A stretch of DNA of 63,230 nt, filler included, from an uncultured Methanosarcinales archaeon (GTDB taxonomy: Archaea > Nanobdellota > Nanobdellia > Woesearchaeales > CAYXTQ01): the NCBI GenBank assembly GCA_964608065.1. It is 22 parts of 22 records of this genome, joined end to end, with 100 filler letters (N's around TTAATTAATTAA, not from the genome) between each part and the next. Parts side by side here need not be neighbours in the genome. Positions count along the whole stretch, not along the records: positions 52,547 to 54,830 come from CAZSMA010000122.1; 21 more parts are not named here. The stretch is one strand, 5' to 3'. Made by a program: the position numbers and the translations under genes. A model generated the notes under the pieces. That model saw nothing but the letters and a program-made list of their open reading frames with translations, did no database searches and was not told the origin of the DNA. The first letter of the stretch is position 1. Each line of letters begins with the position of its first letter. Below, piece after piece: positions 1 to 63,230 of this stretch.

Positions 1-250
1 TATCATCATAATTAAAGATTTTGTCAATATTAGGATTATCCTTAAGAACATCTTTACTCCAATCTCCAACAAAATAAGTTATTTCTGCATTTTGATAATG
101 TTTTCTTATTGCTTTGATTAAAGGAGTGCTCATCAGAACATCTCCTATTCCTCCTGATCTTACTATTAATATTTTTTTTATGTCTTTAGGAACCTTCTTA
201 GACTTTAAACTAAACAAAACACCACCTAAAAAACAAATTAACTTTCTCAT
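1..250 (-). CDS. GT9 (heptosyltransferase-like) glycosyltransferase, 3' truncated at window start
   Basis: Manual translation MRKLICFL...KKILIVRSGGIGDVLMSTPLIKAIRKHY..AEITY...LKDNPNIDKIF is a GT9 N-terminus; ATGA overlap with the upstream gene. Confidence 0.85.
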   Translation of the reverse strand, partial: MRKLICFLGGVLFSLKSKKVPKDIKKILIVRSGGIGDVLMSTPLIKAIRKHYQNAEITYFVGDWSKDVLKDNPNIDKIFNYDD

Positions 251-957
251 ATTCCACCAAACAAATAAAGCATTTTTAATTTTAATATAACCCAATAACC
301 TTTAGCTAACTGCTTTATTCCTAATTTTGATTTTCCTTTTCTCCTGTCTACAAACTCAATTGGAATCTCTTTTATTTTAAAACCTTTTAATTTAGACTTG
401 AATAAGACTTCCTGTACAATATCAGGCCCTTTTGCATTAATTTTATCAGGATTAATAGATTTAATCACATTGCTTCTAAAACATCTGTAGCCTGAATTGC
501 AATCTCTGACCTTTAGTCCTAACATTATTCTAATATAAAAATTAGCTAATCTTGTAATTAATTTTCTTATTGCACTTCTTCCAATATCCTTTCCACCTTT
601 TACTAATCTACTTCCTAAAACAACATCATTGTTTTTCATCTCTTTTAACATAAATGGAATATATTTAGGATCATGACTAAAATCAGCATCCATCTCTATA
701 ATATAGTCAGCTTTGTTGTTTAGAGCAAACTTAAAACCTTCTTTTCCAGCATAACCTCTTCCTCTGTTTGTTTTCCTTAAGATTAAATGAACTCTTTTAT
801 CTTTTAAATTCTTTACAATCTCCCAAGTTCCATCAGGACTGTTATCATCTATAACTACAATTTCTAAGTTTTTGATATTTAAATTAAAAATAGCTTTAAT
901 CAAAGCTTTAATATTCTCTTTTTCATTATAAGTTGGAATTAAAACAATAGTTTTCAT
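247..957 (-). CDS. GT2 polyprenol-phosphate mannose synthase (DPM1-like)
   Basis: IPTYNE, IDDNSPDGT, MDADFSHDP, GSR, DCNSGYR motifs. Confidence 0.9.
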   Translation of the reverse strand: MKTIVLIPTYNEKENIKALIKAIFNLNIKNLEIVVIDDNSPDGTWEIVKNLKDKRVHLILRKTNRGRGYAGKEGFKFALNNKADYIIEMDADFSHDPKYIPFMLKEMKNNDVVLGSRLVKGGKDIGRSAIRKLITRLANFYIRIMLGLKVRDCNSGYRCFRSNVIKSINPDKINAKGPDIVQEVLFKSKLKGFKIKEIPIEFVDRRKGKSKLGIKQLAKGYWVILKLKMLYLFGGI

Positions 958-1949
958 TCTAGCACTTCTTTAACACCCTTTACAATATCATCAACCTTAA
1001 TCATATCTACGCAATTCATCTTTTTATCACATTCTTTTCTATAGCAGCAGACACAATCTATTTTTGAAACAATCTTCTTTCCTCTACCATATAAATCAAT
1101 CTCTGCAGCAGATGTCACAGTAAAAAATACAACTACTTTCCTTTTCAAAGCTATTGCAATATTCAAAGCAAGACTATCGCTTGTTATAACAACACTGCAA
1201 AGGCCAATCAAAGCAGCAAACTCTAACAAAGAATTATCACAGCCAGCATCTATTATTTCAAAACTAACACCATTTTTTATTTTCTTGTTTCTTTCAATTT
1301 CTTCTTTTCCGCCAAATAAAATGATCTTTGCTTTAAACTCTTTATTTAATCTATTAGCAAGTATGATTGTCTTCTTTATATCTAATCTCTTAAACTTCCA
1401 CCTTTTTCCAGCACTTGTATTCAATCCAATAACCAAATCACCTTTGGAAATATTGTTTTCCATTGCAAACTTTTCTGAAATTTTCTTTTTTTTTTTTGTT
1501 AAATTAAGTATAGGCTCACTAATATCAATATCCAGCATCTCTCCTAATAGCTGTTGATATGTTTTTTTATTCTCTACTTTAAGCTCATCAGCTCTTTCCT
1601 TACCAAACCTTGAAACAAGGCTCATATCAAACCATTCACTTGGTGTATAGCTTATTTTTTTATTATCTGAATAAACTCCAATTACATCTTTATATTCTAG
1701 TTTTGAAACAAACTCACAGCCTTCTTCATTATCTTCCAGACTAATAACCAAATCAATTTCCTCTTTTATTTCATCTTTATTAAAAACAAATATTTTATCT
1801 ATTAATTTGTTGTTTTTCAGAACATCAACTGCATCTTCCTTTGTAACCCAATATATGCTTGCATTATACTTTTCCTTCAAACCCTTGAGAATAGACGTAG
1901 TTCTAATAACATCACCTATAGCCCCCAACTTCACTATTAATAGCTTCAT
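954..1949 (-). CDS. GT9 (heptosyltransferase-like) glycosyltransferase
   Basis: LIVKLGAIGDVIRT, LLEFAALIGLCSVVITSDS, C-terminal CxxC..C..C. Confidence 0.85.
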   Translation of the reverse strand: MKLLIVKLGAIGDVIRTTSILKGLKEKYNASIYWVTKEDAVDVLKNNKLIDKIFVFNKDEIKEEIDLVISLEDNEEGCEFVSKLEYKDVIGVYSDNKKISYTPSEWFDMSLVSRFGKERADELKVENKKTYQQLLGEMLDIDISEPILNLTKKKKKISEKFAMENNISKGDLVIGLNTSAGKRWKFKRLDIKKTIILANRLNKEFKAKIILFGGKEEIERNKKIKNGVSFEIIDAGCDNSLLEFAALIGLCSVVITSDSLALNIAIALKRKVVVFFTVTSAAEIDLYGRGKKIVSKIDCVCCYRKECDKKMNCVDMIKVDDIVKGVKEVLE

Positions 1950-2033
1950 TATCGTTTAGAATTAGCATTATCAGTTATAAAAGTTTCGGATTTAAAGAAA
2001 ACCTTTAAATACATTTAATCTATTGCTTAAATT

Positions 2034-3599
2034 ATGAAATTAAAAAAAATAGAACCCTTCATTGTTATAGCATTATTCTTATTTACAGTATTCTTATGGT
2101 CTTTACCTTATCAAAACAATAGAATGCCATATGGAGAAGTAGATGCAGGCTCACATTTTACAGTTGGAGATTATATTGCAGGAACAGACAAATCCATAGT
2201 AACATTACCTTACTTTATTGACAAAAGGTATGGAGAAGATAACCAGTTTAAAGCGCACACCTGGTGGTATGCTCCACCTTATCATGTGAACTTTGCAATA
2301 ATGCAGATTATTGCAGGAGAAAGAGTCTTACCAATATTTCTTTTTAACACAATCTTATGCTCAATCATTGTTTTAATAACATATTTTGTCATGAGAAAAC
2401 TATTTGGCTTTTGGCCAGCTTTATTATCAAGTTTTTTGCTTATTTTTTCCTTAAGAGACATAATGGTCTATTTATTTGGACAATGGCCACAGCAGATAGC
2501 ATTCTTCTATACACCTTTAATCTTATACACTTTCTATAAATACACAAAATCCTTTATAGAGAAAAAAGAAAAAAACACTTATCTTTACATAATGGCTTTA
2601 TTGCTAGCAATAAACTTCTTTTTCCATCCAATGGCTTTTTTCCATACAGCATTAGCTTTAGTTATATTCACAATCTTATTATCAATTAAAGAAAGAAAAC
2701 TGATATTTAATATAAAAAAAATACCTATAGCTATACTTATATTTATATTATTTATAGCCATTTTCCCTTACCAAACAGGAAATGTTTTTGTAAAAGCAAC
2801 TGGTGATACATCCCCTAGTAACCCCTATAAAGGAGATTTCCCAGCTTTATTCAGTTGGTTTGGAATGGAAGAATACTATGGCCCAAGGCTTCCATCTCAA
2901 TACTTCTCATACTCTGAAATGAATAAAATATGGACTTTACCTCTTTTATTGTTAGGACTGTTGTTTATATTAATAAGAAGAAAAAGAAAAGATTTGCTTT
3001 TGTTAAGCTATTTAATAGGAACATATCTGATGATTCACTTGATATTCTTTGGTTTTGGCCGTCCTGAACGTAGTTTAGCTGCTAGTGCTCATATCTTTTA
3101 TCCATTAATAGCTTTAGGATTATTAGCTATTCCTAATTTTCTTTCAATAATAAAAATACCTAAAAACATAAGAAATAAAATAAAATATGTTTTAATAGCT
3201 TTATTCTTTGTTTTTGTACTTCTTTATAATTTTAATCCTGTATATGATCAGTTAAAAGAAGCATATTCAGGAATTTCAAGAGTAACTCCTGTTCAATATG
3301 AAGCTGCAGTCTGGATTAAAGATAATTTACCTGATGAAGCTAATGTTTTAACATTAGGTCCTTTAATGACTCAAAAAATAAGATGGATGAGATATATAAG
3401 CTGGCATTATATGTATGATGAAGGAGAAGTTATTCCTACACATATAGTTCTTGATTACTCTGATTTAATATTATTACAGAATGATCCAGGATTTAGGCAA
3501 AGATTAGAGCAATTAAACCAATATGAACAGGAAAACTTACAGGATAAAGTTCCTGTCTACAATAAAAACAACATAAAGGTGTATAAACTTGAAGAATAA
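2034..3599 (+). CDS. Polytopic membrane protein, probable GT-C fold glycosyltransferase
   Basis: Many hydrophobic helices, acidic first loop (GEVD), YAPPYH, C-terminal AAVWIKDNLP domain; glycosylation gene context. Confidence 0.6.
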   Translation: MKLKKIEPFIVIALFLFTVFLWSLPYQNNRMPYGEVDAGSHFTVGDYIAGTDKSIVTLPYFIDKRYGEDNQFKAHTWWYAPPYHVNFAIMQIIAGERVLPIFLFNTILCSIIVLITYFVMRKLFGFWPALLSSFLLIFSLRDIMVYLFGQWPQQIAFFYTPLILYTFYKYTKSFIEKKEKNTYLYIMALLLAINFFFHPMAFFHTALALVIFTILLSIKERKLIFNIKKIPIAILIFILFIAIFPYQTGNVFVKATGDTSPSNPYKGDFPALFSWFGMEEYYGPRLPSQYFSYSEMNKIWTLPLLLLGLLFILIRRKRKDLLLLSYLIGTYLMIHLIFFGFGRPERSLAASAHIFYPLIALGLLAIPNFLSIIKIPKNIRNKIKYVLIALFFVFVLLYNFNPVYDQLKEAYSGISRVTPVQYEAAVWIKDNLPDEANVLTLGPLMTQKIRWMRYISWHYMYDEGEVIPTHIVLDYSDLILLQNDPGFRQRLEQLNQYEQENLQDKVPVYNKNNIKVYKLEE

Positions 3600-3604
3600 A
3601 ATTA

Positions 3605-3704
3605 NNNNNNNNNNNNNNNNNNNNNNNNNNNNNNNNNNNNNNNNNNNNTTAATTAATTAANNNNNNNNNNNNNNNNNNNNNNNNNNNNNNNNNNNNNNNN
3701 NNNN
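3605..3704. other. Artificial contig linker (N44-TTAATTAATTAA-N44); 21 of these occur in the window
   Basis: Identical 100-nt spacer with stops in all six frames; contigs decrease steadily in size. Confidence 0.99.
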
Positions 3705-3780
3705 TTTTTTTCGTCTATAAATCACCATTCAAACCATTACTCAATATTGATTATTAATTTTTTCTATTTTTTTTTTTTTT

Positions 3781-6336
3781 TTAAACTGTCCAATCAACTT
3801 CAGTACAATTAACATTAATCCAATAACCTCTATTTGGTGAAATCTCAAATAAATTATTAAATGGATATACCAAAGAAACAAACATCTTCCACAATCCATC
3901 ATAAGTGTAAATACTTTTATAGCAACCTTCAATAGAGCTTAATGCTGATGTCATATTTTTAGTAGTATAGAAAGGACTACTTACTAAATTCCATCCTTGA
4001 GTTAATGTTACAGTCATATTATATGCAGTGCATACATCACCTATTCCATCTGAATTACCATCTGCCTGGTCATTATTAGGAATTCCAGGACAATTATCAC
4101 AAACATCCCCTATACTATCGCCATCACCATCAGCCTGGTCAGCATTAGCATCATCTGGACAGTTGTCATTATCATTTAATATTCCATCGCCGTCTGTATC
4201 ATCATAGCTGTTGTTTGGGTCTCTTTCACCTTCATCTACAACACCATTACCATTGACATCCTCATCACCATCTAACAAACCATCATCATCAGAATCATCA
4301 TCTAATGGATCTGTTGTAGTTGCACCTGCGTCTTGGTCACCTACAAAACTTATATCAGTTCCTGAATAAGCAATGCTTAATCCATCACTCACACCACTAG
4401 CAATTGGTGTTGACACACCTATCTCCAAACCATCATTTAACCCATCGCCATCAGTATCGAACTCAACAGGATCTAATAAATAAGCTAATTCATCACCATC
4501 ACTAATACCATCATCATCAGTATCAGCATCTACTGGATTTGTTTCACCAGCATCCACAACACCATCTTCATCTAAATCTTCTCCACTAACACAAACACCC
4601 CCTCCTGTTGAAGCACCATCACACAAACCATCATCATCAGAATCTGTATCTAACGGATCTGTTATAGTTGAACCACCATCTCCGTCAGGTACAAAGATGC
4701 CTCCATCTGTTCCTACATATACAACACCGTTCCCATCACTTGTGCCACCCGGAATTAATGTATTCCTACCAATTTCTAAACCATCTTGTAACCCATCACT
4801 ATCTGTATCACTCTCAAGAGGATCTAATGTAAAAGTTGGTTCTTCACCATCACTAATACCATCATCATCAGTATCAGCATCCAATGGATCAGTCTCACCT
4901 GCATCTATAATCCCGTCACCATCTAAATCTTCTCCAACAACACAAGCACCTCCACCATCTGAAGGACCATCACACAATCCATCATTGTCAGAATCAGGAT
5001 CTAAATCGTCTGGATCTACAGCCTCATCTAATCCATCTCCATCTGTATCTAAAGTCCAACCCTGCTGGTTCTCGAATGGATAATTATCCTGTCCTCCTGT
5101 AAAGACATAAGGCTCACTACCATCAGAAGGATCTCCTGTACATGTATGACTATTCCAATAATTTCCCCCCATAGGCAGACCAATATCAAATAAATTATCA
5201 GTTCCGCCACTTACATATGCTTGTGGATTTGGACCAATAAAATTATTATGATATGCTTTATTGAATGAAGAATCAATTGAATAGAAATCCCTAGCGCTTG
5301 AATGAGTTACTGATACTGAATTATATGAGAATGTATTGTTACTTGAGTTTGTCTGAAGCCAAATGCCATGAGGAATTCTCCAAGAGCCAATGCAATAATA
5401 GGCATTGTTTGTACTGATTGTATTGTTTGTAACATTATTCCTGCTTGAATTCAAAGAAAATTGTATTCCACCTCCATAAGTCATAGCTATTGTGTTATTC
5501 ACGATAATATTATCTAAACTTACACTAAACTTAATAGCCCAACTACAAAGACCACCATAGCCTTTAGCTATAATTTTATTTTTAGTTAAAATATTATTGT
5601 TTGAGCTTCCTAGGCAAATACCATCATCAAAATAACTGTACCCTGCAGAACTTAAAATAATTGAATTGTTTTCAATGTTGTTATTGTCTGCTGTACTAAG
5701 CTCGATGCTGCAGTGTCTGCCATTTGTCCTAGTAATAATATTATTTATAATATTGTTGTTAGAACCATTCAATAAAAAAATACCCCTCATATAATTACTG
5801 TAGCCTCCACTTGTTGTAGTGATTGTGTTATTTGTAACATTGTTATTAGAGCCTGAGTAAACTACAATCCCAGAACCACCATTTGTACCGCTTGCAGTTA
5901 CTGTATTATATGTAATTCTATTGCTTGAGCCCACATCTAAATGGATTCCATATCCATAGTTGCCTTTTGTAGAAATGGTATTATTCATAATATTATTGTA
6001 TGAACTTGAATCAACGTAAATTGCATGTGCACTTGAGCTACTAGAAACCTGAGTAACAATACAGTTTTTAATTGTTGCATATGAACCAGTAACATAAACA
6101 CCATAACCTGTAGATGATTGTGAATAATTTATTAAATAACCTTCACAATCAAGAATGATATTGTCAGCATCAATTGTAATACAAGTCCCACTTGCACTAA
6201 TATCATTACTTAAAACATATGTTTCTCCAGCTGTATTTAATGTATCACAACTTGTAACAGGAGTGAGTGCACTTACACCTACACTTAAAGAAATCACAAT
6301 TACAAAACTTGCTAATAAAAATAATATTTTCCTCAC
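3781..6336 (-). CDS. Secreted surface protein: NosD/PbH1 beta-helix, Ca-binding DxDxDG/thrombospondin type 3 repeats, C-terminal GWNLVS..GYWI domain
   Basis: Signal peptide; NNxIxNN beta-helix repeats; many DTDDDG/DSDxDG repeats; DNCP..N.DQ.D.DGDG.GDVC. Confidence 0.85.
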
Positions 6337-6422
6337 TTAAACCCCCCAACTATTTACTCTAAAAAAAATCAGTATACTATTTAATATTTTCTATTCTCTA
6401 ATAGTAATTTTAAAGAAGTTTT

Positions 6423-7280
6423 TTATTTTTCTGTTTTTATTGAATAACCATAACCATCTGTAGTAATTTCTATGTTTCCATCTGTATATGTTAGGTAAAT
6501 AGTTGCTCCTATATCAATTAATCTTACTAATGTTTCACCATGTGGATGGCCATAGCTATTTTTCCCTACTTCAATAACTGCAATATCTGGAGTAACTTCA
6601 TCAAGAAATAATTCACTAGTAGCATATTTACTACCATGATGAGCAACTTTTAATATGTCTGAGTCAATATTGATACCAGAATCAAAAATACTCTGCTCAC
6701 AATCACTTCCACAGTCTCCTGTAAATAGGAATGAAATATCATTGTAAGTTAATTTTATTATAATTGAGTTTTCATTATAATCACCAGGAGAAACTAATCC
6801 AGCTGGTGGAGATATAACATTAATCTCTAAATTATCATCTAATGTAATATTAAATCCTCTGGAAACTACTGAGTAATTTTTATTTTCTGCTAATTCAAAA
6901 TATTGTTGATATGTTAAAGTTGTATAATTTTCTCCATTATCATAAACCTGATAAACAGGAATATTTTCTAAAATATAAATTAAACCTCCAATATGATCTG
7001 CATGAGGGTGTGAAGCAATCATAACATCAACATAATTATAACCAAGGTTTGTCATATAATCAAAAACATCCTCTCCTTTACTTTTTGAACCAGCATCTAT
7101 TAAGATTGTCTTGTTATTTGTAGTTACAATCAACATAGAATCTCCTTGACTAACATTAATAAAATGAACTGTTAATCTTTCTTCTATAAAAGGTACATAT
7201 CTATTATTAAATACCCATGTTGTATCATTCTTAACCTTAACCCAGTATCCATAACCTGGTTTTATTGTTCTTAAAGTATT
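6423..7280 (-). CDS. ComEC/Rec2-like metallo-beta-lactamase-fold protein, 5' partial
   Basis: VHFINVSQGDS, SHPHADHIGG, NENS, FTGD, KVAHHGS, YGHPH; frame stays open to the contig end. Confidence 0.9.
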   Translation of the reverse strand, partial: NTLRTIKPGYGYWVKVKNDTTWVFNNRYVPFIEERLTVHFINVSQGDSMLIVTTNNKTILIDAGSKSKGEDVFDYMTNLGYNYVDVMIASHPHADHIGGLIYILENIPVYQVYDNGENYTTLTYQQYFELAENKNYSVVSRGFNITLDDNLEINVISPPAGLVSPGDYNENSIIIKLTYNDISFLFTGDCGSDCEQSIFDSGINIDSDILKVAHHGSKYATSELFLDEVTPDIAVIEVGKNSYGHPHGETLVRLIDIGATIYLTYTDGNIEITTDGYGYSIKTEK

Positions 7281-7394
7281 NNNNNNNNNNNNNNNNNNNN
7301 NNNNNNNNNNNNNNNNNNNNNNNNTTAATTAATTAANNNNNNNNNNNNNNNNNNNNNNNNNNNNNNNNNNNNNNNNNNNNAGAATACTCCAAAA

Positions 7395-7410
7395 CCGAAA
7401 CATTTATATA
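7395..7410 (+). promoter_or_regulatory. Archaeal BRE-TATA promoter
   Basis: CCGAAA-CA-TTTATATA; no long ORF follows on this strand. Confidence 0.6.
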
Positions 7411-7450
7411 TAAGTTTAGTTACTCTCTAGTGATATAAGGAAAATATGAT

Positions 7451-7902
7451 AGGGGGTGGTATCTACTCTCTACATTTATACAACGGAATACCACCAATCT
7501 TGGATTGGTGGTATGAGTAGTGCTCGAAAACCACCCATCATTGGTGGAATTCCGAGCATCAAAAACCAATTATTAATAATGCTGATAAAATCATGCCACC
7601 TATCTCTGATGAGTGGTTTTTGACATTCATAATCTATCACCTCTTTTTCCCATGCAGGCACCCTTTCGAGGGTGTTTGCACGGGTTTAATATGTCGGAAA
7701 TATACTACTAGTTTCTAACCAGTGGATGAAACCCACTATCCTAAACCTATTGTGCTATATTTCCGAGTGTTCAAAATCCATTTGGGATTTTTAACAAACC
7801 AAAAATTCACTTTGTGAATTTTTCAGTTCATGCTCAAAAACCATCCAATATCATTATATATGTGAAAACATGCTACTTATCTCTAATATATGGTTTTTGA
7901 CA
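7451..7902 (+). ncRNA. Candidate structured ncRNA or palindromic-repeat array
   Basis: At least 8 stems, including one with a TTCG loop and G-T wobbles that pair only on the + strand. Confidence 0.5.
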
Positions 7903-7928
7903 ATTCTAAGAAAGAAAGAAAAACTTAA

Positions 7929-8867
7929 TCAAGGAATAGTTCTATACTTTGTATTAATCAGACCCCATTCTAGAAACAACAATGCCAAAGCTATTAACAT
8001 AAATGGAACAGACAGGTTAACTGGTAGATCGGCTTCTTTTGAACTTGCCATCGTCTTATAAATTCCTTCTAGTTCTTCTTTATTTTCTGCTCTGAAATAA
8101 GTTCCACCAGTAGATTCAGCAATCTTCATCAGCATAGGCTCATCTAAAGTAGACAAAACCTCTATCCCAGGAAGCATACCTCCTGCACTGGTTCCAACAC
8201 CTATTGTATTAACAGTTATATGATTATCTTTCAAATGATCAATAACCTTATCCAGTTCTTCTTCAGTTGCAATGTTCTCTCTCCCATCTGTCAATAAAAT
8301 AACTAATTTTGCTTTTTCCTCAGTTATCAAGAGATTAGAAGAAGCAACTAAAGCATCTCCAATAGCAGTACCATGTATAGTCTTGATTTGTATACTTCTT
8401 ATAGTTTCTTTAGTAGCAACATAATCTTCTATCAGATTTTGTTCTACTGACCCAATACCTGCAAAACTGACTACACCAATTTTTGCCCTTGCTTTCAGAT
8501 TATCAACAAACAACACAGCAGCATCCTTTGCAGCTTCTATCCTGTTTGGATCAATATCATCAGCCAACATACTTCCAGATGCATCAATTGTCAGGACATA
8601 ATTATAGTCAGAGCTCTGCCCTTTATACCATAAAATACTTCCAGAAGCAGATAGTATCAGAAATAATAAAGTGAACATCCTGATCAGAAGCAGAGTCATG
8701 TTCTTTGATAAAGCCTGCCCCCCAGTTACCCTTGAAATAGCTTCAAAATTAGCAAATCTCATTGCCCTTCTTTTAACATACTTTAAAGTAAAAAAATGAG
8801 TTAAAACAAGAAAAGGAATACTAACTAAAAACCAAAGATATATTGGATTAGTAAAAGTTATCTCCAT
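7929..8867 (-). CDS. BatA-like VWA domain membrane protein
   Basis: FTNPIYLW BatA N-terminus; MIDAS DASGSM, GTAIGDAL, LLTDG; C-terminal TM helix. Confidence 0.9.
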   Translation of the reverse strand: MEITFTNPIYLWFLVSIPFLVLTHFFTLKYVKRRAMRFANFEAISRVTGGQALSKNMTLLLIRMFTLLFLILSASGSILWYKGQSSDYNYVLTIDASGSMLADDIDPNRIEAAKDAAVLFVDNLKARAKIGVVSFAGIGSVEQNLIEDYVATKETIRSIQIKTIHGTAIGDALVASSNLLITEEKAKLVILLTDGRENIATEEELDKVIDHLKDNHITVNTIGVGTSAGGMLPGIEVLSTLDEPMLMKIAESTGGTYFRAENKEELEGIYKTMASSKEADLPVNLSVPFMLIALALLFLEWGLINTKYRTIP

Positions 8868-9745
8868 CCTTTTTTCCTCTTTTCAAAAAATTTTATGATA
8901 GGCATCACAAAAGTCAGATCAGTTCTTAACTCTAACAAATCTGAACCAGTCTTCTTGAAAACACTATCTATTTTATTTATTTTCTCTTTTGCTTTTGCCT
9001 CATAATCATCCCTTAAAGTATCAGGATCCAGCAATAATTCTTTATTTGAATAAGGATCTTCTATAATAACTTGTCCAACATTATGGGGTAATGTAAGATC
9101 CAAAGGGTCCTCTATCATTAAGCCAATAATCTCAAATTTACCTGAAGCAACCTTTAACATTTCCTCCCACCCTTCATTCAACCCTATAAAATCAGATACT
9201 ATCACAAGCAATGTATTCCTCTTTAGATACCCCATAATATACCCCATAACTTTAACAAAATCAAAATTTCCTCCATAAAGTTTAGGATCACTAACAATCC
9301 CAACTATGGAAAAATATTGCCTTTTTCCTGTTTTTGGAGGCAACATCTTAATAATATGATCATTAAAAACACCTATTCCAACATTATCTCCTGCTTGAAT
9401 CATTGCACTACTCAACGTAGCAACTAACTCAGCAGCATATTCGCATTTTAATTTAGGAATAGATGAAAAAAGCATACTATTGCTGACATCCATTAAAAAA
9501 AAAACCTCTAAATTTCTTTCCTCAGTTAAAGACCTGATTAACAACTGCTTTGCTCTTAATGACGCTTTCCAGTCAATTGTATCAGCATCATCATTCATAG
9601 TATAAGCCCTATACCCTTCAAATTCCAACCCATGCCCTTTAAATACACTGACATACTCTCCTGTAAACTGTCCAAAAACATTTTTTCTTGAAAATACCTC
9701 TAATCTTTTTATAAGCGGCTTTAAATTCAGCTTTAACTCTTTCAT
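8858..9745 (-). CDS. DUF58 domain protein
   Basis: GLEFEGYRAY..DD...IDWKAS; DVSNSM; VSDF; lies in a MoxR operon. Confidence 0.9.
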   Translation of the reverse strand: MKELKLNLKPLIKRLEVFSRKNVFGQFTGEYVSVFKGHGLEFEGYRAYTMNDDADTIDWKASLRAKQLLIRSLTEERNLEVFFLMDVSNSMLFSSIPKLKCEYAAELVATLSSAMIQAGDNVGIGVFNDHIIKMLPPKTGKRQYFSIVGIVSDPKLYGGNFDFVKVMGYIMGYLKRNTLLVIVSDFIGLNEGWEEMLKVASGKFEIIGLMIEDPLDLTLPHNVGQVIIEDPYSNKELLLDPDTLRDDYEAKAKEKINKIDSVFKKTGSDLLELRTDLTFVMPIIKFFEKRKKGWR

Positions 9746-9767
9746 CTTTTTTTTTTTTTATTATAAT

Positions 9768-10757
9768 TTAAGGAATAGGAACTCTTGAAAGTACTTCTTT
9801 AATTACATCCTCTGGTTTTATACCTTCTGCCTGCCCCTCATAATTAAGAATAAGCCTATGCCTTAAAACATCTACTGCAACTTTTTTTACATGGTGCGGT
9901 GTGACAAACAACTCCCCTCTGAGTAAAGCCTCTGCTTTTGAAGCAATAAACAAACCAATAGACGCTCTTGGAGAGCCGCCATATTCTACATATTTACCAA
10001 GTTTTACTTTATATTTCTCAGGATTTCTTGTACAATCAACCAATCTAACTAGATATTTTTCAATTTTGTTGTCTAGATATATCTTACCGACATCATTCTG
10101 TAAATTTATAATATCTTGCGGTGTTATAATTGGCTTAATCTTATACTCATCAAATCTTTTCAAAGTAATATTCTTCTTAAGAACCTGCTGCTCTTCTTCA
10201 ATACCAGGGTAACCTACATTTAATTTAAACAAAAATCTGTCTACCTGCGCTTCTGGCAAAGAATATGTTCCTAAACTCTCGATAGGATTCTGTGTAGCTA
10301 ATACAAAAAAAGGATGCGGCAAAGGAAAAGTCTCTTTACCAATTGTAACCTGTTTCTCCTGCATGCCTTCTAACAAAGCAGACTGTACTTTTGGAGGCGC
10401 CCTGTTGATTTCGTCTGCCAGGATAAAATTATTAAATATAGGACCTTTTATAGTGAAAAACCCTTTTTTCTCTTCATAAGCTGTTATCCCTATAATATCT
10501 GTTGGAAGCAAATCTGGTGTAAATTGAATTCTGCTAAAACTGCACTTTGTTACTGTTGACAATGTCCTTACCATAAGTGTCTTAGCAATACCTGGAACAC
10601 CTTCTAAGAGAACATGGCCATTGCCGATTATAGCCCTCAATAAACCTTCAATAACAGCCTCCTGGCCAACAACAATTTTAGAAACCTCACTCTTTACACT
10701 ATCAATTAGATTCTTATATCCTTTTACTTTTTTTTTTAAACTACCCTTATCAAGCAT
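9768..10757 (-). CDS. moxR: MoxR family AAA+ ATPase
   Basis: GHVLLEGVPGIAKT, RIQFTPDLLPTDI, LADEINRAPPKVQSALLE, ATQNPIE, LPEAQVDRF. Confidence 0.95.
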   Translation of the reverse strand: MLDKGSLKKKVKGYKNLIDSVKSEVSKIVVGQEAVIEGLLRAIIGNGHVLLEGVPGIAKTLMVRTLSTVTKCSFSRIQFTPDLLPTDIIGITAYEEKKGFFTIKGPIFNNFILADEINRAPPKVQSALLEGMQEKQVTIGKETFPLPHPFFVLATQNPIESLGTYSLPEAQVDRFLFKLNVGYPGIEEEQQVLKKNITLKRFDEYKIKPIITPQDIINLQNDVGKIYLDNKIEKYLVRLVDCTRNPEKYKVKLGKYVEYGGSPRASIGLFIASKAEALLRGELFVTPHHVKKVAVDVLRHRLILNYEGQAEGIKPEDVIKEVLSRVPIP

Positions 10758-10958
10758 TATATAAAATTTAGTCTTTCTTATATTTATATTTTGTTATTTT
10801 ACTCAAAAATAGTAATAAAAACTAGATAAATTTATATATCTAAATAAATTTAACCCNNNNNNNNNNNNNNNNNNNNNNNNNNNNNNNNNNNNNNNNNNNN
10901 TTAATTAATTAANNNNNNNNNNNNNNNNNNNNNNNNNNNNNNNNNNNNNNNNNNNNTG

Positions 10959-11831
10959 GCTGAGAAAGGTTCTATAGATGTGTTTTTTTGCCCTAAGGAT
11001 GATTGCTCTAAAGAATTAGAGAATTTTATTAATTCTGCAGAGAAAAGTGTTCATTGCGCTTTGTTTGATCTAAGGCTGCAGAATATTGTAAAATCATTAG
11101 GAAGGAAGAGCCATGAAGTTGATGTTAAGATTGTTGTTGATAACAATAATTATGGTTATATTAAGGGTGGTGGAGTTAAGAAGGATGATAATAATCAGCT
11201 TAGTCACAATAAGTTTTGTGTTGTAGATGGTAAAAAAGTCAGTACAGGCAGTTTTAATCCAACTGAAAGGGGTGCTTTTAAGAACAATAATAATTTATTG
11301 ATTATTGAATCTGAATATTTATCTGAGAATTATGAAGATGAGTTTAGTGAGCTATGGGCTCTTAGATTTAGCAGAGGGGAAAAGGTCAAGAATGAGGAAG
11401 TTTATGTTAATAATATTAAGTTTAAGAATTACTTTTGTCCTGAAGATAACTGCAAGGATAAGGTTATTAAAGAATTGAATAAAGCCGAAGAAAGCATTTA
11501 TTTTATGACTTTTAGTTTTACAGATGAGGATGTTGCAGATGCTATATTGTTTTCTGATGTTAAAGATATTAAAGGTGTTTTTGAGAAGGTTCAGGCTGCA
11601 AGCCAGTATTCACAGTACAAAAGGCTTAAAGAGTTTGGTTTAGATGTTAAGATTGATAGTAATCCTTATAATATGCACCACAAGGTGTTTATCATTGATG
11701 AAGAGATTGTGATTACAGGCAGTTATAATCCAACTGGCGCTGGAAATTTCAAGAATGATGAGAATTTGTTGATAATATATGATGAAGAGATTGCTGGAAA
11801 GTTTGTTGAAGAGTTTAATAGTTTGTTGTAA
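10959..11831 (+). CDS. Phospholipase D/nuclease-like protein with two HKD motifs, 5' partial
   Basis: HNKFCVVD...TGSFN and HHKVFIID...TGSYN. Confidence 0.9.
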   Translation, partial: AEKGSIDVFFCPKDDCSKELENFINSAEKSVHCALFDLRLQNIVKSLGRKSHEVDVKIVVDNNNYGYIKGGGVKKDDNNQLSHNKFCVVDGKKVSTGSFNPTERGAFKNNNNLLIIESEYLSENYEDEFSELWALRFSRGEKVKNEEVYVNNIKFKNYFCPEDNCKDKVIKELNKAEESIYFMTFSFTDEDVADAILFSDVKDIKGVFEKVQAASQYSQYKRLKEFGLDVKIDSNPYNMHHKVFIIDEEIVITGSYNPTGAGNFKNDENLLIIYDEEIAGKFVEEFNSLL

Positions 11832-11873
11832 AACAAAAAAACATTTAAATAAGTTCTATAAAACTATATTATA

Positions 11874-12092
11874 ATGGAAAAAATCAATAAATTAACATTG
11901 GTTTTGTTTTTAATAGCTGTTGTTTTAGTTATTAGCGGATTTGTTCTGCACTTTTACTATGGGCCTGTTACATTGAAATATGCTTTAATTGGCGGACTTA
12001 TGTTTTTTTTAGGTATATTAATATTTGTTATTTTGATAGTATTTTCCCTGGTTTGTAAAATAAAGACACATATAAAAAGAAAAAAGATTTAA
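11874..12092 (+). CDS. Small two-TM membrane protein
   Basis: Two hydrophobic segments; TATA-like box upstream. Confidence 0.6.
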   Translation: MEKINKLTLVLFLIAVVLVISGFVLHFYYGPVTLKYALIGGLMFFLGILIFVILIVFSLVCKIKTHIKRKKI

Positions 12093-12120
12093 ATAACCTC
12101 TATAATCTATTATTCTGAAG

Positions 12121-13227
12121 ATGTCTTTGAAATTCATAGAAATAAAAATAGATAAGAAGATAATGCAGTCATATCTAGAAAGAAAGTTTAAGGACAAGGT
12201 TGAGATTCTAGAGTATAAGAAATTAGGAACTGGATGGCATGGTACTGGTTATTCTATAAAGTTTAAGGTTAAAGGTAAGGAAAATAGGGTTGTACTGAGG
12301 ACATTAAGGCCAGAAGGGTTTAGTCATGATTATTTCTCTGACAGAGCTGCTTCGTTTATTATGCAGCATGAGTTGAGCAATAGTGTAAAGAATCATATTA
12401 AAAGCATAGATGTAGGAGGGTATACTCCAAAAGGTGATCTTGTTTCTATTGGAGACTGTAAAGAGTTTTTTCAGATTGTAGAATTTGTTGAAGGCAAGGA
12501 ATATGTTAAGGATTTACTTGAGATAATGAAAAGAGGCTCTATTACTCAAGAGGATAAAGATAAGGCTTTGATGCTTAGCGATTATTTGGTTGAATTGCAT
12601 AAGGAGAAATATGATCCTGATGTTAAGGAAGATGAAAAAAAAGCATTAGCTAGTTCAATTTATAGAAGGCATCTTAGGGATTGTGTTGGACATGGGGAGA
12701 TGCTGATGGGTGTTATTGATACATATCCTGATGATTTGAAATGGACTGATAGAAAAGAGTTTGCAAGCATTATTGGGAAGGCAGCTGAGTTGAGGGAAGA
12801 ACTGAAAGATGATTTTGGAAGATTATGTAAGATACATGGTGATTTTCATCCAGCTAATATAATTTTTAAAGATGGCAAGATTATAGTGTTAGATGCTTCA
12901 AGAGAGTTTTTTGGAGATCCTACTGATGATTTTATAACAATGGGTTTAAATTATATATGGTCTGCTTTGCAGCATAAAGGTGATTTTTCAGGGCCATTCA
13001 AAGAGTTGTTTGATATTTACTGGAACAATTATATGAAGAAGATTAAGGATGAGAAGATTAAGAAGATTGCTCCAATATTTATTGCTTTTAGATATGTTGT
13101 GATGGCGCATCCTATATTTTTTGATTTTCAAAGTGATGAAGTTAGAAGGAAGTTGTTCAATATGATTAATAATACTTTAGAAGCTAAGGAGTTTAATCCT
13201 GAAGAGGTTAATGAGTACATAAAATGA
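12121..13227 (+). CDS. APH/choline-kinase-like phosphotransferase
   Basis: Gly-rich loop LGTGWHG; Brenner motif HGDFHPANI; LDASR. Confidence 0.85.
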   Translation: MSLKFIEIKIDKKIMQSYLERKFKDKVEILEYKKLGTGWHGTGYSIKFKVKGKENRVVLRTLRPEGFSHDYFSDRAASFIMQHELSNSVKNHIKSIDVGGYTPKGDLVSIGDCKEFFQIVEFVEGKEYVKDLLEIMKRGSITQEDKDKALMLSDYLVELHKEKYDPDVKEDEKKALASSIYRRHLRDCVGHGEMLMGVIDTYPDDLKWTDRKEFASIIGKAAELREELKDDFGRLCKIHGDFHPANIIFKDGKIIVLDASREFFGDPTDDFITMGLNYIWSALQHKGDFSGPFKELFDIYWNNYMKKIKDEKIKKIAPIFIAFRYVVMAHPIFFDFQSDEVRRKLFNMINNTLEAKEFNPEEVNEYIK

Positions 13228-13745
13228 AAATGACAATAGCTGTTTGGATTACTGGATTGCCTGGAAGTGGAAAGTCAAGAGTAGCTAAAGAGCTGAATAA
13301 AAAGCTTAAAGCTTATATTCTTAGATTAGATGAGATAAGGCAGATAATAACTCCAAAGCCTAGTTATTCTAAAGAAGAAAGGGAATATGTGTACAGAACA
13401 TTGGCTTATATGGCTCATGTTTTAGCACAGAATAAAGTTAATGTTATAGTTGATGCTACTGATAATACAGGAATAGGTAGAGAGACTTTGAAGAAATTGA
13501 TGAAGGAGGTTTTTGTTGTTCAGCTGAAGTGTCCTACTGAGATTTGCGCTGAAAGAGAGAGGGATAGGAAGGATAAAGCTGGGATAAAGGATTTGTATAA
13601 AATGGCTAAGAATGGGATGAAAATTCCAGGATTAGGCCAGGATTATGTTTATGAGAAAAATCCTTTAATAGTTATCGAGACTGATAAAATTAATTCAGAT
13701 TTGGCTGGTTCTGTAATATATGGGAAGATTAAAACTATTCTTTAA
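13224..13745 (+). CDS. APS-kinase/AAA_33-like P-loop kinase
   Basis: WITGLPGSGKS, LDEIR, VIVDAT; ATGA-coupled to the upstream kinase. Confidence 0.85.
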   Translation: MKMTIAVWITGLPGSGKSRVAKELNKKLKAYILRLDEIRQIITPKPSYSKEEREYVYRTLAYMAHVLAQNKVNVIVDATDNTGIGRETLKKLMKEVFVVQLKCPTEICAERERDRKDKAGIKDLYKMAKNGMKIPGLGQDYVYEKNPLIVIETDKINSDLAGSVIYGKIKTIL

Positions 13746-14151
13746 TGTTTGTTGTGACTACCATTGTCAATGTTTCTTTTATAGCTGCGTCTTTTCTAAA
13801 CCCTATAACAAAATCATTGAATTCCTCTACGTCTTTGAACTTTAATTTAATTATTAAATCGTATTCACCAGTTATTCCAAAGACTTCTTTAATGTGTTTG
13901 TTTGATAAGAAGTTTTCATCTAAATCTTTTTTTGTGTTAATAAGCATAAAAACAATAAAGTTTTCTCCGATTGCTTTATTGTTTAATTTTAATGTGAATT
14001 TTTCAATGATATTTTCTTTTTTTAATATCTTGATTCTTTGATGTACTGTAGATGGTCTTAGGTTGGTTTTTTTAGCTAAATCTCTAATGCTAATTCTAGA
14101 ATTATCTCTTAAAACTTCTATTATTTTATGGTCTTTTTCATCTAGTTTCAT
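13735..14151 (-). CDS. Lrp/AsnC transcriptional regulator
   Basis: LDEKDHKII..L..NSR.SIRDLAK HTH; ITGEYDLI. Confidence 0.9.
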   Translation of the reverse strand: MKLDEKDHKIIEVLRDNSRISIRDLAKKTNLRPSTVHQRIKILKKENIIEKFTLKLNNKAIGENFIVFMLINTKKDLDENFLSNKHIKEVFGITGEYDLIIKLKFKDVEEFNDFVIGFRKDAAIKETLTMVVTTNIKE

Positions 14152-14326
14152 TCTATTGTTTTGAAATGAAATAAAATATTTTTAAAAAAAAAAAAAAAAA
14201 AAAGCTCCCTGATCCTACTAGAACGANNNNNNNNNNNNNNNNNNNNNNNNNNNNNNNNNNNNNNNNNNNNTTAATTAATTAANNNNNNNNNNNNNNNNNN
14301 NNNNNNNNNNNNNNNNNNNNNNNNNN

Positions 14327-17300
14327 AAGTTTGCTTTTGTCGGATGTTTAGGAAGCTGGGTTGTCTGGTTAGTTTACAAGTTTAAAGAATGGACTTCTTG
14401 CAAAGCTGGAGCTGTTTTAGAAGGATTCAGTCCAAATACATGTGACCCTAATGAAGAAAGTGATAAAGGAGAAGACTGCGCATCCTGCTTAAAAGCAAAA
14501 GGCGAAACAATCAAAGCATGGGAAAAAATAGGATGGTTATGTGACAGAGTAATGTGTCCTGCTGCTCCAACAATACAAAAATATGTAAGAGATGTTAAAA
14601 GCGATGATAAAAGACAAGACAAATTAGGAGTTATAGATTACTTAAAGGAAAGAAGTCATTGTGAAGAACAGGATATTGCTGATATAAAATGGGATACTAA
14701 AAAGAATGATGATATTGATAAATACTATAGAGATGTTGATTATTATGAACTTGAAGTAAGGAATGTTGATAAAGGTGTAAGTGGAAGTCCAGATGAAACA
14801 TACTGTGAATCTGAATATATAAAGAATTATGACTCTGTCGCAATATTTATGGATGAGTTTAAGGAAAGTTATTGCCTTGCTAAACCTACAAAACAAGAGC
14901 AGGAATTAGATGGAATAAACTGTGGCGGTGTTGAATCTGCAACAAGAGCTGTAAGGGGTGTTTGTGAAGCTAATGAAGACGAGCCAAGATTGATTTCAAG
15001 TGAAGGAAGTACTTATTTGATAAGAAAAGATGAGACAAGAAACATAAGAGCTGCTTATGAAATTACTAAAAAAGAAGATATTAGTCTGGAACAAGTTAAT
15101 GATAATTATTATAAGATAGATCAATCAGATTACTTATTAAGAGCATTAGGGCTTGGTGAAGATTACAAAGGAAAAGAAATATTTGTAAAACCAGAGAAAA
15201 AAATTATGGATGAAAGCCATTGCTATATTGTTGATGGTAGTTATAATGCGAATGCTAAAGAAAACAAAAACAGAGAATATATTGAATATGATGATCTATT
15301 AGATTACAAAGCAAGAAAAGATATTGGAGTAGATGATGAATTTGGAAGAGCAAAGAATGATAAATGGTATATGGGTAACTTTAAACCGCAAGTTTGCGGA
15401 AGAGGTAAGGAAACTTTTAATTTTGGCAGCTTTTCTGAAGGAGATATTGTTAATACAGGTAGTTTGAATTACACAAGAAAAAATGATGTTTGGGAATTAA
15501 TTGATGATGCCAGCAAAAAAGAAACATTAAACAATGAGGATTTAAAAAAACTGCTAATAGAGAAAGATGGAATTCTAACCAGAAACGGAATTAAACATGG
15601 TTATGATAATAATAAGTTTGAAACTTCTGAAGATTGCACTAGTATTCCAAGAGCTGTATGGGAAGAAGTTTGCGGAGATGATGCAAAAGACTATGCTATA
15701 GACCCAACTGGAGATATAGTAAGTTCATTCCAAAGCGGTTGTTTGACTGGAATGAGTTCTTATATGACACAGTATAAAACAATGTTAGAGATGGTCAAGC
15801 ATTGTTTTGAGCAGTTATTATTAACTGGAGAAGGAAGCAGCGGTGTCTGCAAGCAGTTCTTGAGTATATATTTGTGTGATTTAATATATTATGCAATAAA
15901 ATGCGTAGTTGAAAAAACTGGCAGAGGTTATGGAGATAAGCCACAAATAGGAAATGGTGTTTTTGGATTCCTGAATTATATGAAAGATGGTGGAGCTAAT
16001 ATTCAAAATTCAATTAAAGGAAGGTATGGAACCTCTGCTGTATACAAAACAATGTTTGTAGAGCAAAAGTTAATACATTCATTCTGTGCATTGGCATTTA
16101 CTGGAGATTTTGATCTGGATTTAAATGCTATGGTTGAAGCGCAGATTGCAGCTCCAATCAAGACAATGTGTTATATTAATGGTGATAGAAGGTTTGCTTA
16201 TGCTGACCCACAGACAGGAAGGGCAACATTCCTTTATAATTTAGGAGTTTTTGTTGTTAGCGGAGGTAGTGCTGGTGATTTAATCACAAGCCAGAGCGCT
16301 AATGTAAGAACAACCTCATCAAACAGTTTAACAACTCCTTTGATAAAACCAATAAGATACAGAGTGCAGTTAGTCTGCTCTAATGAAAATAGCTGTCAGA
16401 AGGATATTAGTGAAACAGGAAATTGTGATTGTGTTACATACGGTGGAGAGCAAGAAAGAAGGATGGCTCAAGGTGAAATTGCGTGGACTATTCCTGTTGG
16501 AGACGGAACTTTAGAGCAAGGTGAAACATTAAATGAAGAAGTGTTTTATGATAAGGCTATTAATTTACCTTACAGATTTGACAGGGCCAGGATATTAATC
16601 AGTTATGTTGACAACAAAGGTGTTGAGCATATTGATGAACCATGCGGAGAGACTTATCTAGACGGTGTTGGAACTAATCCTCCTGCAATGTGCAAGTTTG
16701 ATATTACAGAGGGGTTTATCTGCGAATTTGAATGGGGAGAGTTTGTTACTGCTTACTTTGATAATGTAATCATAAAAAGGAAAAGAGATGTTCCAACAGA
16801 GAGTTTAACAGAAAGAGAAGAAGTTCATATTGGAGATATAATTGAATTAGAAGGATATGTCAGGAAAGAAGGATCACAAAAAAAAATGGAAGAGCAGAAG
16901 GTTTATCTGAGGTATAAGTTAAGAGATGGTTATACTGAATTAATAGATAAATCAATTGAGATAACAAGCAGAAATACTGATTTAGAGACTGATATTGCTG
17001 GAGGACATTATGCTTTCCCAGCTATCCAAATTGATCCTGAAATCAGCGGAGTTTATAAAGAGGATGATCAAGAAGGTGTAATTAAAGTAAATCCTTTTAC
17101 AACCAGTGTCAATAGTAACTTAGCACTAGACATTAGACCAGATCATTTTAATGTTGACCCTGACATAAATATTGATAAGGCATATATGATTAATCAGATC
17201 AGGATTAGTTTTACAGAAAAAGATGGCAGATTATACTATAAAATTGAAGAGGGTTGTGAAGGTGAAAAAGAAGGCCCCTATGGTACTGGAATGGTTTGTA

Positions 17301-17547
17301 TAGCTACTCTAAGTGGTCAACATGGAGATACAACTGAAATTAGGATTACTGGAACTCCAAAAAAAGGAGAGACTTTAACAATAAGCAACACCAGAGTAAG
17401 ATCTACTCAAACTGGAGACAGAAGACATCTTTATCTAGAGATTTCATTGCATTCTGCAGATGAATATGGACAGCAGGACTTTACTCCATTAACATATAAC
17501 AGAAAACAACAGAAGCTGACATTTGATTTTTATGCTACTAAGACAGA
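14327..17547 (+). CDS. Internal fragment of a very large Cys-rich, probably extracellular protein
   Basis: Frame open across the whole contig (over 1070 codons); many paired Cys. Confidence 0.8.
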
Positions 17548-17954
17548 NNNNNNNNNNNNNNNNNNNNNNNNNNNNNNNNNNNNNNNNNNNNTTAATTAAT
17601 TAANNNNNNNNNNNNNNNNNNNNNNNNNNNNNNNNNNNNNNNNNNNNCAAACTGTCAAATAGAAAATCTAATTAAAAATAGTAACAACTGTCAAACTTGG
17701 GTAGTAAACCAAAAAAAAGAAAAGCAAAAATTCATGAACTTCCAGAAAAGCCTGCTTTAAACATTCCTTCTGAGCCTAAAAAACCAATTCTAAGGGAAAA
17801 GATGCCAAAACCTGAAATTTAAAAATAAGGAAGGTTTGTTTTTGAGTTTCTACTCTGGCAACGAGATTCAAAAAGGTTTAAAAGTTTAGATTTCTTAAAA
17901 AAGGAAGTAAAATGATCTAATTCCATACCCTAAAGGCAGGGTATCTTAAAGAAA

Positions 17955-18146
17955 ATGGTAAAAAAAATTTATAATTATATCGGAATAGGTTTTTGGTTAG
18001 GAGGTGGTGTTTATAGCTTGATAAATATGATTTTAAATCTTAAACACATTAACCAGAATAATATTTTAACCTATAATTATTTAATAACTAGAGTTGCTGT
18101 TTTTGGCTTAATTTTGAATATAATCTTAATTAAAAGAAAGTTTTAA
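17955..18146 (+). CDS. Small membrane protein
   Basis: 63 aa with two hydrophobic stretches. Confidence 0.45.
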   Translation: MVKKIYNYIGIGFWLGGGVYSLINMILNLKHINQNNILTYNYLITRVAVFGLILNIILIKRKF

Positions 18147-18203
18147 AAAGCTAAAATAGGTCGTTTAAATCAAGGGGCAGTGTTCTATCGTTTATTGAAA
18201 AAA

Positions 18204-18893
18204 ATGAGACTACCAAAAACATTCAGGATGGAGAAAGATTTGGATGGTAAGATTGAGGATTTGTTAAATTCAGAATCTTTAGATTATAATCCTCGGTTGG
18301 TTAATGCTTTGTTATATGTTGGTGAAGAGTTTTTAGAACAGGAATGGAAGAATTATGATGATTTTTATCAAAAGGGGTTAGAGTTAGTAGGAAATTTGAA
18401 ATATGGTTTGAAAGATGTGGAGGAGTTGAGTAAAAGAATAACACCTGAGCAAAACAGTCTTTTAGGAATATATCTTTCAGTCTTGATCAACAAAAAAATA
18501 ACAGAAAAAGATACTGTTACGCTTACTTTAGAAGAGGATCTTGATTGTGTAGGGATGTATTTGCGAAAAGGAACGCTAATTGTTGAAGGGAATGTGAATG
18601 ACAATACAGGATGTTACATGAAAGGTGGTGAGTTGGTTGTCAAAGGGAACGCGTATGACTACACAGGATGGTATATGGAAGGTGGTGATCTGGTGGTCAA
18701 AGGTAACGCGAATGATAATACAGGATGTTACATGAAAGGTGGCAAACTAACAATAAAAGGAGATTCAAACGACCTCATAGGACATTGGATGCAAGGCGGC
18801 AAACTGGTTGTGAATGGCAAAATAAAAAATATAAGCGAAAACTTTCAGAAAGGTATTATAATAGCAGGTGGTAGAACATTAAGGAATCGTTAA
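18204..18893 (+). CDS. Stand-alone GXGXG (GltB/FwdC-like) beta-helix repeat protein
   Basis: 19-aa repeats G.YMKGG.LVVKGNA.D.T; ATG at 18204 preferred as start. Confidence 0.8.
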   Translation: MRLPKTFRMEKDLDGKIEDLLNSESLDYNPRLVNALLYVGEEFLEQEWKNYDDFYQKGLELVGNLKYGLKDVEELSKRITPEQNSLLGIYLSVLINKKITEKDTVTLTLEEDLDCVGMYLRKGTLIVEGNVNDNTGCYMKGGELVVKGNAYDYTGWYMEGGDLVVKGNANDNTGCYMKGGKLTIKGDSNDLIGHWMQGGKLVVNGKIKNISENFQKGIIIAGGRTLRNR

Positions 18894-19073
18894 AGAATAA
18901 AACTACCACAAATATATCATATTTCACTTAAAACCTTCTTTTCTTATAACAAAAAAACATATACTCTAATATGTATGTTATTATTCCAGTAAGGTGGTAT
19001 CCTAAATGGCATCCTTTTTCACATCTTTTTTCTTAGCTACTGTTTCAAATAACATCTAGAATTTCTAATTGGT

Positions 19074-19274
19074 ATGCCAAGTAACAGGGAAGTAAGGATG
19101 AGAGTAACGAGAAACCAGTTAGAGAGGATTAAACTGAATGCACAGGCAAAAGGTTTCAAAACTGTCTCAGGTTACATCAGGCATCTCTGCTTGGAACATA
19201 ATGATCATATTAAGTCTAAAATATTGGAAACCCATCAAATAGTGAAAGAATTTTCGGAAAATTACCGACGGTAG
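19074..19274 (+). CDS. Ribbon-helix-helix-like DNA-binding protein
   Basis: VRMRVT...ERIKLNAQAKGFKTVSGYIR pattern. Confidence 0.65.
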   Translation: MPSNREVRMRVTRNQLERIKLNAQAKGFKTVSGYIRHLCLEHNDHIKSKILETHQIVKEFSENYRR

Positions 19275-19456
19275 TCTTGATTACATAAATCTTTAAATAT
19301 TTGTTTCACCTATTAACATTGGAAACAGCTAAAAAGTGTAGAGGTTTAAACTAGTTGTCTTTTGCCCGCCTGGGGCTTATTTTTTCTTATTATTCTATTT
19401 AGCATAAGTTTATAAATGGTCTAAAATAGGTTAAATAGTTAAATAACTAGAAAAAC

Positions 19457-19840
19457 ATGAAAAACTTTGATAGAAGTAATAGAAACCGATCTGACCGAAG
19501 AGGTTCTGATAGAAGAGACTCTCGGGATTCTGACAGAGGAGATTCTGACAGAAGAAGTTTTGGAAGATCTGATAGAAGAGGCGCTCATGGGTCTAACAGA
19601 AGAGATTCAGGAAGAGGTTTTGGAAGATCAAGAGAACCTCTAACAATGCATAAAGCAATATGTGACGAATGTAAACAGAATTGTGAAGTTCCATTTAAGC
19701 CTACATCAAGCAAGCCTATTTACTGCAGTGACTGCTTTAAGAAAAAGGCTGGATCCGGAAGATCTGGGCAAAATGAAGAAGCATTTGTTCAAATAAACGA
19801 AAAACTTGATAAGATACTAGAAGCGTTAGAAGTTAAGTAA
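19457..19840 (+). CDS. CxxC-x17-CxxC zinc-ribbon protein with R/D/S-rich N-terminus
   Basis: MHKAICDECKQNCEVPFKPTSSKPIYCSDCF; INEKLDKIL tail. Confidence 0.9.
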   Translation: MKNFDRSNRNRSDRRGSDRRDSRDSDRGDSDRRSFGRSDRRGAHGSNRRDSGRGFGRSREPLTMHKAICDECKQNCEVPFKPTSSKPIYCSDCFKKKAGSGRSGQNEEAFVQINEKLDKILEALEVK

Positions 19841-19854
19841 TTTTATTTTTAATT

Positions 19855-20052
19855 CTATTCTTTTTTATGCATATCTACAACCAACTTACCGCCAACACCT
19901 ACATTTTCAGTAGAGTTTTCTTTAATTACTACAACATACACTTGTCTTGGCAGCTTGTAAGCTTTTTCAACAGAATCTGTTATCTCTTTGACTAAGGTTC
20001 TTTTTACTTCAATATCTTCAATCTTTGGTCCATCTATTACTACATTAGGCAT
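19855..20052 (-). CDS. dmpI: 4-oxalocrotonate tautomerase family protein
   Basis: N-terminal Pro; KRTLVKEITD; ENVGVGGKL. Confidence 0.9.
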   Translation of the reverse strand: MPNVVIDGPKIEDIEVKRTLVKEITDSVEKAYKLPRQVYVVVIKENSTENVGVGGKLVVDMHKKE

Positions 20053-20165
20053 TTTATCACCATCCGTATTTTTTTACAGGATTTTAACTTTAAAAAACTT
20101 CTTACCATATGCTCATTTTTTCAAACAAAACCCTTATATAACAAACATATAATAATCCTATCAGA

Positions 20166-20465
20166 ATGAAAAATAAAATGACACTTGCATTAGAAAAAGT
20201 GTTGGAAATGTCTTTTCAGGATTATTGTGATGAGAATGGAGTGTCTAAATCAGATTATAATATTAAAAATCTGAGTTATGGTTTGACTTTTCATTTTAGT
20301 GGGGGAAACCATTTAAATGTAGGTAATTATAAAGTCGATCCGAAGGAAGAAATAGCAAATCTAGCCCCTCAAGGTACAGAGGTTATAGTTCATTTTCGAA
20401 TCGAACACTATGGTCTAAAGGATTTAGAAGCTTATGGTACTGCTTTGATTCCTAAGAAGAAATAA
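20166..20465 (+). CDS. Hypothetical protein
   Basis: 99-aa ORF with upstream TATA; ends YGTALIPK. Confidence 0.6.
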   Translation: MKNKMTLALEKVLEMSFQDYCDENGVSKSDYNIKNLSYGLTFHFSGGNHLNVGNYKVDPKEEIANLAPQGTEVIVHFRIEHYGLKDLEAYGTALIPKKK

Positions 20466-20763
20466 TTCTGGATATTTAATTTTACTTCTTTAAAGTAGTT
20501 ACAAATAGAAAGATTTATATATGAATTTTACAAGCCATTTTACAGTTATTAGGGCTGAAAATGGGCAAGATTCATACTAAGTATCACGAAAAGGGCTATC
20601 CACCGGAATTTAAATCCCTAACTCATGAAATCAAAGAGGGTGGTGCGCTTGAAATTAAGGTTANNNNNNNNNNNNNNNNNNNNNNNNNNNNNNNNNNNNN
20701 NNNNNNNTTAATTAATTAANNNNNNNNNNNNNNNNNNNNNNNNNNNNNNNNNNNNNNNNNNNN

Positions 20764-21324
20764 CTCCTTAAAAAACATGATTACTATGATTCAATTAAGG
20801 ATAGGACCGAAACTCTCCTCCTAGGCAAAGTAAAAAATAAAGAAATATTGGACATTGGTGCTGGAGAAGGTTATTTGGCAATTTTAGCAGCAAAAAACTT
20901 CAACTGCAAGGTTACAACAATAGATATATCAGAAGAAAAAATCAATACTGCAAAAAAAAATGCAGGAAAAGAAGGTGTTCTAGATAAAATTAAATTTAAA
21001 TTAAATAATGCCATGAATATCTCTTTTAAGAAAAACAGCTTTAATGCTGCTGTCTCATTTAATGCACTGCACCATAATAAAGGGGATTATGAAAAAATAG
21101 TTAAGGAGATGTTTAGAGTTGCAAAAAATACAGTAGTTATTACAGAATTAAATGAGGCTGGAGCAAGGGTTTTTGATGAATATCTTCATCCAGAAGCTAA
21201 TCATACAGAGATGGCTATTGATTTAAAAGAACTAGAAGATAAACTAAAACAATACTCTAAAGTAAAAAGATTCGATAGAAAACTAATGAGTACTTTTGTT
21301 TGTAAGAAAGAAAGAAAAAAATAA
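20764..21324 (+). CDS. Class I SAM-dependent methyltransferase, 5' partial
   Basis: LDIGAGEG, IDIS, NALHH; frame open to the contig start. Confidence 0.85.
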   Translation, partial: LLKKHDYYDSIKDRTETLLLGKVKNKEILDIGAGEGYLAILAAKNFNCKVTTIDISEEKINTAKKNAGKEGVLDKIKFKLNNAMNISFKKNSFNAAVSFNALHHNKGDYEKIVKEMFRVAKNTVVITELNEAGARVFDEYLHPEANHTEMAIDLKELEDKLKQYSKVKRFDRKLMSTFVCKKERKK

Positions 21325-21330
21325 AAAAAA

Positions 21331-21927
21331 ATGTTAAAAAACATAATTAAAGAATTAAAACAACACTCTCCATTTACATTATTTGGAGCTATAACTGGAA
21401 TCGTCATAATGCTTTTTTTTTATAAGATTCCATCTAATATGGCTTATAATATTTTCTATACATTGCATCCTATGCATGTTGTTCTAAGCGCTCTTGTTAC
21501 AGCATCTATGTATAAACGTTATGCTAAAAAAGTCAATCCATTAATATTGATTTTAATAGGTTATATTGGCTCTGTTGGAATAGCTACACTTAGTGATTCA
21601 ATAATCCCATATATTGGAGAGATTTTGCTTGACCTTCCAAATAAAGGGATTCATCTGGGATTTATAGAAAAATGGTGGTTAGTAAACCCTCTTGCATTTT
21701 TAGGTATTGCAATAGCTTACTTTAATCCAAAAACAAAGTTTCCTCATGCAGGACATGTTCTACTAAGCACTTGGGCATCATTATTCCATGTTATCATGGC
21801 TTTAGACGGTGTAATTGGATTTAGTCTTATATTTATTGTATTTATATTCCTATTTATTGCAGTATTAATACCTTGTTGTGTGAGTGATATTATATTTCCG
21901 CTTTTATTCGTTAAAAAGCTAAAGTGA
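21331..21927 (+). CDS. Membrane protein with conserved His/Cys (possible metal handling)
   Basis: HSPFT, HPMHV, PHAGHV, PCCVSD within TM segments. Confidence 0.7.
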   Translation: MLKNIIKELKQHSPFTLFGAITGIVIMLFFYKIPSNMAYNIFYTLHPMHVVLSALVTASMYKRYAKKVNPLILILIGYIGSVGIATLSDSIIPYIGEILLDLPNKGIHLGFIEKWWLVNPLAFLGIAIAYFNPKTKFPHAGHVLLSTWASLFHVIMALDGVIGFSLIFIVFIFLFIAVLIPCCVSDIIFPLLFVKKLK

Positions 21928-21969
21928 TAAAAAAAAATATGCATGAAACAAAATTAGAAGGTCAAAAAT

Positions 21970-22799
21970 ATGATAATAGGAGTTACAGGCGGAAAAGGTG
22001 GAACCGGAAAAAGTACAGTAGCTACAGCTTTGGCTTTTGAGCTATCTAAAAAAAATAAAGTTTTACTTGTAGATGCCGATGCAGATTGCCCTAATGATCA
22101 TCTGATTTTAGGCATAGAAAGGAAATTAGTGAAGAAGGTGTATCAGAGAGTGCCTAAATGGGATTTTGAGAAATGTACAAAGTGCGGATTGTGTGGTAAG
22201 ATGTGTAAAACTAAAGCTATAGTTGCATTAAAAAGAAAATATCCAATTTTTATACAGCAACAATGTAATGGTTGTGGTGTTTGTGTTGTAAAGTGTCCTA
22301 GTAAATCTATAAGCTGGGATAAAAAGGTTATTGGGTATGTTTATAAAGGTAAAGGAAGAGGAATAACTCTGATTTCATCAGAATTACAGATTAATGAACC
22401 TTTGTCAGAGTTTGTTGTAGATGCAGTAAAAGATATTGTAAAGGGGGGGGAAAGAATTTTGACTATATTATTGTAGATACTGCTGCAGGAACACATTGTG
22501 ATGTGATTAGTGCTTTACAAGGTTGTGATTTTGCATTAGCGGTTACAGAACCAACACCTTTAGGAGCACATGATCTTGAGTTAATTATGAAATTGATTAC
22601 TAAGTTAAAAATACCTTTTGAAGTTATTGTTAATATGTACCAAAAGAAAAATGAGCATTTAGTAAAAAAAAATATTGATAAGTACAATAAAAGAATTTTA
22701 GCTAAGATTCCTTATAAAAAGGAAATTATGGAAGCCTATTCAAAAGGAAAACCGATACAAGATAAAAGTATAGGTAAAATTATAAATTATCTGAAATGA
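21970..22799 (+). pseudogene. MinD-type P-loop ATPase with inserted ferredoxin domain (COG1149-like), frameshifted at a G8 tract
   Basis: GGKGGTGKS, DADCPN and two 4Fe-4S motifs in frame 0; IIVDTAAGTHCDV..VTEPTP continues in the -1 frame after the Gs at 22443-22450. Confidence 0.85.
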
Positions 22800-23665
22800 A
22801 AACTATAACAATTTTATCAGGAAAAGGTGGAGTAGGTAAAAGCAGTATAGCTGCTTCATTAGCAATAGCTTTATCAAAGAAAAGAAAAATAATATGTGCT
22901 GATTGTGATGTTGATGCTTCTAATTTAGCTTTGGTTTTTGGGTTAAAGGATTTTAAAGAATGGAAACCAATTACAACTAATGAGAAAGCAAAAATTGATT
23001 ATAAAAAGTGTAATAAATGCAGAAAATGTGTTAAAGCTTGTTATTTTAATGCAATAAGTTTGGATAAGGGCAAACCAATAATGAAGGAATTTGGTTGTGA
23101 GGGTTGTGGTTTATGTAAAATAATATGTCCTGAAAATGCTATAAAATTGTATAATGTTTATAATGCAAAGATTGGTTATGGTAAAACAAAGTATGGCTTT
23201 AAGGTTGTAGCAGGACAATTGAAAATGGGTGAGTCTGGTTCTGGTAAAATAGTAGCAGCTGTTAAAGAATTGGCTAGAACGAAAAGCGAAAATGCAGAAA
23301 TTATGATAGTAGATGCTGCAGCTGGAATTGGGTGTCCTGTAATTGCTTCTGTTAGTGGAAGTAGTTATGTTGTTGCTGTTACTGAGCCAACACCTTCTGG
23401 ATTTTCTGATTTAAATAGAGCTTTACAAATGGTAAATTTTTTTAATATCCCATATGGGATTATAATAAATAAATTTGATTTAAATTTAAAGTCTACAAAG
23501 GAGATTGAAGATTATGCAAAAAGAAAAAAAATAAAAATTTTAGCAAAGATTCCATATGATAAAAGTTTTACAGATGCACTTGTTAATTTAACTCCAATTA
23601 TTATATATAATAGGAAATACGAGAGACTATTCAATGGAATTGCTGAATGGGTACTAAAACAATAA
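22796..23665 (+). CDS. MinD-type P-loop ATPase with inserted ferredoxin domain (COG1149-like)
   Basis: SGKGGVGKS, DCDVDASN, CxxCxxCxxxC motifs, DAAAGIGCPV, VTEPT. Confidence 0.9.
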   Translation: MKTITILSGKGGVGKSSIAASLAIALSKKRKIICADCDVDASNLALVFGLKDFKEWKPITTNEKAKIDYKKCNKCRKCVKACYFNAISLDKGKPIMKEFGCEGCGLCKIICPENAIKLYNVYNAKIGYGKTKYGFKVVAGQLKMGESGSGKIVAAVKELARTKSENAEIMIVDAAAGIGCPVIASVSGSSYVVAVTEPTPSGFSDLNRALQMVNFFNIPYGIIINKFDLNLKSTKEIEDYAKRKKIKILAKIPYDKSFTDALVNLTPIIIYNRKYERLFNGIAEWVLKQ

Positions 23666-23713
23666 CAATAAAATAGAAAAGAATAAAAAAAGCAAAGAAT
23701 ATCATAACTAAAT

Positions 23714-23768
23714 ATGCCAAGACCTAGAAGATGTAGAAGGGTTTTTTGCAAACCTAATGTAAACTATT
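23714..23768 (+). CDS. DUF134 (UPF0251) protein N-terminus, truncated at contig end
   Basis: MPRPRRCRRVFCKPNVNY; usual neighbour of COG1149 pairs. Confidence 0.75.
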
Positions 23769-23924
23769 NNNNNNNNNNNNNNNNNNNNNNNNNNNNNNNN
23801 NNNNNNNNNNNNTTAATTAATTAANNNNNNNNNNNNNNNNNNNNNNNNNNNNNNNNNNNNNNNNNNNNAAATCAAAATCTTTTAATATATTCATATTATT
23901 TTTTAAATTAACTAATAATTTTTT

Positions 23925-26684
23925 TTAAAAATCACTGAAATCTTCAATATTTGTTTTTTCCAAAAATCCACTTAATGCCTCTTGATCTATTATTCTAATT
24001 TCTGGATTTATCAAATACATCGCCAACCAAATCAATAAAACAATACCAGCAAGAATTTTTCCTCTTCTTTTTTTCCCTTTAACAAAACTTATAATTGCTG
24101 AGATTATCAAAAACAAAACAACAAAGCCTAACAATATTTGGAATCCCAATGACCAAGAAACATTTAATCCTCTCTTTCCTTCCTTCTCTTTTGGTTCCAA
24201 AATTTTAAGCGCAACAACTTTTTCTTCATTTTCTTCTATTGTGGCTGTGATTTTTTCAACTTCACTCAAAATAGTTTCTTTAAGCTCCTGTGCTTCCTTA
24301 TTTTCAGGTTGAACTTTCGCCATAATCTGGCTTATCGTTGCTAAACTACCATACAACTGCTCATCATTTTTTGCCATATAATAATCAATGGCAATTTGTC
24401 TATCCGGGTTGTCCGCTTTTATCCCATTATCATACATCGCAGTAAAGAAATCATTTTCAAAATCGTCATCTATCTCCTGAGCATACGCTTTTTCAAAAAT
24501 AGAAGATAAATAATTTTCATCAGCTATTTCGTTTTGAGACAATGAAAATTGCATCACACTGCCAACGGTCTCGTTAACCATATTTATATTTTGGTTATAA
24601 ACTACCAACCAAGTAAACAATCTTACATTATTCAAAACAGCCGTGTTGATAACTTTATAGGCTTTATCTATACCGTCGACAACTTTGGTAACCGTCGCAT
24701 AAAATTGAGGGGCTAACATTCCGGATATTACTTTTGCACTGTTTCCTCCAACATCCAAAATCAAGTCAGAGTAAGCATTAAACATTGTTATATTATATTC
24801 TCTTTCGTGTTGGTCAAGATATTTCTGAGTAAAATTTACATAAGTCTCTCTTGAATAATCAAGGTCAATATCTATTATTGAAGTAATTATATCCCCTGTG
24901 TTTACCCTAGTTGCGACTTTATTCATCAATTCTCTGTTTTTCTTGTTGTAATAATCATTAAGTGCATTTTCAATTTTATCTCCAATACTAAAATTATCTA
25001 TAAGTGAGTTTGTGTCATCTTTTACACTTTCTTCAATTTCTCCAATTTTATCATCAATATAACCACTTAATGTTTTTGGTTCGGTGTAATCTTTAATAAA
25101 TTCTTTATAAAGATAATCAAGAATTCTCGGATCCAAATCTGGCTGTTTACTTAAAATAACGGCTCTTATTTTAATCCAATTTCTTTTTATAAAATTACCC
25201 GGCAAACTAGCTATTTCTCCTGTTAAGTCTTTAAATTCTTTCGGAGTAATTTCCAAACCTTTAGCTCCGAATTTTTTCAAAGGGCCTGTTGCTAACGAAG
25301 CAAATTTATCAACTAAACCACTTAATTCAATTATGTCACTTATAGTGTCTCCCAAAACACTTCCTATATTGTCTGAGGAATCTTCCGCTAATTCCTTACC
25401 TTGATCGATAAAGAAAAGGCTGTAGGGAACTAAAATAATTCCTGACAATAACTGTTTCATTTCATCAACATTATTTTCATCAGCTATATTTTTAGGAAAA
25501 TCATAAAGATAATTGTGGATGTTATTATCAACAATTCCAATATTATTATATTTATCCAACCCTTGCTCTCGTTTACTGGAATATTTAGTCATCAAAACCA
25601 ATTCTACTTCAACTACTTCTTCTGTTTTTCCTCCGTTATCTTCTGGTGATTTTAAAATAGCAAAACCTTCTTTATTTGTTCTTTCATACTTATTCCCATC
25701 GTCATAAATTATTTTTGAGTTAGTTACAGGATATTTTTTGTCATCAATCACAGTGTAGACTTCAACTCTTGTTGTAGGACCACTAAAAAATATTGGGGTG
25801 TTTTCAACCGAATTATACCCTGGTTTAATAACCTTCATCTTTGAACTGCTCGGTGTATAAATTTTGATACTTTGAGTTATTTTGTCTTCAACTTCTTCTT
25901 TATATTTTTTAAAATAAATATTTAAAGTTTCCGGCGAAATAGTCCCTTCAGCATCCATTAAATTTGGTGTGGTATAGGTAACTAAATAATCATTATAAGC
26001 ATCTCCTTCAACTGAAATTATTCCTCTATCTTCGCGCCCCGCTCCTACTAACTGAAATCTCAAATCAGCTGGAGTTTTATCTTTTTTGTATGTAGCAGAA
26101 ACTTCAAAAATAGTTTTTGTTGTTCCATCAGCAACCAAAGGAGGATTTAATTCACCCCTAACAATGTTGAAGTCTAAATCAATATCAATTTGCTTTATAC
26201 AAGAGCTTTTGCCATCTTTTTTTTCAAGTTCAAAACCTTCCGGGCAATAACATTGATTTTTAATTAGATTGTATAAAATTTTAGGGTCAGCTCCACAAAA
26301 TTCAGCTATATCGATACACTCAAAATCTATAAGAAGTTCTCTATTAGTACAAACCGGAGGCATTTTGCAATCACCTTCGCTCCACCTTCCTCCTTTCTCT
26401 GAGCACTTTGCTTTTTCAGCGGCAAGCCATGCATAAAAACCGTCCATAACTCGTTGATTCATCATATTTTGTTGGTCAGAATCACAACCATCTCCATGAA
26501 AAGCACATTTACAGTCTGAACCACTAATAACCGAACCACAATAATAATTTCTTACATTATCTTTATTTATAGCCTCAGCTGTCGGGGTAGACAAAAGAGG
26601 AGAAAAAATTAAAACAAAAGCTAAACAAAATATTAATATCTTATTTTTATTTTTTGAAAATTTCATATATTTATTATATCTCAT
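23925..26684 (-). CDS. Large secreted, membrane-anchored protein with Cys-rich N-terminal region
   Basis: Signal peptide ending TAEA (alternative start 26666); EGF-like CYCPEGF; two C-terminal TM helices. Confidence 0.8.
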   Translation of the reverse strand: MRYNKYMKFSKNKNKILIFCLAFVLIFSPLLSTPTAEAINKDNVRNYYCGSVISGSDCKCAFHGDGCDSDQQNMMNQRVMDGFYAWLAAEKAKCSEKGGRWSEGDCKMPPVCTNRELLIDFECIDIAEFCGADPKILYNLIKNQCYCPEGFELEKKDGKSSCIKQIDIDLDFNIVRGELNPPLVADGTTKTIFEVSATYKKDKTPADLRFQLVGAGREDRGIISVEGDAYNDYLVTYTTPNLMDAEGTISPETLNIYFKKYKEEVEDKITQSIKIYTPSSSKMKVIKPGYNSVENTPIFFSGPTTRVEVYTVIDDKKYPVTNSKIIYDDGNKYERTNKEGFAILKSPEDNGGKTEEVVEVELVLMTKYSSKREQGLDKYNNIGIVDNNIHNYLYDFPKNIADENNVDEMKQLLSGIILVPYSLFFIDQGKELAEDSSDNIGSVLGDTISDIIELSGLVDKFASLATGPLKKFGAKGLEITPKEFKDLTGEIASLPGNFIKRNWIKIRAVILSKQPDLDPRILDYLYKEFIKDYTEPKTLSGYIDDKIGEIEESVKDDTNSLIDNFSIGDKIENALNDYYNKKNRELMNKVATRVNTGDIITSIIDIDLDYSRETYVNFTQKYLDQHEREYNITMFNAYSDLILDVGGNSAKVISGMLAPQFYATVTKVVDGIDKAYKVINTAVLNNVRLFTWLVVYNQNINMVNETVGSVMQFSLSQNEIADENYLSSIFEKAYAQEIDDDFENDFFTAMYDNGIKADNPDRQIAIDYYMAKNDEQLYGSLATISQIMAKVQPENKEAQELKETILSEVEKITATIEENEEKVVALKILEPKEKEGKRGLNVSWSLGFQILLGFVVLFLIISAIISFVKGKKRRGKILAGIVLLIWLAMYLINPEIRIIDQEALSGFLEKTNIEDFSDF

Positions 26685-26957
26685 ATAAAAAATTATTGTG
26701 AAATAAAGTGTGAATTAAATTTATTTCATCTTGAAAAAGAAACTTCGTCTTTTTTTGAGGTTTTGTAAAAAATCTATTTCCTCTAGGCGGTAGAAATTAG
26801 GGTCAACCTGTTTGCCCAATATTTAAAAGGAATGAATATAATTGCCCACGGAATTACNNNNNNNNNNNNNNNNNNNNNNNNNNNNNNNNNNNNNNNNNNN
26901 NTTAATTAATTAANNNNNNNNNNNNNNNNNNNNNNNNNNNNNNNNNNNNNNNNNNNN

Positions 26958-27212
26958 GTTAAATTAGGAGAAAAAGGTTCTATAAGTTTAATAGATGGAG
27001 CTGTTTATGAGAATAAGGCAATTAAAGTTGATGCAAAGGATACATGCGGAGCAGGAGATGCATTTTTAGCAATGCTTAGTTTAGGAGATTTTAGCAGTAT
27101 GAATGAAACATTAAAGCTTGCTAATGTATGGGCTGGATTATCAACAATAAATGTTGGACCTAATCCACCTGATAAGAAAGAATTGTTAAAATATATGGAT
27201 AATTTAAAATGA
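26958..27212 (+). CDS. PfkB-family kinase C-terminus (RfaE/HldE-like), 5' partial
   Basis: Manual translation VKLGEKG...DTCGAGDAF...LANVWAGLS. Confidence 0.8.
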   Translation, partial: VKLGEKGSISLIDGAVYENKAIKVDAKDTCGAGDAFLAMLSLGDFSSMNETLKLANVWAGLSTINVGPNPPDKKELLKYMDNLK

Positions 27213-27925
27213 CATATGGATTTACTTTTCAACAGGTTAAAAAGAATAAAGGTAAACATAAAGTTAAGAAGACTAAGTATGGCTATTATACCCAAGCAGT
27301 TAACAGTCCAGATTATTCTTTAGAGCAAATTTATTTGAAGAAAGACGGAAAGCTAACAATTAAGTCTGAATATGAGAAACATCTTTTTGTTGAGGAAGGG
27401 TTAATTGTTGTAAGTAGCGGAAGTAAAGATATAAAGTTGGGTAGAGAAAAAAGTATAATGATTGTATCAGGATTGACTTATACTTTAACTGCTTTAAAGC
27501 CAAGCTATGTTTATTTGTTTTCTGGGAAAAATAAAAGCAAATCAGGAAAAGCATTGAAAGCAGGAAAAACTAAAGATTTAGAAAAAAAATATTGGGGGAC
27601 AATTGAGACAATAGTCAGCAAAGATTATACTGGCAAAAGGATATTTACCAGAAAAGGAAAGCAGAACAGTCTAGAAGTGCATTGCAATAAGCATGAAACT
27701 TATTTTGTGCATTCAGGAAGGATTAAAATTGGCATTAGAGTTGGCAGAGCTGAGAATAAATCAATAATACTGAATAAAGGAGATTTTTTTTTCGTTATTC
27801 CGGGAGTGATGCACATGAGGATTGGAATTAGAGATAGTGTTGTCATGGAAGTTTCTACAAAAGACAGTGATTCAGATTCACATATTGTTGAAGATGGAAG
27901 AAAGTATGCGCATAAAGAAGTTTAG
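27209..27925 (+). CDS. Bicupin protein (sugar isomerase/epimerase-like)
   Basis: KYWG, SLEVH..KHETYFVHSG, PGVMH, EVST. Confidence 0.75.
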   Translation: MTYGFTFQQVKKNKGKHKVKKTKYGYYTQAVNSPDYSLEQIYLKKDGKLTIKSEYEKHLFVEEGLIVVSSGSKDIKLGREKSIMIVSGLTYTLTALKPSYVYLFSGKNKSKSGKALKAGKTKDLEKKYWGTIETIVSKDYTGKRIFTRKGKQNSLEVHCNKHETYFVHSGRIKIGIRVGRAENKSIILNKGDFFFVIPGVMHMRIGIRDSVVMEVSTKDSDSDSHIVEDGRKYAHKEV

Positions 27926-27997
27926 AATTAAATTACAGCCTAAGTAACCGTAAATTATTTAATTGATAGCAGAATAATAACTGTATAGGGGGATGGA

Positions 27998-28705
27998 ATG
28001 TTAGAAGAGTTAAAAAAAAAAGTTTGTACTGCTAATAAAGAGTTGTTTAAGAATAATCTGGTTACTTTTAGCTGGGGCAATGTCAGTGGAATAGATCGTG
28101 AGAAAAATCTTATAGCAGTAAAAGCAAGCGGCGTTAGTCTTAAGGATTTATCTCCAGAGGATATTGTTATTGTTGATATGGAAGGAAAGGTTATTGAGGG
28201 AGATAAAAAACCCAGTGTAGATATAGATGCACATTTGGTTCTTTACAAGAATTTTGAAAATATAAAATCAGTTGTCCATGCGCATTCAACGTATCTTACA
28301 ATACATGCTCAGGCAAAAAAACCGATTTTATGCTTAGGGACAACACATGCTGATTATTTTTATGGAAAGGTTCCTGTAAGCAGGGATTTGAGTGATGAAG
28401 AAATAAATAATGGTTATGAAGCTAATACAGGCAAAGCAATAGTGGAGACTTTGGGGAAAAACAAACTTAATCCTGATTATTGCAGAGCATGCCTAGTTGC
28501 TTCGCATGGTCCTTTTGTATGGGGTGATTCTGTTCAGAATGCATTGCAGAATGCTGTTGCTTTAGAGCAGATTGCTAAAATGAATCTGCACGCATTGAAG
28601 CTGAATCCTGCTACTGAGGAAATTCCTAAAGTACTTTTAGATAAACATTTCCTGAGAAAGCACGGGAAGAATGCATATTATGGGCAGAAATCTGATGATA
28701 ACTAA
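27998..28705 (+). CDS. araD: L-ribulose-5-phosphate 4-epimerase
   Basis: WGNVSGIDR, KPSVD, VVHAHS, GTTHADYFYG, HGPFVWG, DKHFLRKHGKNAYYGQ. Confidence 0.95.
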   Translation: MLEELKKKVCTANKELFKNNLVTFSWGNVSGIDREKNLIAVKASGVSLKDLSPEDIVIVDMEGKVIEGDKKPSVDIDAHLVLYKNFENIKSVVHAHSTYLTIHAQAKKPILCLGTTHADYFYGKVPVSRDLSDEEINNGYEANTGKAIVETLGKNKLNPDYCRACLVASHGPFVWGDSVQNALQNAVALEQIAKMNLHALKLNPATEEIPKVLLDKHFLRKHGKNAYYGQKSDDN

Positions 28706-29924
28706 GATTTTCTTTTTCTTATTAATATGATTATGAAGATGTTTATACTGAACAAAATAACAGCAATAAATAGTAATAATTTTTCATAAAATCTTTTCTG
28801 GAATTTGTATTCTATAAAGTGTTCGCCTTCTGGGACCAGGACTGCGTTGAAATATGGGCTTACTTTGAGGTTTTTTGCAGGAATGTTATTGATATAAACA
28901 TTCCAGTTAGGAGCATATGCTTTTTTTAGGAACAATAATCTTGGATTTTCTGTAGATACTTGTGCTGAATAATAGTTTATTTTGTTTTTTATTTCTTTGA
29001 TTTCAAATGAACCTTCAACAATATCTTCATTTAAGTCTATATCCTCTCCAAATTCAATTGGGTTGAAGATTTTAGAATTTTCTATATCAAAAGGGCTTAT
29101 AACCTTGATTTCTTTTAAAATCAGTTTTCTTAGGGCGCTTTCATCTTTTTGATTAAGATTTTTCTTAAAATATAGGAGTTGGTTAGTGTCAACATGTTTA
29201 ATCAGGTCAGGGTCTAAATTATAACTATAAACTAAAATAGGTAAAATTTTGTTTTCGTATGAGTTAATCCATCTTTCTTCCAATGATATTAGGTCATTAT
29301 AATCTTCGACAACAGCTAAAATTGGTTTGTAAGTACTGAATTGGAATATATCAGATTCAATTGTATTTTTGTAGAGCAGATAATTATCTGTTTCACCTGC
29401 TAATTTCACTGAATGGGGGATTAAGCTTTGATTAAATAATCTTGATGTTATTATGTAATCTATGTCAAACAAATTTAACCAGTTTTCAGAGCTGAAGATC
29501 TGGACAGTGGTAGAGCGGGTTAGTGCTGGAACATTTTTTAGAAAAGCGTCTCTTTCTGTAGCAACATCAGAATAAATAGTGTTTCCAAATCTTTTTGGAA
29601 TGTTTTCGATTACATACTTGTCTGTGTTTATGAAACTCATCTCTTTTTCATAAGCTATTATTGAGTTGTGTAAATTATTTTCTTTTATCAAAGATATTGG
29701 TTCTTCTGTTACAATAGGTTCTCTGAATGCGACTATATGTTTTGCAGTTTGATACCTGTCATTAATAGGAGATGCTAATATGATAAATATCAATATAGTA
29801 AATAAAGGGATGTAGATTTTCTTTTTTGTTTTTTTGGATATTATATTTACAATCCAATATAAAGAATAGGCTGCAATTATTATTACAGCTAAGTTAAATG
29901 TGTAAATGAATTTTATATACTGCA
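28702..29924 (-). CDS. YfhO-like membrane protein C-terminal part, 5' partial
   Basis: AYAPNWNVYIN...FNAVLVPEGEHFIEYKF followed by a TM helix. Confidence 0.7.
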
Positions 29925-30086
29925 NNNNNNNNNNNNNNNNNNNNNNNNNNNNNNNNNNNNNNNNNNNNTTAATTAATTAANNNNNNNNNNNNNNNNNNNN
30001 NNNNNNNNNNNNNNNNNNNNNNNNAATTTTCCAAGAGGGCTTTTTTATTTCTAACCCTTAAATAGTGGAGGTGTAAAAACAAATTC

Positions 30087-30284
30087 TTGGCTGGTTTTAT
30101 AAATGGAACATTATTCATAATTATTAGTATTATTATTGGAAGAATCTTATCAAATGTGATGACTAATAAATTGCCAAGTAATCTTAATGCTCCATTGATA
30201 GTATCAAGTTCGGTTATTACCCTTATTCTATTGTTTTTCTGGGCAAAACTTCTCTTTAAGCTATATAAAGAAATAAGAGCTTAA
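30087..30284 (+). CDS. Small membrane protein (probably 5' partial)
   Basis: Two hydrophobic helices near the contig start. Confidence 0.4.
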   Translation: MAGFINGTLFIIISIIIGRILSNVMTNKLPSNLNAPLIVSSSVITLILLFFWAKLLFKLYKEIRA

Positions 30285-30403
30285 ATTCATCAAGATACAA
30301 CTCAACCACTTAAAGATGTCAAACAGTTTTAGAGTTTTACATCTTTTCCCTTGTATTGCTAAAGAAGGAAGTTTAATAAATAAATCTCGCCTCGAGAATT
30401 GTA

Positions 30404-31120
30404 ATGAAAATCAAGGAATTAGATAAGTGGTTCTCAAGCAAAGAATATGACCCTGAAAATAAAGAATTAATGAGTATATTAAAATTAGGAAAAGTGAAGG
30501 GGAAAAAGGTATTGGTGATTGAATCATATGGTTTATTATTTATTTCTAATAAAATTTCAAAGTATGCTGAGTCAATTGTATGTGTTCATAATAATAAAAA
30601 AGTTGTGAATTATTGTAAAAAGAAAAATAATAAGATTTGTTTTTGTATAGGAAAGATTGCCGATCTAACCTTTCCAGATAAAGAGTTTGATACTATAATT
30701 TCCCCATGGGCTGGACTACATTATTTAAAAAATAAAGTTGCAGTGATTAAAGAATTAAGAAGAGTCTTAAAAGATGATGGCATTCTGTTAATTGAAGAAT
30801 CTGATGAGACAAGTGAGTATGTTAAAATTCTAAATTTAATTGCTCCTCTGAAACAAATAAAAATAAGAAAGAAAAGAAATGAGTTGGAGGATATTTTGAG
30901 AAGATATTTCAGAGTTAATAAGAGTAAGTTAACAACCCATTATTACTTCAAGAACAACCTTCAGATTAAAGAATATTTTAAAAAAGAGTTTGTGTTTGAT
31001 GAAAAAAAAATATTTACAAAAAAAATGGATAAGAAATTAGCTGGATATCTTTCTAAAAAAAATACGTTGAAAATCGAAGAAAAATCTTTTTTCTTTGTTT
31101 GTAAAAAAAGGAAGGAATAG
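30404..31120 (+). CDS. Class I SAM methyltransferase-like protein (degenerate motif I)
   Basis: LTFPDKEFDTI, GLHYL, ELRRVLKDDG; motif I reads IESYG rather than DxGxG. Confidence 0.7.
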   Translation: MKIKELDKWFSSKEYDPENKELMSILKLGKVKGKKVLVIESYGLLFISNKISKYAESIVCVHNNKKVVNYCKKKNNKICFCIGKIADLTFPDKEFDTIISPWAGLHYLKNKVAVIKELRRVLKDDGILLIEESDETSEYVKILNLIAPLKQIKIRKKRNELEDILRRYFRVNKSKLTTHYYFKNNLQIKEYFKKEFVFDEKKIFTKKMDKKLAGYLSKKNTLKIEEKSFFFVCKKRKE

Positions 31121-31269
31121 TTTTACCATTTTAGTTTCCTGTTTTTATATCGCATCAAAACATATATATTTCTTAATTTATTGAGCTGGAATTTTAGACA
31201 CACTCATTGATGAGTAAATTATTTAAACTATGAAAGTTGATATTTACACATGGATAATGGTGGAAGAAA

Positions 31270-31521
31270 ATGATACATTATAGGAATTTTGATATACTTA
31301 AAAAATATTTGACAGGCAATGTAATTGATGCGGCAGATAAAGAAGATATTTATGAACTTATGTCCGTAGGATTAGCTCGTATAGGTTTTATTACCATCGA
31401 TGATAAGGTAAAGGAAACCGCGGTGCTTACTTCTCTTGGTAGAGATATATGCAAAAGAGAAAAAATATTAAGGAATCCCTTTAAAAGATTTTTCTATTCA
31501 CTTGCAAACTCGACCTATTAA
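31270..31521 (+). CDS. Hypothetical protein
   Basis: 83-aa ORF with a wHTH-like LTSLGR end. Confidence 0.5.
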   Translation: MIHYRNFDILKKYLTGNVIDAADKEDIYELMSVGLARIGFITIDDKVKETAVLTSLGRDICKREKILRNPFKRFFYSLANSTY

Positions 31522-32040
31522 TTTTTGTAAACGCTTTATGGTTGGATTAATGCCACGGCGATTTATTCCTAGAAATTCAACGTGGATATTATTTTCGTTT
31601 AACAGCTTTTTTAATTCTTGAATAAAAATTCCAGACAAATGAGCATTGCCTTTATTGGTATACTGAATATTAACAGCACAGGATGGGGAAAATTCTATCC
31701 CTAAAATACAAATTATTTTATAATTATTATTTAAAAGAGCATTTATTTGTTTAAAAGTCTGATTTGCCAATCCATGACAATGATCTCGAAATGCAGCGTT
31801 ATTATATTCATTGTAACTCTTTGGGTCTCTTACTAAATTTTCTTCAACATTTACAAATAGTGATTCGGGACAAGGCATTTGAATAATATTGATATCATTC
31901 TTTACTATTTCATCTAAAATTGGTTTAATTACAGCCTTCCATTCATATTTAACCAAGCCTTTAGCATGGTATGCCTGCGCTAAAGAGCAAAAGGGTAAAA
32001 ATATAAAATTTTGGCTTCTATTATCTGTCATTGTATTCAT
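31498..32040 (-). CDS. DUF523/TudS-related (CD3072-like) Fe-S protein
   Basis: IIQMPCPE and GIEFSPSC motifs. Confidence 0.75.
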   Translation of the reverse strand: MNTMTDNRSQNFIFLPFCSLAQAYHAKGLVKYEWKAVIKPILDEIVKNDINIIQMPCPESLFVNVEENLVRDPKSYNEYNNAAFRDHCHGLANQTFKQINALLNNNYKIICILGIEFSPSCAVNIQYTNKGNAHLSGIFIQELKKLLNENNIHVEFLGINRRGINPTIKRLQKLIGRVCK

Positions 32041-32198
32041 ATATCTGACTTTATCTATATAAGCTTTTTTGATTTTGTTTATGAAAGAAATGACTACGAT
32101 GAAAACGGTTTAATTAGGGGATGGATTGTAAATAATCCAAATGATATATTAAATATGCAAAATATATTTAATTCAATTAAGGCTATATTTTCTCCTTT

Positions 32199-32666
32199 TC
32201 AGTCTTTTCTATAAGGATGCACAAAACCATTATCTTTCTTAAGAGGATGTCTGCCACCCTTAAAATCATTCATTGAGAAATTTTTATCCAGAGGAGCATA
32301 ATTCTCTTGAATCTCCTCTGGCTTTATTACCTCAGGCTCTATCCCTATTTTTCCTACCAACTTGGTAACAATCTCTTTGACCATTTCATCAAGACAATTT
32401 TCCGAAGCAATATTCACATCAACCCCATATCCTTGAGGATGTGTGAATTGTAATTCGTAGATTTCTATCAGTGCTGTTGTATCATAACAATGATATGCTC
32501 TACCCCACCGGGCATCTTCACTTGAAAATTTTCCTATGCCACCAATCAATCCTCCTCCATTCAATTCTGTATAATCCTTTACGCATGACAGGATTGTTTC
32601 AATTCGTTCTGCTTGCCTATCTGAATTGCCTCCTTCTAAAATGTACCTTAACGATTTTGTATTCAT
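32199..32666 (-). CDS. Hypothetical protein
   Basis: 155-aa ORF. Confidence 0.6.
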   Translation of the reverse strand: MNTKSLRYILEGGNSDRQAERIETILSCVKDYTELNGGGLIGGIGKFSSEDARWGRAYHCYDTTALIEIYELQFTHPQGYGVDVNIASENCLDEMVKEIVTKLVGKIGIEPEVIKPEEIQENYAPLDKNFSMNDFKGGRHPLKKDNGFVHPYRKD

Positions 32667-32833
32667 TTTTTATAAATTTATAAATAATTTGAATTAGTTT
32701 CTAATCCTATTAATAAAAAACGAATTTTTCCTTTTTATATTTTATTATTGTAGACTTATAGAATAATTAATTTTTCAAAATCCTTAGTATTCATTATTTA
32801 TTTTCCAAAATAATTTAAACTCCAATCATTTTA

Positions 32834-32875
32834 TTTTATTCTACACATCACCCCCACCCCGACAATATTTATAAA
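32834..32875 (-). repeat. 42-nt element, 40/42 identical to 39084-39125 (+)
   Basis: TTTATAAATATTGTCGGGGTGGG(G/A)GTGATGTGT(A/T)GAATAAAA on two different contigs. Confidence 0.85.
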
Positions 32876-33308
32876 GTCTACCCCCGTCGCTATATTATTA
32901 AAATCAAAAATAAAAAGAGTGCCATTATTCTGGTCCAAAGTATCTCCGNNNNNNNNNNNNNNNNNNNNNNNNNNNNNNNNNNNNNNNNNNNNTTAATTAA
33001 TTAANNNNNNNNNNNNNNNNNNNNNNNNNNNNNNNNNNNNNNNNNNNNTAGCTAACATATATGCTATAAACAATATTAGAATATTTAAACCTTTCCAATC
33101 ACAAATTCTGAACAAACCAAAGAACAATAAGAACAAGTAAAAAAATAAAAAATCCTAATTTAACATACCATGTCCAGTTTTCTTTCAGATCTCCTTCAGG
33201 AAATATTTTTAATTTCATTTTTATTTTATTTAGTTTTCTATAATATATAATTGTTTCTATTGATTAAAAACAAAACATTTATTAAAAATTCTTGAATTTG
33301 AATAAAAT

Positions 33309-34598
33309 ATGAGTAGAAGGGAGTTTTTAAAAAAAATAACATGGGGTGCAGTAGCATTAGCAACTACAGTGGATAAAGAAATTGATCATGTCAAAGAATC
33401 TTTTATTGACTTCAGTAAAGATAGAGTATTACCTACTGATTTAGAACCAGAAATAGCAAAATATGCATTCAACCATACTAAAGAACTTGGTTTCTGGATA
33501 TATGATTATTTTAAGCTCCCTGATGATAAAGCGTTATTGTTCAATAAGAATACATTAAAAAAAATTAAGTACAAAGTAGAAGATAACAATCTACTTATTA
33601 AAAATGCGTTGTCTGACTCAGATGAAATAATTATTAATAAGTTAGAGCCAAATAGTATTATCAAGGCAATGAGTATAGAACCAAATAAATGGCACACATT
33701 AATACCTTCCAACATATCAGTAAGGCATGCGTTTAATGAAATTTTAGATGAAAGAGCTTTAGATGATGTGTGGTATATCAAAGGTAGAAACTCACAAGTT
33801 ATTAAAGGGTTGGAAGCTGCACCCAAGTATCACCACTGGTTAAAATATCATCTCAATCCTAATGAAAAAGCGAGATTTGCAAAAGTAGATATTCCTGAAG
33901 AATTCTTCTTTTTAGCTTTATCAGAAAGTCAATTAAACCCAAGGGCAGAATCATCAAAAGGTGCACAAGGCCATATACAGTTAATGAGGTACACAGGAAG
34001 AAGATATGGGTTGGGGTTAACAAGATATAAAGATGAACGTAGAGATATATTTAAAGCAACAGGTGCAGCATGTGCATATATTAATGATTTATTTAACGCA
34101 TTTGAAGATTGGAGGTTAGTTCTTACAGGCTATATAGTTGGAGAAGGGAATTTAATAAAAGCTCTGGAAGAATCTCTCAAACTTAACAGAAGTTATAATA
34201 GATATTATGAAAGGAATTATTGGGGGGGTAGTAAACAGATAAAAACTTTCTTTGAACATCATAAAATAAATCCAGATTATGATAATATATATGAAACAGT
34301 TAGAAAACATTTTCTAGAAAAAAGTTACTTTGCAACAGCTCATTATGTCAATATGTTTGTTGCATACTATTTAATCTCTAAAAAACCTGAAATGTTTGGT
34401 TTCAAAAATCTTAATTATCAAAAACCTGTTAATTTTAAAGAGATAAAAACAGAAGAAAAGGCATTGCTGGAGAATATCATTGAAAGCTTAGCTCCAAAAG
34501 GTCATAAAGATACAATGCATGAACTTAACGCACAATACACTCTAAGAATACCTATTCCAGAAAAATTTGAGATAAGAGTCCCCATTATAAAAAAATAA
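33309..34598 (+). CDS. MltD-like lytic transglycosylase (SLT domain) with Tat-type signal
   Basis: MSRREFLK; LALSESQLNPRAESSKGAQGHIQLM; YGL..DERRD..KATGAACAYINDL...FEDW.L. Confidence 0.85.
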   Translation: MSRREFLKKITWGAVALATTVDKEIDHVKESFIDFSKDRVLPTDLEPEIAKYAFNHTKELGFWIYDYFKLPDDKALLFNKNTLKKIKYKVEDNNLLIKNALSDSDEIIINKLEPNSIIKAMSIEPNKWHTLIPSNISVRHAFNEILDERALDDVWYIKGRNSQVIKGLEAAPKYHHWLKYHLNPNEKARFAKVDIPEEFFFLALSESQLNPRAESSKGAQGHIQLMRYTGRRYGLGLTRYKDERRDIFKATGAACAYINDLFNAFEDWRLVLTGYIVGEGNLIKALEESLKLNRSYNRYYERNYWGGSKQIKTFFEHHKINPDYDNIYETVRKHFLEKSYFATAHYVNMFVAYYLISKKPEMFGFKNLNYQKPVNFKEIKTEEKALLENIIESLAPKGHKDTMHELNAQYTLRIPIPEKFEIRVPIIKK

Positions 34599-35309
34599 TT
34601 ACTCTTTCAGCTTAAAATAAACTCTTCTGTTATTTTTTCCCTTATTATCACACTTTATTATCTCCAAATGCCCTATCTCTTTCAAACTCTTGACATGTGT
34701 TCCTGCGTCTGCCTGTGAATCAAATTCTCCGATAGATATTATCCTTAGTGTTTGCACACCAGGAGGCAGGCCTTTAGCTAATTTTGCTAGCTCTGGTTTT
34801 TGCAATACTTCTTCTCTTTTCATATAAGAGACAGTAACTAGTAAATCTTTATCAATTAACTCATTTGATTTCTTAACATATTCATCTATCTTCTCTCTGT
34901 CAAAATCCTCAAGATTAAAGTCAATCCTTGATTTATCTAAATCCAGTTGATTACCTGTGATCAAAGCTCCAGCTTCTTTATGAAATATAGCACTTAAGAC
35001 ATGAGCAGCAGTATGGCTTCTCATTAACTTATACCTTCTGTCCCAGTCAATAACTCCTTTAACCTTATCTCCCTGCTTTAATCCTGGCTTATCAACTTCA
35101 TGGCTTATTATTTCTCCAAATTTAGCAGCATAGACGACATTGAACTCTTCATTATCCTTGATGAACTTTCCAGTATCATAAGGCTGGCCTCCTGCATTAG
35201 GATAGAAAGCTGTCTGGTCCAGGACTATGTATTTGTTGTCTTTAACACTTTCAACAGTTGCTTCAAACTCTTTCACATAACTGTCATCCAGATATATTGC
35301 TTTTGTCAT
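34599..35309 (-). CDS. alaXM: Alanyl-tRNA editing protein AlaX-M
   Basis: LDQTAFYPNAGGQPYDTG, RYKLMRSHTAAH, QADAGTHV, NKGKNNRRVYF. Confidence 0.9.
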   Translation of the reverse strand: MTKAIYLDDSYVKEFEATVESVKDNKYIVLDQTAFYPNAGGQPYDTGKFIKDNEEFNVVYAAKFGEIISHEVDKPGLKQGDKVKGVIDWDRRYKLMRSHTAAHVLSAIFHKEAGALITGNQLDLDKSRIDFNLEDFDREKIDEYVKKSNELIDKDLLVTVSYMKREEVLQKPELAKLAKGLPPGVQTLRIISIGEFDSQADAGTHVKSLKEIGHLEIIKCDNKGKNNRRVYFKLKE

Positions 35310-35507
35310 AACATCATTTAATAATAAATAATTTATAAATATGTTGGTTTTGGAAAGCAAGAAAGAATGTTTATTAAGTTTTTCTTTAAGTTTTTATAGA
35401 TTATTTTCAGTCAATTAGGTGGAGAAGCATTAACTTTATAAATCAATAAACGATTTCATAGGTAAAAGGGGTATGGAATATACTCCAAGAGTTCTTGGAG
35501 AATTGAA

Positions 35508-35888
35508 ATGTTCAAAAAAACAAAAGCATATATTAAATGTGCACCATGGCCTCATGCTTCTAGTTTTATGTTTTTAGTTTTCGCAGCAGATAATGCTGCT
35601 AGAACTGTAGACTATTTTGCACAGGGTAATACTGGTGAGGGTATAGAAAGAATTATAATCAGCGTGGGGTCTGTACTAGCTGCAGGCTGTCTTCAAATTC
35701 TTAGCGTGGAGTATTATGACCTATACAAGAGACTGGTGGCTGATTTAGAGAATGGTTGGGATGAACGGATCATTACCCCCATGATGGATGAATGGTGCAC
35801 TAAACATATCGCTAAATGTGCTACTTCTGATGCTGGTTATAAAAAAGAATATAAAGGGTTTAAGAAAAAGCTAGACAAAAAAAAGTAG
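35508..35888 (+). CDS. Hypothetical membrane protein
   Basis: 126-aa ORF with hydrophobic segments. Confidence 0.55.
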   Translation: MFKKTKAYIKCAPWPHASSFMFLVFAADNAARTVDYFAQGNTGEGIERIIISVGSVLAAGCLQILSVEYYDLYKRLVADLENGWDERIITPMMDEWCTKHIAKCATSDAGYKKEYKGFKKKLDKKK

Positions 35889-36040
35889 ATAACAACTATA
35901 CCTTTTTATTTTATTANNNNNNNNNNNNNNNNNNNNNNNNNNNNNNNNNNNNNNNNNNNNTTAATTAATTAANNNNNNNNNNNNNNNNNNNNNNNNNNNN
36001 NNNNNNNNNNNNNNNNTCTAAGTTGAATAATAAATAAAGG

Positions 36041-36763
36041 TTATTTTATTTTTACTCCTTTTTCTATTAAGTAAGGGGTTATTCTTACTTTTTCTAATGC
36101 TGAGATAATAACATCACTTCTTGAGTACATTGTTACAGAATAGTATCCATCGGTAGCACCTATTTCACTTTCTCTCTTAACCTCTGATTTTGTTAATGTT
36201 GTCTGTTTATTTAAATCAAAGTAATTTTCTAAACTTGCAGTTCCCCATATCGCTTTAAGGTGGGGGTTAGAATTAAACTTTTGCCACTGGTAAAATAAGT
36301 AAGTAGCTATAACTTCTTTTCCTTTTTCTTTAACCTCACGAGTAACTCGGATAGAGTCCTGCTTTATATAAGCCAGAGCATGATCATCATCTGCAGTAAC
36401 ATCAAGGATATCTTTTCCACTTAGTGTTCTTGTTCCAATATATTTGATCAAATCTTTATCATAAAAATTTATTATTTTCTTTTCCCTTTTTTCTGGAAGG
36501 TTGTTATCTAAGATATCTTTTAATTTTTTTAATGTATACTTACCCAATCTATATTTAAAATTAGGAAGAAAAAAACCTATTTCGTTTTCCATTACTTTAC
36601 CATCTTTTACATAACTTTTACTTAGCTCTCCTCTAAGATATTCTTCAAAAAGTCTGTCATATTTGTTTTGAGAACCTGATTGAGCTATTGCTTCTAAACC
36701 ACCTATTCCTAAACCTGTGGTACATATTATTGCAATGTTCTTAATAAAATTTCTTCTATCCAT
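36041..36763 (-). CDS. Hypothetical exported protein with twin-arginine-like signal
   Basis: MDRRNFIKNIAIICTTGLGIGG; ATG at 36763. Confidence 0.7.
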   Translation of the reverse strand: MDRRNFIKNIAIICTTGLGIGGLEAIAQSGSQNKYDRLFEEYLRGELSKSYVKDGKVMENEIGFFLPNFKYRLGKYTLKKLKDILDNNLPEKREKKIINFYDKDLIKYIGTRTLSGKDILDVTADDDHALAYIKQDSIRVTREVKEKGKEVIATYLFYQWQKFNSNPHLKAIWGTASLENYFDLNKQTTLTKSEVKRESEIGATDGYYSVTMYSRSDVIISALEKVRITPYLIEKGVKIK

Positions 36764-36806
36764 TCTAACTAACCAAATATCATAGAAATATTTAAACTTA
36801 TCTTTT

Positions 36807-37868
36807 CTAGAATAGTGATAACTTTTGTTGACAGCTTCCATCAATCTTAATAAAAGGCTCAGCTCTTTTTAAGATAACACCCAATTGTCTTAGTTCTAAA
36901 CGTTTTTTTATTTTTTTGTTTGTTGTAAAGTCAATTATGTTTTTAGCTGTTTTAAGACCAATACCTGGAACTCTGATTAAATCTTGGTATTCTGCTTGAT
37001 TTATTTCAATAGATTCAAGGTTGTTTAATGCTATTGCCAATTTTGGATCTTTATTAGGAAGCATATCATTATTCATTATTTTTTTGAATTCTTTAAAGTT
37101 GTAGTTGTATTTTTTTATTAAGAAATCAACATTGTATAGTCTGTTCTGTCTGAACAAAGGAGTCTTTGTTTTTTTTTCTAAAGGTGTGTCTTTTATAGGT
37201 CTGAATGCAGAGTAATAGATTCTTTTAAGATCAAAGCTTTTGTATTCCCATTCCATCATTTTTAGAACTTCTAAGTCTGTTTCATCTGCAGCACCTATAA
37301 CCATTTGTGTTGTTTGGTTTGAATGTAATCTTTTAATCCATGCTTGTCTTCTTAAAATATCTGATTTGTATTCTTTGTTAGAGCTTATTTCTGTTAATCT
37401 TGATTTATTAGGGCATTCTATGTTTATGCTTAATCTGTCTGCAAATTCTGCTGCTTGTTTTACTAGTTCAAAAGAGACTCCTGGCAATATTTTAAAATGA
37501 ATATAGCCTTGGTAATTGTATTTGTTTCTTACTAAGGAAGCTGCTTCAAGCATTTTTTCTGTTGTTTTGTCAGGGTCTTTACAGACAGCAGAGCTTAAGA
37601 ATAATCCCTGTAATTGATGTTTTTGTTGTAAATGAATAAAAGTCTTTGCCAACTCTTCTGGCTCAAAATCTGCTTTTTTAGATTTGCTTACAGTGCTGTT
37701 GCTGCAGTATTTGCAGTCATAGCTGCATTTGTTAGAAATTAATGTTTTGTATAAAGGGCATTTGCCTTTAGGAGTAGAAGCATCATAAATAAACCCTAAA
37801 CCTTCTTTTTTACTTCCACCACATACATCATATGTGTTTTCTAATAGTTTGACTTTTTGTAGATCCAT
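36807..37868 (-). CDS. Putative DNA modification/repair radical SAM protein with HhH motif
   Basis: CSYDCKYC, GLFLSS, YIHFKILPG, ADRLSINIE, TQMVIG, YYSAF, LIRVPGIG. Confidence 0.9.
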   Translation of the reverse strand: MDLQKVKLLENTYDVCGGSKKEGLGFIYDASTPKGKCPLYKTLISNKCSYDCKYCSNSTVSKSKKADFEPEELAKTFIHLQQKHQLQGLFLSSAVCKDPDKTTEKMLEAASLVRNKYNYQGYIHFKILPGVSFELVKQAAEFADRLSINIECPNKSRLTEISSNKEYKSDILRRQAWIKRLHSNQTTQMVIGAADETDLEVLKMMEWEYKSFDLKRIYYSAFRPIKDTPLEKKTKTPLFRQNRLYNVDFLIKKYNYNFKEFKKIMNNDMLPNKDPKLAIALNNLESIEINQAEYQDLIRVPGIGLKTAKNIIDFTTNKKIKKRLELRQLGVILKRAEPFIKIDGSCQQKLSLF

Positions 37869-37970
37869 ACACTGTTAGAAGAAGTAGTCCTTTATATATC
37901 TCACGCTAGGTTGGCCAGTGGGTTAAATGACGAAACCTTTATAAATATATAAAACATTTTCTAGTATAAC

Positions 37971-38123
37971 ATGGGAAAAGTTGATGTTGATCTGGATGAA
38001 ATGGAAGTTAATCTAGATAAGATATTTTTATGTGAGAAATGCAATGGTAGGATGGTTATGGTAGCTCCAAAGAGATGGAGATGTCCTAAGTGCGGTCAGG
38101 AGTTTTTAGAGAAAGGGGAATGA
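37971..38123 (+). CDS. Small zinc-ribbon protein (50 aa, not in the ORF track)
   Basis: MGKVD...CEKCNGRM...WRCPKCGQEF; TATA box upstream. Confidence 0.7.
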   Translation: MGKVDVDLDEMEVNLDKIFLCEKCNGRMVMVAPKRWRCPKCGQEFLEKGE

Positions 38124-38256
38124 GTGAGTCCTCACAAAAATCCTCCCTCATAAGCGGAGACCACCCAAGAAAAATACATTAAAACCCCAGAAAACCGGAA
38201 CATTTATATATAAGTTGATATATTTTTTATATCAATTGATACCTTATGTGATTAAA

Positions 38257-38562
38257 ATGCAAGAATTGAAATTCACTAAAACAGAAATGATTGAAAAAAA
38301 AGATCATAAGACTAAAAGATATCCTAATTTGAATACTGTTTTAATGGTAGAGGATTTTCTTAAAAAACACAGAGATATGCCTATTAAAATGTCTGAATTA
38401 AGAAAGAGGCTTCCAAGGCAGGTTATGTATCCAACCCTTAAAATAATTCTTGATTACCTTCAAATGAGTGGAAAGATAATAATTGGGACAAAAGGTGTAC
38501 AATGGATTTATGTTGAATCTGAACACTTAAGAAAAATGATAGGAGGGGGATTAGAGATTTAG
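38257..38562 (+). CDS. Small HTH-like protein, putative antitoxin
   Basis: YPNLNTVLMVE...LRKRLPRQVMYPTLKIILDYL; one nt separates it from the next gene. Confidence 0.6.
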   Translation: MQELKFTKTEMIEKKDHKTKRYPNLNTVLMVEDFLKKHRDMPIKMSELRKRLPRQVMYPTLKIILDYLQMSGKIIIGTKGVQWIYVESEHLRKMIGGGLEI

Positions 38563-38563
38563 A

Positions 38564-38826
38564 ATGTACTTTGGTAAAGAGGTTAGAATTATTTTAAAGT
38601 GGCAGGGAAGGGATGCTTATCTTGAATTAAAGAAAAGAAATGATAAAGAAGCTAAATCAATTTTGGACTCTTTTCATAGAGTTAGAGACATCTTAAAAGA
38701 AAATTCCCAATATGGAGATCCTATTGCAAAAGATTTAATTCCGAAAGAGTTTAAGAAAGTAGGTATTAAGAATTTATATCGTGTAGAATTATCAAATTAT
38801 TGGAGAGCACTTTATACAATTGAAGG
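38564..38826 (+). CDS. RelE-like toxin, 3' partial
   Basis: ILKENSQYGDPI...NLYRVELSNYWRALYTI. Confidence 0.6.
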
Positions 38827-38973
38827 NNNNNNNNNNNNNNNNNNNNNNNNNNNNNNNNNNNNNNNNNNNNTTAATTAATTAANNNNNNNNNNNNNNNNNN
38901 NNNNNNNNNNNNNNNNNNNNNNNNNNAAGAACTTTTAACACGGGGTTGAGTGTTTATGATATAACGCCCTAAC

Positions 38974-38996
38974 AAATACTAATACGCCCCGACCGT
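38974..38996. repeat. 23-nt direct repeat (putative att site), copy 1
   Basis: AAATACTAATACGCCCCGACCGT, identical at 41596-41618. Confidence 0.8.
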
Positions 38997-39376
38997 CGAC
39001 ATCATATTCATGGCATCCTCATGGGACTCGATTTTTTATATCGGATATTTGCGTTTATAATTGATTTACTGACGCTGGCTTTATTTATAAATATTGTCGG
39101 GGTGGGAGTGATGTGTTGAATAAAAGCAAATAATTAAGTGATTATTTATTCTTTAAAGTTCCCATAATTTAAAAGAAAAATCTCAAAAAGTAGACTTAAT
39201 ATATGTTAGTTTCAATTGTCGGCATAATTATAATACGGGGTTTGTCGTCGCTGTCCTACGGACAATTTGTCAAAACTTTCAGTTTTGAGATTATATAATA
39301 AATTTTTTCCCACTCCCCAGAAAAACGATTTGAAACAAAAAGCTTTTTATACTATTTCTTGATTAGATATGTTAAG

Positions 39377-40774
39377 ATGAAACAAAAAATAATCTTAATA
39401 ACACTTTTCTTAATGATATTATCCTTATCTGTTTTTGTTTCTGCTCAAGAAAGTTGTTCTGAAGGAGAAGAATGCTCAATTTATGTTGGTTCTACAATTG
39501 AATTCGATATTGAAGGAGGAATGGATTTAAGTATCTTAGAAATTTCTTCAAATGATGTGACTTTTAAATTCGAAGGTCTTACTGTAGAACTAAAAGATGA
39601 TTCAGGTTCAAATGTATTTTCTAAAAATGGTATCCAATTAACTTTATTAGATATTATCGGAACAGAAAACTCTGGTTATCATGCTGTTGTTAAAGCAGAG
39701 CAGATTGAAGACACTCCTCAAATTAGCTCTTGTTCTGAAGGAGAAGAATGCTCAATTTATGTTGGTTCTACAATTGAATTCGATATTGAAGGAGGAATGG
39801 ATTTAAGTATCTTAGAAATTTCTTCAAATGATGTGACTTTTAAATTCGAAGGTCTTACTGTAGAACTAAAAGATGATTCAGGTTCAAATGTATTTTCTAA
39901 AAATGGTATCCAATTAACTTTATTAGATATTATCGGAACAGAAAACTCTGGTTATCATGCTGTTGTTAAAGCAGAGCAGATTGAAGACACTCCTCAAATT
40001 GTTTCCCAATGTAAAGATAGTGATGGTGGCAAAAACCCAACTATCTTAGGAAAAGCAGAAACAGGAACAAGTGGACAAGGAGATTGGTGTGATTATTCTG
40101 AAGGCGAAAACAAAATTTACGAAGCTTATTGTATAAATGATACTGCCTACACGACTATTTTAATGGATTGCCCAACTGACAAACCATATTGTAATAAAGG
40201 AAAATGTTCTACGAGTAAGCCACAATGCACTGAAGACGATGGGGGTAAAAACCCCTTAGTTTTAGGAACAACTTTTCCTTCAAGAATTGCAGACCATACA
40301 GGCTCTACTGATTACTGCCAAATAACATCTACAGGACAACCTTCTGAAAGTGGAGAATGCTCTGGTTCAGATTGCAGTTTAAGAGAATTCTTCTGTGTTG
40401 AGGGTTCTCCAGACGAATTCTATAATGATATCCCTTGTCCAAGTGGATGTAAAAAGGGAGTTTGTTCAAAAATAGAACCAACAGAAGAAACAGGACCTAT
40501 TGATATTGTGGAAGAAACTGAAGGAGTAAAAGAAGAAATTAAAGTTGTTAAAGAAGATTGTAATGGTTGTATTTTAGATAAAAAGTGTTATCCTATTGGT
40601 TACAGAATGGAAAACACTTATTGTGATAACCAACAATTTTCAAATCAAAAAGAAGCAGATAATTCTTGCAATAATAATTTTGAATGTTCCACAAACTTAT
40701 GTATAGATAATAGCTGTATAAGTAGCGGACTTTGGGAAAAGATATTAAATTTTTTCAAAAATTTATTTGGATAA
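39377..40774 (+). CDS. Secreted Cys-rich protein with an exact internal tandem duplication
   Basis: Signal peptide; 92-aa period repeat; CxDSDGG repeats; C..N.EC.TNLC.D..C..GLWEKILNFF tail. Confidence 0.85.
   Translation: MKQKIILITLFLMILSLSVFVSAQESCSEGEECSIYVGSTIEFDIEGGMDLSILEISSNDVTFKFEGLTVELKDDSGSNVFSKNGIQLTLLDIIGTENSGYHAVVKAEQIEDTPQISSCSEGEECSIYVGSTIEFDIEGGMDLSILEISSNDVTFKFEGLTVELKDDSGSNVFSKNGIQLTLLDIIGTENSGYHAVVKAEQIEDTPQIVSQCKDSDGGKNPTILGKAETGTSGQGDWCDYSEGENKIYEAYCINDTAYTTILMDCPTDKPYCNKGKCSTSKPQCTEDDGGKNPLVLGTTFPSRIADHTGSTDYCQITSTGQPSESGECSGSDCSLREFFCVEGSPDEFYNDIPCPSGCKKGVCSKIEPTEETGPIDIVEETEGVKEEIKVVKEDCNGCILDKKCYPIGYRMENTYCDNQQFSNQKEADNSCNNNFECSTNLCIDNSCISSGLWEKILNFFKNLFG
39454..40000 (+). 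repeat. 271-nt identical direct repeat (39454-39724 and 39730-40000)
   Basis: No mismatch found by eye; period 276 nt. Confidence 0.9.
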
Positions 40775-40780
40775 CTTAAA

Positions 40781-41269
40781 ATGAAAAATATATGGTATAA
40801 AATAACTGGCGTTTCTTTAATAATCTTTATCATATCACTAATATTTTCTACGGCGGGTCAAGGCTCGGATAGGTCATTCAAATTAATTTATCTTTGTAAT
40901 TTCTTTAATCAATGTCCTGCATCAATAGGTATGGGAACAATTGGAGTTTTATTATTTTTAGATTATGTTGTTACTTTATTGATTTTTATTATATTTTTAA
41001 TTCAAGGAATTTACTATTTTCGGATGAATGAAGAGAAGAAAACCAAGCTTCTTAACTGGTCTGCTGGATTAAGTTTAACTGCCTTGATAATCTTTATATT
41101 GACATTTTTATTTTTCTGGATTGCTTGTTTACCTCAAGGCGGGATTCACTCTGAATGTTTTGCTTGGTCTGCAATATTGGCTGTTTTTCCTCTCGGCTTT
41201 GCAGGGATATTATACTTAGTTTCTCTGTTGTTTTTAGTTATCAATTGGTTTAAAAATTTACGTAGATAA
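40781..41269 (+). CDS. Four-TM membrane protein
   Basis: Four hydrophobic helices with Cys pairs in the loops. Confidence 0.75.
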   Translation: MKNIWYKITGVSLIIFIISLIFSTAGQGSDRSFKLIYLCNFFNQCPASIGMGTIGVLLFLDYVVTLLIFIIFLIQGIYYFRMNEEKKTKLLNWSAGLSLTALIIFILTFLFFWIACLPQGGIHSECFAWSAILAVFPLGFAGILYLVSLLFLVINWFKNLRR

Positions 41270-41518
41270 ACAGCCCAAATTAAAGCTTGTCTTAAACTTT
41301 TTCGAGAAGAATATAAGTTTGTCCTTTAAAGTGTTTAATCTGTTATATCCTCTTGAGCCTTTTGCATTGGTGTTGGAAATATTAAGTCCGTTTTCCATAT
41401 CCTGGAGATATTGTAAAAGTAAATCAGAATTCTGCCTGCTTATGTTTGGAATTTTCCCGGCAACTTTTTCTTTCCAGTTGAGATATCCTTCTTTGTGCTT
41501 GTATGGGTCTATTTTCAT
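41258..41518 (-). pseudogene. N-terminal fragment of a DPANN-type tyrosine integrase
   Basis: MKIDPYKHKE.YLNWKE...LQYLQDMENGLNIS...KGSRGYNRLNTLK resembles integrase N-termini; stops after 86 aa; next to an att-like repeat. Confidence 0.65.
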
Positions 41519-41595
41519 TCTTCTTTTAATCAAAGAGTTTTAAAAACACTCTTGGATTTTCCTTGAACAAAAAAAAAACGCCCATCAAAATCACA

Positions 41596-41618
41596 AAATA
41601 CTAATACGCCCCGACCGT
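41596..41618. repeat. 23-nt direct repeat (putative att site), copy 2, inside an inverted repeat
   Basis: Flanked by AC-A10-CGCCCA (41567-41584) and TGGGCG-T9-GT (41644-41660). Confidence 0.8.
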
Positions 41619-41760
41619 GCAAGCGAGTAAAATGTTATCCTCGTGGGCGTTTTTTTTTGTNNNNNNNNNNNNNNNNNNNNNNNNNNNNNNNNNNNNNNNN
41701 NNNNTTAATTAATTAANNNNNNNNNNNNNNNNNNNNNNNNNNNNNNNNNNNNNNNNNNNN

Positions 41761-44449
41761 AATTTGTTGTTGTTGGATAAGTTATAGGGGTTGTTGCAGT
41801 TAAGCCTAAAACTAAGCTTGAATTTTTGTTTACTACTAAATCTTTTGTTACACTTCCAGCAGTATAATTAGCACATCCAACTGTTGAATAATTAAATGTC
41901 CAAGTTCCAACTCCATAAATTCCATTGCTTCTATCCATAGAATAAGAGCATCCTCCATCTCCTGTATTTGTTTCACTTGGAGTAAAATCAGATGTAGTCA
42001 TATATTCAATAGGCGTAGTTCCAGTTATTGCCATAAGAGTTGAAGGATTTGCTTGATTAATCACAAATACTGTAGAATTGCTTGAAGCAGTATAGTTTGT
42101 ATTTCCAGCATAAGAACAATTTAAATTCCAAGAACCAGCCCCTAAAGTTTCAGCTACTCCAGAAGTTCCATTAGTTAAACTTACTGTTCCAACCCCAGTT
42201 AATAATGAGCAGGTTGGAGTTATTGCAGTTCCATAAGTTTGTGGACTTGTTTTATCAAAAGTTAATGATGTTTGAGAAGATGCTTTATTTATAACAATAT
42301 CTTTTGTTATTGAATTAGCAGAATAATTTGCATTTCCTGCTGTTGAATAATTGAATGTAACTGTTCCTGCACCATAAACTGCATTTGCCTTGTCTAATGA
42401 GCAGGATAATTGGCTTGGGCATCCTGAGCCTGCAACATCTGTTGCAGTTCCATAAGTAATCGGGGTTGTTCCTGAAATCCCTAAAACATAAGAACTATTC
42501 TGATTAATTGTAACTGTATAAACTGCTGATTTAGAAGTATAATTTGCATTTCCTGCTGTTGAATAATTAGCAGAGATAGTTCCTGCTGAATAAACTCCAT
42601 TAGAAATATTAAGAGAGCAGGATAATTGTGAAGGGCATCCTGAGCCTGCAAAATTTGTTGTTGTTGGATAAGTTATAGGGGTTGTTGCAGTTAAGCCTAA
42701 AACTAAAGAATTATTTTTAGCTACAGTATAAGAATAAGTTTGTGTTTTATTAAATAAATGAGATGTTCCATTTCCATAAGCCCAAAAATAATAAGAATAT
42801 GTTCCTGCAGATAATCCTAAAAAAGTTTTATTAAAAACAGAAGATAAATTTGATAAACTATAATTTGTTCCCTGCCATTCTATTCCAGCAGTTCCATTTG
42901 TGTTTGATATTGTTGTATTAAATTGATAAACAAGATTTAGGGCATATTGAGTATTATTAGTTATTGAAAAAACAAAAGAACTAAATATAGGATAAATTGT
43001 GTCAGGAAGATTATATGTAACATAAAGTATTGGCGCACCAGTAACTAATTCTGTTGATACAAATGCTGTAGTTTCAATACCAGTAGGTGTATTTGAATTA
43101 ACATCTCTATCGCTTTTTAATTGATATTTTGTGTCTCCTGTAAGATTTATCCAAGAGGTATTTAAATTAGAGCTATTATACACTTGATTTTTTGACATCC
43201 CCACTGTACTTCTAAAAAGATTGTCATAAACAGCACCACTAGCATCATAATTAGATTCTTGAGTAGCATTTATTGGCTCCTGCCATTTAAAATCATATAC
43301 AGATACATTAAAATCAGGACTTGGAATTGTAGCAAAACTAGATACATTTAAACTTAATATTACATTAGTTACAACAGCATTATCAGGAATGCTTGAAGTA
43401 TTAAAATCAAGATATGATCTGTCTACACTATAAGTATCAATGTAATCTGGAGAACCACTATTAGAATAACTTTGTCCAATCCAGAAATTATTATTTGAAC
43501 TCGCAGAAGAAGTTGATGTTAAACGCGCTGTTGAATAAGTACTGGAACTTCCATAAATATACCCATCTGAAGTTTCTCCTGTAACAGAAGACAAAGGGTC
43601 AAGCCATAAATTTTCTTTGTTCCTTACATTTCCTATTAAAATAGTTCTCTTATCATAAAACTGCACTGTAAATCCACTTTCTTCTAAGTCATTAAAGCCA
43701 AGATTTATTTTATCTTTTACAATCAAAGACTTATCTTTTCTTTCATCCTTACTTTTTCCTTTATCTTTTTCTTTTTCTTTTACATCATCCCAGGTTAATC
43801 CATTTTCTTTTTCTAAATATAATCCAACATAAGCAAGTTTATCTTGATAAGCAGGAGGTATTCCACTAACATTCATTGCGTATTTATAATAACCGAAATT
43901 TTTTTCTATTATAATATTATTGCTTATATTATTTATTTCCATAAATTCCTTAGCTTTATCAGGCATTAAGAAACATAAATTCTCATTATCTCTCCAATCC
44001 CAACCTTCAGCATTGCATTCCTCTTTAGAAACATCTATAACAAAAATTAACCTGCTCATAATAGAATAATCATTTTTATAAGAATAAGTTAAGTTTCCAG
44101 AATTATTATCAAAACTAATATCTACAACATCTGTGAAATCTTTAAACACTCCATTATCATTTATAAATCTACAAGCTCCAATAACTGCAGTGCATTCTTT
44201 TCCGCCTGATGGAAGCTCATTACAAGTTTCATAAGAGCATTCTGAAGTGATATTATAAAGAGTTTTTCCTGCAGATTCTATAATCACTTCATAAGTTTGG
44301 TTGCTTAAATGCTCAACATTCCATTCAATATAATCAATTAAACCATCTTCATCTAAATCATAAGCTGTAAAATTAATTAACTCTCTGATTATCTGGTTAA
44401 TTTCTGACTCTTCTGCTTCCTTAATATCATCTAAATTATCAAACTCTAC
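41761..44449 (-). CDS. Internal fragment of a giant Ser/Thr/Asn-rich surface protein (DNRLRE-like and Ig-like repeats)
   Basis: Frame open across the contig; DRSYLDFNTSSIP..AVV; repeats GSGCPSQLSCSL..NYSTAGNANY. Confidence 0.8.
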
Positions 44450-44549
44450 NNNNNNNNNNNNNNNNNNNNNNNNNNNNNNNNNNNNNNNNNNNNTTAATTA
44501 ATTAANNNNNNNNNNNNNNNNNNNNNNNNNNNNNNNNNNNNNNNNNNNN

Positions 44550-46418
44550 AAAGGCGGTGTTGGAAAAACAACTATTGCTGCATCAACTGCTTTGCAAGCA
44601 GCAAAGCAAGGTAAAAAGGTTTTGGTTTTTTCTACTGATCCTGTACTTTCTTTATCTGACTCCTTTAACTGCAAAATTGGCAACAAGATTACAAACATAA
44701 CAAAAAATATAGACGCCTTAGAGATGGATACAGAAAGTGTTTTAGAAGACTTCAGAAAAGAATATAATGATATTATCCAGCAAATACTTGATGAAGGCAC
44801 TTATCTTGATAGAGAGGACACATTAAGATTTTCAGAATTGCCTTTTCCTGGTTTAGATGAATTTATGGCATTAACTAAAATAATAAATTTTTTGGAAAAA
44901 AATGAATATGACCTTTATATTTTAGATACAGCACCAAGTGGCCATACAATAAGACTCTTAGCTTTGCCTGATTTAATGATTAAATGGACCAATGTTTTAA
45001 TTAAGATGCACGCTAAAAAAAGCTATATAATGAAAAGGCTTGTTGGCAGGGCAGTAAAAGGCAGAGCAGATCAATTTCTAACAAAACTACAAAATGATAT
45101 TAAAAGGGTAAGAGAGACTCTTATGGATGAAGAAAAAACGCAATTTGTTGTTATAACAATAGCAGAGGCGATGGGTGTGTATGAAACAAGCAGGCTTATT
45201 AAAACACTTGAAAATTACCAAATTCCCATTAGTCATATTATCTTTAACAGAATTATTCCAACTAACAAATGCAATTTTTGTATAGCAAGGAGAAAAGAAC
45301 AACAGAAATATATTAATGAAATTAAGAAGGAATTTTCATATGATATTGTGGAAGCACCATTATTTCCTTATGAAATAAAAGGATTAAATGATTTAGCTGT
45401 TTTTAGTCAAGCTTTGTATGAGGAAAAATATAAATTTAACCTTAAAAAACCGAGTTTATTTTCACTTTCTAAAAACACCTTACATAAGCCTTCAGAAATG
45501 CATGTTATTCTTAAAAAGGATTTGAAACTATTGCTTTTTGGGGGTAAAGGCGGCACTGGTAAAACAACTATGGCGACAGCTACTGCTTTGCAAGCAGCAA
45601 AGCAAGGAAAAAAAGTCCTAGTTTTTTCTACTGATCCTGCTCATTCTTTATCTGATTCTTTTGATAAAGAAGTAGGAGATAAAGTTACATTTATTAGCAA
45701 TAATGTTTATGCGCAAGAGATAGATGCTGTAAAACTCTTTGAAAATTTAAAAAAAGAATACAGAGAAGAAATCAGAAATTTCTTTAGGAGACTTTTAACT
45801 CCAAGAGGGGGTGTTTCTTTACCTCTCGATGAAGCTATAATGTCTGATTTGTTTGACCTTAGCCCGCCAGGTGTTGATGAGTTAATGGCTTTAAAAAAGA
45901 TATTAGATTTTATAGACAACAAAGAATATGATTTATTTATTTTGGATACAGCACCTACTGGTCATACAATAAGATTGTTAGCTCTACCAGATGAAGCTTT
46001 AGACTGGACACAATTTATTATTGATATAAAAAGGAAGTATCCAATAACTGCTGATATGGGTGATTCATTAAAAACAACTTTAGATACAATTAAAAGAGGA
46101 AGAAGAATTCTTACAAATCCTGCCTTTACAGAATTTATTCCAGTTACAACACCAGAGACTATGAGCATATACCAGACAGAAAGGCTTATTGATAATCTTA
46201 AAAAGCTGAAGGTTCCAGTTAAATATATGGTTGTTAATAAAGTAATTCCTTCAAATAGATGCGGTTTTTGTAGCTCAAGAAGAAAACAACAACAAGCTTA
46301 TATTAAAGAAATTAACAAAAAGTTCTCTAAATATGAAATTACTGAAATGCCTTTATTTCAATCTGAGATTAAAGGACTAAAAGATTTAATAGAATTTTCA
46401 AAAGTCTTATTTAGATAA
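44550..46418 (+). CDS. Tandem two-domain ArsA/Get3-family ATPase, 5' partial
   Basis: KGGVGKTT and GGKGGTGKTT; STDP; DTAPSGH and DTAPTGH; a CxxC in each half. Confidence 0.9.
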   Translation, partial: KGGVGKTTIAASTALQAAKQGKKVLVFSTDPVLSLSDSFNCKIGNKITNITKNIDALEMDTESVLEDFRKEYNDIIQQILDEGTYLDREDTLRFSELPFPGLDEFMALTKIINFLEKNEYDLYILDTAPSGHTIRLLALPDLMIKWTNVLIKMHAKKSYIMKRLVGRAVKGRADQFLTKLQNDIKRVRETLMDEEKTQFVVITIAEAMGVYETSRLIKTLENYQIPISHIIFNRIIPTNKCNFCIARRKEQQKYINEIKKEFSYDIVEAPLFPYEIKGLNDLAVFSQALYEEKYKFNLKKPSLFSLSKNTLHKPSEMHVILKKDLKLLLFGGKGGTGKTTMATATALQAAKQGKKVLVFSTDPAHSLSDSFDKEVGDKVTFISNNVYAQEIDAVKLFENLKKEYREEIRNFFRRLLTPRGGVSLPLDEAIMSDLFDLSPPGVDELMALKKILDFIDNKEYDLFILDTAPTGHTIRLLALPDEALDWTQFIIDIKRKYPITADMGDSLKTTLDTIKRGRRILTNPAFTEFIPVTTPETMSIYQTERLIDNLKKLKVPVKYMVVNKVIPSNRCGFCSSRRKQQQAYIKEINKKFSKYEITEMPLFQSEIKGLKDLIEFSKVLFR

Positions 46419-46431
46419 ATGTGATTTAAAA

Positions 46432-47124
46432 ATGAAAGAAAAAGCTCAAAATAAAAAATATAAATATATTTATTGCATAATTAATGAAAGAATAAAAAAT
46501 AATTTTGGAAACATTGGAATAAATGAAAATAGGGTTTATTCTATACCATATAAAGAGTTTAGTATAATTCTAGATAATTGTTCTGTTAAAGAGATTAAAG
46601 ATAAAAAACCTTTTGATTTGGCAATAGAGCATCAATATGTGATTGATAAAATGATGAAAAAGTTTAATTCAATAATCCCTTTTAATGCTAGCACTTTAGT
46701 CAAAGAAGAAGAAGTAAAAGAGTGGATAGATAAAGAGTATGAAAAAATAAAAAAAGTATTAGAAAAAAACAGAGATAAGCAAGAGTTTGGTATTCAAGTA
46801 TTTTATAATACCCTAATTAAACACGAATTAAAAAATAGTGTGAAGGAATATATATCTCAACAGAAAAAATTGAGAGAAGAGATAGCAACTAAAATAAATC
46901 AATATAAAGAGGAATTTTATAAACAAATTAACGAACTTGTTGATGATATAAAAGTTAGAAAAATAAAAAAGTCTTTAGATGATAAACAACTGTTTTTAGA
47001 TATTTCCTGCTTAGTTCATAAAAATAAAGTCAAATCATTAAAAAACAAATTAAAAGAAATAAATAGTATGAAAGAATTCTCTGTTTGTTTTAATGGTCCT
47101 TGGGCACCTTATTCTTTTTGCTAG
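46432..47124 (+). CDS. GvpL/GvpF family gas vesicle protein
   Basis: YIYCII, GI...VY, HQYVID, IIPF, EFGIQV, C-terminal GPWAPYSF. Confidence 0.85.
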   Translation: MKEKAQNKKYKYIYCIINERIKNNFGNIGINENRVYSIPYKEFSIILDNCSVKEIKDKKPFDLAIEHQYVIDKMMKKFNSIIPFNASTLVKEEEVKEWIDKEYEKIKKVLEKNRDKQEFGIQVFYNTLIKHELKNSVKEYISQQKKLREEIATKINQYKEEFYKQINELVDDIKVRKIKKSLDDKQLFLDISCLVHKNKVKSLKNKLKEINSMKEFSVCFNGPWAPYSFC

Positions 47125-47297
47125 ACACATATTCTTTTTGTCTTGTCCCAGTTGTCAATATTTTTGAGAACAATGATTTCGATTGTTTGAACATCCTNNN
47201 NNNNNNNNNNNNNNNNNNNNNNNNNNNNNNNNNNNNNNNNNTTAATTAATTAANNNNNNNNNNNNNNNNNNNNNNNNNNNNNNNNNNNNNNNNNNNN

Positions 47298-49879
47298 ATA
47301 TGTTCAACACCTATAACTGATCTTGATGTAATCATTAATAGTCATTATGATCCAGATGAAACAGCTGATGTTAATCTAAAGCTTGTTAAGGATGGAAAGT
47401 TGGTTAATGGTTTAACAGAAGTTGAGTATAGGTTTGATTCTGAACAATGGGAGAAAAAGGATGTTGATGAATTAAGTCCTGGCAAATATAAATTTAATAC
47501 TAAATTTTCTTCAAGTGAAGGGGGTCATGGTCTGACTGTTAAAGCAGATATTGATAGTAATATTGTTGGTGAAACAGAGGGCTTTTTCACAAACTATAAA
47601 TCCAATAGAACCCCTGTTGTTTTGGTTCATGATTATTCATCTGATCCTGATTCACTTTTAACACTAAAGCAAAGAATAGAGAATGATGGTTTTGAAGTAC
47701 ATGTAATTGATTATTCTCCTGATGAAAATAATTGTGATGCAATGGATGATATAAGAATATATGCTGATAAACTGAAAAATGATATAGAATCAATAAAATC
47801 ACAAACTGGTGCAGATAAGGTTGATATAGTTGGTTATGGAATGGGTGGGTTAATAGCTAGATGGTATGTGGAAAAACTAGATGGATATAATAATGTTAGA
47901 AAATTGATTTTATTGGGAACCCCTAATTATGGGTCTGAGGTTTTTCGACCACCTGCATTAGGACCAGCTAATTATATTACACTGATAACAGGGTTAACTA
48001 GAAAACTTATAGAATCTGTTATTGGTAATGTAAACTCATGTCATAATATGGATAGGTGGATAGGTACACCACCAATCCATCCGGCTTACCTTGGTGAAGC
48101 TGCAAAGCAGATGAAGCCATTCAGTGAATTTCTTGGATTGTTGAATTATAATGACCCTAAAAAAAAAATTGGGGATGCTATATTGGCACCCGATGTTCAT
48201 TATACAACCATAGGTGGAAGAAAAAGTAATATATTAAGTGCAATTGTTACTTTAAGCTATTTTCTTTTTGTTGAAAATGATGGTTTTGTTAGTATAGATA
48301 GTATAAAACTAACTGGGGTTTCTGGAGAAAATCATGAGTTGTTTTATGTTAACCATAAAGAGTTGATTGAAGATGATGCTGTTTATAATAAAATAAATTG
48401 GATATTGAATGATGATCCTCCAGAAAATGATCCTGTAAATGAATCTGAAAATTTACAGACTCAAAGGTTGCCTGTTATTTCTGGGGTAATTGAAAATGAA
48501 AACAAATCTTATAATCTATCATTAAATTTTGTTAATGCAATAAATTTATTTTTGATGTGGGACTATGGGGATTTAGATTTAACATTGGAAACACCTAATG
48601 GAGATGTAATAAATTCAACAAAGATGGTTGATGGAATGAATATAACTTATTATCCTGGGAATACAAGTTTTGAGGTATATGAAATTAAAGATCCAGTAGA
48701 AGGGAACTGGACAGCTAATATTATTTCAATAAATACATCAAACACAAACTATAGCCTGATGACAATTTTGGAAACCAATCTAACTGTATTGGCTAAATTG
48801 GATAAATTTAATTATGATTTAAATGAAGATGTTAATTTAACAGCTAATCTAACTTATTTTGGGGTTCCTATAGTTAATGCATTTGTTGATGTTGAGATAT
48901 TAAGACCAGACAATATTACAGAAAATATTTCACTAGATGAGATTAATGCTGTTTATTCCACTAATTATAATAAAACAAATATAACCGGCAGATATGATAT
49001 ACTTGTTACAGCAAGAGGAATGCTTGGTAATAAAGAATTCATTAGACAGACATCTTTATGGGTTTGGGTTTCACAACCTCCAGATTTAACTGTAAAAGAT
49101 GTTTCTTTTTCAAATGATGCTGCCGTTGTAGGAGATAATGTTACTATGAGTGCTGTTGTTGATAATATTAAAGATGGAAATGCAACTAATGCTACAGTTG
49201 AGTTTTACCTTGGAAATAATGTGAATGGAACTTTAATTGGGGAGGGGGATGTAAGTGTAATGGGCAATTCTTTTGAAAATGTTTCTATAAACTGGACTGC
49301 TGAGTTTGGGGTTAATGATATTTATGTTTCAATACCAGCATCAAACTCATTTTTGGAAGAAAATTATTCAAACAATGTTGGATTTAATGCTATAAATGTT
49401 ACAGGGTCTGTAATAAATTCAAGTTTAATTATGGATGCAGAAGTTGGTGTCAGTGATTCATTTGATGTTATTTTATTAGTTAAGAATGGTGGAACCAAAT
49501 TAGTTGATGCTAACGCAGATATTACACTTCCTGCGGGTTTGTCTACTTTAGATCCTTTAACAAGAAGTTTAGGTAATGTTTCAGACAATAAAACAGTTAG
49601 TTGGAATGTGAATGCTGAGCAAGAGGGTTTATATGATATTGTAGTAAAGATTGCATCAGAGAATAGTGATGATATAGATGTATCACAGAATATTTCTGTT
49701 AAAAACATTAAGATTACTAATGTATCAAATAATATAAGTTATTTAATGGGTGAGAATATTAGTGTGGATGTAAATGTTACGAACTTTAATGAAGAAGTTG
49801 GTTATGTTGGATTGTATCTTAATACATCTATAAAAGATCCTTTAGGTAATGTGTATTATGTAATAAATAATATTTCTTT
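47298..49879 (+). CDS. Surface protein fragment: lipase-like alpha/beta hydrolase domain plus CARDB/Ig-like domains
   Basis: PVVLVH, KVDIVGYGMGGLIAR, LGTPNYGS, NDGFV, PDLTV..ENYSNN; open at both ends. Confidence 0.85.
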
Positions 49880-50234
49880 NNNNNNNNNNNNNNNNNNNNN
49901 NNNNNNNNNNNNNNNNNNNNNNNTTAATTAATTAANNNNNNNNNNNNNNNNNNNNNNNNNNNNNNNNNNNNNNNNNNNNAAATCGTTTTTACCTCCTTTC
50001 GTTTGAGGTTATAGTTGTTTGATTTTTTATTCTGAAGGGTTTAGGGGAATGGGGTTTATATGGGTTGTATAAGGATTTGGACAAGTGAGGGGAAAAGGAT
50101 TTGGGAGTTATAAGGGCATTATAATGTTTGGAATTGCAATATATTGGAGAGCAGAAGATGTTTAGTTGGTTCTATAACTAATTAAAAAACATGAATCATT
50201 TTTCATCCTTTAATATAAACAAAACTAGCCTAAC

Positions 50235-51026
50235 TCAATTTATTGATGCGCAAAAAACATTTGAAAAAAAAGAATAATTTTCTCGAAACAACAGATGTCT
50301 ATGAAGAGGATTATTTTTGTAAGAGTGATTCGCGCCTTCTATTAAAACCATCTTAGATTTATTGAACAGATTCTGAAATTTATTAGTAGTTTTATAGTTA
50401 ATTTTATCATCAGCAGTTCCATGAATTAATAAAACTGGTTTATTAATCTCCTGTATGTTTTGTTGGAGCTTACAATCACGTAAATCATTAATAATTGCAG
50501 AGCCAACTTTTAATCCTGCTTTGTCTAAAAAACCGTCCGATTTAAGTCTTTCTCTTATTTCTTCTGTATTATATCTAGGAAACATATCTTCAGATGGCGA
50601 AAGAGCGGGACTCCAAAGTCCATAAGCATCTATTCGTGAGTCATTAAGCAAAATAGATACTGTAGCACCTAAACTAAAACCTACAACACCAATTTTACTC
50701 TCAGGATAAGTTTTAGTTAAGTAATCTATAGTACTTTCCAAATCATTACTTTGTTTACGTAAAGAGGTTAATGAATAATCACCTTCGCTTTCGCCTGCTC
50801 CTTCAACATCAAATCTGAAAACATTAAAATTCTTTGAAGAAAAGTAATCTTCCGCTTCAATAAACAATCCATTTTCGTCTTTATTTCCAGCGAATCCGTG
50901 TAATAATAATAATATTGGAGCACTGGGTTTTCCATTGTTAAGTACATATGAAAGGCGAAAATTTCTCTCATTTTTCAAATAATTTTTCTCCATCATAAGA
51001 ACCTCTTTTCTCAACTTCTGACTCAA
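50235..51026 (-). CDS. Alpha/beta hydrolase
   Basis: LHGFAG, FD..GAGESEG, GFSLG, LIHGTADD, GANH. Confidence 0.9.
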   Translation of the reverse strand: MSQKLRKEVLMMEKNYLKNERNFRLSYVLNNGKPSAPILLLLHGFAGNKDENGLFIEAEDYFSSKNFNVFRFDVEGAGESEGDYSLTSLRKQSNDLESTIDYLTKTYPESKIGVVGFSLGATVSILLNDSRIDAYGLWSPALSPSEDMFPRYNTEEIRERLKSDGFLDKAGLKVGSAIINDLRDCKLQQNIQEINKPVLLIHGTADDKINYKTTNKFQNLFNKSKMVLIEGANHSYKNNPLHRHLLFRENYSFFSNVFCASIN

Positions 51027-51244
51027 AAATGATTTAACTTTATAAATTTATCATTAAGCCGCCCATTTTCAATAATTATTTTACTATCAAAGTATACTGT
51101 TGGTTTTTCAATAACTGCATCAAAATGAGGTCCTTCTCTATTACCATATGAAAGATTTCCACCCGATCCAAAGTGAGCAGTTCCTAAATTTTTTTCTTCA
51201 GCAAGGGTGAATAGTTCAGATATTTCGGATAATTGTATCTTCAA
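51023..51244 (-). pseudogene. C-terminal fragment of an M29/AmpS-like aminopeptidase
   Basis: EEKNLGTAHFG.G.N..YG....HFDAVIEKPTVYFD..IIENG; N-terminal part missing. Confidence 0.6.
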
Positions 51245-51247
51245 GGA

Positions 51248-51460
51248 TTAATTCTTTGGTAAAAAATGGTATGATGATAATTTAGCTTTTCGTTTTTCAA
51301 TTTCATTTCCTGTGATATACTTACCTAAGTGTACAGAAATATTACCTTGAGCATATCTTGTTACAATTCTTTTTTCTCTGTATTTTTTTTCATTTGGCGG
51401 GTGTACTGGCGGCTTTGGAAACAAATTATTTATATTTTTTATCAAGACCGTCAATTTCAT
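51248..51460 (-). CDS. Small basic hypothetical protein
   Basis: 70 aa from MKLTV; IVTRYAQGNISVHLGKYIT. Confidence 0.5.
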   Translation of the reverse strand: MKLTVLIKNINNLFPKPPVHPPNEKKYREKRIVTRYAQGNISVHLGKYITGNEIEKRKAKLSSYHFLPKN

Positions 51461-51641
51461 TTTTTTTTCTCCATCGTAGTTTTTACAAAAACATTTATTC
51501 TTATATATCAAAAACGCCCTAAGTTTAAAAAACTTACTATCCCAAATTACGTTAAGTCAAGTATTATCTTTTGTCAACATCCCCTTTGCCTATTTCCAAG
51601 TTACATTAACATTTTCTTTTTGAATAAATCAATTAATATCA

Positions 51642-51878
51642 CTATTTTTCTTTAATTCCTGCGCCTTCAAGCCATTGAAACAGCTTTTTGTGTCTGTAAA
51701 ATGGAATATATCCAGGTGAATCGCAATCAGACGGTGGAGATTGTCCAATAAGCATAAATTTTTGGTTAATGGCACCGCTCACAAAAGGTTTGAACCCATG
51801 ATCAAAATTACATCGTTTGCAGTTATAAATATCGTTATGTAATTTTTTAAGTTTGTATTCTGAAGAATATATTTTCAT
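51642..51878 (-). pseudogene. N-terminal fragment of a uracil-DNA glycosylase-like (family 4/5) protein
   Basis: IYNCKRC...PFVSG...FMLIGQSP...PF...KLFQWL..AGI; stops at 78 aa. Confidence 0.6.
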
Positions 51879-52546
51879 TAGTTAAAAATTATTTGCTTTA
51901 TTTAAATACTTATCTTTCCCGTATATATTATATTTAATTAAGTTACAACTATCAGTATCCGCTTCCAGCCTTACGCCATATACGGAAGCTGTTTAAAGCA
52001 AGCCATGCCTTTTGATACGAAATTATGATAAACAAAGGGATATAGCATAGTAGATGCTTATTTAATTGATTCCACAACAACCCTTGGGGTGCCAAGTATA
52101 GCCACAATGTACTTCACTTATCGAGATAAAAGTACCTTGAATTATCAAGATCTGGCTCACCTTTCAGCCAGACATTTACCTGCTATCTTAGGATTACCGC
52201 ATAAATAAAATAGAATGCTAAAGAAGGTTGTGTCATGAAACATGTTATCCAACTTAAACCTCATCTGTTAAAATCGCACATTTCTCATGGCATTCCCTGA
52301 GAATTATGAAATAACAAATTATTACCCTTCTGTAATATCTGATCAAGCTAAAGTAAAAGTAGAGGATGAATTGAATAGAATAAAGGCGGGAAATATGTTT
52401 TCTGCTGAAAAAATATTTGATAAATGGGTGCTAAAATTGAAAGTACNNNNNNNNNNNNNNNNNNNNNNNNNNNNNNNNNNNNNNNNNNNNTTAATTAATT
52501 AANNNNNNNNNNNNNNNNNNNNNNNNNNNNNNNNNNNNNNNNNNNN

Positions 52547-52598
52547 CTTCCCTGTAAGCTCTTACTGTTTCCTGGATTTGTAGTAATAAGTCTTGCAT
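52547..52598 (-). CDS. Start of a second copy of the DGR-target-like gene, truncated at contig end
   Basis: 52547-52601 is identical to 53436-53490 (MQDLLLQIQETVRAYRE). Confidence 0.8.
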
Positions 52599-52641
52599 TT
52601 TGTTAGATGTTTGTTTTTTTCGTTTATTGTTTATTTAATTT

Positions 52642-53487
52642 TTAACGCGCCCTGAGGCTCGCTGCGCTCGCGGCCACCGAACGGGAACAGCCACTGCCGT
52701 CGATATGGACGCTGCAACCAATATGGAAGTCACTATTATAACAGTTAAGCGAAACTGCCCTCGATGATTTTTCTAAACGCGTATAATAAGTGTTGTCTTC
52801 AAAAGGCGGTGTCCAAATCTTTATATTGTCTTTAGATTTATTGCTCAATTTTTCAAAAACTTGAATAATTTCTTCTTCTGAATCTTCTGTTTGTAATAAC
52901 TGCCTCAAATAATTAAAGCCTTTACTTTGCTTAAGGACATCTTCTATTTGTTCGCCTCTATAAATAGGGATTTCTAAGTCTATCGGCTCTTTCTGCATTC
53001 TTGAACCAAAGTTATGTACCATTCTTGCATGTTCATCATTAGGATTGTAATTTATTCTCGTGCTGCATAATAACCATCTCTTTTCAAAATCCTTTCTTAA
53101 GGAAGTAAGTAATTTTTCACTAACTTTAGAATCTGTTGTTATATGCTTGAATACCTGATAAAGCTCTGGCATTGAAGGAAACCATCTGTCTTCAAATTTG
53201 TTCCAGTATTTTATCCATTCGCCTTGAGTCTTATAGGCATTATTTTCAGCAGCGACTTCATCCAATGTTAAAAGAATTTTAGGCTTAGGCAGTCTCTGTT
53301 CCAATTCAGAAATTAATGAAACTAATCCTTTTCTTTCTTTCTCTTTTAAGAACTGCTGGGTAGAAGGATTAGACGTGAAGAATGTATGAAGTTCTTCTAT
53401 TCTTTGCAAACTAAGGTTTTCCAAATTATCCCTAGCTTCCCTGTAAGCTCTTACTGTTTCCTGGATTTGTAGTAATAAGTCTTGCAT
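52642..53487 (-). CDS. Probable DGR target (variable) protein
   Basis: C-terminus RAVSLNCYNSDFHIGCSVHIDGSGCSRSV contains 23 consecutive NNY codons, followed by a GC-rich hairpin; ATG at 53487. Confidence 0.7.
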   Translation of the reverse strand: MQDLLLQIQETVRAYREARDNLENLSLQRIEELHTFFTSNPSTQQFLKEKERKGLVSLISELEQRLPKPKILLTLDEVAAENNAYKTQGEWIKYWNKFEDRWFPSMPELYQVFKHITTDSKVSEKLLTSLRKDFEKRWLLCSTRINYNPNDEHARMVHNFGSRMQKEPIDLEIPIYRGEQIEDVLKQSKGFNYLRQLLQTEDSEEEIIQVFEKLSNKSKDNIKIWTPPFEDNTYYTRLEKSSRAVSLNCYNSDFHIGCSVHIDGSGCSRSVAASAASLRAR

Positions 53488-53488
53488 T

Positions 53489-54649
53489 TTATTCCACAAT
53501 CTCTTCAAAAGCTGAAGGTTCACGAAGTAACTGAGCGATTTCTTCACGTGGATTACCTAATTCAAGAGAACTCAACATCAATTCGCCATCCAAATCAGAG
53601 CTAACCTTTATTCTTCCTTGATTTTCACAAGTTCTGATTTCTAATTGTTCCTGTACTTCCATATATGCCTTATTAGCATCAGCTATTAATTTCGGAGCAT
53701 TTTTTATAACATTATCAATGTCCAATAATCCCATGGATATCTCAGAACACTGGTCTATTACATCATAATGAATTTTCAGGTCTGATAAAGCCATAAAACC
53801 GGGATTAACAAGCTCCTGTGACTGTTGCCATTGTTGAAGTAGTAATGCAAACTGATTTTCTAATGATTTATACTTAGGTTTAAGATAGGCTAATTCCAAC
53901 TTTTTGACTTTAAAGACATTTTCTAATTCAAATCTTTTTGATTTATATCTGTCCAAAAGCGATATCCTATTAGCATGCGATTCTAAATCAACAGAAGAAT
54001 AAAACAATTCACTATCCAGATTTTTAACTCGTTGAATCTCCCCCCATCTCGTTTCCCTCTCTTCATCAGAAAGAGCAACATAACCTTCGTAAAAATCAAT
54101 TATGTCTTCTGTTATTCTTTTGTCTTGCTCTATGGCTTCAAAAAAAGCATCACATCTTCTTAACTTTTCTTTTAACTGCGTTCTCTCCTTAACCAAGCCC
54201 TTATATTTTTGCTCAAGCTTATTAAAATTCTCGCTTAGCTGGGCTAAGGCTTTATGTCCTTGAGATATCTCATTTTCCATAGCTACAATTGATTCAAGAA
54301 GTTTTGTTTTCTTGGAGTTCTTGGGTTTTGGACTTTTTCTTATAAAAGCCAAATAAGCCCTTTTAAACCATGAATGTTCAGTTTTATAAGCCTCTAAATC
54401 ATTTTTCCTTGCTTTTTCCAATGCTTCTGTATGGCTTATAATTTTGTCATCAGGAATGCAAAGTTGAAGCACTAGCTCCTTATATAGGTCTTGTGCAAAG
54501 GATGAATTATTTGATTGCGTTAATAAAACAAGGTTTCTTTCTCCAGTCAAAGCCAAAGTATTAAGCCCAATTTCAGTTTCAAGTTTAACAAGACTTTTAT
54601 CTTGATTTTGGTCATCTGTTCTGTATTCTGTAATATCTGCTCCAGCCAT
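53489..54649 (-). CDS. Coiled-coil hypothetical protein
   Basis: 386 aa with long helical/heptad segments; stop lies 1 nt from the next ATG. Confidence 0.75.
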   Translation of the reverse strand: MAGADITEYRTDDQNQDKSLVKLETEIGLNTLALTGERNLVLLTQSNNSSFAQDLYKELVLQLCIPDDKIISHTEALEKARKNDLEAYKTEHSWFKRAYLAFIRKSPKPKNSKKTKLLESIVAMENEISQGHKALAQLSENFNKLEQKYKGLVKERTQLKEKLRRCDAFFEAIEQDKRITEDIIDFYEGYVALSDEERETRWGEIQRVKNLDSELFYSSVDLESHANRISLLDRYKSKRFELENVFKVKKLELAYLKPKYKSLENQFALLLQQWQQSQELVNPGFMALSDLKIHYDVIDQCSEISMGLLDIDNVIKNAPKLIADANKAYMEVQEQLEIRTCENQGRIKVSSDLDGELMLSSLELGNPREEIAQLLREPSAFEEIVE

Positions 54650-54717
54650 ATTTTTCTCCTAAATAAGTTAATTTTGGGTAAAATTCTTAGTTTATAAATT
54701 TTACTATTCTTTTGTAG

Positions 54718-54830
54718 TTATTTTCCAAATCTTCTTTGTCTAGATTCAACTTCTTTTATTGCAATTTCTAAATCTTTTTTAGTAAACTCTGGCCAGAATT
54801 TATCCATAAAATAAAGTTCAGAATAAGCTA
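54718..54830 (-). CDS. uppS: Undecaprenyl/polyprenyl diphosphate synthase C-terminus, 5' partial
   Basis: [15 protein letters not shown]...RQRRFGK. Confidence 0.9.
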
Positions 54831-55042
54831 NNNNNNNNNNNNNNNNNNNNNNNNNNNNNNNNNNNNNNNNNNNNTTAATTAATTAANNNNNNNNNNNNNN
54901 NNNNNNNNNNNNNNNNNNNNNNNNNNNNNNACTGCTATATTCTTAGCAGTAGGGGTTTATAATTCTTTAGATTTGGGACAAACCCTATACTGGTATAGGT
55001 TTTTGTATTGTTATTAAATCATAAAGAAAAAAGAAAAAAAAA

Positions 55043-55468
55043 TTAATGATAATGTCCTTTTGTAGTATGTGTTTCATTACTAGGAGCTGCTTTTACTTCT
55101 CTTGTTTCTTTGTTTCTATAAATTTGTGCAAATGTTGGTGTTATAACAATATAGTCTTCTCCAAATCCTGCAATTTCTCCTTCTATAGCATCTGTTGTTT
55201 TCTTTAATTTGTTTATAGCTCTTTTTAGCTCTACTAAATCTTTGTCTTTTAATGGTTTAATATTGATTAAAGATATAGTGTTTCCTTCTCTTAAGGAATC
55301 TAAAATTTCTTTAATATCCTCAAAATTTTTAAGGACAAACGGCCTTACAATAATCTTCGATTTAATTTCTTCTCCTTCTGTATCTAATTCAACATAATCT
55401 TCTTCTGCATCTTCAGGCATATCCTCTGCCGTAGTACCTTTTTTGAACAAGTCTGAAAAAAAACCCAT
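55043..55468 (-). CDS. sepF: Archaeal cell division protein SepF
   Basis: DIKEILDSLREGNTISLINIKPL...LKRAINKLK...GEIAG...IVITP. Confidence 0.9.
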   Translation of the reverse strand: MGFFSDLFKKGTTAEDMPEDAEEDYVELDTEGEEIKSKIIVRPFVLKNFEDIKEILDSLREGNTISLINIKPLKDKDLVELKRAINKLKKTTDAIEGEIAGFGEDYIVITPTFAQIYRNKETREVKAAPSNETHTTKGHYH

Positions 55469-55623
55469 TTTTAAACATCCTCCTCTTATTATTATAAACT
55501 TAAATTATCATAGATATATTTAAAGCTTTTGTTTTTTATATTGTATATCATTAAAACAAAAAGCTTTTTATAATAGTATGATTTCTCTAGTTTAAGTAGT
55601 TAATATTGTATGAAGGGGGTAAA

Positions 55624-55917
55624 ATGACAAAAAGAATAGGCGGATTTAGAAGAAAAACAAGACACAAGCTAAGCAAAAAACAAAAAGACAAAGGAAAAAT
55701 AAGCTTAAGAAAGTATTTTCAGAGCTTTAAAGTAGGCGATAGAGTGTTATTGAATGCAGAATCAGCTATCCATAACGGAATGTATAATCCTAAGTATCAC
55801 TCAAAGTCAGCTACTGTACTAGGAAAGAGAGGCAAATGCTACAAATTAGAGATACAAGACAAAAATAAAAGTAAAACATTGATTGTACATCCAGTACATT
55901 TAAGGAGGTTAAAATGA
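55624..55917 (+). CDS. rpl21e: 50S ribosomal protein L21e
   Basis: GFRRKTRHKL, FKVGDRV, KTLIVHPVHLR. Confidence 0.95.
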   Translation: MTKRIGGFRRKTRHKLSKKQKDKGKISLRKYFQSFKVGDRVLLNAESAIHNGMYNPKYHSKSATVLGKRGKCYKLEIQDKNKSKTLIVHPVHLRRLK

Positions 55918-56273
55918 GTATTCCTAATATTATAGAAGAGAAACCAATTACTATGGCTGAATTAAAGGAGGAGTTAGATAAAATAAAAAAAAAGGATAAG
56001 GAGTTGAACTTTAGGGCCAATAAAACCTATGAACATTTAACTCAGTTTGGTAAACATGATTATAATAAGGCAAAAGAACTGATAGATAAATTGGAAAAAT
56101 TGAAAATTCCAAGATTAAAGGAAGAATACATGGTAAAGATTGTTGATGTTTTGCCAACTACATTAGATGATTTAAAAGTATTGTTACAAGGTTATACTGT
56201 TACAATCAAGAGTGAAAATATGAAGAAGATTGTTGAAACAGTAAATAAATTTGTTGAAGATGGAAAAAGGTAA
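55914..56273 (+). CDS. rpoF: RNA polymerase subunit F (Rpo4)
   Basis: EEKPITMAELKEEL..ELNFRANKTYEHL..KIVDVLP; conserved rpl21e-rpoF-DUF655 order. Confidence 0.9.
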   Translation: MSIPNIIEEKPITMAELKEELDKIKKKDKELNFRANKTYEHLTQFGKHDYNKAKELIDKLEKLKIPRLKEEYMVKIVDVLPTTLDDLKVLLQGYTVTIKSENMKKIVETVNKFVEDGKR

Positions 56274-56820
56274 AGAAGAGCACGCAATTGTATTGGATTA
56301 TTTGCCTAATGGTTATCCCTTTGATAACCAGCCAGGCCATAGAAAGGTTCCTATAGTGCAAGCTGTAGGCAAAGAACACTTTGTTCTATTAGAGTTAGTT
56401 CCAAAAAAAGATATAAAGCAATTACAGTCTCATGATGAGATTTATATTGGAGAAGGCAAAAGGGATCATATACATCATATTATTGGAAAGGTATCTTTGA
56501 GTAAATTGACTGCAACTGCTAAAGCAGAACTTCAATACGTAATCGTAGAGCTTATAAAAAAAAATGAAAAAAAGTTTTTAGACTTTTTCAATAAGGCACA
56601 GCCCTTAACTACAAGAATGCATCAGATTGAATTATTGCCAGGTGTTGGAAAAAAGCATATGTGGCAGATTATTGAGGAAAGAAAGAATAAAGAATTTGAA
56701 AGCTTTGCTGATTTGAAAAAAAGGGTTAAGTTGTTGCCAGACCCTGAGAAAAGCATTGTAAGAAGAATAATGTTAGAGTTAGAAGGAAAAGAAAAGCACA
56801 TGGTATTTGTTGATAATTAG
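56260..56820 (+). CDS. DUF655 nucleic-acid-binding protein
   Basis: VLDYLPNG, F.LLELVP, RMHQIELLPGVGKK. Confidence 0.9.
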   Translation: MEKGKEEHAIVLDYLPNGYPFDNQPGHRKVPIVQAVGKEHFVLLELVPKKDIKQLQSHDEIYIGEGKRDHIHHIIGKVSLSKLTATAKAELQYVIVELIKKNEKKFLDFFNKAQPLTTRMHQIELLPGVGKKHMWQIIEERKNKEFESFADLKKRVKLLPDPEKSIVRRIMLELEGKEKHMVFVDN

Positions 56821-56835
56821 TTCTTAGAAAAGAAA

Positions 56836-57177
56836 ATGTACAAACAAGTTATCTTGGTAAGAACGGATTTGAAGTTACCTAAAGGTAAGTTAGCTTCTCA
56901 ATGTTCCCATGCATCAGTTGAAGCAATGCTTAAATCCCATAAAGATTATATTTCAGAATGGAAAAAAGAAGGAATGAAAAAAGTTGTTCTAAAAGTTAAA
57001 GATTTAGATGAATTGATAAAGTATAAACAAGAAGCAGAAGATGAAGGGTTAGTGACTGGATTGATAACAGATGCTGGAAAAACAGTTGTAGAGCCAGGAA
57101 CTGTTACTTGTTTAGGAATAGGTCCTGATAAAGAAGATAAGATTGATAAGGTTACTGGGAATTTGAAGATGTTGTAA
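56836..57177 (+). CDS. pth2: Peptidyl-tRNA hydrolase 2
   Basis: KQVILVRTDLKLPKGKLASQCSHA, DAGKT, T.LGIGP. Confidence 0.95.
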   Translation: MYKQVILVRTDLKLPKGKLASQCSHASVEAMLKSHKDYISEWKKEGMKKVVLKVKDLDELIKYKQEAEDEGLVTGLITDAGKTVVEPGTVTCLGIGPDKEDKIDKVTGNLKML

Positions 57178-57339
57178 TTCTATGGAAAGATTTTTANNNN
57201 NNNNNNNNNNNNNNNNNNNNNNNNNNNNNNNNNNNNNNNNTTAATTAATTAANNNNNNNNNNNNNNNNNNNNNNNNNNNNNNNNNNNNNNNNNNNNTAAA
57301 GAAAATAGCTACTTCTATTTTAGAACTAAAGTCATTAAA

Positions 57340-57414
57340 TGGGCCCCATGGGATTTGAACCCACGACCTCCCGATTATCAGTCGGGTGCTATAACCAGAC
57401 TAAGCCAAGGGCCC
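57340..57414 (-). tRNA. tRNA-Ile(GAT)
   Basis: Cloverleaf GGGCCCT...CCCGA-CTGATAA-TCGGG...GGTTCAAATCC...GGGGCCCA; no encoded CCA. Confidence 0.97.
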
Positions 57415-57424
57415 ATGATAAGAG

Positions 57425-57498
57425 CGTCCCGGGCAGGATTTGAACCTGCGACCGCACGGTTAACAGCCGTGTGCTCTACCAGACTGAGCCACCGAGAC
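57425..57498 (-). tRNA. tRNA-Asn(GTT)
   Basis: GTCTCGG...CACGG-CTGTTAA-CCGTG...GGTTCAAATCC...CCGGGACG. Confidence 0.97.
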
Positions 57499-57563
57499 AT
57501 TATTTTCTGAAATAGAAGTAGCTATTTTCTTTAAAAAGGTTTCTGTCAATAGTACGTAATAAG

Positions 57564-58874
57564 TTAAGAGGCTATTGCACTTAAATTCTTAAATAAGTTC
57601 TTCCCTTGTAATTTCCATGTATGTAATACTGAAACTACAATGTCAATCCATCGTTTACCTTTTTCGTTTCTGTAGCACCCTATTGTCTTTCTTAAAAGAA
57701 CAATAGGTCTTAATTCTCTTTCTGCATGATTATTATCTAATGGTACACCTTTATAATACAATGCTGTAAACCAATCTTCGCCTCCATTTTTGATAAGTGT
57801 TCTTAGACCTTTTGCTCCTTGAATAACTTTCAAGCATGTTACAATATCATTCAATATCCATTTTGCTTTTTTTATTTCTTTTTCATCAGGTGGTTTTGTA
57901 TTAAGCACTTTAATGGTTTCATAAAGTGCTTTTAGTCTTGCATATTGTGTTTCTATTTCTTTATTGTTTTTAACATAATCTTTGAATTCTCTAATAAGAT
58001 GCGACCAGCATCTTTGTTTTAAGGGAAAGATATCATATGCATTATATCCATCAACTACGATTATTCCTTTGAAGTTTTTGAGCAATTCTTGGATATTTAT
58101 TCTTGCCCTGCTCATTGTTGCACTTAGAATCGATATTGTTTTAGTAAAAACTCCCCACACATAACCATTTTGTCCGTCTTTTCTAAAACTTGTTTCATCA
58201 GCATGAGCATAACTTGCCTTATTTAACTCTTCCAGCAATGATTCTCTTTTGCTCTCAAGTTTATTTGCAAACCTATCCGTTATCTTTTGCACTTCAACAT
58301 CACTAAAACTGGGAGCACCAAGTTCCCTTATAAAATCTGCAATCTTTCTATGAGAATTGGTGAGATTCTTGAGCATTACAACAATACTTTGAATATTCTT
58401 GCCATAGATATTTTTAGGTAAAAAAACATTAGCTGTAACTATTTTTCCAGTACTTGGAGAAATATATTTCATAATCCGATGCTCAATTACTCTTATTGGC
58501 TTGTCAGGAAAATCAATTATTATCTTCTTCAAATATCCAACTGGTTTTCCCAAGGGCAAACCAGTAACTGGACAGAAATCAAGTTTGTGTTCTACAACTT
58601 CATCAGGTTCAGGAAGTTTTATTCCACCACCATTGCTACCCTTAGGCTTACCTGGAAAACGAGGTTTATCCTCTTCATTATCTTGATTTTTTTTTGTATT
58701 ATTTTTTCTTTTCTTGGATGATGGTGTATGCGGATTATCAAAAGCTTTAAGATAATGCTCAATTTTAATTAAACGTTCTTCAAGATCTTGTCGCATTTTA
58801 CGTTCTTTAAGAAGTAATCTAACTAATTCACTTTTACTTAGCTTTTTTAATTCCTTTTTTACAGACAAGAACAA
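57564..58874 (-). CDS. IS66 family transposase
   Basis: HADET, VVDGY.AY, QRCWSHLIRE, VPLDNNHAERELR. Confidence 0.95.
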   Translation of the reverse strand: MFLSVKKELKKLSKSELVRLLLKERKMRQDLEERLIKIEHYLKAFDNPHTPSSKKRKNNTKKNQDNEEDKPRFPGKPKGSNGGGIKLPEPDEVVEHKLDFCPVTGLPLGKPVGYLKKIIIDFPDKPIRVIEHRIMKYISPSTGKIVTANVFLPKNIYGKNIQSIVVMLKNLTNSHRKIADFIRELGAPSFSDVEVQKITDRFANKLESKRESLLEELNKASYAHADETSFRKDGQNGYVWGVFTKTISILSATMSRARINIQELLKNFKGIIVVDGYNAYDIFPLKQRCWSHLIREFKDYVKNNKEIETQYARLKALYETIKVLNTKPPDEKEIKKAKWILNDIVTCLKVIQGAKGLRTLIKNGGEDWFTALYYKGVPLDNNHAERELRPIVLLRKTIGCYRNEKGKRWIDIVVSVLHTWKLQGKNLFKNLSAIAS

Positions 58875-59010
58875 TCACCTCGTCTCCAAGATATTCTTTT
58901 GGGCAATCAATCTTTGCCCCTGTCCCAAATTTTGTAACTTTGCGTTCAAAATAACCGCAAATATTCTTTACAGAAAGTTCATTCAAATAGTTTACTTTGA
59001 TTTTTCTCAT
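58834..59010 (-). CDS. DUF2080 transposon-encoded protein (58 aa, not in the ORF track)
   Basis: MRKIKV...FERKVTKFGTGAKIDCPKEYLGDEVIVLV. Confidence 0.8.
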   Translation of the reverse strand: MRKIKVNYLNELSVKNICGYFERKVTKFGTGAKIDCPKEYLGDEVIVLVCKKGIKKAK

Positions 59011-59355
59011 TAATATATATTAAATATATATTAAGTATAAAAAGATTTCGGTATTGTAAAATATCTATTAAATTGAGTCATTTATAAAGAAATAGACTTA
59101 TTACTTACTATGCTTAAATCTATACTAGGGAAATTATCTTAACTTTACATGAAGACATAAGCCTTTATTAATTTAAATGGTTAAATTAACTCTTAGCATC
59201 GGCACTGTCTAATTTTTAAGTGATTTTTGAAAATTTATAGAGGATTTCAGCTTGCNNNNNNNNNNNNNNNNNNNNNNNNNNNNNNNNNNNNNNNNNNNNT
59301 TAATTAATTAANNNNNNNNNNNNNNNNNNNNNNNNNNNNNNNNNNNNNNNNNNNN

Positions 59356-60129
59356 GATTACGGGGCTAGGTTTTATGATGCGGCTCTAGGGAGATTCCAT
59401 ACTATTGACCCGCTGGCAGAGAAGTTTCCATGGCAATCTCCTTATTGCTATGCAGGAAATAATCCTATTAGGTTCATTGATTATAATGGACTGGGGCCAG
59501 GAGATAGAGTTAAAGCTGCACGAAGTATGACTGGAATTGAATACAAACAGGAAACTGAATCTTCAATGAGAACCGCAAATACTGCAGAAGCGAGACAGTA
59601 TATGGACTGCGCTGAATTTGTTTGTAGGGTACTTGGAGCAGACCAAATAACAGATGGAGTTCAACACATGAATTCATCTGGTTTAAAAAGTTACTTTGAC
59701 AATAAAGACAAGTTTATTAATTCTGCTGACCCGCAAGTTGGAGATGTTGCTGTATGGAAAGGTCATGTTGGCGTGGTTACCGAAGTTGGAGAAGATGGAA
59801 AGATAAAATTAACTCATGCCCGAGGTGCTGGAAAATTATCTAAGGAAAACCCATATGCGATATCTCCAGAACAATATCGTGACTCTGAGTTTTATGGATA
59901 TTATAGACCAGTAGCCGAAACACCTGATGGAAAAATTGATAATAACGGGAATCCTGTTACTACAAATAATCAATCTGCCAATTCTACAGGAAGTTTTGAT
60001 TTGACACCACAGCCTGAAACGGCAGTACAAGACAATACAAGGGTTGTTAATAATTCATTTATTCAACAAATAAACAATTTACCACAAGGGAATTACAAAG
60101 TTGTAAATGGCCAAATCGTGCCTCAATAA
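59356..60129 (+). CDS. Rhs core C-terminus with NlpC/P60(CHAP)-like toxin domain, 5' partial
   Basis: [23 protein letters not shown]...[18 protein letters not shown], then MDCAEFV...[15 protein letters not shown]...HA. Confidence 0.85.
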
Positions 60130-60136
60130 ATAGATT

Positions 60137-60733
60137 ATGAAACTGGTAGCATTTTTCATATTATTATATGGATGTACTCAATCGAATAGTTTGAAAACTC
60201 ATTCTAATGAAGTATCCCAAATAACTCAGGATTCTTTAATGCAGTATGCAAAAAAAGAATTTGAAATCATAGAGTTAGAGCAAAAGGGAGATACCCTATT
60301 AATTGTTTCTACAAATAAGGTGTTGTTTTATCCGTTCGGTAAATATGCAAATTTCAAAGAATTTAAAGATGGGTACTTAGTTAAACGCGATTTAAAGGTA
60401 AGGATAGATTCGTCTTTTAATATTTTTAGAATATTCAGTATAGAAAATGAAAAGACTAATGTTAAATTGATAGAGAATACAGAAACAGAAAGGCTGGAAC
60501 TTTTTAAAGCAGATATTAGGGATAATTCTTTCGAGTTGTTTTATGGTATAAGGTTAGGCATGAAGAAAGACGAGGTATTCTTGCAATTTTTTGTCAAAAC
60601 TCCTCCTGGATTAAATCACATAAGGACAATTAAAATAGCGTCTGGTTTAGAAGGTATCTGGTATTACTTCAATTTTTCAACAAAGGAACAACTTGAAAAT
60701 ATTATAATAGAAAGTGATTATGTTCTTGACTGA
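60137..60733 (+). CDS. Putative immunity lipoprotein
   Basis: Lipobox-like LYGC; directly downstream of the Rhs toxin domain. Confidence 0.6.
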   Translation: MKLVAFFILLYGCTQSNSLKTHSNEVSQITQDSLMQYAKKEFEIIELEQKGDTLLIVSTNKVLFYPFGKYANFKEFKDGYLVKRDLKVRIDSSFNIFRIFSIENEKTNVKLIENTETERLELFKADIRDNSFELFYGIRLGMKKDEVFLQFFVKTPPGLNHIRTIKIASGLEGIWYYFNFSTKEQLENIIIESDYVLD

Positions 60734-60746
60734 TATCAAAAAAACC

Positions 60747-60775
60747 CGCTTGCGCTCGTTTGCAACGAGTGCAGC
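60747..60775 (+). terminator. Hairpin (terminator or REP-like)
   Basis: GCGCTCGTT-TGC-AACGAGTGC. Confidence 0.4.
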
Positions 60776-61256
60776 TAATGCAGCCTACCGGCCAGCTATC
60801 AAACCTACCCCAAGAAATAAATTTTGCTTCCGGCAATAAAATTCGTTATTTTTACACGGCCGATGGTTTAAAACAAAAAAAGGAAGTGTACGAGGATAGC
60901 CTAAAAACAAGTGAGATGAGTTATAAAGGTTCTTTTATTTATGAAGAAACGGGTTTAGCTTATGTCTTGTTTGATGAGGGACGTTTGTTGAAAGATGGAA
61001 CAAGTTATACTTACGAATACTTTCTAAAAGACCATTTAGGAAACACAAGAGTCAGTTTTACAAAAGATGGCACAATAATACAGAAGTTACAAGAAGACCA
61101 TTATTATCCTTTTGGAATGGCTTTCCAGGGCGTAAACAGCTCTATTTTAAGCCCAGAGAATAAATACAAATACAACGGCAAAGTTGGAGCGCAGCGGAAA
61201 TCCCGATCCTTCGGGAAGCTAAACGATGAGCTGGATTTAGACTGGTACGATTACGG
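60760..61256 (+). pseudogene. Orphan Rhs core fragment
   Basis: Y.YTADG.K, EGR, YEYFLKDHLGNTRV, YYPFG, YKYNGK...DWYDY; no Rhs N-terminus. Confidence 0.8.
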
Positions 61257-61521
61257 NNNNNNNNNNNNNNNNNNNNNNNNNNNNNNNNNNNNNNNNNNNN
61301 TTAATTAATTAANNNNNNNNNNNNNNNNNNNNNNNNNNNNNNNNNNNNNNNNNNNNAATAAAGAGTTATAATGGGAATACTATTATTTATTTGGATTCAT
61401 ACAACACAGCATATACTTGACTGCCATAATGTTTATATATTAGTTAACCTTATAGTATATATATTAACTAAATAAGATAAGCCCAAAGGAGACGAAGTTT
61501 TGAGCCAACATCTCCCCTGGT

Positions 61522-62673
61522 ATGGAGTCCGGAATGAACCCCAATAAAGAAAGTAAAACAAAGGAATTTAATAAAGCTTTTCATAATCTGAAATCTAAAG
61601 AGATAAAGAAAATTACAAGACTTCTCAAGAAACAAATTTATCCTTTAATAGATTTAAAGATGTATCACAATTCTAAATATTCTGAAGATGATTTTCTTGA
61701 TTTATTAACTTATGTTGCAATGAATCATGATTTTACCAACAATGGATCTAAAACTTTTGAATTGTTAAAAGAAAACACTCCTGCATCAAATACAGTTATT
61801 CACCATATCAAAAAGCTTAATTCTGATTATGTTGAAAATTTATTCACAAAGGTATTTGATGTTTTAATCAAATCAGCAACTAAACATAAACCCTTCAAAC
61901 AAAAAGTTGACTTAGCAATAGATATTACAGAACAAATGTATTATGGAGATAAAAATGATTATATGGTCTGTGAGACAAAGCCAAAAGACGGAACTTCTCA
62001 TTGTTTTAGATACATAACAATAAATGTAGTTGAAAACGGAAAAAGATTTACTTTACTTGCCTTGCCAATGCATAAATTTACAACTAAAGCAAAAGTTGTA
62101 AGAAAGTTAATTGAATATGCAAAATCAAAAGTTAAAATAAGACATATTTACCTTGACAGAGGATTCTTCAATTCAGAAATAATTAATCTCCTGAAAGAAT
62201 TAAGAGTTAAGTTTCTGATGCCTGCTATTAAGAACATAAAAATTCAAAGATACATGGGTAAATATAGCGGGTTGCAATCAAAAATTATAGATTATGATAT
62301 GGGCTACAGGAAATACAACAGGGCTGAATTTAAGCTTGTTTTCGTCGATGATAAAACAGGAGTGCAAAGAGCATTCGCAACAAATATTCCAATGCCTGAA
62401 CAATTAGCACATTATTATTTCAGGTGGTACAGTAAAAGATGGGGAATTGAAACTTCTTATAGGGTTAAAGGGGATTTTAAACCAAGAACAACATCAAAAT
62501 ATTATTCAGTAAGATTATTTTATTTTATGTGGTCTGTTTGTCTGTATAATCTCTGGGTTTTAGTTAGTTTCTTAGTTGCTTTAGTTTTTCATATTGAAAT
62601 CAAAAAACCATTAGTTACTGCTAAACTATTTGGAGCAATTCTCTATTCTCAAAAACCAGAAGGAATAACATAA
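61522..62673 (+). mobile_element. ISH3-family (IS4-like DDE) transposase
   Basis: LAIDITEQMYYG, RFTLLALP, YLDRGFF, YSKRWGIETSYR, LYNLW. Confidence 0.85.
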
Positions 62674-62725
62674 CCTAGCGTGAGCTCTCTTAAAGTTTAT
62701 ATATGAATACATTTACTCTATTTCT

Positions 62726-63151
62726 ATGAAAGGAATTTGTAGGTTCTGTGGAAAGGATAAGGATCTAACAGAACATGAGATTATGGCTAGAAGTTATGGT
62801 GGGACAAAAGAGGAAGATAATGTTATTCCTAACATTTGTAGAGATTGTCATACCCAATTAGAGATCAATATGGATAAAAATAGGGCAACGGCAGGAGCAG
62901 GAAATCCAGTAACACCAATACAAAAGTTTAATATCGGTTCAACAGAAGCCAAACTTATAACTGGAAGTGCTTTATTGAACGAAGATGGTCAAACTCAGAT
63001 AAATGCGGGTTCTCCTATTTATGGTATGAGGTGTCATCACCAGACAACTGGGCAAAATTATATAGAGACATCAATGAGTGGGGGAAGTATAGTATTAATA
63101 ACTGGATCTCCCAGCGACTATTGGATTATCTACAGTTTAGCTAAGGGTTAG
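62726..63151 (+). CDS. HNH endonuclease domain with unknown C-terminal region
   Basis: CRFC..LTEHEI..SYGG...N...ICRDCH. Confidence 0.75.
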   Translation: MKGICRFCGKDKDLTEHEIMARSYGGTKEEDNVIPNICRDCHTQLEINMDKNRATAGAGNPVTPIQKFNIGSTEAKLITGSALLNEDGQTQINAGSPIYGMRCHHQTTGQNYIETSMSGGSIVLITGSPSDYWIIYSLAKG

Positions 63152-63230
63152 TTACTTTGCGATCTACTGTGAGATAGTATCTCCGAACAAAAATCTATAA
63201 AGCATAATTGCCACTATATAAATACGGGGT

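Follow-up and report, generated by a model that had tools for sequence, protein, structure and literature searches.

The gene that we call T1 (P0001; 52642..53487, minus strand, with its ATG at 53487 and its stop at 52642) encodes 281 amino acids and is very probably an orphan DGR target, either acted on in trans or a fossil. Its host is a small groundwater archaeon of the Nanoarchaeota (DPANN) type. Stand-alone DGR targets are already known; T1 is a further one, in an unannotated family distinct from that of AvpA. Whether its variable region is still being diversified is, in our judgement, evenly balanced. The first-pass annotation had proposed a chromosomal DGR target from a run of NNY codons, and this reading is borne out by relatives that are bona fide DGR targets, by an AvpA-like predicted C-type-lectin fold and by the chromosomal site. 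Codon pattern alone can thus reveal targets that RT-anchored surveys miss.

In the mechanism that we propose, a DGR RT of the type found in genome G061, for which a 557-residue protein is the candidate, would copy an AAY-rich template RNA and misread its adenines, the template lying elsewhere in the genome or having been lost. The cDNA would replace the T1 variable region, the last 27 codons, guided by an IMH-like 3′ end and perhaps also by a GCGNAGC mini-hairpin, and would change the putative ligand-binding face of the protein, whose ligand may be the surface of a host cell or of a virus. Segments would be exchanged between T1 alleles, and the 889-base T1 unit would have arisen, or would be lost, by recombination via a 5′ leader common with the next gene. 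Action in trans is something that we infer, because no cognate template was found.

The contig and its true host

The window, meaning the whole stretch of 63,230 nucleotides analysed, consists of 22 contigs with N spacers between them. The N blocks part unrelated contigs, so the real context of T1 is its own contig, C122 (52547-54830, 2284 bases). Read along the minus strand, C122 carries the 3′ end of uppS (54718..54830), an ORF of 386 amino acids (53489..54649), T1, a 43-base spacer and a 52-base repeat. The annotation placed the locus beside uppS, and correctly: 54830-54718 encodes the last 36 residues of UppS, all 36 identical to the UppS of metagenome locus L006, with a TIGR00055 match over cut-off. 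The 386-residue protein, whose stop lies one base before the T1 start, is coiled-coil-like and of no known family. It had no Pfam or NCBIfam match over cut-off, its Atlas leads were all below 0.9, and it did not match the N-terminal parts of fused T1-family members; it is 100% identical in L006 and 38% identical in L007.

Judged by sequence identity, C122 is misbinned, and its true owner is the species of G061 and L006 rather than the main organism of the bin (G000). We place it in that species because C122 has no differences from L006 across its first 1351 bases, because G061 matches L006 upstream (100% and 96%) on a contig that stops at the start of uppS while another G061 contig, L009, starts within a T1 allele, and because the bin holds its own uppS (48% amino acid identity to that of L006) and its own trm1 (46% to that of L007) elsewhere. 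By the same comparison, C122 is the piece that fills most of the G061 gap between uppS and the T1 allele. The other L006 genes had no close match in the bin. By tetranucleotide correlation C122 could not be told apart from G000, and the misbinning stands on the identities above.

This bears on how searches of the bin are read. The annotation had proposed looking for DGR RT and Avd genes: G061 has two such RTs, and the bin, which is the wrong genome, has neither a DGR RT nor Avd (PF22296). Because C122 is misbinned, their lack in the bin says nothing about the organism that owns T1, and a template search there is equally uninformative. We note as a caution that an own-bin search with a misbinned contig falsely implies absence of a DGR RT. 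The sole RT of the bin (C86; L001:627-1873) was dropped as a DGR candidate; it is a retron-like protein of 309 amino acids with a WIDD motif, behind a small HTH gene, and its best NCBIfam matches are retron models, all below cut-off. RT pieces from G015 found no match in G000 either. Other small contigs in the window carry an IS66-family transposase, a DDE transposase and a CHAP-domain ORF (57564-58874, 61522-62673 and 59527-61308); the contig of the CHAP-domain ORF, with a small neighbour and a fragment that looks Rhs-like by eye, has a bacterial look and may be misbinned too.

As the annotation held, the site is no obvious provirus: uppS and trm1 flank it, and this order is kept in the related locus L007. 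A DNA pattern made from the flank of the variable region had no matches in viral contigs.

The codon run and the family's complete DGRs

The 23 consecutive NNY codons that the annotation had quoted, all ending in C or T, are in place at 52749-52681, and the run is richer in GC than the rest of T1 (46% versus 34% in the first 738 bases). Outside it, 42% of third bases are pyrimidines. Among the 1012 complete ORFs of at least 150 amino acids in the bin, T1 has the longest NNY run and is the sole one with a run of at least 22; inside the last 45 codons, the next best ORF reaches 13. The signal itself stands, but the figure of 1e-7 attached to it exaggerates its rarity, because 4/1012 ORFs have runs of at least 20. 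Three of these, with 20-21 NNY codons, are other ORFs in Asn/Asp/Cys-rich proteins, and codons for Asn, Asp, Cys, His, Phe and Tyr must end in a pyrimidine. Both facts favour a reading without DGR history, in which the run reflects the composition (Asn, Asp, Cys, Ser, Gly, His, Tyr) of an ordinary variable surface loop. We consider this scarcely credible, as within the run the codons for Gly, Val, Leu, Arg, Ile and Ser likewise all end in C or T, the region aligns to family templates without gaps, the predicted fold is AvpA-like, and family members occur in complete DGRs whose adenine-specific template/target pairs largely refute it.

We return to T1 as a DGR target. Its family comprises 316 relatives among cluster representatives at E<=0.001. 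Searches with T1 against Pfam, NCBIfam and PDB sequences found nothing, and no Pfam family is common to 112 members. The nearest Atlas clusters are unnamed and, where a taxon is given, mostly Nanobdellota; two close relatives are labelled Nanoarchaeota. Matches to T1 occur in 3/61 genomes around the bin, counting the bin itself and one weak match, and a profile of the 112 sequences finds matches in 11/31 genomes around G061.

Family members adjoin a template and an RT in G015, G078 and G087. Differences within these cognate template/target pairs fall almost entirely on adenines: 7/27, 12/27 and 15/27 adenines changed in G078, against 0/54, 0/54 and 1/54 other bases; 10/25 against 1/56 in G087; and 12/21 against 1/66 in G015. 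One of the G078 targets, P0005, is 47% identical to T1. Two targets sit on contigs other than that of their template (G078 C70, 15/27 versus 1/54; G015 C22, 7/21 versus 5/66), so targeting at a distance is a trait of the family. The AAY-rich template that the annotation had guessed for T1 closely resembles these real templates. It had also named what would tell against its reading, namely the lack of an A-rich template or DGR RT in this genome or close relatives, and homologues with an invariant C-terminus; what we find are family members in complete DGRs of three genomes and a rewritten tip in the L009 allele.

The variable region of T1 with its 5′ anchor spans 81 bases (27 codons; 52681..52761, minus strand), is rewritten in the L009 allele, and aligns gap-free to the G078 and G087 templates. 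Neither template is cognate: 12/54 and 17/56 non-adenine positions differ. Adenines are nonetheless enriched among the changes. Against the G078 template, 12/26 adenines and 4/28 other bases are changed at codon positions 1-2 (p 0.011; all positions, p 0.018); against that of G087, the enrichment gives p 0.0076 at codon positions 1-2 and p 0.054 at all positions.

The likely IMH-type 3′ end of the region lies at 52675..52692 (minus strand), is of the GTG type and is the same in both alleles. At this site, family targets read NNG/NNA GTG and templates NNA ATG, a contrast drawn from 10 targets including T1 and 3 templates that were themselves chosen by a motif spanning that very site. Further on, within the coding sequence, GCGCAGC (52661..52667, minus strand) is a candidate cis hairpin. 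The motif GCGNAGC, described as a stable mini-hairpin (PMC13037366), occurs no more than 60 bases past the variable region in 8/10 family targets and 0/3 templates. Folding found no long-stem hairpin 3′ of the T1 variable region (z 0.37); the GCGCAGC stem has 2 pairs, and several relatives have a longer stem.

Some further features of the family were seen in passing. Its targets often lie 3′ of AAA ATPase genes, CDC48-like or MoxR-like (L014, L178, L188, L027), and several place the variable region internally, with a further C-terminal domain behind it. The G015 C22 target's variable region (L005:1170-1330, 1474-2235) fits the L003 template better than it fits the adjacent template-like repeat. 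One syntenic member, found between amidohydrolase-like and housekeeping genes in two genomes (L021 on G061 C42; L172 on G062 C10), is without the terminal NNY run and is possibly a domesticated, non-variable copy.

Machinery, templates and allelic variation

The G061 assembly is fragmented, and some foreign contigs of high GC are mixed in. It encodes two YVDD-type DGR RTs, on C57 and C127, and a second T1-family target, on C62 behind an AAA ATPase. The C57 RT has its own adjacent target and template, of another family (11/20 adenines versus 1/55 other bases changed). The C127 RT is intact (557 amino acids) and is without an adjacent template. It scores highest against the G078 RT, the one serving the T1 family (55% across 490 amino acids), mainly via a common C-terminal extension; as core identities are 52-64% to all family RTs, we treat it as a candidate only. 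C127 itself resembles a dispersed DGR (L027:1-5192), with the RT, a MoxR-like ATPase and two tandem targets that share a leader. One of these targets is weakly AvpA-like (E 0.009), and an in-frame TGA interrupts it ahead of the variable region. C90 holds a degenerate, template-like copy (L116:230-470), which mismatches the variable region of that target at 10 adenines and also at 10 non-adenine positions.

The annotation had suggested searching for a copy of the T1 region that differs only at template adenines. None was found in the bin, by BLAST or an adenine-tolerant scan, or in G061, where the adenine-tolerant scan covered 1,094,731 bases of about 1.4 Mb and three patterns covered the whole assembly (about 0.3 Mb of it by patterns alone). 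In 151 genomes, a template-end pattern returned known non-cognate templates and targets only, plus one G078 site; in JGI metagenome contigs, 0/53 pattern matches to T1 were confirmed. Closer by, the 10 kb upstream of T1 seen in L006 and the 4.5 kb downstream seen in L009 hold neither RT nor template. Of the two locations that the annotation had offered for them, the one beyond the contig break is occupied instead by a second target-like gene and trm1; the other, action in trans, is the one that we retain as a proposal.

The allele on L009 differs from T1 unevenly. Over successive blocks, 1/162, 29/130 (16 of them third-position), 6/147 and 12/41 bases differ, the 29/130 block being mid-gene and the 12/41 block directly upstream of the variable region. 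Within the variable region, the first half differs at 5/39 bases, all at codon positions 1-2; the second half has more differences, a one-codon indel and at least two third-base changes. L009 keeps its own 24-codon NNY run. The X1 contig has the variable region of the window unchanged, as seen in contigs, which drop rare variants. A second T1 allele coexists with it mid-gene (at similar contig depth, 7.2 and 5.9) and equals the L009 allele at five positions checked by eye. The 29/130 and 12/41 blocks, with the length and third-base differences, mean that a single template cannot explain the alleles. The pattern fits DGR mutagenesis combined with segmental recombination or template drift, and is not a clean single-template pattern.

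An orphan target could be of two kinds. T1 may be a fossil, written by a past DGR whose template is gone, its present variation arising from recombination between alleles and ordinary mutation. The failure to find a template in the bin or G061 agrees with this, as do the block-wise divergence of the alleles, synonymous changes included, the weak hairpin at T1, the decayed look of other G061 DGR parts (the C90 copy, the stop in the C127 target) and the C42 family member that lacks a terminal NNY run. Yet the fragmented G061 assembly contains neither uppS nor the 5′ end of T1, so a template may be absent from it too; unbroken runs of 23-24 NNY codons in both alleles would erode without renewal or selection; and the C127 RT is intact. 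On balance we hold the fossil to be a real but somewhat less than even prospect.

Whichever kind of orphan target T1 is, there are precedents. For RT-less DGR targets in Nanoarchaeota, two readings have been put forward, a fossil state and diversification from a distance (Paul et al. 2015, PMC4372165). The partial DGRs of DUSEL4 described there resemble T1 in having a variable region and cis elements with no RT near, in a DPANN host with several DGRs, and share with it a G/A contrast between IMH and IMH* and, if the candidate hairpin of T1 is one, a hairpin placed within the coding sequence. They differ in target family and in showing adenine bias against templates of the same genome, where T1 has no cognate template found and, as a hairpin, only the 2-pair GCA mini-hairpin. 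Among DGRs more broadly, about 15% have several targets, and 45/372 have non-adjacent ones (Wu et al. 2018, PMC5758913).

Predicted fold, the neighbouring gene and shared leaders

The annotation had called for a structure prediction in search of a CLec-like fold, and a C-type lectin of AvpA type was obtained. The model, built with the alignment of 112 sequences, has a pLDDT of 93.5 (37 for a single-sequence model). It comprises a predicted helical N-terminal leader (residues 1-69; 53281..53487, minus strand), which is 73.5% identical over 68 amino acids to P0004, whose start also matches the T1 ATG, and a predicted C-type-lectin domain (residues 70-272; 52672..53280, minus strand), whose last strands the variable region would span. 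Among 48,161 chains, the two closest to residues 70-272 of the model are the DGR variable proteins AvpA (5IOO; Z 11.2, rmsd 3.6, 168 residues aligned) and TaqVP (5VF4; Z 8.6), followed by animal C-type lectins. Foldseek also ranks 5IOO first (E 5.7e-3), with no match at E<=0.001. The T1 product is thus predicted to be a C-type-lectin-fold binding protein.

For AvpA, the fold, a variable region near the C-terminus as in T1, and relatives in Woesearchaeota have been described (Handa et al. 2016, PMC5006420). The differences from T1 are considerable: identity is 14%, the 112-sequence profile does not find 5IOO at E<=10, AvpA ends in an RFXGV motif where the T1-family consensus has GRSRGV, and T1 has the extra 69-residue helical leader. 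The T1 family is a sequence family separate from that of AvpA, with the fold alone in common. It may already be listed in Supplementary Fig. 4 of PMC4372165 or in the target tables of PMC8144416. A fold and a DGR role can now be assigned to an unannotated family with 316 representatives.

The final 52 bases of C122 ahead of the break (52547..52598, minus strand) are an exact copy of the first 52 bases of T1. We assign them to a second gene, T2 (P0004 type), of which the contig retains only the 5′ end. The full gene is on L009, in the order T1 allele (P0002), T2, trm1, and the X1 contig likewise continues from T1 into T2. No homology between the T2 body and the T1 family could be detected (HHalign probability 0.3%). 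Judging by its sequence, T2 also resembles a target: between two conspecific alleles, 4 of the first 759 bases differ and the last 150 are heavily changed, and the gene has a strong triloop hairpin (z -3.4). Relatives of T2 were found in 7/41 genomes.

In L006 and the X3 and X4 contigs, and in the more distant L007, the upstream gene is joined directly to T2, without T1. T1 therefore appears to be present in some conspecific sequences and missing in others. Only these joins were used, because zero cover of the T1 body in X3, X4 and X6 proves nothing alone. Could the tandem arrangement or the T1-less form be an assembly artefact of the common 5′ repeat? The contig of the window does break inside the repeat, and the support comes from assembled contigs, not reads, with L006, X3 and X4 possibly not independent samples. 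Against this, T1, T2 and trm1 are on one L009 contig and T1 and T2 on one X1 contig, and in the junction gene of L006, X3 and X4 the T2-type base appears as early as codon 3, so that a false join would have only about 11 common bases to act on. We regard an artefact as very unlikely. Taking both forms as real, the locus offers natural plus and minus strains as well as alleles, which bears on what DPANN DGR targets do.

The leader of T1 and T2 (leader A) is found on both scaffolds, in P0001 and P0004. A second, leader B, is likewise on both: P0003, of the T1 family, carries it, and so does the L008 gene, of the T2 family, with 85% identity across 27 amino acids. A third, behind a MoxR-like ATPase, joins a T1 scaffold in G078 and an AvpA-like scaffold in G061, a weak case (E 1.4e-4). 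From these two clear cases and one weak one we tentatively raise the possibility, which we hold less likely than not, of a two-level diversifier. Locus-specific leaders would be recombined with interchangeable, unrelated hypervariable scaffolds, each mutated by a DGR in trans; strains would gain and lose cassettes via the common leader, and the upstream gene's product would serve the fixed leaders as a docking partner. It has been suggested that C-terminal lectin regions acquire their N-terminal domains by fusion through intragenic recombination (Roux et al. 2021, PMC8144416). As set out in that work and in PMC5758913, known targets differ from T1 and T2, which combine one leader with two scaffolds lacking detectable homology, in tandem and with presence/absence. 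We found no description of one leader with alternative unrelated scaffolds, in tandem and present or absent among conspecifics, in the literature searched, whose scope did not take in the main DPANN/CPR survey (Paul et al. 2017).

If leader-scaffold exchange were systematic, it would add a combinatorial layer to point hypermutation, and a leader common to two scaffolds points to a candidate partner protein. A smaller observation concerns the T2 hairpin, whose three loop bases are inverted between alleles, GTA versus TAC (L006:10905-10930, L009:1552-1577). In L009 the stop codon is lost through the inversion, and the protein is 9 residues longer.
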